From: Jimgerdemannia flammicorona | Lineage: Eukaryota | Length of the DNA stretch: 36,778 nucleotides | Assembly: GCA_003990765.1 (NCBI GenBank) | Contig: RBNJ01000201.1 | Location: forward strand, 1 to 36,778 | Direction of reading: 5' to 3' | Shown: piece after piece, positions 1-36,778 of the stretch | How the letters are laid out: each line of letters opens with the position of its first letter | Numbering within the stretch: the stretch's first letter is position 1 | Notes under the pieces: generated by a model | Seen by the model: the letters and a program-made list of their open reading frames with translations, nothing else | The model's database searches: none | Told to the model about the DNA's origin: nothing | Translations under genes and position numbers: made by a program

Positions 1-230
1 TTCGAATTGAGTGATTCGGATTGAGTGATTCGGATTGAGTGATTCGGATTGAGTGATTCGGATTGAGTGGTTCGGATTGGAGTGGTTCGGATGGATGATT
101 CGGATGGGTGATTCGGATGGGGCGATTTGGATGAGGCGATTCAGATTGAGTGATTCGGATTGAGTGATTCGGATTGGGGTGGTTCGGATGGGTGATTCGG
201 ATGGGGCGATTCGGATGGGGTGATTCGGAT
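1..230 (+). repeat. Tandem minisatellite, unit ~GATTCGGATTGAGT (13-15 bp variants)
   Basis: Directly visible tandem array. Confidence 0.95.
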
Positions 231-335
231 TAAATCCGAGTTGATCTGGATGGCTTCGGATTTGAGATTCGAATCAAACCGTCATGTGACGAATCAAATC
301 CGGATTTGATTCGAATTGACTCGTTCGGAGCACTA
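1..335. mobile_element. Right end of a probable hAT-like non-autonomous DNA transposon, with subterminal tandem repeats
   Basis: Tandem ~14-bp units GATTCGGATTGAGT/GATTCGGATGGGT over 1-230, GATTCG/CGAATC motifs to ~325, then an end reading TAGTGCTCCGAAC on the minus strand. It appears to truncate the 5' part of the neighbouring ORF, whose upstream sequence is preserved in the second copy at 2957-3120. The left end lies outside the window. Confidence 0.5.
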
Positions 336-925
336 TGAATACTATCCATAGCCTGGCACCCCTCTACTTCATGGAAGCCCGATGGAACGCCCTGAACATG
401 CTTAGCGAGGCCCACCGAATCAGACAAATCTCAAGCTACTACCAGATCGGCCGCCTCCTAGAAGACATGGTCGAACACTACCACGATACAGACATTACCC
501 AGATGTCTCAACACCAGAAGCTCATCGCCCGCAAACATCGAGAACTCTTCTACAAGTATAACACCTTTATCCCCCACCTCCGAGTTACTACTAGCGAAAT
601 GATTACTACCCTGTTCTACGGCCAAATTGATGATATGATACAAGAACTCAACCACAAGTACCTCGAGTATGTCGAAACCACAGACAGAACCTTCCCACAC
701 CCTGATGACCATATCCTACAAATGCCTCAAGTTGGATATGCCATGAAGGACGTCTACGATATAATCCACTTCGATGAAGATGAAGCAGAAGATAATGATC
801 CCTCTGACGCCGACATGACCTCTAGCCAAGGATCTCTGCCAACCCTGATCACTCTGCCAACCTTGCCAATGAACTTACAACAATTCATAACTGCATACAA
901 GACTTATTGGGACAATGACCACTAG
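335..925 (+). CDS. Repeat-borne ORF of unknown function (196 aa; 5'-truncated); degenerate continuation to ~1355
   Basis: Open frame with an acidic tail. An inverted, stop-riddled second copy at 2631-3095 shows it belongs to a multicopy element. No recognisable domain. Confidence 0.45.
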   Translation: MNTIHSLAPLYFMEARWNALNMLSEAHRIRQISSYYQIGRLLEDMVEHYHDTDITQMSQHQKLIARKHRELFYKYNTFIPHLRVTTSEMITTLFYGQIDDMIQELNHKYLEYVETTDRTFPHPDDHILQMPQVGYAMKDVYDIIHFDEDEAEDNDPSDADMTSSQGSLPTLITLPTLPMNLQQFITAYKTYWDNDH

Positions 926-1600
926 TACAAATACCAACCCGCATTCACCCCCGATTACTTCAATTACAATGAAGAGACCGGAGAACACAACCTGTACCTT
1001 CAGACAACCCTCGAGATCGAACCAACCACTCCACCACCCGAGTACGAGTGACATGAATCACAGCCACCAGCATACTATAATCCCGCAACTCATAGTGCTG
1101 TAACCTATAGAAGGTACGCAGACAGCGAATCCGATGAAAGCGAAGACAGTACATCCATCCTTCGCCCACCAATACCTTATCCAGCCTACGAGACAGATGA
1201 TGCTATCCTGTGGGATGGAGATGAAGTCCCAATGTATTACTACCTTAGCCAACAAGGAGAAGTAATCCGCGAACCATTATTCCTAGACGACTACTTCATC
1301 AGAGATAATACAATCGATAGTGATATCATCGAGGACTATCCAGACAGTGCCTAAACCTATAAATAGTCTAGCAGTCATAGTATAGATAGATTAGCCTTGT
1401 ACAACATGACTGTGAACTGACTCAGCAGTCAGACGATCTCTTGACATGTCAGATCACACTTGTACTATATGACTGCATTCTGACTCAGCAAAGCACTTAG
1501 TGCTACATCCATATCTAGCCTAGTCCAGATAGCCCCTCACTAGTATAAATACCCCCTCCCCCAGACCTCAGAATCTCAGACTTGAAATCCAAATACAACT

Positions 1601-2630
1601 CCTGAGCCCTTCCCCATAATACCCCTTTACACAAATATTCCTAGTATAGCAATATCATGAATAGCAAATAAACCTATTCCATAACCCACAAACCACTCTT
1701 AAGTAAATCCGCTCCCTGTTAGGTCCTACTCCTAACCCTGTCACGAAATTTCCTAATTGGGTATTGTCTGTAGCGATACGCCAATTCAACTAAGCTGGTC
1801 TTAGTTTCTTGAACTTCCTGAAATACGGAAAATCCTGAACATCCAGAACTAGTCCGAAAAAGGACTTTGGTTGAGACGTCAACCCGATCTTGAAATCAAT
1901 AAGCGTAGAGGACGTACTCCATATGAAATTGATCTTGACCATAAGAAAACGGTCTTCCAGAACATCCAGAATATCCAGAAAACCCTTCCAGAACTATGTA
2001 ATGGCTACCCTAAAAAGTAACTCTCTTACAACTATAGTCTTATAATAAAGTCTTCTAATCAATCTGAAGCTATTATTACATTTAAATTTGAAATAATCTA
2101 GGACTATGAAATTTAACTCAATACTTTCATAATAACTACAGATTATCAAATATAAGTAAAATCAAACTGTAGTATTATTTTTATTTTATCCTTCTTGTAA
2201 GAGGGTTGCTTTTTAGGGTAACTATTACATAGTTCTGGAAAGGTTTTCTGAATATTCTGGATATTCTGGAAGACTGTTTTCTTATGGTCAAGATCAATTT
2301 CATATGGAGTACATCCTCTATGCTTATTGATTTCAAGATTGGGTTGACGTCTCAATCAAAGTCCTTTTCCAGACTAGTTCTGGATGTTCAGGATTTTCTG
2401 TATTTCAGGAAGTTCAAGAAACTAAGACCAGCTTAGTTGAATTGGCATATCGCTACAGACAATACCCAATTAGGAGATTTCGTGACAGGGTTAGGAGTAG
2501 GACCTAACAGGGAGTGGATTTACTTAAGAGTGGTTTGTGGGTTATGGAATAGATTTATTTGCTATTCATGATACATATTGCTATACTAGGAGTAGTTGTA
2601 TAAAGGGATATTTGTAGGGAAGTATTCAGG
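1601..2630. repeat. Long inverted repeat: arms ~1601-2031 and ~2195-2630, ~163-bp AT-rich spacer
   Basis: The arms are reverse complements over ~430 bp (e.g. GTCACGAAATTTCCTAATTGGGTATTGTCTGTAGCGATA vs TATCGCTACAGACAATACCCAATTAGGAGATTTCGTGAC). Mismatches are almost all transitions. Confidence 0.95.
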
Positions 2631-3095
2631 AATGTTCTTGTGTGTTCGAGTCTTATATCATATCATTGATTTGGCCATAGGACAGGGTAGCAACCATTTC
2701 GCTGGTAGTGACTTGGAGGTGGGGAATAAAGGTATTGTACTCATAGAAGAGTTCTCAATGTTTGCGGGCGATGAGCTTCTGGTGTTGAGACATCTGGGTA
2801 ATGTCTATATCATGGTGGTGTTCGACCATATCTTCCAGGAGGCAGCCAATCTAGTAGTAGCTTGAGATTTGTTCGATTCAGTGGGCCTCGCTAAGCATGT
2901 TCAGGGCGTTCCATCGGGCTTCCACGAAGTAGAGGGGTGCCAGGCTATGGATATTCATGAGGGGCAGAGGGGGTGTAGCTCAGTTAATAATGGCATTCCA
3001 AATGTCAGCACGGATGCGGTTGTAGATCTTAGTGATCATGTTTGTGTATTTGGAAGTTGTGGTTGTTGTTTGTTTTGGTTCTCTGATTCGACACA
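2631..3095 (-). pseudogene. Inverted, mutated and internally deleted copy of the 335-925 ORF
   Basis: 2631-2957 is the reverse complement of ~340-660. It carries CGA>TGA and CAG>TAG stops, extends N-terminally (MCRIREPKQ...) and has a TATA-like box near 3108-3115. Confidence 0.85.
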
Positions 3096-3289
3096 TCTTG
3101 GTGCTCGGTATATATGCATTTGGTCCTGATTGATAAGATTCTGTTTGTGTAAATCTTATATTCTATGACTTTGTATTGACTTAGCTTTGTACTCTGTGAC
3201 TTTAGTTTGACTCAGCTTCGTGATCAAGCAGGTGATTTCCAGATTTGTTCAGAGGTCATGTGTGATTTCAGTGGCTTGGAGGTTGTACG

Positions 3290-5040
3290 CTTACACTTCT
3301 ATATTATTATAAGTAATTTTCAAATACTTCTCATCTTTATTTAATTGCTTTATTTTGTTAAAGACCAGATTAAGACTATTATTTAGATCTTTTCTAATAA
3401 CTTTATTCTTATCTAGCATATAATTAATTTACTTATATATTATCTTATCTTGAATATTAAACAAATATATCTTATATATAAGTACTAAGATAATATATTT
3501 TACAAATTTGTTAATCTAAATAGAGTATATAAATATTTTGCACTTAATCATAACTATAATGAGTATTTGTTAGTAGTTATTGACTAATGAATTTCCTTTA
3601 TTATTTTATCAATTTGGTATTTTTATTATAATAATTTCTCTCTAGTTTAGCTTGGACTAAATGTTCTTTATATCTCTTTGATAAGTTCTTGACCTTTTTC
3701 TTTTATAAGCTTTAAATTGCAAGTCATTCTATAACTATTAATAGATATTATATAAATCAGTCTAAGAACTTATAATTTGAATATATAAGATTAGCTGATA
3801 TTATAACTTATAGAATACATTATATTTGAGAGTACATAATTTATTATCTTCTTTTAGATCAGCCAAAAGTTATAGTAGACAGACTTATAGCTCATTTTTA
3901 CTAGTAAAAAGATAATTAATTGAGTTATATAATTAATATTTTTGATTGAGCTAGATAATCTATATACTTTAATATAATTCAAAAGAAAGTTCTTTATAAT
4001 AGTAGTAATACTCTAGTTGATTACCATTTTAGTTTTTCACTTAGACATTTTTTTTTAATATTATTATAAAGTTATGAGAGAAGACTATTTTTTAGCAAAT
4101 GATCTTATATATTCTCAAAATGAGATTGACTGATTCTCAGCATACTCAAATAGATTTTTTGGCAAAGAGATATATTATGATCTCAACAGTATAATATTCT
4201 TTTATTAATGTAAACTTTCTTCTTAAAATAGTAATTAGTACTTATAGATTTACCATTTACATATAATCTTAAGTTGAGCTATCAAAAGATATCTTGTTCT
4301 GACTTGAAAAGAGCTTAAAAAACCTCACACATCTCAGCAAATCCTTCCTTAGAAACTTTGGAAGAACAACTATAACTACAGCTCACTTTTAAGAACTTTA
4401 TTACTTTTTCATATTTAGTCATCATAACTATATAATATATTTTATCTTCAGTTTGTCTGATTTTGTAAAATTTCTTTTACATAGTGTATTATATAGTATA
4501 TTAAAAATATATAAGATTACTCCTATATATATCTCATTACTCTTCTGATATTTTTCTCTTTTTTCTTGATTTTTGAAAAGTATTTGATGATGCTAATTTC
4601 TTATGTTTTTTTTCTAATTCTTGTTAGTCTCATTCAAAAGTATTATCTCCAAGACTAATATTTAATTTTTGATAAATCTCATAAGTAATTCTTTCCTTAT
4701 TTAAATGTTCTTGAATAGCTTTGGTATCAGTTATTTTAAAGACATAAGGGGCAATTTTCTCACCTTGCTCTTGTTTCAAAATACTTCTAATGGTACTATA
4801 ATTTTTCAGCTCTATAGTGAATTTGATGTAAACTAGTTTCATGTTTATATATTTATATAGGAATAGTCTTGTGTACATATATTATCCTTAACATTTTCAT
4901 CTCTCAATAAAGCCGCGCAGCTAACCTCTCCAACCTTTTTCTTCTCAAGTCTCTCCTCTACCATCTTTTCTGCCACTTTCTCTGCCATCCTTACTATTTT
5001 TCTAGAATCCTCCCATCCTAACCCCACTCTTTTTATCACG
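3290..5040. mobile_element. Highly AT-rich degenerate repeat/TE relic
   Basis: Extreme AT richness, no CpG seen by eye from ~3295 to ~4910, and stop-riddled Lys/Glu-rich minus-strand frames. Family not identifiable. Confidence 0.5.
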
Positions 5041-6203
5041 CATTCCTTTGCCTATTCCACATTCCCCTCTCCTTAATGTTCCAACCGTACCGCTTCCTCA
5101 GAAACCCAAGGGCAACGAGCCTGCGCTACCTATGCCTTTAGTTGCACCACTTAATTGTTATTTCCGAGCCTTTTAAGGTGTTGGCATTTCTGTGACTGAG
5201 AGCTAATCTTTCGCGGTACCAGAAAAGCTCACGCTCGTTCTTTATGCTTCTGCTCGTAGTGCTTGTACAAGTTTCTTCGATCTTGCAATAAGCGACTACA
5301 GGACAGAATATATGTTTATAAAAGCATGCGAATCCAGAGGATATCTTTGAAAACGCCTTTCTCACCTTAATTTTGAGGGTCAAGCGGCACATTGATAGCG
5401 CATCATGGGTGGATTCAATCGAATGAGGTAGATAAGCGCTCCCCATCTCGGCAATGGCAAATACATTACTACCAACGTGGAAGACAATGTTCACTATTAC
5501 TCGGAAGCCGACCACATGAACGGCAACCACACTCAATGCGGCGATCCCACTACGGAGCTGCTCAGAGAGATCGGCAGATCAGTAATCATTCTGGATCGTG
5601 CGAATAATGCGAATCAGTTGATCCCTTGCTGTCTTGACGACCTTCACGAGATCTGCGCAAGACTTATCCGATCCATTCATCGGAATTTCTGATAATCTAA
5701 GAGCGATGGCTTTCGGGCAATCTCTAATTGCGAATGAAAGTTTTGGAATCGAAGGCAATATGCATTATTATTTATCAATATTGCTCGATATTTTCCTTAC
5801 AAACTTTTTCATCAATTATTCTCCTGTTAATCCTTATTATTTGTGAGAGTTTGTTATATTTACAATTAAATGTGAGGAGAATGAGGTAGAATAAGAGCAA
5901 TTAGAAACACCCGAAAGGAAAATGAAGATGGAATGAATAATGAATTAGGTGGAAACAAGGGAAAAAAAAAAAGCTGAACCCGAACAGGAAAGGGAAGAAG
6001 AGCCAGAAACCGAACAGGAGCAGGAGCAGGAGCAGGAAACCGAAAATAAGACGAAACAGAGAAAGAAACAGACAAGGAATAAGAGTAGGAGAAAGAGAGT
6101 GAAGAAGAAAAAGAAAGTCAGAGTGAAGAAGAAAATGAGGGAGAAAATGAGAAGATGAAATCCCCTCTCCTGAACTCATAGAGACACCACTTTTCCTCCA
6201 TTC

Positions 6204-8820
6204 TTAATTGGCAACTGCTCGCTGTTTACTCTTTGGCGTAGGCGATAGTGGCGTCAAACTGGTCGGCTGCGTCCTTCGATTTTTTCTGGGCGACCAGAAT
6301 GAATCTGAGTCGTGCAGTATCTGTGTTGTGCTCTCTTCTTTGATTTTTTGAAGTATTTGGAGAACGTAACGGAACCGAGCCTATTATCAAAAAAAAAAAA
6401 GTTTAAGTCTTTAGTACCACAAACATGCAAAACTAAATCCTCTCTCAACTAACTTTTAAGGCAAGGAACCTCGCCAATGACTTAATAAGAAGATCATAAG
6501 AGTCAAATTTCTGGGGCAACTCGAATCGAAACAGCTCACCGAAGCGGTATACACCTGAGCAGGGCAAGTCCATAGCGTATACCCGTCCCTCGAGCCCTAA
6601 TAATATGGAACCAAAAAAAAAAAGTTGTTAAAATCCCGTGCCCACACGTAGCTTTGCATAAATATCAAACGTACCGGATGACAATATTCCAAAGACCTCC
6701 ACCTCCGTGATTCGTTGCTTTTGGTCCCCAGGAAGCCACTTGTAGATAAAATCGACTTGGTCTTTTAGAGCTTTTGCGAGTTTGTAATGATCTGATAGTA
6801 GCTTGGTTTGACCTTCCACGCTGTCCTGTCAGCCAGCTTCCATTGTCAATAGCTCCAACCGCCAAGTATCTCTTGTCAATATGGCAGCGTCCAGCTTCGT
6901 CGCTGCTAGCTTGGTCTCGCCATGTTGCCGCTGAGAGTTTTTCCGATAACTAACGGCCCGAGACGCCTTTTCACCTCTTTTAAAAAATTTTATAAGGGCT
7001 TTCGTTGATAATTTCATTCCCCTGTTAAGACAAAATGCATTTACCTTACGACCCGAACCTCCGGAATATCGAAAAAAAGTCGATCAACCAATTGTCCGTA
7101 AACGTGTACTTGCAAAAAGCCTTCTGTGGTGGAATCGTCTAGAAGTGGATTGACAGTTTGCTCGACCATTGAAACACTGTCCAAGGTAGAGAGTAGAGAT
7201 GTCAGTGCGTTTCAATCTTCAGATTAAATTTGCGAAAACAAATTCAAGGGAAACGTGCAAATTTCGAATCACTGTATGGATATATTCGAGATCGTAATGA
7301 ATTTTGACGTTGTAGGTATCCTCGGTGTATGACCTCGAACATCCGCTATGCTCGACTGAAAGAGATCGTTGACAGTTGGTTTAAACGTTTTAGCGCAGCA
7401 TCATGTGACTTTAATGCTACTTCTTACCATTCGCAGTGACGCCAAATACTCTTTAGCTTTCTTACTAGGAAGAAAATCCCGCCATTTTGCATCCCATTCT
7501 GTTTCGATTTCATCCCACAGATCTTCATCACCAAAATCGCTGCGAATTGGTGCATCAGCAATCCTAAGGATATGGCATTTCGCGAATCTGATCCAAAAAG
7601 CATGAGATCAGCAAACAAATTGAATAAGCCATAAACGCGGCAGGATGTAAAACTTACATGTCTTCTGTAGTCTCTCTGTAATCGGCAAACAACTCACTCA
7701 TATTTCTCCCGTCGGAGAGAATCCACTGAGCAACAGCCTTTCCATCGGCTTTGATATCTATTCTGTCAAGCTTTGGCGCGTGCGAAATGTTGATGCCGTT
7801 GATCACCGAAAGCTCTTCTAGGTCAACTAGAGAGTGTTCGGGAGTTACCTCAGAATTTCCTTCTTCTGACACGTTAATGCCAGGCTCGATCGATCCTTCT
7901 TGAGATATGTCAGTATAGAGACCGGTATCTGATGGCTCCAGATCTCCAGAGGAGGAAATATGATGCTTGAAGGGTTCGGAGATCCAGTTTACCCTCTTCT
8001 CGGGTGGCGGATTGTCATAGAGATTCAGTACATTTCTTTCTTCTTGATTCAGCGATGCAGACGTCAGACTTAGAGCGATCCCATCAGCCTTGCGTTTAAC
8101 CGATCTCTAAGTCAATAAAGAAAATTAACTCCACGCTAGCGGATAGCAAAACATCTTATAAATAAAGAACAGATAAACAACTCACGCGCTGTTCTGAGAG
8201 ATGATTTTCCTCCATAATTCGTCTCCAGAAACTTGCAGCTTGGTCATCACTCTCATCGGCTGTAGGAAGAGAGTCATTTGAGTAGTGGTATGTCAATGCA
8301 ACCCGACTCATGCATGACAGACTATACAACAAGGGAACGAAACCCTATTCCACTAGCAGCGGACGAAACGGTGCACGGGATGTGGCAAGCGTCATACATG
8401 AAGAAGTCAGACCACAAGGGAACGAAACCCTATTCCACTAGCAGCGGACGAAACGGTGCACGGGATGTGGTTTGCTTCATGTGACGGGCAGAAAGACATA
8501 TATTTCATTTAAATTTAAAGTGGCTCACCTCTTTCTAATATTTTCGCGGCACGGTCTCGTCGAATCGAGTCATGTTCCTCTGATATTCTTTTTACTACAG
8601 TAAGAAATCTTTTCTTCCAGATGCCGTTGGTGTTCCGATTAACATTATGGGGTGTATGAACAATTATAGGCCTAACCACAGCTTCAAGGAGCCTTCTTCT
8701 CAAAGTACGCGTTGATCATCGTAGCTACGTAATGTAATTAGGAAGGAAAACCAGAATCAGAGATGAACAGGGATCAATGATTAACAGAGCTGATAATTTA
8801 CCATAGTTTTCGTACGACAT
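6204..8820 (-). pseudogene. Multi-exon pseudogene of an expanded Mucoromycota/Glomeromycotina family with a predicted PD-(D/E)xK-like nuclease fold
   Basis: Spliced reconstruction: MSYENY...GIWKKRF...FWRRI...HYDLEYIHTVIRNF...EGFLQVHVYGQLVDRLF...RGEKASRAVSYRKN...KLDAAI...ELLTMEAG*QDSVEGQTKLLSDHYKLAKALKD...VFGILSSGLEGRVYAMDLPCSGVYRFGELFRFELP...RAVAN*. In-frame TGA at 6829-6831 and apparent frameshifts near 8690 and 7335. Confidence 0.7.
8329..8470 (+). repeat. Perfect 57-bp direct repeat (8329-8385, 8414-8470) inside an intron of the pseudogene
   Basis: ACAAGGGAACGAAACCCTATTCCACTAGCAGCGGACGAAACGGTGCACGGGATGTGG occurs twice. Confidence 0.95.
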
Positions 8821-9707
8821 CTATCAATCGAAACAGGTTAGTTAGTAATTCCACATGGAAGAAAAAAGAGGAATGGAAACACTAAAACGTATTCAGTATC
8901 CTCGAAGCCTGCCTTTTCGTCCGAAATTTCTTTGGAAGCCGTCAGTGACGCGTTACAGCAGCTTAGCGTTTGTTTTAGATGGTGTGGTGACGTCACGTGT
9001 TCACTTTGGTCTTGTTATATACATATAAATTTTCCTGACTCGGGCTATATCATCATGTAAAGTGTCGGTTACAGGCGCCGCGCACTATACGCGTCACGTC
9101 AAGGTTGTGGAAAAGAAAAAAAAGTTACACGAGCAGAATGGACTATAAGAGATCACTCTGACTTTGATATTTTTATTGATGATAATCCTAGTACAGTTCA
9201 GGAACTTGCTGATTTATTTCCTGACAAGACATTTATCGTTCCTGGTTATGCAATGAATAGAAAAATTACAAAGTCAAAACATTCGTCGTTTTTCCGTTCA
9301 ACCAATTGATTTAAAAAACTGACTTTGACAAAGCTGCTCAGGAATATAAAACAAAACAAGAGGCTAAATTAGAAAATGAAAGACAAACATGAAATCAGAG
9401 ATTGGTGGATTATATTTTTGGCAATTATTTTATATGGTGGATATTGACTAATTAAAAGGTTACGGGCAAAGCGAGAGTGAAAATAAAAAGCTTTAAGCCT
9501 GATACATACTCGAATGACGTCACATGTTCACTTTGTCTGGTTTTGTTGCAGCACGCCCCATATAATTTTAATTTGACCGTGGGTGACGTCATCCGCAGAA
9601 CAAGTGAAATGTGTTTATTACAATTTTATCTTGACCGCACATACTATTATATTTTTTATCTTCCATACATTCGCTCATATAAGGTATACGAATGTCACTT
9701 GTTCCAA

Positions 9708-12700
9708 TCACGCTTTTTCCGCTCTGGCTGGCGATAGTCCGTATGATACGCCAACGCGAACGAGCAACACGTGCAGCGCGCTGCGAATCTCTGACAGAAG
9801 ATTCTCTTGGATCAAAAGATTAACGCAGGCAGGATAAAACTTCGGCAGATAGTGTTGGAACTGTGAGGGAAATTGACGTACGAAACGCAGAAGGTGATAT
9901 TTTCAGCATCACGTGCACAATCCCAGCAGAATGAAATGTGGGGCAAAAAAAGTAATACATACATCTTTGTCTTGCAAGTTCGCCAGCCCATTCATGATCG
10001 ATACAACGACGGGTGTCCAGGCGCTGATGTTCCGAGGTTTCGTCTCGTGATCAAGCGCTGCGTATGTAAATAAAACATCTGCGCACAAGCTATCACAAAA
10101 TGTAACAAGAATTAGTTCGATTTCAGGAACAAGAGGTTCTAAGCAGTTCCAAGCATGTGTATTCCTGCTTACGGGATCAATCTATCCTGCAACTCCTCCC
10201 GTCTTATTCGCCGATCTTCGAGGTTCTCGACATTGCCATACATCTTCATTAAAACGGCCACATAGCAAGTTGCGCTCGCCGTCTCTTGCTTGAGTAGATT
10301 TGGAAGTTGCTTCATAAATCCTTTTGGCAAAAACAAATGGAAAAGACGGGAGAATTACAGGCCGAATTTGGGGTGGAGGGACCAGTATATTAACAATAAA
10401 AGCAATCACGAAACTCAGCCAAGCATAACTCACCAAATTTCCACAGCGCCGTGCGCAATTCGTTATCAGCATTAAATCTCTGCGCAAAATGGAATGATTT
10501 TTGAAGGCAGCCCATGATATTCATCAGGTGTACAGCAGGAAAGCTAGCGTACACGTCCTCTTTGGTCAGCAACTCATGCACTGTTTGAATGAGAAGCAGT
10601 TGAAGCACGCATTTCACAATGATTTGCTGAAATTCTTTCTGACGCTCTTCGTTGGCGGGAAATTGCTCCGGCGAGATGCGGGCAGAACCGCCAGGAGTGC
10701 CATTCTCCACATGATCAGGCACAATGTCTGCCTTCTCACCTAAAAAATCAAACATATGTCAGATATACGATAAGCGGTATGGCTAAAAATGTTGACAATA
10801 AAAGAGAAATACTCACCAGGGTGGTTTTCATCACGAATACCGTTTGCCCTTTGCTCGTTTGCGGATGCTGCCCGAACATGTTCGACCAAATATTGCGTAT
10901 TATTGAACAGATTATACGCCGTCGTAACTTCGAATAAATGAATAAATGTGTTGGTAATAATCTTCCACGCGTCATCGTCCAATCTCTGCACATTGGCTTC
11001 AATGTACTGTTGCAAACATTGACATCCAATCCGTGCAAGCGTATCATTATCTGTGTTTGAAGATCACGCATAGGTTATATTATGATTGGCGGTTATCATA
11101 AACATTATATCTGTGACAAACCCAATGACAGGCTTACCTTGCGTTATGCACATGCCCAGGAGTTTCAAAACGCTTTCCATCTTGCTACGTAAAATCTCGA
11201 AATGAAACGTATACAGCTCAACAACATTCCGCAAAGCTTGAATCATCGTCGTCGATAACCATACGCTCAAATCTTCTTGGCTCATAGAACGCCGATGCTC
11301 TGAGTTGGGTTTCAGGTCATCGAATATAGGGAAGATGATCTGACGCGAGATGTTGTCCCAGAATTCCAAAGAAAATGATGATCCATTGTCCTTCATCGTT
11401 TCGAAGAGGTAATTTAAGGCTCTTCATTGCATGAACAAGGTACGGGAAATGTGTTTAATTTCATTAGCGTTGCGTGCATCGTGTTCGTATTTATCACCAA
11501 GTCAACTATGCTCGACCTACCTGGTCCTAACTTCTAGGTCATCACTCTTCATTATGACTTCTTTGAGTCCGAACAAAACCGCAAACCAAAACCGTACGGC
11601 AAAGTCATCACTTGTCGAGGAGGTTTTACCAGCTTTACTCGGTTGCACATGGGGATCATTCAAAATCAATTCACCATTCTTGGCCGATTCAACCATCTTG
11701 GGAATCGATAATCGCATCATATCCAATGCTTGCAAGCTAAATGTATCAACGTGTATATATTCAAGAAATCAGAATCGTGCATACTAGTGCGACGTGCGTC
11801 ATTTGACGTATATAAGGTTGCTTACCTTATCTTTTGATATCGTTTGTTTTTTGAAAACTCGCTCAAACAAGATATGAAATCGGGGTATGTGCCATTGGTA
11901 ACGATGTCAGCAAATCGATCGCTGAATAGGCCTCGGACGATGTCAAAGGACATTGAAACGATAGACTCTACAGATTGATTTGATTGATTGATGATTGATT
12001 GTTTTGTTATGTGTGTTTTGTGTTTTGTTTTGTGTTTTTGTGTTTTTTATTTTTTGTGTTTGTGTTTTTTGTGTTTTTTGTGTTTTTTGTGTTTGTGTTT
12101 TTATTTTATTTTTATTTTATTTTATTTTATTTTTTTTGGGGGGGGGAGGGAGGGTTGATATTATTGTAGGAGTGGCAAAAGGGAACAATGAGCTTCAGAA
12201 AGACAGTAGAACAATCGATTACGAAAGACAGCCAAGACAATACCGTGGGTCTCCCTGGCAGCCTTGGAAAACACCCCAAACATGGTCCTCCATCCCGATT
12301 TGATATTGTGGGAACGAGCTTGGATCATCTGGGATAAACATCTCAGAACCTAGAACATAGCGAACAACGAATTCAGTAACCATCGGTTGGTCGCACGCTA
12401 ATAATAATAAATTGACAAATCACGTTTCAAAAAGCGACGTGAAAACAGATAAATAAATAGCTACAAAAAAGAATGATGACTGTCTGCACATACCATGTCT
12501 TTAATCGCAACATCAGGATTGTGGCCCAAGATATGCTCGAAGGGCATCAGGAAATCCTTCTGGAACTTGAAATGTGCCAGCTCTTCTTTTTCCAAAAATT
12601 TCATGGATAATTGCCTGAGCGAATCCAACGCAAAGAACGCAATGTTAAAGTTCGGCTGGCAGCCAACCTGCGTTATTGCCAAATCGTGTTTATATAATTA

Positions 12701-15700
12701 ATAACCTGGAGATATTTAAACTCAATATTTAACGGTGTACTACCAAAACGAAAAAGGAGAGGAAAAGCCACTCCAGTTACTCACGATGTTGAAATGCTCT
12801 CCAAGATGGGCCCAAACATTGGACCACTCCAGGCGAATACGGCCCATGTTGTAATATGAAATCTCGACCAATTTCTGCAAGCTGAACATGCGAGGATGTT
12901 CCAACAAGGCTGAGGACGTAATTTCTTCCCAAGACACCTCGCACAGTGCTCGAACAAAATCAACAATAGCAGGCTTAATTATTTTGTTGCATGCGAACGG
13001 GGAAGAATTAATAACAGGTAAATTAGGATAGCTTCGAACAAAATATCCCAAAGATACTGCCAAGCAAAACGACCAAGGAAGGAACATACCCCGGTCAGAT
13101 TCACCGTTGATGTGAAAAGTTTATCCACAATCAAGATGACTTGATGGGAGTTACTCGCACTGGCCACGTCTTCCGCGAACGTCTATGTAAGAGTAGCAAA
13201 TGAAGATATCTCTCTCAATATTTGAAGCCAACTCACGCACCGGAAGGGAACATATATGTATGTACATCACACCTGTGTATTTTGCCGAGACGGTCTCTTA
13301 TTTGAAATGATTGTAGGCTGTCGTCTCACACTTTCGAGAGAGTTCTTTTGGCTGTTGAAGTTGAGATATTAGGTTAAAGAAAAACCTTATGTACTCGGTT
13401 ATGATAATTAATCTTGACCAAACATACCCAGCCTGTCTTCGCGTGCTCCAAACATCGGGAACGACACCCTGATCCAGGCCGTTGGTAATCAGCTGGAATC
13501 GCTCTAGCTGGCTCACGCACGTCAACACTTCTTTCCAAGATCCTTTAAGATAGCTGCCGTCGGCTGACGACGCAATATCTAATAGCGTCTTGATAGCCTC
13601 AATGTTTTTAAACTTCATCTCACCGAGGTTTGACAGAAAGGTAAACTTGGTCAAGGTAGTCACAAAGGCGTCTCGCTGGAGGTCCATATCTTCCGATTGC
13701 ACCATGTGGAACAAGCATATGACACGAATTGCAAGCTTAAACCCCTCCAGACACAGATTCACCGTGTCGCTATCATCAGACTCCTGCAAAGGGCCGGAAA
13801 TTCCAGCAAGGAATGCCATCCAAGAAACCTCAAACATTGGGCGCACATGTTCAATGTGCGAAGCGCTGTAAAAGGTGATGCTGTTAACAGTGGCTGCTCC
13901 CCGACGGTTTTTGCTACGCAGCATGCTCTTGAATAACGCCTCTGTTTTGGATCCCATCTCCTCAGTCACAGCTTGCTGAGCGTCACGCTTCGTATCCCTT
14001 CCCAGACCAACACTAACAAGCGCGTTTTGCAGACTGGCAATATTTAACTGCCCCAGCGGCCCCAGCCCTGAAGAGTTTGATATAATCGTAGCACCTGCGG
14101 CAGCCTCCACTTCATCCTTCATCTTGATTTCGTTTTCGTTGATCTCATCGTAAATAGACTCTAATAATTCTTCTGGAAGATCAGCATTATCGTTGATCCC
14201 ACGATTGTTTTTGATAAATTCTGATTTTGTCATGCGCTTCTTGACCTGTCGATTGTGAAGATCGGTATTCAGCATGATTACGGAGTAAGCCAGAACATAC
14301 GCAGTGTCTGTCATGAAGAATGGTATACAAGTTAATAAAATGCATGATTAGACTTTACGACGAAGTAATCTATCAAGATACACTTTACCAGCATTGGCGA
14401 AGGCTGCCGGATTGCCATTCACATAGCGTTCAGCGAATTTCAACATGAATCGATCAATTTTCTGTGCCTCGCCAGGTAACCTGAAAGACTGCAGGAATTG
14501 TCTCAGGGCGTCGGTAAACTTCATGTCGAGGAAAACCATCTGGTCAACGAACGCGTGCATGATGCTAACGTTCTCTTGTTCACTAGTGGAAATAAAACAT
14601 CACAAAAAACAAGTGATGTGTTAAAGACGGTGAAGACGTTAACAAACACTCCATCAATATCATATCACCACCACCAAAAATGGGCTTCCCATTGCATTAA
14701 TATCACATCATTTCTTTCCCTTTACTCGCATTTACCTACCCTTCACCCAAATATTCGCCAATCATAGCTTTACTCAAACCCTCGGTCGTGAGCAAAAACT
14801 TGGCGACATCTATCGGCTCCATACTTTTAATGAATCCTCCGCTTAAAAGGTATTGAATACCCTTCTTCGGTTTCCAGTTAAATTTGCGAATGCCTTCCTG
14901 CAGCATCTGCTTTCGATGCTTCAAATTCTCAAACTGCTCAGGATCGTCAAGACCAGCTGAGCGGCTGTCCGTGCCCGTCACAACCGAATAGGTAGAAGAC
15001 GACGGAGAAAAGTGATGATTGCTGGAATTGCTGTGGGTCGTCAACTGCTCGTGTACACCTCCGTTGTTCAAATTGGCGAAATCCTCACTATCACGCGGGG
15101 TACCTGAAACGACGCTGTCCTCAACATCCCCGCTGTTCGTAGGAAGGCTCACGGCTCCCTTGTTGTACCACGCTACAAGCGAACGCAGCACCGAAACGAG
15201 ACATTCGAGCGATTTGGCTTTCAGCGCGAACTCGGTTGGTGGGTGTGATGACGTAGTGTGCCTATCGGTCGTCAACACAGAATCAGTAGTAAGGGATGGT
15301 GGTATGACAACAATGGAGGACGCCACGCTTGTTAAAGATGTATCGGATGTGTTGACTGTGGATGAGGAATACGGGCTCGATGCAGTGGATGAAGGGTTTG
15401 AGCCTGAATCTGTTGCTTCCTTAGTTGTGGGCATGGCGGTATATGTCGTAGTGATCTTCGATAACACATTCACAAGGCTGGATGAATTCGATGGCAGTAA
15501 CAGGTTATCAGCAAGTTGTCAGACAATACCACATGTCGCACGACATAGATTTACAATGTATAGACAAACCGCTCGTAGATATTGTCCAGTGCTTCCTTGT
15601 CACAGTCGTAGTTCAGATACATCTCTACCAACGTCTGTGGATCGCTACAAATCCGTAAAACAACCTTCAAGAGCGAGTGCTTCTGTTGGAATGAGGCAGT

Positions 15701-18277
15701 GCGCATCTCGAGGATTGGAAGAAAAATTTCGTTGAAGAAAACCTCGATCTCTTTCTGATCGACAGATATCGTTCCACATGTAATAGTGCATAGATCGAAT
15801 TGGAGGTGCATGAAGGAGTTAGAGGCCAAATCTGCAGAGAAATACAAAATATTTCCCCCTCTGTATGTATTTTTTCTCTTTCATTCAAAAAGAGAAAGAA
15901 AAAAAAGGGAAAGATCGGCCCCATTTACAAAGACACTTCAGGTAAGCCGACAATATTCTACGCACCTTCAAAAACATTCTCAGTCCCTGCATAACCTTCC
16001 AAAAGATTTCAAGGCTAATGTCAAACACCTGAGGTACGACAGACACAGCGTTCCGACTCAAGCTTAGGCACAAGTATTGCTTCACAGCTTGAATGAAAGG
16101 CGTAGACTGAATGCCGCCTTGGGGAGGACCATCGGGCGAGCCGGTTGAGGTGAGAACAACGAAGGGGGATGTAAAAACTTGCAAATGCGAGGTCAGGATT
16201 GTGAGCACGAGGTGCAGGGAAAGGAGCTTTGAGCGCATCGAGTACGATTTTAGATCAGCAGTTCTATTTGTTTTTGATCATTGCATATGGTGAGATATTA
16301 ATCAGGGTATAAGGCGGTCTCTCGGTTCTTCAATAGTACCTACCCTTCCATAGAAATGGGTTTCATCGACAGCTTGCATAAGGCTCGAAGCACTAGGAAA
16401 GCATCCTTGACATATAAATCCGCTTGCGTATCATATTCCATTCGCTCGAGGGTTGCGTTGTCAAAAGATTTGCGGTTTTCGAAGGATTTTCTGCAATGCA
16501 CATTTTTCAAACAGAATGCGCGTTTAGAAAATAACAATCTTGAAGATAGATGCATTTTTAACCGCCCTCCCCTTCCTTCCTCTTCCTATTAGCCCCCTTT
16601 TCACCGCGCATTCTTTCACCACACGTATCCAATTCTCTTATCCACGCGGTTCAAGAACGAACACAAAACGAATAAACAAGAAACGGCAAGGAATAATAAT
16701 TCATACTGATGCCATTCAGTAGTATATATCGATACGTACAGGGTAAGCGGATCGCTCTGATTTTTTGGCTCCGTCGCCCCCGTCGCGACCAACGTCTTCA
16801 CACTCTCTCTCCGGTCTGTATTCGATGACTCCCCGCCATTTCCGTTCACATGTGTCACTTCCACACTCTCAAATGACTCCTCTACTTCAGCTACCTGCTG
16901 AGTCTTCCCGAAATCTTCGTCCGCATCTTCCTCAGTTCCGTTCAAAGATGTCGCAGATATAGGTAATCTAGGTGATTTAAGTGATCTAGGTGATTTAGGT
17001 GATTTTAGTGAGGAGGCCGAGTCAGCCGCTTCGTCCGTAAATGCTTGTTGCATAGTATCTACAAAATCCTCCACTGCCCCTTCCTGCCCATTTTCCTCCG
17101 CTGCCTCCTGCCGCGCGGCGTTGAACTCCTCCACAATTTTTTCCTCCAACGATTTTCTTTCCTCAACAACTACCGTCAACTCCGTTGCCAACTCTGCCGC
17201 CACAGCTGATCCTGCGACTTTCTGCGCGCTACTAGTCAGAGATGCTGACGACTCGGAGCCCGCTGGCGACCGTGTGGGTCGAGCGCCAACTTTGACGCGC
17301 CCAAATACCTGGTGAACCATCTGCGTGAGTGTCGCCTGCGCAATAGTCTGGTTTGCTGGGTTCCGTGATAACAAGAAAATGTTGTAGCATGTGCGCACGG
17401 CCTTAAGCAAACTCGACTGATGGATCGGGGTGCTGGAGGAGAGGACCGCAGCCAGTAGGGCCTTGATTATCTGAAGTTGAACCTTCTCGTCTGTATTCTC
17501 ACCCACAAAGCTGTCACATATCACGTCTACCACCGTCTCCATTAGCGCGAAAGCATGGCTCGTTGCCGTCGTGTCGCTATTCTCCCCGCTCGACGAACGA
17601 ACGCCAGCATCAGCGTCCACGTCGACGAGATAATTGTAGGAGATGAGCTTGCCTAGGCAGTCTAGTGAGATGACCATGACGTTGGCGGATCCGGTCTCAA
17701 TAGCTAATCGTAGCGGTGTGAAAATTAAGGATGATCTTGATCGACGAGTTTAAAATTGTGTCAATTGGGATTGTTCTAAAAGATATACAGCGGTGCATAT
17801 TCATAGAAGACCGACGATGATGGAGATCGAGACAAAACGGCGTTGGGACAGGACTCTTACCGTGTCGTGCCGTCCGGGATCGCGTCACCCTTTTTAAAAA
17901 CCACTGCATATTGAATTGTGAAAGAGAGAGGTTGGAGGAAGTGCAATGAGTGTGGACGAAGATAATGGAATCGACTAGCCCAAGGGACGACTGAATATTT
18001 AGTGTTGCTTGTAGGGCAGATCCACTTGTGCACCCTCTCTGTCTTCGATGTGACTCTCTTCAAGACACGTGCTACAACGTCCAGGCAGCCCTCTGTACCG
18101 TCCAAAAGCTCGAGACGAACTGAATATAGGATTCGAGCACGTACATAGGGCCTTGTCTATGCCGTCCTTCAACAGCTTGTTCTTCCTCGCATCCCTACTG
18201 GCTCCGATCTTCTCCAGGGCGTTGATGATGAAAACATTGCTTGAGGAGGCGGAGGTTGGAAGTGGTTGCGTTGACAT
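9708..18277 (-). CDS. SEC7: Large ARF guanine-nucleotide exchange factor Sec7/BIG1 (multi-exon)
   Basis: DCB region ([20 protein letters not shown]), HUS box (YLNYDCD), Sec7 domain with the glutamic finger [14 protein letters not shown] (14348-14560) and [12 protein letters not shown], and HDS motifs ([32 protein letters not shown]). GT-AG introns; stop TGA at 9708-9710. Confidence 0.96.
11970..12150. repeat. Intronic low-complexity tract (GATT, TGTGTTTT, TTTTA repeats)
   Basis: Visible simple repeats inside a SEC7 intron. Confidence 0.85.
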
Positions 18278-18372
18278 TTCCGGGAGTTGGGGGTTGAGGA
18301 GGAGGGTGGGCTTATCACCCCTTCTGCAGCGCCTCGTTATATAATAAATTCATCGATTGGGTGGCTGAGTGG

Positions 18373-18380
18373 TGACGTCA
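18373..18380. promoter_or_regulatory. CRE/ATF palindrome TGACGTCA in a 165-bp divergent promoter (SEC7 / U3-associated gene)
   Basis: Perfect palindrome between head-to-head ATGs at 18277 and 18443. Confidence 0.5.
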
Positions 18381-18442
18381 TCGGGTTCTCTTCCAAAAAT
18401 ACCAAAATTTTCAACTGTTCAAAAATAACTTCATCCTTCATC

Positions 18443-19709
18443 ATGCCAGCAGAAACCCCTTCAGACACCCCTTCCTCTCGCTTACGCAATCGCATCAGGG
18501 AGGACACCCCATCATTAGTCCAGCCAAACCCCAGTCGAAGGAACGACACTCCCAAACCTCAGTCGACACAGCTCACCCAGAATCAAGTAACGCCTAAACC
18601 GCAAATCACACCCAAATCGATTCTTGACTCTAGCGACAACCATGAAGAGGGTAACTCCGATGACGAAGCTCCTGAGGCCGTTTCCATCTCGTCCAGTAAG
18701 ATAGAGGCGTTGCAGGCGGCTCAGCTGGAGAAGGAATTCTCCCAAAAGTAAGTGTATGATATGACATCCATCTTGGAGTCGTATGTCGAATAAACCCTTA
18801 TATATTCACTGTTAAGCAATTAATTAAAAAAAAAAAAAAAAAAAAATCACAGGCTCCAAGCGGCCCAGAAAGAAAAACGGCGCCAACGCGACACGAAGCT
18901 CAAAGAACAGAAAGAAGGCTCGAAAAGATCCAAAAAGACGACCTTTGAGAACAAGGATGCGGATACTCAAGAGACGTCCATTAAAAGAAAGAATCAGCCT
19001 GAAAAGCCACCACAAACTGAACACGACGTTTCGAACACGTTAGTGGCTGACCAAATTTCTGAAACCCGAGGCGAGGTTGATAAGGATGGGACCGAGATGC
19101 CGTTCAAAAAACCCGTATTACCGACTTTATTGCCATTGGATATGCTAGAAGATGTGGCGAAAGAGGAGGCCGAGCAGCGAAAGAAGCGGAAACATTTGCG
19201 GCTGGATGATTTCGATGCGATAGCCAAAGAGGAGGAGGAGGAAGGGCGAGAGACGAAAAATAAACTGAAGCGGAAAAAGACGAAGACGGAGGGCAAGAAG
19301 GTTGGGTGAGTTTAGGTGTTGTAGGGCCTCTTGTATGAATGCCTTGTCGGATGATTCTAATACTACTTCGTTCTTATTTGGTAAAATATGCCTGCAATAC
19401 GCATTGTCATTTTTCAGACCGTTCACAGTGGTCATCTTGGACAAACCATCACCGAAACCAGCCCCAGTTGCATCACACATTCAGAATTTCCGAGAAAGCC
19501 ATTTCTTTGGAAATGGTCGGGTACCAAGAAAGGATGGTGAGTTACTTTTTGCGTTTTCTACACTTGGCACACCACGTCTTGTAATATGTTGTGTTCAACA
19601 GACACTTATTTTACATACAGCTATCTTGAATATCAGTCAAAAAAATCGCGGGGCAGCGGCGGTATTCCGACGCCAAAACCCGGCTGGCCCGCCGCTAAAA
19701 AAAATATAG
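18443..19709 (+). CDS. U3 snoRNA-associated nucleolar protein (Bud21/Utp16-like); exons 18443-18747, 18853-19305, 19418-19536, 19621-19709
   Basis: SDDEAPEAVS motif, KEKRRQRDTKLKEQK, LPTLLPLDML and FRESHFFG..R.PR. Canonical splice sites keep the frame. Confidence 0.7.
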
Positions 19710-19986
19710 TAATGATGAGGTTAGCATGCAGCAATGTATTTTTAATAGACATGATTCGTGACAAATACGGATAGCAGTCAATACCGACTGCATGGCGCAG
19801 CGGGTGGTGGCTGAATGATAATTAGATATTTTTGGCACAAAATGAATCGTGTTGGGCTCCTAGCTGAACAAGTGGTCCAATCAGCGCCTTCCCCAGACGC
19901 CGAGGCTCCATAAAGTCCCTTTCTTCGTGCTGCCAACTCTCTAGGTCCTCCTTTGTTCGTTCTATACATATACCGGAGCCCACACC

Positions 19987-21158
19987 ATGTCCTGCACAAA
20001 CTTCGTCGACCTGACAGCTATACCGGACATGGTGACTCCAACCCAAACAAACTCAACAACAGAGACCCTCACCACCATGTCCATGGACCCTCAAACTCCC
20101 ATCGCTCCTGCCCCTTCCACCTCCACAACCTCCACTGTCCCGTCCGTGACCCAGGTCACTGGTGGCAGGAAGAGGAAGGCTTCCCTGGATGATAAGGACG
20201 CGAAGACGAGGGAGCGGTGAGTTGATTTTTGCACTGCTAATACTCGTTGAACCGACGATTTACATCGTGTACCTGTACCGTGCTAGAGAAACTGGTTGCC
20301 TGACTCAAATATTTATTTCTTAACTCCAGAATCTTGCGCAACCGTGCCGCCGCCCAAGATTCGCGGGACAAGAAGCGCCGCTACGTCGCCGACCTCGAGG
20401 ATGCCAACAACGACCTCAAAACAGACAACGAGCGTCTGTCCAAGCGCGTGAAAGTGGTAGAGGAAGAGAACGCCATTCTCTCTGCGCGGCTGGAATCCAT
20501 CGCCGCCCAACTCTCACAAATCCAAAGCCAGCTCCGGTTCAACGAAATCACTCAGTTCTTGTTTGACGGTTTTCGCGAGTCAGCAGCACTCGCGAGCGTA
20601 GTTGGCAGGGACCGCAACGCCCGCTCTCATGTTCGTGGTAATGATAAACACGAAGAGCCTGCATTGCGTTCCCAGCCTTCTATTTCCCAGCAGCGGAAGC
20701 CATCGGATCGGAACAAAGTGATGACGTCGACCACCGCGAGCTTGGCCAATCGACACCGGCCTCCTCGCTTTACACATCCGAAGACGACGACCTTACGGAT
20801 TCTCCTTCCTCCCCCGAAGCGTCGTCTTCGTCGTCCTCGTGCTCCGACGTGTCGCCTTCCCCCCTCCTCTCGTCCGAGGCTGACCCAAAACTCAAGCTCG
20901 AGCCAGGCCTTCAGGTCGATGCTGATTTTCTTCTCGATGATCTTCTTGACTGGGAAGGCCAGCAACCTGTTCTACCCCTCGTCCTTTTTGAGGATGTCCC
21001 CGTATGATTACATGTCGTCTGGCCGCTCGGAGGAGGAAATTGCCACCGCCGATCGCGCGCTTGCCCTGTTCGCAAGAACTCTCGAACGAGGCAACCCCAG
21101 GATGAACCGGAGGTCCATCCTCAAATGGAGAGACGAATTCGCTAAGCGCCCACCTTGA
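19987..21158 (+). CDS. HAC1: UPR bZIP transcription factor HAC1/XBP1-like. Spliceosomal intron 20217-20329. Unspliced form ends at 21158 (352 aa); IRE1-spliced form ends at 21007 (266 aa)
   Basis: GRKRK...KTRERILRNRAAAQDSRDKKRRYVADLE basic region and leucine zipper, followed by ESAAL, the XBP1-type junction motif, and two IRE1 hairpins. Confidence 0.9.
20584..20690 (+). other. Predicted IRE1-excised unconventional intron (107 nt)
   Basis: Hairpin 1 TCGCGAGT-CAG|CAGC-ACTCGCGA (20573-20595) and hairpin 2 TTCC-CAG|CAGC-GGAA (20684-20698). Removal shifts the frame into an open acidic tail. Confidence 0.85.
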
Positions 21159-21261
21159 CAACCGAACCTGGAGTTCGCCTATCGTTCGCATACTATCGTT
21201 GTACGTTTTGCATATATATGTAGATAGTAGTTTTTTTTTTTTCCGGTACTTATCATTTCAA

Positions 21262-21364
21262 ATCCCCTTCGAACCCCCCCCCTGCAACCCCACCCTCCTC
21301 GAACCCCACCCCCTGCAACCCCACCCTCCTCGAACCCCATCCCCCTCGAACTCCACCCCCTTCC
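21262..21364 (+). repeat. C-rich tandem repeats (CCCCTGCAACCCCACCCTCCTCGAACCCCA-like) downstream of the bZIP stop
   Basis: Two near-perfect ~31-bp units plus partial copies. Confidence 0.8.
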
Positions 21365-21930
21365 CATTTAATATGTTTGCATTTTTGCGTCTTGCGCCTT
21401 TCCGCAGATTGCCTTATGGACATTGGACCGTTTCCTATGCTTGTTACTTGCGTTCGTTCCAAGTCTTACACTTTTTGTTTCCGTTTCACCGTGTCACCAT
21501 CTACGGATCGTCCTGTCCTTCAGTAGAAATCGGATTCTAAAGGGAGTTGCCGAGATGAAAATACGTACGCAATATTGCTAGCTGTGCTCGTGTTGGGTTC
21601 GTCCATATGCAGTTGCAGTGCTGAGTAATAAATCATTGAATTAGTAGTAATAATTTATCTGGTTGATTGCCTGGCGAAGCATATACTGCTTTTCATATTA
21701 GCATTGGACAAATATTTGCGTTTCTATTCATATGTAGATATTTTCGAATACGACAGGGATGAGCAGAAAGAGGCATAGGATTTATAACAGATTCACCGTG
21801 TTGTCCTACATTTGATCGGCTATCCACGATCCCCCTGTATTCATTCCATCTCCGCCAGTCATCCAGATCACGATACGGAAGTGTTTTCTTGATTTAACCA
21901 TCGCTAACACTTAACCCCCTTAAGTCTGTA

Positions 21931-23617
21931 TCAGAAATCTGAAACGCACTTCATACTCAGCCCAGTGAACAGCTTGCCGCGGTCATCCCTCTTGGCCTCT
22001 TGCTGGTCGAACATGCGCGTCAGTGGCACATGACCGTTATCGTCGTCACACCTAAGACAATGGTAGAATGTTCAATTATCTGAGAAATTCGCTGCGAAAG
22101 AATCACACGAACGAAAGAAAACGGAAGCGTACCACACGACCGGCACAGCCTCACTCTCCAAGAGCTTGTAACACGTCGACCAGCTGAACCTTACAATGTT
22201 GGGATACCCGAACACCGGGTCCATGTTCTCTTTGAGCCATTTGACGGTATTTGGGTCTGCCGGAGTATGGCGCACGAGATTCAGACTACATAGCATCCCA
22301 CAGACTAATACCAAGCCTCGTGTGACCCACCATAATCAGAGAGTAGACGAACCTGACGGATATCCTGAGCCGAATTCGCGGGAGACAAGCTCCTCGACGC
22401 TGGGCTCCACAAAGTTCCAGTTCCGTAGTACGGCGTCTCTTGTCACCTATGAAGCATAGATATGTCGAGGGAAGGCTGACCGATGGTTGGTCGTTGCGAA
22501 AGGTACGCATGACTTCATGTCCCCATATCCCAATGATGTTGATCCAGGGTGGACGGATGTTCACATGTAGATCTTCCAGCATATTGATGTCAACATACCT
22601 TGGCACAGATACTGGCGGCACTCACAATGGGGTATGTGCTATCGGCTTTCTTGGCTACCGTAATGTTGATCGTTGGGAAAATTCTGGAGAGCTTAGACTC
22701 GTAGGATTCGGGGCCACCTACAGTATCGACGTAGATCTAGACGTAAACGAAGAGGGAGGTATGAGTCAATATTGAGTGAGATGAATGCAAAGATTCAACA
22801 AAAAAAAAAAAAAGTGAAATATTGTACCTCGGCAACGTTCACACCTCGATCTAAGGTCTCTCGTATTAACTTAATAGTGGTATCATGAGCGAGGTCATTG
22901 AGGCTGTACTTGACCCTGTCGGGTTGGCACCATGATAAAGTAGAAAGGAGTTTAATGTTGGAGGAAGAGATGAGCATGCGTGAACATATCATTTTGGACG
23001 ATTCCTTTTCAACCGCAACCCACTTTTTCAACATGCCCGATGAAATTTCCTGAGGCGATAGCACGCAAACACTCCAGCCAACAAAATCGGGATGCCGTTC
23101 TACAACGGTGAAGAGCGAGTCGCGATCGTCCTCCTTGAGGGTCTTTGAGTCTGAATGAATAGGAAAAGGGCAGGAGTAGGGTATGTACAAACCATACGGA
23201 AAATAAGGAATCAATGCTAGCCGCCCTTTTTGTCAGCAAAAGGAAACATGAACAAAAGGTCCTAAAGGCAGCATAAAGCTATTATTATTTACCAGCGAAG
23301 CCCATCTTTTTCAGTTCCTCATATTTCGATTCGGCACAGAAGCAGACACTGTACACCATCGGCCCTACGGGTTTAAAAAGCCAAAGTACGAGTGAGATCC
23401 CTCGACGACTATACCAGAAAAGTAAAAATGCAAGTAATGCTCAGGGTCGAATGTCTCTGTACGTACCCAGCACGGGGCCCCTTCCCGCCTCGTCCACGCC
23501 TAGAATGAACGGTTCATTGCTGGAGGTCTTAACAATGGTGGGCAGCGGAGACTGGTGCGTATAAGACCTAGTCAAAGGTCCTGGTCGGACAGATGAGATC
23601 AAAGTTGGTAAAGGCAT
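21931..23617 (-). CDS. RNH201: Ribonuclease H2 catalytic subunit A (multi-exon)
   Basis: [55 protein letters not shown] and [14 protein letters not shown] motifs across GT-AG exons. Confidence 0.95.
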
Positions 23618-23925
23618 AGCTTCGGCAGGGAATATACAGAGATAGACAAGCAATTTACGAAGTCTATCTCGCGACTTGGCGATGTTTGTGTAACAACGGA
23701 GGCTTAGTCCGATGTTCGCGTTCGCGAATGATCATGTGACATAAGCCACATCTTTGATGCACCTATTTAAATTCTAGTAACTCTCCTCCTCCCTTTTTTG
23801 ATATAGGAAATTTCCCAAGCAGTACAAACCCTATAGCGCTACGAACATAAATTTTGGTTGGTGATTGTTCAAGAAGCCACTTCCAGCGGTCCAGACACTG
23901 GCCTCCTCAAATTCATATTCTCCTT

Positions 23926-25056
23926 TCACCTTCTCGGTCTTGGCTTGACCACATAAGGATTAGGATGCTTCCTCGTCTTCCCACCCTTCGCCAACACGCC
24001 CCACGGGCTTCTCGGATCCTTGTTACCCTTCGACTTGCCCCTACCACCGCCGTGCGGATGGTCCACGGCGTTCATAGCCACACCTCTCACCGATGGCCTC
24101 CACCCCATCCACCTTCTCCTCCCCGCCTTTCCCAAGGTCTCGTGTTGGTGGTCCGGATTCGATACTGACCCGATGGTCGCGCAGGCCTCGACAGGGACGC
24201 GACGGGTTTCGCCGCTCGACAGACGCAGTTGGGCGTAGCCGGTTGTGCCCGTCTGGATCAGCTGCGCGTACGTACCGGCGGAGCGGGCCATGATGGCGGG
24301 ACCTCCGCGGCGCAGGCCGATGTTGTGCACGGTCATACCGACGGGGATCATGCGCAGCGGCATGCAGTTGCCGATGTCGACAGAGACGGTGCGGGTGATG
24401 TCGCTGTTGTCGTTACCATCACCACCATCACCATCACCAGTTCCGCCGATGACACCAGCAATGTCACCCACCCCTTCACTACGGTAGCTTCTCACCCGAT
24501 CCCCGGGCGCCAAGTTGTGGGGCGCGACAATGTAGCTTAGTTCACTATTGGCATCATTCTTGAGCAGTGCGATCCAGGCAGTCCTCCCCGGGTCGTATTC
24601 GAGGCGCTGCACGGTATGTGTACCTGGTCCAAAGCGATTCCAGTCAATAATACGAATGCGGCGCTTGTGCCCGCCGCCGCGATGGCGGATAGTAATATAG
24701 CCGTGGTTGTTGCGGCCGCCCTTGGAGCGCTTGGCCTTGGTCAGCATACGGATTGGCTTGCCCTTGTGAAGATGGTCGCGGGGCACGCGTTTGAGCCAGC
24801 GTTTGCCTGGCGTGGTAGGCTTTTTCGTCTTAAACTGATTGGAGGGGCGGGCGGGGCGGTCGGGTGGGGGAGGGGGGACGGGGTCGACGAGGGAGTTGGG
24901 TGTGGTAATGCGGGCGGGGACGGACTTTATGGCATATGTGCGGACCAAGGGCGTGAAAGGCCTACAAGACTGAAAAACAGGTGGGGATCTTGTGATCTGG
25001 GCGAGAGTTGTCCGCACGGCCTGCAGGGGCCGGGACAGCAAGTTGAGGCGTAGCAT
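23926..25056 (-). CDS. RML2: Mitochondrial ribosomal protein uL2m (single exon, with presequence)
   Basis: GGRNNHGYITIRHRGGGHKRR, EYDPGRTAWIAL and RGVAMNAVDHPHGGG motifs; Arg/Ser-rich N-terminal presequence from ATG 25056. Confidence 0.96.
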   Translation of the reverse strand: MLRLNLLSRPLQAVRTTLAQITRSPPVFQSCRPFTPLVRTYAIKSVPARITTPNSLVDPVPPPPPDRPARPSNQFKTKKPTTPGKRWLKRVPRDHLHKGKPIRMLTKAKRSKGGRNNHGYITIRHRGGGHKRRIRIIDWNRFGPGTHTVQRLEYDPGRTAWIALLKNDANSELSYIVAPHNLAPGDRVRSYRSEGVGDIAGVIGGTGDGDGGDGNDNSDITRTVSVDIGNCMPLRMIPVGMTVHNIGLRRGGPAIMARSAGTYAQLIQTGTTGYAQLRLSSGETRRVPVEACATIGSVSNPDHQHETLGKAGRRRWMGWRPSVRGVAMNAVDHPHGGGRGKSKGNKDPRSPWGVLAKGGKTRKHPNPYVVKPRPRR

Positions 25057-25113
25057 GGTGAAGAAGCCACCCTCGACGCCATCCAAATAAGAGGGATCAA
25101 CACAACATTGTCG

Positions 25114-25121
25114 TGACGTCA
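25114..25121. promoter_or_regulatory. CRE/ATF palindrome TGACGTCA in a 134-bp divergent promoter (uL2m / PEN-2)
   Basis: GTGACGTCAC lies centrally between ATGs at 25056 and 25191. Confidence 0.5.
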
Positions 25122-25190
25122 CCTCTCAACCCACCAAATCACCTTAGACTGAGGCAAGGATTCGCTCTCGACTTCACATTCATCATCATA

Positions 25191-25593
25191 ATGCCTTCCA
25201 TCGACAAGCTTGCCCCCACCGAGATCCTCTCTATAGCAAAGAAGATGTTCTGGGGTGGCTTTGCCTTCCTTCCATTCCTCTGGCTTGTCAACTTCATGTA
25301 CCTCTGGCCCGCAACAAAGCGCGCCGACGCACCCCCCGAGTTGAAGAAATGTACGCTTTGGACATCTTTCTCTACTGAGGCTTGTTTTTCAAAAGCAAAT
25401 GAGTTGTTTTACTTAACCGACCAAAACTAACCATGTAAATCCTGATTCTGTTTCAGACTTGTTGATGTCCCTCGCTGGCTCCATCACCTGGTTAATTATT
25501 CTCTCGACCTGGTTCGGACTTTTTGTTAACATGCGGGTCGCGTGGGGAGCTGCGGCAGATATGATCACTGTGGTGATACCAAAGGGTGTATGA
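25191..25593 (+). CDS. PEN2: Gamma-secretase subunit PEN-2 (98 aa; exons 25191-25350, 25457-25593)
   Basis: GGFAFLPFLWLVN is identical to the animal PEN-2 motif. The C-terminus STWFGLFVNMRVAWGAAADMITVVIPKGV resembles RPRWGALGDYLSFTIPLG. Confidence 0.93.
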
Positions 25594-25752
25594 AACCGTA
25601 AAAAGTGTGAGTTTGGAAGAATCCGCATAATAGATAGCTCGATACAAAATGTGTTGGGGACGCGCTTAGTTCTGGAGGACTGATGGCATGCCTGATCGAG
25701 AAAGTATATTCGCTCTTCGAAGCCCTTTGTAAATATGTCTTACCTATTCTTT

Positions 25753-25827
<75 letters not shown>

Positions 25828-26346
25828 CGCTTTGTCTAAACTTAAAATATTGTGCTCATTGTTCGGGTTTCTCTGAGATATCAACAGCTAGAAGTGTACC
25901 ATAACACCTTCAGGCTAAGATAAAAAAAACGGTTATATTATTATGTATCGAGGTTCAATAGTACAACATGCGCTATTTGACTAGCTTCGCAACACAGATT
26001 TCATTGAAGAAAATAGACTCCCACACAGAACGTAGACCATAATAAGCTTCACAGAGAACACGAAATGTATATCATAGAAAGAAACAATGACGAACAAAAT
26101 TGACTACAAGAAGCAATACGATCAAAATGTTTATGGGAAGTGTTATATACATGATAGGAAACGACGGGTCAGAGATGGGATGCAGGGTTGCACCAACTAC
26201 GAACTGTATGGGCAAAATTCCACAAAGCGAAGTGAGCCTCGCAAAAAGGTATATGCAAAACAACACAATACTGTTCGCCAGGAATCCTAACGTCATTAAC
26301 ATCGCTTCATGCTCCATAGAGGACAAGTTCCATTCCCCCCGCATAA

Positions 26347-28480
26347 TTATTTCTTGGCTTTCACGGGCGCCTTCTTGGTTGTTGCCATACCCTGCGCAAA
26401 TGTCGAAAATTTCATGATCGCAAGAATTGAGCCACCAGATGCTGTTCGATCCGAAAAAATATTGCTACAACATTGAGGTAGGAAGAGATATGCAAACCTT
26501 CCGCATCACCAGTAAATCGTTCATAAGATCTTCTTCCTTAAGACCGAAAGTGAATGGGGGAGGTAATCACCCCGAAGAGAAAGAGCGAACCGCATTAGAT
26601 GAGATCGACGTTAAGGATAAGGTATCTCGATGTCCCGGCTCCTACGTACAATGCAATCTTCTAAAATATAATGTGGTCCATGTATGTATCCACCCCAAAA
26701 CAATAATCATACGACATGCAAAAAGGATATCTTGCAGCTGCCTCTTCTTGCTAGCCTTCGTCTCGTTTTGTTCCATTCCACGCTTGCGCAGATTTCGCTT
26801 GTGCATCCGCGTTTGGGACTCAATGACAACGTCTATGGCGATTTGCACATTTACGAAGAGAAATGTGTGAGTGACTTATGAAGGAGACATGCGTTACAAA
26901 AACATAAACTGAATGGCTTTGCACGACAATCGCACGAAACATCCTGCCGGTCTCGGGCATACCGTTAGATATATCCAAGTTATCCTTGTCTTCCTTCAGC
27001 TTCTTGCGTCGCTCCTCAACCCCAGCGAGCATCTTCTCTCGGAGACCTTGCTTCTCAGCCTGATTTACGAGTAAACACATATAAAGAGGTACACGATGCC
27101 CTCAGTTTACTTGGATGAACACATTCGTCCGCCCCACGAATGAATGTCAATCTAACCCAAATCATACACTTCGGCATACCATGTACTCTTCCTCGGCCTG
27201 TTTCGTCTCAAGTTCATATTGATTCCCGGCGCACTCGAGCTGGAAGTTGCGGAAGAGCCGCTTCTGATCGATCATCGTATCGCGCGTATCCTCCAGGTCC
27301 GCGAGCCGCTCAAGAAACTCGGGTTGCGTGCCTGAATATCATGTCGCAAAAAGGCGACACAGTGCGGGAAACGCGGTCGTAAGAATATAGATAAGGTGAG
27401 GCATTACCAATACATACCAAGAAAGCAGCAACATACCGTCCTGTATAGCGCGCAATTCCGACTGAAAGGCTTTCAATTTGTCCGTGTATATCCTGTACGT
27501 CAAGACCCAATACAGTACAGAGTGAATATGTACGTACTATATGTCAAGATGCACAGCCATGACTGTGAACGCGCTTGTTTAGGCGGTTTGGGCGGTTTCG
27601 GCGAACAAAATGGCATCGATGCCTTGATGTCTCGCGATTCAACCACTCTCGATTCTTTGCTGTCCAATATAAAAGTCTGCCAGCTACTCACCTCTCCTTG
27701 TTCTCCATGAATTCTTGATTGAGCCTCTGCATCCTTTCCGTAAATTCCCTCCGTCGTTTGTCTTTTTTGCTCTCCACAACCTCCTGACCCGTTTCTGGAT
27801 AAGAGAAGGTTTGTCAGGAATGAATAGTCGTTAGTTGAAGTATGACACTGCAAGAAGCTTCCACGCCTACCCCATCGCGCCCAAAAAAGCAAAAAGCAAA
27901 CATCACGTCTGTACTCACCATCAGACCATCCCTCCCCTTCCTCATCGTCATCGCCCTCCCCGGCCCCACCACCACCCGACCCAATTATACCATTCAGGCC
28001 TACGTTAATCTTGCTGGAGCCTGACGGCGTGCGGTCCCCAGGCCCACCCCCTCCCATCCCTCCACCGGGACCACCGGGGCCCCCGTAACCGCCCATACGC
28101 TGCGGATCCATGTCCTCGTCGCCGTAGTCATCCTCCCCGTCGTCGTCTCCTTCCAGTCCAGGTTCATGGTAGATGTGGCCGCTCTTGACCAGGCTGCTCC
28201 CTCCATAATAGTGATGGTGGGAATGGTGCTGTTGTTGCGGCTGGTGCACTTGTGTGTGATGGCCACCGGTCATGGGGTAGTGGTGCATGCTGATGTGACC
28301 AGCTGCGGCCTCCAGAAGGTCACTAAAGTCGTTGTCGTCGTCAAGATCCTCCGGTTCGGAGTCGGAAGCGGAGGTGGAAGCCTCGTAGTAGTTTGGGGGG
28401 ACGGCGGAGTGGTGTCGATTTGGACGTTGCTGCTTTGTTGATGGGAGTCTAGTGGCAGCCATCGCTGGAGTAGGGGGCAT
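26347..28480 (-). CDS. SDS3: Sin3/Rpd3L deacetylase complex subunit, Sds3/BRMS1 family (multi-exon, includes a U12 AT-AC intron)
   Basis: KKDKRRREFTERMQRLNQEFMENKERIYTDKL...IQDGTQPEFLERLADLE...LREKML...KLKEDKD...KRNLRKR...QAPPFTFGLKEEDLMNDLLVMRK, with a low-complexity N-terminus. Confidence 0.88.
26563..26730 (-). other. U12-type (minor spliceosome) AT-AC intron, 168 nt
   Basis: 5' splice site ATATCCTTTT, branch site TCCTTAAC (26610-26617) and 3' splice site TTAC. Splicing restores the Sds3 reading frame. Confidence 0.88.
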
Positions 28481-28929
28481 GGAGTAGTTGTTTGTTATTA
28501 TTTTGGGCAAAGAGGGGAAGCTCCTTCGCTGGCTTCTACATCTGGCTCACGGGGAATGATGATGTCATAAGTGGCTTGCCAATTCGACAGACTAATAATT
28601 CAGCACTCACACACGTCCAGATAGCAAATGCCCATGAGAGGATGGAGGGCCTCGCGAAGAAGCCAAACAGGGATATAGGACATGGTGGAACTTTGCTTTC
28701 CTAACGAGTGTCAAACATATAGCTGCATGTCAGTCCAAAGCTTCTAGCCTGACTTCCATTCAACCACTAATAAATTAGAATCGTATGTCTAATATTCCGA
28801 TCAGTCACGTGACGGCTCAGCGACACGTCGCTTTTTAAAATGTTCAGGTCATTGATATAGGTAGAAAATTGTGTTCAAAATTAATTGGAGTCATTTATTG
28901 ATATGATCAATATTTAATTTTCGGGACTA

Positions 28930-29550
28930 TTGACAGAGATAATCTGAACTTTGATTTTTTTTAAAAAAAAATTAGCTAATAACTTCAGTTAGCTTTATAA
29001 AATTTAAATAACTTTATTATATTTGTTAGTCTTTAGTAAATGAAGTAAAAAATATATATAATATTAATTAATATTATATCAAATAGTGCTTTTACTTTTA
29101 TATTATATTTTTAAAATAATTTACTAGTTTAGCTGAAATAGTTTAATAATAAAATTTTAGTAATATTAATTATCTTATATTTAAATTTAGCTATAAATAA
29201 TATAAAAAATAAGTTAAAAAAGTAAAGAAATTTAAAATCTTATTTATAAGATAATATTATTTATTATATCATTATTAATTTTAAAATTAATAATAAATAT
29301 TATAAAATACTATAAAGTTGCTATATAATTTTAGATAAATAAATAAAGTTAAATATAATAAACTAAATAATAATAATAATAAGATATTGATAATACTTAT
29401 TTTTCTATAATCTATAAGACCAGATATTCTAAAAATAGTTAATTTTTTTTTAAAAGCTGAAAAAATAATAAATAAATAAATAAATAATAACAATAAGTTT
29501 AGTTTTTCTAGACAACTATTTATTCTTGATGCTGAAGTTTAATTATTCCT
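28930..29550. mobile_element. AT-rich island, probable degenerate repeat/TE relic
   Basis: Abrupt, very AT-rich and TpA-rich block with no CpG seen, between two GC-rich genes. No TIR or TSD found. Confidence 0.4.
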
Positions 29551-29835
29551 GCCTAACACATTCACATGCTCTACGGTCATAGCTGTCATTAGCCACAAAT
29601 GTTAGTATGGTAGTGATTGCAAAGTATACGTCTCAATGTAAGAATAGTGCCGCCACATATTTACATTCATGACATAATGATAATGTATGTATTTGTAGGT
29701 GAAAACCTGCGACAATACATGTTTGTGGGTGCGGGTTTCAAAATCGATTGTCCTCATTGTTGCAACACAACTACGGACACCCTGTTCTCCGAATGAATGG
29801 TGTTAGCAGAATCAATCAACGTACCCAATCCCACA

Positions 29836-32800
29836 TCACTCCCTGTACACCTCCCTAACCATAAATGCAGCGACATCCAAGTCCTGCCAATAGTTCATGT
29901 GAACATTCAATGCGCTCAGGTACGCGTTCTCGAGGATCCCTTCTTGCAGACAGAAATCAACGCGACCATTTATGTTGAGGGCGCGTAGGCGTTGGGCACC
30001 ACGGGTGTACGCCGATATCGACAGTAGCGGCTCGGGGTGCGCCGGGGGAATGTGATGAGCGTTGTCTGCGCCATCGTTGCTGTCGTGAGAGGACGACGGA
30101 TCCGAATTCGACCGAGAACGTGTTGCGGACTTGGACGAGCCATCAGGTTGCGGAGACAAGGATCGCGGTTGAGTCTGCTGTGACGCGGCTGGCGCATCGG
30201 GTTCCTTCTTGATTTTAAAATTACGCATGAAGAGATGGACGGCAAGCCCGGTTCGGAGGGATTCGTACATGGCACCGGCGCGCGTGGCGATATCGGAGCC
30301 GACGTTGTAGCCAGCATCGAGGACACCTTTCAAGCCACCTTTGCTGTAGGGGATCAGTTCTGGTTTGAGGTTGATTGTGTAATGACGGGCGATGAGAGGT
30401 TCTAGACGATAGGCGACTGGGTCTGCCTTGTGAAAGATGTTGTAAAGGTTTTGAACGGCAGGATAGCAGAAGGGGGTAGGATCTGAGGCTGAAGAACCCG
30501 AGGATGCAGAGGTGTTGTCAGAGATAGTCAGGAGTTTTCTGGCGCCAATTTTGCATCCCTTGAGCAACAGGAGGACGCCGATGGGCGAGCCAACGGCGAA
30601 GAAATTGAGAACGGGGAAGTCCAAGATAGGTAACTTGGAATTTTGGGCCTGATTGGGCACCGCAAAGAAGCTCGATGTCGGTGCCTGACCGTGGGTTTGA
30701 TGTTTGGTAACAGCAGCATCTTCGGACGATGTAAGGGGCTGAAGTATAAGGATGTCGAACGCTAAGACAGACTGTCAAGAGCGAACATTCAGGTATGTAA
30801 TAGAGAAAAGAGAGAGCACCGATCGCGTTGGTTAGATTATAAACTTTCCAGGCAGCTGGATTCCTACTAAAAAGACAACTTTTTTTTTTTTTTTTTTTTT
30901 TTTTTCCTGTAGAATCTGAAGAAAAGATGGTGTACCCCTAGCGAGTGACCATAAATGGAGACTTTGCCATTTTGCGAGAAATGTGGATTACGCTCGACAA
31001 AGAGATGGTAAACGCGATTGATCTCCTTTGCAACGATGGACATCATCTGCTCGCGGTATTTTGGTGTCATATAAAGCGGAACTACATGATGCACGTTCGA
31101 GGAATGCGTAAGCAAGATATGTCGATGGTCTCAGCAAAACCATAGCCATAATTTGAGTATAATCTACGTCTCTATCACGCCTCCCACGGCAATCAAATAA
31201 ATCACTTACCGTCCAGCAGAACATCGCTGACGATCATCCTGATATTCGGCACCCCCTCCAGTGTGATCTCGTCCAGCGTCGGCTGGCCGTCCTCCAGCTC
31301 GGGCATACCCATGTCGCGTTCGACATTGTCTTCGTCGGCTGCCATGCCGAAGGTGATGTCCTGGCGCCAGAGAATTGGTAGGACTTGGATGCCGTTCGAG
31401 CGCGAAGGGTTGCCAATGTGCGTGGCGACAGAGGAGAAGGCCGACTTCATTGTACGGCGGAGAACATTCACGTCTGTGAGGTTGGGAGCCAGAAATATAA
31501 GGATTATGATTAAGTGACACAACGAGGAAATATATCCATACTTATCTAGCAAAGGAGAGGCCAACGTCAGCGCATTTACTCACCATGGATGAAGTTTTGG
31601 CCCAAACGATCTGCAAATTTTTGGCCAATACTAGTGCGCAAAAGTAAAAAAAAAAAAAACCAGGAGCAACGCAAACCAAACAATGTGTCATTGAACGCGA
31701 GCCTCCTAAAATGCAATCTTGCAACACAGATTAACTCGTCAAGTAGTATTTTCTACTCACCCATGGATAACAAACACCAAATGATCTACCTTGCGTTCGT
31801 TTTCCTCACTCTCCTCATTTGCGTAATCCTCCAGCTCTCGCCTTGTCTGCGTTGTCTCATCATCCTCCTTGTCCCCCACAACGTTGGCGACGATATCCTC
31901 AGCGTCGCCTTTCTCCCCCTTCTCCCCCTTTTGCTGCTTGATAGCCTCGTCAACGGTCGGCTGCTTCGATTTCGAGAACGGAGAGGTTGTTGCGGGGGCG
32001 ACTGACTTTTCTACCTCGGGATACCCGCGCAGAAGGCGGGTGCCGCCGAGGTTGCTGTTATTGGTGAGGCGGGTGAAAATGTGTTTGGTGACCTTGCTTG
32101 ACAAGGAGTCCCTGCGAGGATTATTACAATGAAGTGAGAATTGGATTCCAGATGGCGTTCGAGATTGAGACTAGAAATATATAGTTTTTTTACTGGGACG
32201 AATTTTCTCATCAACACGTACGAGAGCAGCCAAGCAGTTGTTGCCCCGGTGTAGATGACGTATTGCTCCAGATAACGACCCAGCAAATTCCACTGTTTCT
32301 CAAGCTTTTTCTCCTCTATTACAGGGGACGCCTGGTCATGGGACCCGGCGCTAGTAGCGGAATCGGCAGGAGGATGTGGAGTCACAGGTCCGGGGGTGCC
32401 AGAGATCTTGGGAGTTGTGGGCCTGGGAGGACTGGATCCCAACGCCACCGCTGCGGTATCTGACGACGTCGAGTGAGTCAGGTCTTCTGTGATGACTGGA
32501 TCTGGAATCCACGGGCGGTATTTGCTGTCGACATTAAGAAATAGTTCGTTGTAGGGTCAGAATGGAATTTGATGTGATTTAATGATATGTTGATCGTGTT
32601 AAATTTTTGGAGATCTACCAGTAACCAAGTTCAATCTGCTCGGACAGATTTTCTTCGCAGGGAATCCATTTAGATGAATCGCCCTGCATGAACCAGGTAG
32701 CCCTCCGAACCTCGTATACGGGCCCGTCCCAAAAGACTGGTGTGATGGTGCGCTGGGTGACGTCCACCTCGAACAGGTAGTCTTCGTTTACGGCCACCTT

Positions 32801-33202
32801 TGGGTTCGGCTCATCCGACTAGCGAAGCGAGATTGAATGAATGGCATTAATGCCAAAACAATCAATATGGGGGACGGGATACCAAGGGAAACAGACTGCG
32901 GGGGGGGGCAGAGTATAGTTTACCAGATAAGCTTTCTCGAGGGTGTTGGAATCACGCTTTGAGAAGGCGACCCAGTTTGCGGACTGCTTTGGCTTCGTCG
33001 CTGGAGTGCTGGAGGTTTGAGTGGAGGTGGATGCCGAGGAGACGGAGCTGCTCTCTCTGGAGCCTGAGGCAGTTCGCTTTTTGAGGCGCTCGACCTTTGG
33101 ATCGGATATTGGGACGTCGACGGCGTGAAACCATCTGACAGGAAGTCTTGGGATGTCCAATTCGGGCTGAACGATTGCAATGGAGCGTCTCTTGTTAAGC
33201 AT
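29836..33202 (-). CDS. DDHD-domain phospholipase A1 (PA-PLA1/Ddl1-like, multi-exon)
   Basis: VRWFHAVD, PVFWDGPVYEVRRATWF, HLVFVIHGIG, lipase GHSLG, FFAVGSPIG, NIFHKADPVAYRLEP, RVDF and HMNYW motifs. Confidence 0.93.
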
Positions 33203-33420
33203 TTATTTAATTATTTAATTATTTAATTATTTATTTTTGGGTTGGGGGTTGGTGGGAGGGAAAGGAGAATCTATATCAAATCTGGCTTATCGTGGCTGGG
33301 GAAGGAAGAGGCGGTCACATATGAGGGAGAGTCACGTGAGAGGACAAACCCACTTAACCCACCGACCTCACATGCCAATTAATCATTAATCCTATGCCAC
33401 TTTAATTTTGTGCATTGCAC

Positions 33421-35033
33421 ATGTCCCGCAATCACCTCAAAAATGTCTCCACCGAGCATCCGATCCACCCAGGCCCCGCGAAAAAGCCCCGTCGAGAATC
33501 ACCAAACCAACTCCACCTCAATCCCCGCTACGAACACCCAACATTTGTGACCCCTTTCACCACCGCCTTCACATCCGCAACCCATTTCTCAGACCCCACT
33601 ACAAACGCCCACGTCGGCCCCCATCCCTTTGTTCATGCCGTCCTACCCAATATTATCGATCCCGCCTTCCTCGAGCAGGTGAAGCAGGCCCTCCTAAAGG
33701 AGCAGTATTACCACAAGTCCAATGACCTGTACGAGTTCTACCAGTCCGAGGATTTCAAGATCACCACATCGCCCTGCCTCGCCGAATTGCGCGACGCCAT
33801 ATACTCGCCGCAGTTTGTGGACACCATGTCGCGACTGACGGGGCTCGAGCTCGATCCCACAAAGATCGACCTCTCGGCACATCAGTACCATCACAAGGGC
33901 TACCTGCTATGTCACGACGATGATATCAAGGATGAAAAAAAAGGGACGGGGAGGCGGATTGCCTTCATCATCTACTTGGTGGACGAGGATTGGAGCGAGG
34001 CCGATGGCGGAGCTCTGGAATTATTCGCGGCGTAAGCTTGATCTTTTATTGTGGAAACAAATCCCCCTCCCCCTTCGCGTCGTGTGCCTCAACATATCCC
34101 ACCCTACTCTACAAAAATCTTCACCCATAAAGCGACAGCGACGGCTACCCCACGAAAATCACTCGCTCGCTCGTCCCGAAATGGAACCAAATGGCCTTTT
34201 TCAAGCTTTCTGGCACCTCCTATCACCAAGTCGCCGAGGTCCTCACGCCAAGCAGGATCCGCCTCTCCATCTCGGGCTGGTTCCATGGCCCCCTCAAACG
34301 CCCACTCCTCACAACCCAGACCCTCCCCATTCCCCCCACCGATCTCTCCCTCTCCGACTATATCCACTCCCAATACCTCGCCCCGACCTCCTTCTCCAAC
34401 ATTCGTGACATCTTCCTCGAGCGATCCTCCATCGAGCTTCAAAAGTTTCTCCGCCCTGAAATTTACGATCAGCTCCTCCACGAATTCGACGACGGCACTG
34501 CTCAATGGGACCCAACACCCATCGGTCCGGCCTTCGTCCGTCGCTACCGGCGCCTCCGACCCGCGCCCCCCACCTCGACCCTCTCCCGCCTCCACACTTT
34601 CTTTACTTCCTCCGCCTTTGCCACCTTTCTCACCACAGTCACCAACCTCCGCCCGACGGCCCATAATTCCGAGGTCCGATGCTTCGCCCACGGCGACTAC
34701 ACGCTCCTGCACGACCATGCGATTGAGCGCGAGGGCTTGGATGTCGTGTTCGCCATGCCTCGCGTGCCTGGGGAAGAGGAGGCTGGATGGGACGAGCGGT
34801 GGGGGGGCCGTACGCACTATGTGGCCGATGCCGAGAATTTGCTGACAATGGTGCCAACAGCAAACACGCTGAGCGTTGTGCTGAGGGACGAGGGCGTGCA
34901 GCGCTTTGTGAAGTATGTTAATTGTGAGACGAAAACAAAGGAGGGGGAGAAGATGGCGGAGAGGAGAGAGATCAGCTTGATATTTTATGAGGACCCGGAG
35001 GGAGGTGGAGGTGGAGATGAAGATCCCAAGTGA
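33421..35033 (+). CDS. TPA1: Prolyl 3-hydroxylase Tpa1/OGFOD1/Ofd1 (2OG-Fe(II) oxygenase); exons 33421-34031, 34133-35033
   Basis: KSNDLYEFYQSED, YLLCHDD (HxD), RRIAFIIYLV, GGALELF, SYHQVAEV and RLSISGWFH motifs, plus a C-terminal Ofd1-type domain (GDYTLLHD). Confidence 0.93.
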
Positions 35034-35736
35034 GTCATGCAGTTAGAATCTTTTGTCATCACGAAAGAACAAAAAATGTTTTTATTTTATTTTATTTTAT
35101 GGCATTGAGTAAGTTTCTTGAGAAAAATGGTGTCAACGCACGGCTTTATTGAACAACGATTTGTGCATTTAAATTTAGAAACACTCCACAAGCAACCTTA
35201 GTCCCTTGTAGAAAGTAAATACTTCAACATCCATATGCAAACGTAATCGAAAATAGAAGATTGTTCTGGAGAGACAATCGGGTATAGCAACGCATAAAGC
35301 GACAGGGGGAGAATACGTAGCAACCACACGCAAACGACTAGACTTCGTGACGAGCATCATTGCAAGGATGCCAGACATCATGCATGTTAGGTATAGTGGT
35401 TGCAAGCCACCCAAATTGAGAATCTTTGCGTTTTGGAACGCTCTTGGGAAACGAACGGGGGATATATGATGAGTAATCGTAATAATGATAGCTGGAATGT
35501 GTCGGCTCGTTCTTTCTCAGCTGCGTACTTGTACTTTGAGCTCCGCGAAAACCATGTTACCGTGGCATTAGATTTCCGCACGTGCCAAGAAACAAAACGT
35601 GGAACGGAGATTGTCACGATAATAATATCCGAAAGAGCGCGGAAATGGGAGGGGAAAGGCATGTATGCAACGGGCCGATGGAAACACCGCATCATTTTAG
35701 CTCATTAACACACCAGGGTCCCACGGGTGGGTAGAG

Positions 35737-35779
35737 GATATCAGATGGCCAAGATATCTGATGGCCAAGATATCTGATG
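35737..35779. promoter_or_regulatory. Three tandem ATCWGATAT GATA elements (SreA/Fep1-type iron-repressor sites) upstream of mitoferrin
   Basis: 16-bp unit GATATCWGATGGCCAA, nearly three copies. The minus strand reads ATCTGATAT/ATCAGATAT. Confidence 0.6.
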
Positions 35780-36019
35780 CATTCGTCCAACCCGATTCTC
35801 GCCAAAGGTCCGCGGTGTGTAACTCCATGATCTCTAAGGGAGTTCAGGGTGCAGATTTTTTTTTTTTTTTTTGTGTGTCCTATCATACCCCGCACTGACA
35901 CTGAGGACACTGAGACCGTCGAGGCCAGATAAATACTGAGCCCTCCTTGGTGCCAGAGCTTGGATATTTTATAAAAAATTAGAACCACACAAATCACACA
36001 CTCCTAACTTTTATCAACC

Positions 36020-36699
36020 ATGTCACTTGAAACCCGCCCCGCGATCCACGCAGAACTTCCTCTCTTGATCACAGCAAACTTGATGGACGCAGTAGAAGAC
36101 CACGACTACGAGTCCCTCGGCTCGAATTCGAGCATGCTCGCCAACGCTATCGCCGGTGCCTTGGCTGGTATTGCCGAGCATAGTATAATGTTCCCCGTGG
36201 ATAGCATTAAGGTACCTAACCGACGTGTGCTGGTTTATTATTATTATCTATGTGAGTGGAGACTGCAGCCAGGGTTGACGCCGTCAATTTCTCACAAACG
36301 CGGACTGGTGCACGCGCGTGCGCGCTCCTGGGTCCCTGGGAAACTCTCGCCTTGGCCACCGACTCCTCCGTGCTCACCAAGCATCCTCCCTCCTTCCTAC
36401 CCTACCACCTCAGACTCGCATGCAAGTGCTGAACCTGACCCGACAAGCCAGGTACACGGGCATCGGAAACGCGTTTTCTCGGATCACGACGACAGAGGGT
36501 GCGCGAACGCTGTGGCGCGGCGTCAACTCGGTGGTGATCGGCGCCGGCCCCGCGCACGCGCTCTATTTCGCTACATACGAGCACTGCAAGGAGGCCTTTG
36601 GTGGGAACGTGGCCACGGAGGGGCACCACTTGTTGGCGACGGGAGCTGCAGGCGCGTGTGCGACCATCGCGGCCGACGCGCTCATGAATCCATTCGATG
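36020..36699 (+). CDS. MRS3: Mitochondrial iron carrier Mrs3/Mrs4 (mitoferrin), 5' part; exons 36020-36211 and 36414-36699, continues beyond the window
   Basis: DYESL...AGALAGIAEHSIMFPVDSIKTRMQ, LWRGVNSVVIGAGPAHALYFATYE and ADALMNPFD are mitoferrin signature motifs. Alternative in-frame ATG at 36083. Confidence 0.93.
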
Positions 36700-36778
36700 G
36701 TGCGTACCGATTATGAGCTTGGGTTTTGGGTTTTGGGAATTAGTTCGGCGCGGGGGATGTGAGTTTTTTTTTTTTTTT

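Follow-up and report, generated by a model that had tools for sequence, protein, structure and literature searches.

The question raised by this locus is whether a bZIP gene of Jimgerdemannia flammicorona (Endogonales, Mucoromycota), a root-associated early-diverging fungus, carries within its coding sequence an intron that is removed by IRE1 and a tRNA ligase, in the manner of HAC1 and XBP1. The original prediction had placed such an intron, 107 nt long, at 20584–20690 of the window, by which we mean the whole 36.8-kb stretch of DNA that was analysed, and had read it as the UPR switch of an early-diverging fungus. That reading has held up well: the host is a bZIP gene, relatives bear the HacA name, the junctions in the relatives fall exactly on the loops, and the acidic frame is conserved. 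We consider it very probable that the gene is the HAC1/XBP1 ortholog of this species, that the region examined here is its regulatory core, and that it contains a genuine IRE1 substrate element, a fresh instance of a textbook mechanism that is absent from public annotation. This estimate applies to the explanation developed below as a whole.

The gene has the following parts:

19987–20216, plus strand: exon 1, ATG at 19987, 76 codons and 2 bases by its translation; the basic region begins here
20217–20329, plus strand: ordinary spliceosomal intron, GT..AG, 113 nt, skipped exactly by contigs
20330–20583, plus strand: exon 2 up to the predicted 5′ IRE1 cut, with the bZIP basic region and leucine zipper (Pfam match at ca 20337–20465)
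20584–20690, plus strand: predicted unconventional intron (IRE1/tRNA ligase), 107 nt, non-GT–AG ends, cuts after the third loop base
20691–21007, plus strand: 3′ exon in the predicted spliced frame, 104-aa acidic tail, stop TGA at 21005–21007
21008–21158, plus strand: tail read in the unspliced frame only, W (21126–21128)...K-R-P-P (Pro-Pro at 21150–21155), stop TGA at 21156–21158

The segment 20217–20329 is missing from the contigs of three of the four RNA runs (X1, X2 and X3), which means that the gene is transcribed and that its ordinary intron is removed. The translation of exon 1 agrees with the start of P0003 at every residue but one (A/V), a difference that corresponds to the C>T variant which runs X1 and X2 carry at 20111. 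In 20331–20582, Pfam detects bZIP_2 (E = 2.3e-9, 37.6 bits against a cut-off of 22.3) and bZIP_1 (E = 6.2e-9, 36.3 bits against 27.6). The domain lies directly upstream of the predicted intron, with the 5′ cut 118 nt past the end of the Pfam match. The sole 100% match in the protein database comes from Jimgerdemannia flammicorona, where it is called a "hypothetical protein" and has 352 aa. This is the unspliced read-through, and the expectation that gene callers would miss the intron is thereby borne out; the predicted spliced protein has 266 aa. For the Glomeromycotina relatives (Rhizophagus, R. clarus and Gigaspora), the source records use the name "bZIP transcription factor HacA".

The RNA elements around the predicted intron are:

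20572–20596, plus strand: 5′ IRE1 hairpin, stem 20572–20580 with 20588–20596, loop CAGCAGC at 20581–20587, predicted cut 20583/20584
20683–20699, plus strand: 3′ IRE1 hairpin, stem 20684–20687 with 20695–20698, loop CAGCAGC at 20688–20694, predicted cut 20690/20691
20527–20570, plus strand: 5′ strand of the zipper helix, within coding sequence, mean pair probability 0.90 in the ensemble of 20500–20770
20699–20746, plus strand: 3′ strand of the zipper helix, pairing with 20527–20570

Both loops and both stems can be read directly from the sequence, exactly where the original prediction had put them. The 5′ stem pairs 20573–20580 (TCGCGAGT) with 20588–20595 (ACTCGCGA) in 8 perfect base pairs, with a possible ninth U·G pair 20572/20596, and its pair probabilities in the ensemble of 20500–20770 are 0.38–0.98. 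The 3′ stem pairs 20684–20687 (TTCC) with 20695–20698 (GGAA) in 4 base pairs, with a possible fifth U·G pair 20683/20699, and the probabilities in the same ensemble are modest, 0.31–0.61. In IRE1 substrates, the conserved loop positions are −3, −1 and +3 relative to the cut. The two loops, CAG/CAGC (the slash marks the cut) on stems of 8–9 and 4–5 bp, have C at the first of these positions and G at the other two. For IRE1 substrates, PMC4891664 gives three conserved bases in each loop. The proposed one-base difference between the 5′ site and human XBP1 was also confirmed, in that the 15-mer of the window departs from the XBP1 string GAGTCCGCAGCACTCAG of the literature at a single base, which is the loop's free N. 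Both strands of the window together contain three CNGCNGN loops with stems of at least 4 bp, and the only ones on the plus strand are these two, 107 nt apart where the zipper-coding part ends. Any pair of such hairpins 15–400 nt apart arose in 4.5% of 200 first-order Markov simulations of the window.

Cuts after the third loop base release 20584–20690, which reproduces the predicted length of 107 nt and its 3n+2 phase (3 × 35 + 2), so that removal shifts the reading frame. The segment begins with CA and ends with AG, and sliding the junction within the shared CAG/CAGC never gives GT–AG or AT–AC ends. Its interior (20599–20682) folds into a 27-bp helix of its own. The intron had also been described as far above the norm in length. 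Here the 107 nt stand and the outlier status does not, since the introns of relatives, predicted or observed, measure 50–302 nt; long introns are typical among the relatives and 107 nt is not exceptional. For HAC1-type introns of yeasts, the available text of PMC6222058 reports 19–379 nt.

The exons flanking the intron pair with each other. The 14 of 16 pairs between 20555–20570 and 20699–20714 that had been noted earlier were recounted on the sequence (five of them are G-U), and they form a segment of a longer duplex. This duplex, 20527–20570 with 20699–20746, has 37 pairs and a dG of −45.5 kcal mol−1 (z = −6.8), while its shuffles give −21.0 ± 3.6 kcal mol−1 and 0 of 200 reach −45.5. The minimum free energy (MFE) structure of 20500–20770 contains 43 exon–exon pairs. 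The MFE structure of the shorter segment 20540–20730 has the bifurcated shape of the original prediction, at −77.6 kcal mol−1 with z = −5.72 (0/200 shuffles), and a second folding z-score is −4.47 (0/200 shuffles). When the 107 nt are removed in silico, the RNA folds into one continuous hairpin; the anticipated pairing of TTTCGC (20571–20576) with GCGGAA (20693–20698) after cleavage is real and is used in this fold. With ca 40 bp, the RNA illustrates the exon-zipper design with unusual clarity.

Among related loci, the zipper is strong in the Mucorales-like L001, L006, L008 and L009 (z −2.6 to −4.9) and is weak in L002 (z −1.7) and L012 (z −2.0). In three Glomeromycotina loci it does not rise above shuffles (L004 −0.8, L005 −0.9, L010 −1.4). 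The idea of the exon zipper as a universal feature was considered and is ruled out by these shuffle-level values. The best Rfam family for the stretch is RF04247 (bZIP non-canonical Hac1/Xbp1 intron), which scores 19.3 bits on the window (E = 0.67), below the gathering threshold of 41, and gives no match at E ≤ 1 on eight related loci. The alignment is limited to the zipper and the 5′ hairpin, since a model of 72 positions cannot accommodate an insert of 107 nt. Since the threshold is missed, the element is assigned to the biological class of IRE1-spliced bZIP mRNAs and not to the model.

Compensatory changes in an alignment of relatives, a check that accompanied the original prediction, are found in the 5′ hairpin. 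In 11 aligned sequences (7 distinct rows), 90.5% of the cells are paired, against 27–57% in slid controls, and two pairs change on both sides (GC/AU; AU/CG/GC/UA), all within coding sequence. The core of the 3′ hairpin, TCCCNGCAGCGG, does not vary among the 10 sequences that were aligned, and 84% of the cells are paired. The 3′ loop and its two closing C–G pairs are unchanged in all ten, and for this short stem (4–5 bp) the covariation is weak.

It is important to point out that the use of the homologous junctions is directly observed in relatives. L013 is L012 with the loss of exactly the 50 nt that separate the two loops of L012, the flanks being identical in 101/101 columns, and L003 is without exactly the 188 nt that lie between the loops of L010. 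The junctions in these contigs are CTG/CAG, at loop position 3. Furthermore, splicing in silico at the homologous loops gives an open acidic tail and a conserved C-terminal motif in 10 of 10 unspliced sequences. The motif is of the LDDL[LF]DW-like type, and the version of the window, DFLLDDLLDWEGQQ, recurs in conserved form when the tails of the relatives are spliced in silico. Two loops together with a restored LDDL[LF]DW tail provide a rule for finding such sites across the group. As separate observations, one relative (L007) has a different 5′ junction, and a GT..AG piece inside the IRE1 intron of L010 is absent from L005, a Glomeromycotina contig.

The mechanism that we propose is as follows. 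Under no stress, the cytoplasmic mRNA would keep the 107 nt and give the 352-aa basic protein without the acidic tail. Under ER stress, the IRE1 RNase would cut after G20583 and G20690, the third position of the 7-nt CAG/CAGC loops, with both hairpins placed on a three-way junction closed by the ca 40-bp exon–exon helix. This helix would keep the ends of the exons in contact as the intron, which forms a stable helix of its own, departs. A tRNA-ligase-type enzyme would then join 20583 to 20691, and the joined RNA would adopt the continuous hairpin. The +2 frame shift would exchange the basic tail for the 104-aa acidic one with its LDDL[LF]DW-type motif, and the product would be the active 266-aa transcription factor. 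The spliced tail contains 23% D+E, versus 7% D+E and 20% K+R in the unspliced tail, and the acidic tail presumably serves an activation function. We infer that IRE1 cleavage and ligation occur in Jimgerdemannia flammicorona and that the removal of the 107 nt depends on stress. As to the enzymes, the available text of PMC10946435 reports an obvious Ire1 ortholog in Mucorales and a three-domain Trl1 in Rhizophagus; Endogonales has 0 occurrences in that text.

In the RNA of this species, the contigs that dominate in runs X1 and X2 still contain the 107 nt. The 20583–20691 joint was not found among the contigs of the four RNA runs, contigs being an assembly product that drops rare variants. In two root metatranscriptomes, the contigs stop at 20567 and 20553 and restart at 20693 and 20712, with zero cover between, which is uninformative either way. 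Neither unstressed tissue nor contigs that lose rare variants would be expected to show the joint. The spliced tail is absent from the predicted proteins in a 5.8-billion-sequence collection (a "longer" search with the tail gave 539 candidates and a "near" search 8, none passing), and the predicted active 266-aa factor is not in the protein collection searched.

That RNA-derived contigs contain the unspliced form only would also fit a scenario in which the structure and the alternative frame are inherited and the switch differs here, with cuts elsewhere, or with the 352-aa protein as the main product and splicing rare. Indeed, the unspliced frame runs for 190 codons without a stop and shows conservation in Endogone and Glomeromycotina, and L007 indicates that another 5′ junction is possible in a relative. 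However, the acidic frame and the motif common to all relatives result only if both loops are used, and the spliced contigs of the relatives join at precisely these loops. We judge this scenario to be very improbable. Another option is that the 107 nt are an alternative nuclear intron removed by the spliceosome, or that the loops are sites of IRE1-dependent decay. The GT..AG piece found in L010 and lacking in L005 indicates that spliceosomal processing is possible at this place in relatives. Nevertheless, no placement of the junction has GT–AG or AT–AC ends, and the relatives join CTG/CAG at loop position 3. Decay, for its part, would not be expected to place any selection on the downstream frame, which is conserved. 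Both versions of this option are highly improbable in our view.

Finally, the hairpins could be a coincidence of coding sequence that is rich in CAG (codons for Ser-Ala-Ala and Ser-Gln-Gln), in an ordinary bZIP gene with one product. Both loops do lie inside an open reading frame, the 3′ stem has just 4–5 bp, and ca 4 such hairpins per window are expected with both strands combined. However, only 4.5% of the simulated windows have any such pair, and chance leaves unexplained the position right after the bZIP domain, the 37-bp exon helix (0/200 shuffles), the compensatory changes, the conserved second frame and the spliced contigs of the relatives. We regard such a coincidence as exceedingly improbable, and IRE1 splicing of the 107 nt remains the preferred reading.

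Several known systems can be compared with the locus on this basis. With metazoan XBP1 it shares the twin 7-nt loops, the cuts after loop position 3, the +2 frame shift, the exon–exon pairing that refolds after cleavage and, as predicted here, a translated unspliced protein with a hydrophobic stretch that is lost on splicing. It differs in the length of the intron (107 nt versus 26), in the ca 40-bp exon helix, in an unspliced protein that is longer than the spliced one, and in an end that is Pro-Pro-stop and not the XBP1u arrest peptide.

The intron of Saccharomyces cerevisiae HAC1 has 252 nt, and the present locus has in common with that gene a long intron with twin hairpins and a C-terminus exchanged by splicing. 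According to the available text of PMC13703316, the yeast intron is a long IRE1/tRNA-ligase one with twin hairpins, the spliced form gains another C-terminus, pairing of the intron with the 5′ UTR blocks translation, and a 3′ UTR element targets the mRNA. Here, in contrast, the unspliced frame is conserved as a protein and no pairing of the intron with the 5′ region rises above shuffles. Namely, the duplex of 19880–19995 with the intron has z = +0.72, and 150 of 200 shuffles are as good. A yeast-type translational block by such pairing is ruled out by this shuffle-level value. Filamentous ascomycete hacA is similar in that its bZIP is split by a conventional intron in addition to the IRE1 intron. 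For this group, the same source gives introns of 20–23 nt and regulation by a shift of the start site in the 5′ UTR, and for Aspergillus an unspliced second-exon frame that is long and conserved (PMC13703316). The difference lies in these 20–23 nt versus 107 nt, and the short-intron model RF04247 is below its threshold on the window.

For Mucoromycota and Glomeromycotina, our literature search for earlier descriptions gave only PMC10946435, the main intron survey (Hooks and Griffiths-Jones 2011) lying outside the search. The available text of PMC10946435 describes in Rhizopus arrhizus HAC1 (G6F37_009984) an unannotated non-canonical intron that was found by RNA-seq. This gene, from the same phylum, is likewise an unnamed bZIP with an IRE1-type intron missed by annotation, but its unspliced protein is short, 149 aa. 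The Mucorales-like contigs have the 3′ hairpin core and the spliced-tail motif in common with the window, whereas their 5′ loop is CAGCACG and their unspliced frame stops within the intron, and therefore lacks the hydrophobic patch and the Pro-Pro-stop tail. The present results extend the mapping of HAC1 introns to plant-symbiotic Mucoromycota, where culture-based stress experiments are hard. They also correct public annotation, in that the 352-aa protein, the Endogone ortholog and several "HacA" models of Glomeromycotina are unspliced or guessed forms.

We now turn our attention to the unspliced protein, which shares one segment of DNA with the spliced tail:

20918–20954, plus strand: dual-coding core, DADFLLDDLLDW in the predicted spliced frame and MLIFFSMIFLTG in the unspliced frame (aa 274–285)

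In the spliced frame this core gives an acidic/hydrophobic activation-type motif; read in the unspliced frame, it encodes the part of the protein with the highest hydrophobicity. Sequences of Glomeromycotina show this relation between the two frames as well. On the Kyte-Doolittle scale, the unspliced protein peaks at aa 274–284 (2.48), 67 residues from the C-terminus, and in five Glomeromycotina sequences the hydrophobic segment starts 71–73 residues from the end. The segment is absent from the spliced protein, and its distance from the stop is sufficient for it to leave the ribosome tunnel. XBP1u has a hydrophobic region, HR2, and a translational pause. The spacing from HR2 to the stop is ca 50 codons in the available text of PMC11077094, compared to ca 67 in the window. 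The same text offers a stalling precedent at Pro-Pro-stop in SmbZIP50u of Selaginella moellendorffii, a plant bZIP60 ortholog. Its unspliced protein also ends in Pro-Pro-stop downstream of a hydrophobic segment; the lineage is that of plants, the intron is short, and homology of the tails is unlikely.

Homology of the unspliced tail to XBP1u was considered as well, and profile searches found no sequence similarity. A profile of the unspliced tail gave 9 matches among 1.84 billion proteins, of which 7 are Glomeromycotina-type Hac1u, 2 are unrelated repeats and 0 are metazoan, and a profile search of the PDB gave 0 matches. The relation to the XBP1u and bZIP60u targeting modules is one of analogy, not of membership. 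In its appearance, the unspliced protein is closer to its animal and plant counterparts than to that of yeast. From its motif, Pro-Pro-stop may stall the ribosome here as well. One can speculate, with something less than even confidence, that Endogonales and Glomeromycotina translate the unspliced HAC1 mRNA into a protein equipped for co-translational targeting to the ER, in the manner of animals and plants. Such a device would consist of the patch, a spacer of ca 60–70 residues and the invariant end W...K-x-Pro-Pro-stop; this end would stall the terminating ribosome, and the mRNA would thereby be held at the ER membrane, available to IRE1. If true, early fungi already targeted an IRE1 substrate through its nascent chain, a device that later gave way to short unspliced ORFs in Mucorales and to RNA-based targeting with a translational block in yeasts. 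The hydrophobic patch and the Pro-Pro-stop tail bear in this way on whether the co-translational targeting of animals and plants is ancestral in fungi too. At the level of the residues, all 7 aligned unspliced C-termini have the same W, K and PP, and Pro-Pro-stop is present in all 15 proteins that reach this C-terminus, with codons that vary by lineage. In the Endogone ortholog, the last 11 residues are identical to those of the unspliced tail of the window.

The gene carrying the predicted IRE1 intron has two exons, and a reading of 19600-21800 gives the following features:

19987, forward strand: ATG of the two-exon gene
19987-20216, forward strand: exon 1 (sequence reading)
20217-20329, forward strand: conventional intron, GTGAGT...CAG (sequence reading)
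20330, forward strand: start of exon 2, which opens with the bZIP basic region and leucine zipper (sequence reading)

Exon 2 matches the Pfam families bZIP_2 (37.6 bits) and bZIP_1 (36.3 bits), both above the cut-offs. With the predicted intron retained (unspliced), the frame runs to a TGA at 21156-58 and gives a protein of 352 aa, whose tail contains 20% K+R and 7% D+E. Joining 20583 to 20691 (spliced) shifts the frame by +2, giving a 104-aa tail with 23% D+E, a TGA at 21005-07 and a predicted protein of 266 aa.

A search with the read-through translation of exon 2 returned a single 100% match, the 352-aa 'hypothetical protein BC936DRAFT_143682' of Jimgerdemannia flammicorona, which is exactly exon 1 plus exon 2 read unspliced. 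The public model thus overlooked the IRE1 intron, as the original prediction had expected of gene callers, and the switch is unannotated in the public record. The second match, an Endogone sp. protein (342 aa, 67% identity), has kept both sites, the 5' one as Ser-Ala-Ala and the 3' one as Ser-Gln-Gln-Arg, with a spacing of 35 codons, which implies, as judged from the protein alone, that its intron would also be 107 nt, provided that the codon phases agree. Below these come proteins of Glomeromycotina, several of which carry the source name 'bZIP transcription factor HacA', and then short Mucorales proteins (159-232 aa).

We now turn to the RNA elements, which were found to be as originally described. 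The 5' hairpin has a perfect 8-bp stem (20573-80/20588-95), the 3' hairpin a 4-bp stem (20684-87/20695-98), both carry the loop CAGCAGC, and cutting after the third loop base in each bounds the claimed 107-nt intron, 20584-20690. CNGCNGN loops on stems of at least 4 bp occur three times in the whole window on both strands, the forward strand having just these two, and 4.5% of 200 simulated windows contain any such loop pair 15-400 nt apart. The fold of 20540-20730, proposed earlier as a check, has an energy of -77.6 kcal/mol (z -5.72, 0/200 shuffles), and that of 20500-20770 has -100 kcal/mol (z -4.47).

The claimed pairing of the flanking exons (20555-70 with 20699-714, 14 of 16 positions) is present, and it is the inner part of a zipper, that is, an exon-exon helix, of 37 pairs between 20527-20570 and 20699-20746. 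The duplex dG is -45.5, compared to -21.0 +/- 3.6 in shuffles, none of 200 reaching it, and the MFE structure contains 43 exon-exon pairs with a mean probability of 0.90. As modelled, the exon helix is unusually long. The intron interior (20599-20682) is predicted to form a separate 27-bp helix, and the in-silico spliced exons one continuous hairpin, in which TTTCGC and GCGGAA do pair as suggested, closing a 9-nt loop. No pairing of the intron with the 5' part of the mRNA was found, a difference from yeast HAC1.

The relatives bear directly on the mechanism. Scanning metagenome contigs with the ortholog alignment gave 14 loci. In one of them, L012, 50 nt separate a pair of hairpins whose loops are CTG|CAGT and CTG|CAGC, and L013 is L012 minus exactly those 50 nt, the flanking columns being identical (101/101). 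Similarly, the genomic contig L010, from a Rhizophagus-like fungus, has 188 nt between its two loops, and exactly this stretch is absent from L003. The loops homologous to the window's are therefore real junctions in this fungal group, and the two pairs settle the mechanism.

Intron lengths predicted at homologous sites
L012: 50 nt
window: 107 nt
L005: 115 nt
L004 (identical to a Gigaspora margarita protein): 149 nt
L010: 188 nt
L001: 196 nt
L002: 199 nt
L008: 221 nt
L009: 299 nt
L006: 302 nt

The original prediction regarded the window's intron as exceptional in length. This does not hold, as 107 nt is normal among the relatives (50-302 nt). Published accounts give 19-379 nt for yeasts (PMC6222058), 20-23 nt for filamentous ascomycetes (PMC13703316), and 26 nt for XBP1 and 23 nt for Arabidopsis bZIP60 (PMC11077094).

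Two observations on these introns can be mentioned here. Inside that of L010 lies a 73-nt piece with GTAAG...CTAG ends (1143-1215), which L005 lacks, yet both IRE1 hairpins are present in L005. The piece may reflect a difference between species, or it may be a spliceosomal intron that sits within the unconventional one. Once it is gone the unspliced frame ends early, and one public R. irregularis 'HacA' model has the same junction as its removal gives in L005. In L007 (591-640) the 5' hairpin is intact, yet the 3' exon, with its normal start (CAGCGG...), follows immediately on ...GGATTATG. This join has non-GT-AG ends, lies 23 nt past the regular 5' cut and still reaches the acidic frame; either another mode of cleavage and ligation or a faulty assembly may have produced it.

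In-silico splicing at the homologous sites opens an acidic tail in all ten cases, with a common motif: DFLLDDLLDWEGQQ in the window, LDDLLDWNGEQ in L001 and L002, LDDLFDWDGQQ in L006, L008 and L009, DSFLDYDWSE in Glomeromycotina, and a weaker form in L012. The covariation check that had been proposed was favourable for the 5' hairpin. Among 11 aligned 5' hairpins (7 distinct), 90.5% of cells pair, compared to 27-57% with the partner slid, and two pairs vary on both sides (one GC/AU, the other AU, CG, GC, UA), despite the stem being coding sequence. In the 3' hairpin, TCCCNGCAGCGG is kept in 10/10, with 84% of cells pairing and little variation. Four Mucorales-like loci share a significant zipper with the window and three Glomeromycotina loci do not, and the zipper is thus a lineage-variable reinforcement rather than a universal part. 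In L001, L002, L006, L008 and L009, represented by unspliced contigs only, the 5' loop is CAGCACG, U.G-closed and with C for the usual G at loop +3, and the 3' loop is the standard CTGCAGC.

The twin loops, the relatives' junctions, the frame switch and the conserved tail motif support the interpretation of the region as the IRE1 switch of an Endogonales HAC1 ortholog, for which we predict removal of 20584-20690 under stress. The design is the one known from HAC1, XBP1 and bZIP60: paired loops, intron ends that are not spliceosomal, a switch of frame and an activation tail, which in the window is putative. The best Rfam family for the stretch, the short-intron model RF04247, scores 19.3 bits, below its threshold of 41 bits. 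A full-text literature search returned no account for Endogonales or Glomeromycotina, while the main survey, that of Hooks and Griffiths-Jones (2011), may touch the phylum; for Rhizopus arrhizus, PMC10946435 describes an unannotated non-canonical HAC1 intron known from RNA-seq.

RNA data for the gene come from four runs, all as assembled contigs. Those of three runs (X1, X2, X3) omit exactly 20216-20328/20217-20329, with GT..AG ends, which confirms that the gene is transcribed and that the conventional intron is removed. The 107 nt are retained in a 2370-nt contig of X1 and a 394-nt contig of X2, and the 20583-20691 join is in no contig of the four runs. Assembled contigs keep the major isoform, and unstressed cells should retain an IRE1 intron, so the missing join counts neither for nor against splicing in this species. 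Contigs of the RNA runs have C>T at 20111, giving Val as in the database protein (the window encodes Ala), and those of two root metatranscriptomes have a 3-nt deletion at 21014 that keeps the unspliced frame.

The unspliced frame is open far past the intron and conserved as protein in Endogonales and Glomeromycotina; Mucorales-like sequences have no long conserved extension beyond the intron. Its most hydrophobic stretch is MLIFFSMIFLTG (aa 274-285; LIFSIAFWTMTG in Glomeromycotina), followed after ca 67 residues (ca 59 in Glomeromycotina) by the C-terminus W...K-x-Pro-Pro-stop. This end is invariant in 7/7 aligned tails and present in each of the 15 database proteins extending that far, with proline and stop codons varying between lineages. 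By analogy, the unspliced protein might be a targeting module, an animal/plant-like mode in a fungus, although we lean slightly against this reading. In its favour, the order of elements parallels that of XBP1u, in which a hydrophobic region is followed, about 50 codons on, by a pause, and that of the Selaginella bZIP60 ortholog, at whose Pro-Pro-stop end ribosome stalling has been demonstrated (PMC11077094). The bases 20918-20954 are dual-coding, specifying the hydrophobic stretch unspliced and the putative activation motif spliced, and some of the hydrophobicity could arise simply from a D/L/F-rich motif being read in the other frame. The last 49 unspliced codons lie beyond the spliced stop, so that their conservation cannot be owed to the spliced frame. 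A search for sequence homology between the tail and XBP1u found none.

The surroundings are an ordinary nuclear gene neighbourhood, as seen from ORF domain matches:

13298-17677, reverse strand: Sec7 and DCB domains (BIG/Sec7-type Arf exchange factor, intron-split)
23926-25122, reverse strand: ribosomal protein L2, N and C domains
29836-30660, reverse strand: DDHD domain
34191-35033, forward strand: Ofd1-type 2OG oxygenase

About 100 nt past the TGA of the unspliced frame there is a C-rich tandem repeat (21264-21361, period 16/31/47, consensus about CCCCCTCGAACCCCA), which adjoins a T-run at 21233-21243; the X1 transcript contig extends to at least 21242. Finally, the window starts with a 14-nt tandem repeat (1-231), a 73-nt T-run lies at 25755-25827, and 3001-5000 and 29001-30000 are AT-rich kilobase stretches with a GC of 0.25-0.27.

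Follow-up and report, generated by a model that had tools for sequence, protein, structure and literature searches.

The gene described here raises the question whether the tail encoded by the unspliced mRNA of a fungal HAC1 gene is a by-product of overlapping reading frames or a device by which this mRNA is delivered to the ER. In the model derived from yeast, an element in the 3' UTR targets the silent HAC1 mRNA before translation; animals and, according to work of 2024, many plants instead deliver the mRNA to the ER by means of a stalled ribosome whose nascent chain is hydrophobic (both outlined in PMC11077094). The window, i.e., the whole stretch of 36,778 nucleotides that was analysed, harbors at positions 19987 to 21158 of the forward strand an Endogonales gene for the bZIP factor HAC1/hacA, whose best match bears the name Jimgerdemannia flammicorona. 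A preliminary description of this DNA had proposed an XBP1-like dual-coding tail, and the proposal stands: an IRE1-type intron switches a basic and hydrophobic tail to an acidic activation tail (Table 1).

Table 1. Features of the HAC1 locus in the window
Feature	Position	Strand	Basis or description
HAC1 exon 1	19987..20216	+	ATG at 19987 to donor; ORF plus donor GT at 20217
Spliceosomal intron, 113 nt, GT..AG	20217..20329	+	Joint in one RNA contig each of X1, X2, and X3
Exon 2 up to the 5' IRE1 cut	20330..20583	+	bZIP basic region and zipper, end ...DGFRES(A)
5' splice-site hairpin	20572..20596	+	9-bp stem, 7-nt loop CAGCAGC (20581-20587), predicted cut after G20583
IRE1-type unconventional intron, 107 nt (mod 3 = 2)	20584..20690	+	Between two CAGCAGC loops; open throughout in the U frame
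3' splice-site hairpin	20683..20699	+	5-bp stem, loop CAGCAGC (20688-20694), predicted cut after G20690
Dual-coding overlap	20691..21007	+	S: codons 20693-21004, stop 21005-21007, acidic activation tail; U: basic tail
U-frame hydrophobic region AFRSMLIFFSMIFLTG	20907..20954	+	Hydropathy peak of the whole U protein
S-frame activation motif DADFLLDDLLDW	20918..20953	+	Same bases as the U-frame hydrophobic region
U-only coding stretch	21008..21155	+	Open in the U frame; part of the 3' UTR once the mRNA is spliced
C-terminal motif W-R-D-E-F-A-K-R-P-P-stop	21126..21158	+	CCA CCT TGA at 21150-21158, then C
3' UTR	21159..21282	+	Extends to about the RNA contig ends; X2 contig reaches 21242

The assignment as HAC1 is based on the portion of exon 2 before the 5' IRE1 cut, residues 2 to 50 of which matched the Pfam families bZIP_2 (2.5e-08) and bZIP_1 (7.1e-07) and which is identical to its Endogone counterpart in 78 of 85 residues; the homologues carry the source name HacA. 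Pfam searches with the spliced and unspliced tails returned bZIP and coiled-coil noise and nothing more. RNA contigs of X1, X2, and X3 join position 20215/6 to 20329/30, and the annotation of the homologue P0001 has the same structure of exon 1 and spliceosomal intron. An X2 contig spanning 20329 to 21242 lacks the spliceosomal intron and retains the 107-nt intron; the unspliced HAC1 mRNA exists and is the form that was assembled. A joint of 20583 to 20691 was present in none of the RNA contigs of X1 to X4. The X3 and X4 contigs end at 20567/20553 and resume at 20693/20712; this gap in coverage, from about 20567 to 20693, hints at a mixed population weakly at best and carries no weight in the conclusions. 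At the other end of the gene, loose contig ends at 21282 enter a C-rich repeat.

Both hairpins bordering the IRE1-type intron were found by a hairpin scan, and their loops fit the 7-nt CNGNNGN type. The MFE fold of positions 20555 to 20720 (-67.2 kcal/mol, z -4.39) comprises the two hairpins and a closing helix. The 5' hairpin has a counterpart in Glomeromycota and Mortierella-type loci according to the same scan, and the position of the 107-nt intron is that of the junction in the spliced Glomeromycota cDNA L001. The 3' hairpin encodes SQQR in the frame of the unspliced mRNA, and an SQQR or SPQR peptide is kept in all unspliced forms. Removal of the 107 nt shifts the frame to the acidic activation tail, position 20691 being the first base past the predicted 3' cut. 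Whereas the preliminary description had implied an intron of metazoan size (20 to 29 nt), the intron is thus considerably longer. A 29-nt intron (20662 to 20690, CUG|CAU) suggested by the frame shift was rejected, because the 5' border of the 107-nt intron lies in a perfect 9-bp hairpin with a CAGCAGC loop and because the Glomeromycota spliced cDNA joins at the homologous position between ..GSA and A... The Rfam model RF04247 (Hac1/Xbp1 intron) matched the 5' hairpin weakly, with 19.3 bits versus a gathering score of 41, since it expects a short intron; otherwise, Rfam gave chance snoRNA matches, e.g., SNORD35 with an E of 0.27 over the hydrophobic run.

Two frames are open past the 3' cut. 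The U (unspliced) frame is open from 20304 to its stop at 21156 to 21158 and ends in RRSILKWRDEFAKRPP, the S (spliced) frame is open from 20648 to its stop at 21005 to 21007 and ends in DADFLLDDLLDWEGQQPVLPLVLFEDVPV, and the third forward frame contains nine stops across the same stretch. The coordinates of the overlap, 20691 to 21007, had been given correctly in the preliminary description, and its account of the composition holds as well. The S frame is acidic and Ser-rich, with 24 D/E, 3 K/R, and 20 S among the 104 residues of its tail, the end of which carries a conserved D-x-L-L-D-W motif. The U frame is basic, with 21 K/R versus 1 D/E over the 104 residues of the overlap, and then has a hydrophobic run from 20907. 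For AFRSMLIFFSMIFLTG, the Kyte-Doolittle mean is 1.77 (15 residues) or 1.38 (19 residues); the segment is moderately hydrophobic, under the usual transmembrane cutoff, and short, with Arg, Ser, and Lys around it. The superposition of activation motif and hydrophobic run recurs in Glomeromycota (DLFDSFLDYDW), L014 (DLLDTFLDLDW), and L009 (LFDSFLDLDW), and the run of relatives reads MLIFFSMI, FSIVFWTxTG, or LTFSILSWIWTG.

The preliminary description had tied its reading to conservation of the U frame and of its hydrophobic segment; the run, the frame, and the C-terminal end are all kept in relatives. Compared with Endogone, 29 of 47 aligned residues of the U-only stretch are identical, both indels being in frame, and this applies to 15 of the last 16 residues; a strain variant carries a 3-nt deletion at 21014. 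The U tail is kept in Endogone (P0002), Calcarisporiella (P0080), P0025/L014, P0047, and many Glomeromycota, including Geosiphon, Ambispora, Gigaspora, and Rhizophagus. Across eight diverse tails ending in Pro-Pro (PP type), no column is invariant except those of the two final prolines. The PP ending occurs in 31 of the 119 homologues retrieved from a sampling without Dikarya sequences, and 30 of these 31 tails (the exception is P0113) have a Trp among the last 10 residues, located 2 to 9 residues before the end; Endogonales tails have four extra residues between WR and KRPP. The distance from the end of the hydrophobic run to the C terminus is 67 residues in the window and 54 to 67 residues in 11 sequences; the corresponding value for the XBP1u-like protein P0066 is 46 residues. 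The fungal values were measured from the aligned end of the run because in many gene models the 15-residue hydropathy peak lies on another segment or the run is lost; spacing based on that peak varies from 32 to 156 in 29 PP-ending proteins. Mortierellomycota and chytrids possess a hydrophobic U tail without the PP ending. In Mortierellomycota, the run is longer and more hydrophobic and is followed by 95 to 140 further residues with the conserved end ..LRKK, and chytrid tails end in ..FPVLRKIW... In Mucorales, the unspliced tail is lost and very short, as in yeast.

Among the known systems, the best parallel to this tail is bZIP50u of Selaginella moellendorffii, a bZIP60 orthologue in which Pro-Pro-stop stalls termination (Imamichi et al. 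2024, PMC11077094). In that study, alanine scanning traced the stall at the stop to the two final prolines alone, which lie about 50 residues past the hydrophobic region, and a stall mutant with both prolines changed and the stop displaced underwent less cytoplasmic splicing. Both cases involve the unspliced mRNA of an IRE1-spliced UPR bZIP factor, a hydrophobic region tens of residues upstream of a Pro-Pro placed right before the stop, and a tail that is swapped after the IRE1-induced frameshift. Unlike in Selaginella, which belongs to a different kingdom and with which a sequence relationship is undetectable, the fungal activation domain belongs to the spliced tail, where it overlaps with the hydrophobic run as in XBP1/HAC1; the intron measures 107 nt and lies in the open U frame, so that its translation is predicted; the spacing is 54 to 67 versus about 50 residues; and a conserved Trp precedes the prolines. 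The stall was demonstrated by experiment for bZIP50u and is predicted for the fungal tail.

Metazoan XBP1u combines the hydrophobic region HR2 with a C-terminal arrest peptide (PMC6624018, PMC4456659, PMC11077094); elongation arrest occurs with Met260 in the P site and involves a peptide of about 26 residues and a W249-W256 turn (PMC6624018). The fungal gene resembles XBP1u in its dual-coding exon after the IRE1 intron, in a basic U tail with one moderately hydrophobic segment that is replaced by an acidic activator, in a 5' loop encoding ..ESAAL.. in both (P0066), and in a conserved end at tunnel-plus-linker distance from the hydrophobic segment. It differs in the length of its intron (107 nt versus 26 nt in XBP1) and in a C-terminal end without similarity to the arrest peptide, in place of which the invariant Pro-Pro-stop appears to be the better candidate for a stall.

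On balance, we lean toward the reading that the unspliced HAC1 mRNA is translated into Hac1u and that the tail is a selected mRNA-delivery device, not a by-product. Once the ribosome reaches the stop, the hydrophobic segment, 67 residues away, would lie outside the ribosomal tunnel; the spacings of the window and of the 11 tails are all beyond the approximately 50 residues that this takes. The invariant W-x(n)-Pro-Pro-stop ending would slow termination, and the paused complex of ribosome, nascent chain, and mRNA would gain time to reach the ER membrane, where IRE1 would cut both CAGCAGC loops and the 107-nt intron would be removed, the resulting frame shift swapping the U tail for the acidic activation domain. 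We propose that this mechanism would be functionally equivalent to the XBP1u/bZIP60u strategy, with a Pro-Pro-stop (termination) stall of the Selaginella bZIP50u type. Note that eIF5A normally relieves Pro-Pro problems in eukaryotes, and the pause may therefore be weak. Further points against delivery are the spacing in the window, which exceeds the roughly 50 residues of animals and plants, the shortness of the run and the Arg, Ser, and Lys around it, the lack of a spliced contig of the gene among those of X1 to X4, the absence of PP from the Mortierellomycota and chytrid tails, and the loss of the tail in Mucorales.

We consider it highly improbable that the open U frame and the hydrophobic run are by-products, with the conserved stretch past the S stop being a 3' UTR RNA element, e.g., for yeast-like targeting, and the U frame being annotated only since gene callers take the longest ORF. 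What makes a by-product conceivable is that the database proteins are automatic gene models and that in every lineage the run coincides precisely with the S-frame motif D-x-[LF]-D-x-[FL]-L-D-x-D-W: an acidic-hydrophobic motif read one base later gives Ile, Phe, Leu, and Thr codons, and the T-G of the U frame derives from the D-W of the S frame. Shuffling that preserved the S protein together with its codon set left the overlap free of U-frame stops in 7515 of 20000 cases (with uniform synonymous codons, in 73 of 20000 draws), and the 50 U-only codons were open in 3504 of 20000 mononucleotide shuffles. Two open frames in the window sequence alone are hence only mildly unlikely, which is suggestive but not decisive, and the weight comes from relatives. 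The run in the window depends on S-frame synonymous codons that end in T, an atypical choice within the activation motif, and a U frame both open and as hydrophobic as observed was obtained in 83 of 20000 uniform draws and in 0 of 20000 draws with the gene's own codon usage; by these values, the run of the GC-richer window is no free by-product of the motif. In the AT-rich Glomeromycota, 5 to 16% of the synonymous draws were open and as hydrophobic, and there the run results for the most part from reading the activation motif in the shifted frame. The dN/dS comparison that the preliminary description had recommended speaks against a by-product and indicates coding-type selection on the U-only stretch; it was made with DNA of Glomeromycota, not of the window's own lineage (Endogonales), as the loci from the metagenome scan were of Glomeromycota, Mucorales, Mortierella-type, and chytrid origin only. 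Over 43 codons of this stretch, U-frame dN/dS was 0.12 to 0.15 for the two most distant pairs, versus 1.1 to 2.7 in the other two frames of the same pairs, and 0.12 to 0.72 for all 10 pairs. Variable sites numbered 14, 8, and 23 of 42 each at the first, second, and third codon positions (Fisher p = 0.003), and all indels were in frame. The U-only stretch of Glomeromycota thus shows purifying selection in the U frame only, and in the overlap pS is reduced in both frames (0.31 to 0.47 versus 0.66 to 0.72 in the bZIP part). Across Endogonales, Calcarisporiella, and Glomeromycota, the frame is open to the same ending, which is written with different proline codons (CCA CCT, CCA CCA, CCG CCA) and stop codons (TGA, TAA, TAG) in different lineages; because these codons differ, the constraint acts on the peptide. 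A by-product is accordingly disfavoured.

Purifying selection over the whole U-only stretch, not the end alone, would also suit a U tail that is translated and selected as a functional domain of Hac1u and not for mRNA delivery, the PP ending causing no meaningful stall and serving protein function or stability; the tail might negatively regulate Hac1s or act as a degron, a nuclear-export segment, or a membrane tether like the transmembrane domain of plant bZIP60u. Such a domain, which we regard as unlikely although worth serious consideration, would agree with the conserved amphipathic stretches, e.g., VFVDDIVISELIRLL and ADRALALFARTLER, with the longer run, the additional residues, and the different end of the Mortierellomycota tails, and with the Aspergillus hacA product, the long unspliced-frame form of which is conserved and may have its own function (according to a 2026 review, PMC13703316). 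It leaves unexplained the two invariant prolines directly before the stop in all PP-type lineages and the constant spacing of 54 to 67 residues. Delivery and a domain function are, moreover, not exclusive, as XBP1u does both. There is very little to suggest true homology of the C-terminal peptide to the XBP1u arrest peptide, with elongation arrested by a Trp-framed turn inside the exit tunnel. In XBP1u, the pause falls one codon ahead of the stop, with a turn framed by W249 and W256 (PMC6624018), and the Trp near the end of nearly all PP-type tails and the IW-containing chytrid end recall this arrangement; the preliminary description had noted a weak similarity in position and a Trp. This similarity could not be substantiated, given that a search with the tail profile yielded 10 matches among 1.84 billion representatives with XBP1u absent, that hhalign of the profile against P0066 gave a probability of 0.07, and that a PDB sequence search with it returned five chance matches with E values of at least 0.3 and no XBP1u chain. 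The shifting position of the Trp and the four extra Endogonales residues between WR and KRPP likewise argue against homology.

Comparison with other fungi places the delivery reading in context. [quoted passage not shown] The window gene shares with it the orthologous bZIP gene, the IRE1 hairpin loops, an activation domain from the spliced tail, and an intron that is long relative to that of filamentous ascomycetes; the yeast unspliced ORF ends a few codons into the intron, whereas that of the window continues for 191 codons past the 5' cut. A search for yeast-type pairing between the intron and the 5' region gave as best match 13 nt at 85% on the 5' hairpin, which was treated as chance, and since this was the only match, the gene shows no convincing translational block. 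The hacA genes of Aspergillus and Trichoderma resemble the window gene in their long, conserved unspliced frame of the second exon and differ from it in their intron of 20 to 23 nt (PMC13703316); the words "hydrophobic," "pausing," and "co-translational" are absent from this review. Likewise, no description of the layout of hydrophobic run plus Pro-Pro-stop in fungal HAC1 was found in the open-access full-text literature.

It is possible, although we put this forward only tentatively, that stall-assisted co-translational delivery was the ancestral fungal route of HAC1 mRNA to IRE1, that the yeast block with its 3' UTR zip code and the short tail of Mucorales are later replacements, and that the Pro-Pro-stop pause of several Mucoromycota lineages was reached independently by a lycophyte. 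If so, a hydrophobic targeting segment and an activation core would share about 36 bases in two frames, and the dual-coding module would have been kept from Mortierellomycota to Glomeromycotina and Endogonales, with a comparable U tail in chytrids. The conserved presence of hydrophobic run and Pro-Pro-stop in Endogonales, Calcarisporiella, and all Glomeromycota sampled suggests that the yeast model is unrepresentative of fungi, and the nascent-chain route may be common to three kingdoms. The locus offers a compact test case, with two prolines and about 12 hydrophobic codons as targets for mutation, and a clean case of ancient dual coding, in which the activation motif and the targeting segment constrain each other's codons. 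It also bears on the UPR in mycorrhizal fungi, for which secretion is of great importance during symbiosis.

The features of the HAC1 locus are compiled in the table below. The basic region and zipper lie at the start of exon 2 (Pfam bZIP_2 and bZIP_1); the closest database protein, P0001, is recorded as hypothetical in Jimgerdemannia flammicorona and matches exon 2 with 100% identity, and the second closest, from Endogone sp. (P0002), shows 67% identity across the whole query. The RNA fold of positions 20555 to 20720 (-67.2 kcal/mol, z = -4.39; 0 of 200 shuffles equally stable) contains both hairpins and a helix closing the two exons. Because the Rfam Hac1/Xbp1 intron model expects a short intron, it matched the 5′ hairpin only, with 19.3 bits versus a gathering score of 41. 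An equivalent 5′ hairpin is present in Glomeromycota and Mortierella-type metagenome loci, and in the Glomeromycota cDNA contig L001 the spliced junction lies at the homologous position (..GSA joined to AARQDEE..). Among the RNA contigs aligned to the window, the 20583-to-20691 junction of the IRE1 splice was not found; the unspliced form is the only one assembled for this gene, with one contig of run X2 spanning 20329-21242.

Features of the HAC1 locus in the window
Feature	Position	Strand	Basis or remark
HAC1/hacA-type bZIP gene	19987-21158	+	
HAC1 exon 1	19987-20216	+	
Spliceosomal intron, 113 nt, GT..AG	20217-20329	+	absent from RNA contigs of three runs
5′ splice-site hairpin, 9-bp stem, loop CAGCAGC	20572-20596		hairpin scan
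3′ splice-site hairpin, 5-bp stem, loop CAGCAGC	20683-20699		hairpin scan
Unconventional intron, 107 nt (mod 3 = 2)	20584-20690		cut after third base of each loop

Through 19850-19986, the HAC1-covering X2 contig extends approximately 1.1 kb upstream of 19850 into a neighboring plus-strand gene (Lys-rich ORFs, 18824-19709), and metatranscriptome contigs over HAC1 begin at 19967-19977; stress-dependent 5′ truncation is a feature of Aspergillus hacA. A T run (about 21232-21244) just precedes a C-rich tandem repeat (21264-21361; units of 16, 31, or 47 nt; consensus CCCCCTCGAACCCCA), where X1 and X2 RNA contigs have frayed ends, 21314-21377 being skipped in one X1 contig.

Downstream of the intron, from position 20691, the spliced (S) and unspliced (U) frames are both open, and the third frame contains nine stops over the same stretch. 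The S-frame tail of 104 residues (24 D/E, 3 K/R, 20 Ser) ends in ..DADFLLDDLLDWEGQQPVLPLVLFEDVPV. Within the overlap the U frame encodes 21 K/R versus 1 D/E, followed by AFRSMLIFFSMIFLTG at 20907-20954; it continues for 50 codons beyond the S-frame stop and ends in ..RRSILKWRDEFAKRPP, with its stop at 21156-21158. Hydropathy in the U protein peaks at the hydrophobic run (1.77 over 15 residues, 1.38 over 19), the peak of the XBP1u-like protein P0066 being 1.63. The preliminary description of a dual-coding tail, acidic and serine-rich when spliced and basic, then hydrophobic, when unspliced, was thereby confirmed. The single-sequence statistics for an open U frame are unimpressive: it stayed open across the overlap in 7,515 of 20,000 shuffles keeping S-frame codons and in 73 of 20,000 uniform synonymous draws, and the 50 U-only codons in 3,504 of 20,000 shuffles.

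Since the unspliced form is what gene callers usually annotate, the U frame is directly visible in database proteins. Three word-seeded protein searches and one exhaustive profile search yielded 119 distinct homologues, 31 of which end in Pro-Pro. These include Jimgerdemannia, Endogone, and Calcarisporiella thermophila (..NKWPP) and, within the Glomeromycota, Rhizophagus, Funneliformis, Glomus, Gigaspora, Dentiscutata, Diversispora, Geosiphon, and Ambispora (..PRDWRKYPP); the endings ..EWRNWPP, ..EWSKYPP, and ..DAQPP occur in further lineages. When eight diverse tails are aligned, only the columns of the two terminal prolines are invariant. The hydrophobic run is kept as well (MLIFFSMI, FSIVFWTxTG, LTFSILSWIWTG), its end lying 54 to 67 residues before the C terminus in 11 sequences, 91 in P0113, and 46 in P0066. 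The preliminary description had made its reading depend in part on conservation of the U frame and hydrophobic segment in relatives, and both were found to be conserved. Compared with Endogone, 15 of the last 16 residues and 29 of 47 aligned residues of the U-only stretch (21008..21155, plus strand) are identical, and all seven indel events past the intron preserve the frame, as does a 3-nt deletion at 21014 in a strain variant from two root metatranscriptomes.

Elsewhere the tail takes other forms. In Mucorales, the unspliced frame ends a few codons past ..GFCDSA. Mortierellomycota (P0072-P0112; also metagenome locus L009, whose intron is 62 nt) have a longer hydrophobic stretch (..MMVFLTNILPQLMLNFSTLFLISTG..) with 95 to 140 residues after it, and terminate in a conserved ..[LF]x[LF][RH]KK-stop (..LRKK), unlike Pro-Pro; their ..ARGLLVKALL.. 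is shared with ..SVKALRG.. of Glomeromycota. Among chytrids, spizellomycetes and rhizophlyctids (Rhizophlyctis, Borealophlyctis, Spizellomyces, Geranomyces; L011, P0067, P0068, P0070, P0071) possess a hydrophobic run, HPLAFIxAxAxLHSMV, approximately 70 to 90 residues before the conserved end ..NFP[VIM]L[RQ]xIW.. (e.g., ..FPVLRKIW..); the L011 HAC1 intron comprises 20 nt between two CAGCAGC hairpins.

One metagenome scan produced 15 loci, of which five from Glomeromycota, including the second exon, were used for the dN/dS check on orthologs suggested previously. It revealed a coding-type pattern in the U frame: over 43 U-only codons, dN/dS was 0.12-0.15 (dS 1.1-1.3) for the most distant pairs (L003 versus L005 and L006), compared with 1.1-2.7 for the same bases in the other two frames, and 0.12-0.72 over all ten pairs. 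Variable sites at U-frame codon positions 1, 2, and 3 numbered 14, 8, and 23 of 42 each (p = 0.003). In the overlap, pS was lowered in both frames (0.31-0.47 versus 0.66-0.72 in the single-coding bZIP part), as expected under dual coding. The proline codons (CCA CCT, CCA CCA, CCG CCA) and the stop (TGA, TAA, TAG) vary, so that conservation is at the level of the peptide. In six of seven sequences the stop is followed by C; a C in this position makes termination weak.

The activation-motif core and the hydrophobic run are encoded by the same bases, DADFLLDDLLDW pairing with MLIFFSMIFLTG in the window and DLFDSFLDYDW with LIFSIVFWTMTG in Glomeromycota, with comparable pairs in L014 and L009. As the second base of each U codon is the S-frame wobble base, T-ending S codons confer hydrophobicity on the U frame. 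For the AT-rich Glomeromycota, in which 5-16% of synonymous draws were open and equally hydrophobic, the run comes nearly for free with the activation motif. In the window, the observed hydropathy was reached in 83 of 20,000 uniform draws and in 0 of 20,000 draws from its own codon usage, a table built from 80 codons only; own-usage draws reached the observed value in 0.5% of cases for L014 and 1.9% for L009. From these draws, the run looks selected in the window's lineage, the case being weaker in other lineages. In run X1, a minor contig (depth 353 of 1530) has G>A at 20914 and T>G at 20916, turning U-frame R-S into K-A, the Endogone residues at these positions; in the S frame the former is silent and the latter gives V>G. 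This contig may represent a second allele, a paralogue, or a related strain.

Several observations concern the intron region itself. The peptides ..ESAAL.. (also in P0066) and ..SQQR.. (20581-20589 and 20685-20696) are common to all unspliced forms; being encoded by the IRE1 loops, their conservation reflects RNA rather than protein constraint. Rhizophagus-type transcripts (L002, about 520-560; listed with proteins P0004-P0006 and P0058) contain an apparent GT..AG spliceosomal intron nested in the IRE1 intron. Once this nested intron is removed, the frame is shifted and the unspliced protein ends in ..SPSSGTSR just past the 3′ IRE1 site, without the hydrophobic/Pro-Pro tail; gene models P0008, P0009, P0019, and P0052 patch around it. 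In the Glomeromycota metatranscriptome contig L006 (599-660), ..GATTATG is joined to CAGCGG.., a junction that lies 27 nt past the canonical 5′ IRE1 cut and still keeps the frame of the activation tail (..SAVSAALDYAAARQDEE..). Either an alternative cut site or a chimeric assembly could account for it.

A pure by-product or an RNA element is disfavored as an explanation of the U tail by the frame-specific substitution pattern. The tail may also act as an independent protein domain, for example a regulator, degron, or tether. This fits the long Mortierella tails and selection acting throughout the U-only stretch, and leaves the invariant terminal prolines and constant spacing unexplained; this reading and a stall at the prolines are mutually compatible.

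Judged by sequence, the layout combines an unspliced frame, presumably translated, with a single segment of moderate hydrophobicity and, at a tunnel-plus-linker distance beyond it, a conserved C-terminal end; these three parts are shared with XBP1u and plant bZIP60u orthologues. In XBP1u, a peptide of about 26 residues halts elongation, Met260 occupying the P site, and SRP is meanwhile recruited by HR2 (PMC6624018); bZIP60u orthologues stall approximately 50 residues after the hydrophobic region (PMC11077094). Kinship to the XBP1u arrest peptide was not found by tail profile search, PDB search, or hhalign against P0066; the XBP1-like interpretation is supported for the conserved dual-coding tail and unsupported for this relationship. 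The Pro-Pro-stop of Selaginella bZIP50u is exactly the fungal motif: there, stalling was lost in an alanine scan only at the last two prolines, it required the stop directly after them, and a stall mutant (both prolines changed, stop displaced) showed lowered cytoplasmic splicing (PMC11077094). By this likeness, we propose for HAC1u a termination pause at 21150-21158, during which the hydrophobic run of the nascent chain would stay outside the ribosome and allow time for delivery of the HAC1u mRNA to the ER. The sole match of the 5′ region to the intron hairpin comprises 13 nt at 85%, so a yeast-type translational block is not evident.

No description of a hydrophobic region or stall in a fungal unspliced HAC1 product was found among the listed matches of searches over open-access papers and bioRxiv. 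The word "fungi" is absent from the 2024 plant paper, in which HAC1 stands for yeast (PMC11077094), and a 2026 Ascomycota review goes no further than calling the unspliced hacA product long and conserved (PMC13703316); a 2023 preprint describes the noncanonical intron in Rhizopus HAC1, with nothing on the tail. The dual-frame organization of the HAC1 tail is confirmed, and the view that a known nascent-chain and stall strategy may operate here in fungi, with a Pro-Pro-stop ending, is partly supported.

Follow-up and report, generated by a model that had tools for sequence, protein, structure and literature searches.

An RNA-validated AT-AC intron with a distant U12-type branch box in an Sds3-family gene of Jimgerdemannia flammicorona

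Introduction

Introns of the U12 type are described in two reviews (PMC3584512, PMC8199999) as having the branch adenosine 10–20 nt from the 3′ splice site, with an optimum of 11–13 nt, and the first also states that a polypyrimidine tract is absent from them. Few rules are thought to separate the minor from the major spliceosome in the choice of the 3′ splice site, and such a short and fixed distance from the branch to the acceptor is among them. The rule has been incorporated in the software used to catalogue minor introns. In this regard, the branch is searched for between −40 and −5 by Bartschat and Samuelsson (PMC2846911), between −40 and −1 by the pipeline behind the Minor Intron Database (PMC11347168) and between −55 and −5 by intronIC (PMC7367187). 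Work with human lariats mapped the U12 branch points nearer to the acceptor than the U2 ones (PMC5378181), and the branch predicted by matrix was the one used in 94% of the human minor introns with mapped lariats (PMC11347168).

Outside Dikarya, minor introns are known from Rhizopus, Phycomyces, Rhizophagus and Basidiobolus (PMC10639083 and PMC2846911), and for Rhizophagus 205 minor introns together with all four minor snRNAs have been published (PMC10639083). Jimgerdemannia flammicorona, a root fungus, belongs to the Endogonales, within Mucoromycota, and relatives of this fungus carry minor snRNAs according to PMC10639083 and PMC11347168. A preliminary description of the locus, made from the letters of the DNA, had stated that minor splicing is lost in Dikarya and retained in Mucoromycota lineages, which fits with the place of the host in the Endogonales and with the minor introns and snRNAs published for its relatives (PMC10639083, PMC2846911). 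Moreover, J. flammicorona and Endogone sp. stand in the species tree of PMC10639083, and the survey data behind it may already list the intron described here. Minor introns in early-diverging fungi being known already, this intron is a further case, with one unusual and unproven feature. It is a cheap natural test case, validated by transcripts and with a strong donor and a strong branch box, the latter followed by a gap of 48 nt.

A Gene of the Sds3 Family

The window, that is, the whole stretch of 36,778 nt that was analysed, contains a gene for an Sds3-like chromatin regulator whose exons were joined by script to give an open frame and a predicted protein of 393 aa (Table 1). Judged by its homology, the gene is a member of the Sds3/SUDS3/BRMS1 protein family (PF08598). 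Its exon 4 reaches 27.9 bits with the Pfam Sds3 model, above the cut-off of 25.4, and exon 5 stays under it with 20.7 bits; exon 4 is also 100% identical to two NCBI Sds3-like proteins of J. flammicorona and 82% identical to the Sds3-like protein of Endogone sp. FLAS-F59071. In the PDB, Sds3 chains from S. pombe (8i03_G, E = 8.7e-10) and from S. cerevisiae likewise gave matches. As a word-based protein search gave 3–4 relatives only, HMMER was used instead, and it collected 541 Sds3 homologues at E ≤ 0.001. Ten representatives, all of them drawn from the top 20 homologue matches, were named: Calcarisporiella, Bifiguratus, six Mucorales, a Mortierella-type fungus (Benniella) and a chytrid.

Table 1. 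Positions of the Sds3-like gene, its exons and the elements of its intron 6 in the window
Feature	Position	Strand	Remarks
Sds3-like gene	26350..28480	minus	ATG at 28480; stop near 26350; eight exons, seven introns
Exons 1–4	28480-27919, 27794-27691, 27491-27436, 27330-27179	minus	joints from transcript contigs
Exons 5–8	27058-26963, 26832-26731, 26562-26497, 26390 to stop near 26350	minus	joints from transcript contigs
Intron 6	26563..26730	minus	168 nt; AT-AC; phase 1; U12-type by donor and branch box
Donor ATATCCTTT	26722..26730	minus	perfect match to the U12 consensus RTATCCTTT
Branch box ATCCTTAAC	26610..26618	minus	8/9 against TTCCTTRAY; top 9-mer of the whole intron
Spacer, branch box to terminal AC	26565..26609	minus	45 nt
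Pyrimidine run CTCTTTCTCTTC	26574..26585	minus	12 nt uninterrupted; intron positions −23 to −12
Acceptor TAC/	26563..26565	minus	used 3′ splice site; sequence and transcript joint

When aligned with 27 homologues (28 sequences in all), the spliced protein proved colinear with them over the AT-AC junction, with 0 gaps, and the peptide of exon 7 corresponds to the conserved C-terminal Sds3 motif that follows the coiled coil, including one invariant Asp (D157 of P0001). The latter is a J. flammicorona gene model of 176 aa from a different contig, and it already has the AT-AC junction.

Other models of the gene are incomplete. The one that matches the contig (P0002, 221 aa, partial) runs from exon 5 into intron 5 (26833-26962, minus strand) and then ends, so that exons 6–8 and the AT-AC intron are missing from it, and the Endogone model P0003 likewise breaks off around intron 5. 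As for sequence variation, in run X1 two contigs of exon 4 (27196-27327) differ at 5 of 132 positions, and P0001 and the protein of the window differ in the last exon, which suggests two alleles, strains or paralogues of the Sds3-like gene. Beyond the 3′ end of the gene, long A/T homopolymer runs occupy about 25740-25860, before the next gene. A single open frame of 399 aa is found at 23926-25125 on the minus strand, and the C-terminal half of its translation, read by eye, looks like ribosomal protein L2, probably mitochondrial.

Removal of the AT-AC Intron in RNA

Transcript contigs of four public runs were placed on positions 26200-28560. Two of these runs are root metatranscriptomes, and the other two were labelled RNA by guess, yet all introns are absent from their contigs. 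The joint 26562/26731, which on the minus strand skips 168 nt with AT and AC ends, is present in the contigs of all four runs, from four studies, and a single contig of 2057 nt in run X2 joins all eight exons. On the minus strand, exon 6 closes with CAAG at 26731, the intron opens with ATATCCTTTT at 26730 and closes with GATTAC at 26563, and exon 7 starts with CTCCCCC at 26562. The six other introns of the gene all have GT-AG ends in the transcript contigs; in run X3 the joint of intron 5 was placed at 26833/26965 plus one extra letter, which was taken as a variant or an alignment effect.

No alternative joint at intron 6 was reported in the contigs of the four runs. Contig depth was 0 in all four runs for the bin 26595-26673 inside the intron, a measure on which contigs are uninformative as regards intron retention. 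The runs being contigs, minor products such as those ending at AT or AA 12–17 nt past the branch, or those retaining the intron, could exist unseen. If the intron were kept, the reading frame would end within it, as the stop-to-stop frame 26642..26875 indicates.

The preliminary description had read here, from the sequence, a minor-spliceosome AT-AC intron within SDS3. The letters are as it stated, the donor is of the U12 consensus, and the Pfam and protein matches agree. Its predicted junction (26731/26562) was recovered from RNA as the only joint reported. Its proposal that splicing yields the conserved C-terminal Sds3 motif is borne out by the alignment of exon 7 with the 27 homologues, and the stop that it placed at 26642 for the unspliced frame is there. 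Intron 6 is a genuine, RNA-validated AT-AC intron, removed in vivo exactly at 26731/26562. Its reality follows from the presence of the junction in RNA, since the donor and branch motifs alone are no rarer than chance: in the window, ATATCCTT/GTATCCTT occur 2 times against 2.53 expected, and TCCTTAAC occurs 2 times against 1.21 expected.

Splice Signals and the Class of the Intron

The donor was compared with the U12 consensus as quoted from PMC1635337. The second ATATCCTT of the window (7566-7573, minus strand) was considered as an intron and set aside: it falls within an open reading frame flanked by two ordinary introns, has no branch box downstream, and looks like a chance occurrence. Within intron 6 the core TCCTTAAC, at 26617-26610 on the minus strand, is the sole U12-like branch box. 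Scores of at least 8/9 against TTCCTTRAY are found at 41 of 73,540 window positions, and the best scores in the six GT-AG introns of the gene are 6–7. Two adenosines of the box are candidates for the branch, 26612 (intron position −50) and 26611 (−49), and counted from the latter, the 3′-most, 48 nt of the intron lie downstream.

These signals bear on which spliceosome removes the intron. It might be conceived as a U2-type AT-AC intron, or as a hybrid on the way from U12 to U2, taken out wholly or partly by the major spliceosome through the pyrimidine run and a U2-type branch. The 3′ half has indeed a U2-like order, with a CTAAT box, then the 12-nt pyrimidine run and then the acceptor; exon 6 ends with AG, and AG at −2/−1 has been tied to major-spliceosome factors in minor-like introns (PMC11347168); and pipelines that limit the branch box to −40 would not call the intron minor. 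Such a proposal meets the donor, ATATCCTTT, which is the full U12 consensus, unlike the U2-type AT-AC donors, which are U2-like apart from the A at +1 (PMC1557818), a pattern that it mismatches at +4 to +6. It meets also the full U12 branch box that the intron contains, and the combination of AT-AC ends with such a donor is that of the classic U12 subtype. Removal by the major spliceosome is in our view very improbable.

Distance between the Branch Box and the Acceptor

At 48 nt, intron 6 lies outside the norm of 10–20 nt for U12 introns, and it departs as well from the trait of having no tract, with 30 pyrimidines among the 47 nt downstream of the branch box, including the uninterrupted run. 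The only good branch-site signal in its sequence is thus about 4 times farther from the intron end than in the textbook, and of the three pipeline windows that of intronIC alone would see it. A limited literature search found no paper in which a distal branch had been validated for a U12 intron.

The spacer is itself peculiar, as its 45 nt contain neither AG nor AC. When the mononucleotides of the spacer were shuffled 100,000 times, 2.7% of the products were likewise free of both; such 45-mers make up 0.8–0.9% of all 45-mers of the window, and none of the 514 in the other six introns of the gene is of the kind; the absence is modestly unlikely, at about 1–3%. The spacer also lacks A residues between −33 and −5. 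It does have AT and AA dinucleotides ending at −37, −33 and −32, that is, 12, 16 and 17 nt past the branch A, and the contigs make no use of them. AT and AA are the ends of rare natural U12 introns (PMC1635337). The distal box with its pyrimidine-rich, acceptor-free spacer is, at the level of the DNA, a real feature that departs from two textbook traits.

The box 48 nt from the acceptor with a pyrimidine tract in between had been pointed out in the preliminary description, and it stands at the sequence level as the sole good U12 box. The further claim that the acceptor is the first AC or AG after the box holds for these two dinucleotides, both lacking in the spacer, and fails once the AT and AA ends at 12, 16 and 17 nt are admitted. 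As a whole, the interpretation offered there is partly supported.

Which Branch Is Used

The reading that we favour, with moderate confidence, is that intron 6 is a minor-spliceosome (U12-dependent) AT-AC intron that branches at the consensus box and then makes a long reach to the first YAC. U11 and U6atac would pair with the donor ATATCCTTT and U12 with TCCTTAAC, the branch being A−49 or A−50, and the second step would join the exon at the first downstream YAC, 48 nt off, passing over the AT and AA dinucleotides at the canonical 12–17 nt. A spacer kept free of AG and AC and bearing a pyrimidine run would give the 3′ region a layout of the U2 type (branch, pyrimidine tract, acceptor) with signals of the U12 type. 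Ordinary U12 splicing at the consensus box appears the most likely course because the donor is perfect, the box is strong, 94% of the human cases set a precedent and the spacer is free of AG and AC. The point against it is that 48 nt break the functional constraint of 10–20 nt stated for U12 splicing. It is moreover a reading of a single intron, in which the use of the branch is predicted from sequence. An Rfam search of the window (36,778 nt) returned zero matches, to minor snRNAs or otherwise.

The same distance rule that opposes a gap of 48 nt would favour a U12-type intron branching at a weak nearer site, either A−34/−33 in TCTAAT, 32–33 nt from the end, or a residue other than adenosine, with the TCCTTAAC box serving for the initial binding of U11/U12 only, or being a relic. 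In this line, CTAAT fits the loose U2-type motif CTRAY, and for some minor introns whose branch sequences are U2-like, the U2 snRNP has been reported to aid splicing (PMC8848931). Scanning of the 9-mers that would place an A at 5–40 nt from the intron end gave a best score of 5/9, which is what TCATCTAAT reaches against the U12 consensus, and this site, 32 nt from the end, is also outside 10–20 nt. With no A from −33 to −5, and strong minor-type boxes used in 94% of the mapped human minor introns (PMC11347168), a nearer branch seems to us unlikely.

A further way to reconcile the consensus box with the rule would be structural, the branch being in the TCCTTAAC box and RNA hairpins, one taking up about 25 nt after it and a second with the AC in its loop, shortening the path to an effective 10–20 nt. 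Path-shortening structures of this kind are said to operate in those yeast U2 introns that have distant branch points. The minimum-energy fold of 26625-26553 does put 25 nt past the box in one hairpin, and in it a stem between GGGG (−11 to −8) and the CCCC of exon 7 leaves the AC in a loop. Yet the stability of this fold is at chance level (z = −0.61; 50 of 200 shuffles at least as stable), and the whole intron is predicted to be less stable than its shuffles (z = +1.57; 193 of 200 at least as stable). In these folding calculations RNA structure does not rescue the 48-nt distance, and we regard a solution through hairpins as quite improbable.

Branching at the consensus box followed by a long reach, if true, would mean that the distance rule is not universal and that some fungal minor introns are misclassified; if false, intron 6 would show how a consensus box can be bypassed. 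One may go a step further and propose, tentatively and as something rather doubtful at present, that in Endogonales, and perhaps in fungi more widely, the minor spliceosome is free of the 10–20-nt rule and searches for the first YAC or YAG with the help of a pyrimidine tract, like the major spliceosome. Were such a relaxed rule true, the U12 distance would be a habit of lineages, with no mechanical limit behind it, and pipelines confined to 40 nt would under-count the minor introns of fungi.

Age and Distribution of the Intron

A metagenome scan with P0001 as query found no relative, and the scan with alignment A2 gave 5 loci. Four of these cover the site (one Mucorales-like, two Mortierella-like and one of unknown lineage), the fifth (L005) stopping short of it, and by tblastn an intron at the position of intron 6 is absent from all four covering loci, since the junction region is encoded without interruption. 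The metagenomic contigs also carry U12-like donor strings (ATATCCTTT, ATATCCCTT) at L001 1486, L001 1193 and L003 437, in Mucorales-like and Mortierella-like sequence, none of them in the Sds3 gene.

On the animal side, SUDS3, BRMS1L and BRMS1 of human and mouse are listed as minor-intron genes in the supplement of Olthof 2019, which gives the donors as CAG/ATATCCATT for SUDS3, CAG/ATATCCTTT for BRMS1L and CTG/GTATCCTTT for BRMS1; a figure legend of PMC8280824 names minor intron 7 of SUDS3. With intron 6 a fungal gene joins this family, in which each of the three human members has a minor intron, and this is useful for dating the intron. The three human introns sit, as we presume, just before the same conserved C-terminal motif. 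From these comparisons of sequence, the probable ancestor of intron 6 is an ancient U12 intron in the Sds3/SUDS3/BRMS1 family. It is plausible that Endogonales retained this old intron and that other Mucoromycota, including the sampled Mucorales-like and Mortierella-like fungi, lost it, because the human and mouse members of the family are listed with minor introns while the four covering metagenomic loci are without one. Given these four intronless loci, intron 6 may instead be a lineage-specific gain.

Comparison with Known Introns

The closest relatives of intron 6 are the canonical U12 AT-AC introns known from animals, from plants and from early-diverging fungi such as Rhizophagus irregularis, Basidiobolus, Phycomyces and Rhizopus (PMC10639083, PMC2846911), with which it shares the ATATCCTTT donor, the TCCTTAAC box, a YAC acceptor and phase 1. 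Like them, it is a single minor intron whose neighbours are GT-AG, in a gene that encodes a conserved nuclear regulator, here in a fungal lineage outside Dikarya. It differs from them in having 48 nt and not 10–20 nt between branch and acceptor, a 12-nt pyrimidine run in that interval, and AT and AA ends that are skipped.

Within the same protein family, the last exon base is G in human SUDS3, BRMS1L and BRMS1 as in the fungal gene, a likeness taken from 12-nt donor strings, and SUDS3 and BRMS1L have donors of the AT type, as intron 6 has. The human minor introns of the family are about 1 kb long (1004 nt in SUDS3), against the 168 nt of intron 6.

In U2-type introns whose branch points are distant, the acceptor is preceded by a zone without AG. 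PMC1557818 mentions distant branch points in U2 introns, and what introns of this kind share with intron 6 is the succession of a distant branch, a pyrimidine-rich and acceptor-free spacer and the use of the first acceptor; they differ from it in that the donor and the box of intron 6 are of the U12 type and its ends are AT-AC. The minor introns of Physarum polycephalum (bioRxiv 10.1101/2020.10.12.336362) are, like intron 6, off the animal and plant norm in their 3′ signals. In Physarum the branch motif has changed to TTTGA, with a U12 snRNA that co-evolved, and the distance is a tight 9–12 nt, whereas in intron 6 the motif is canonical and it is the distance that differs.
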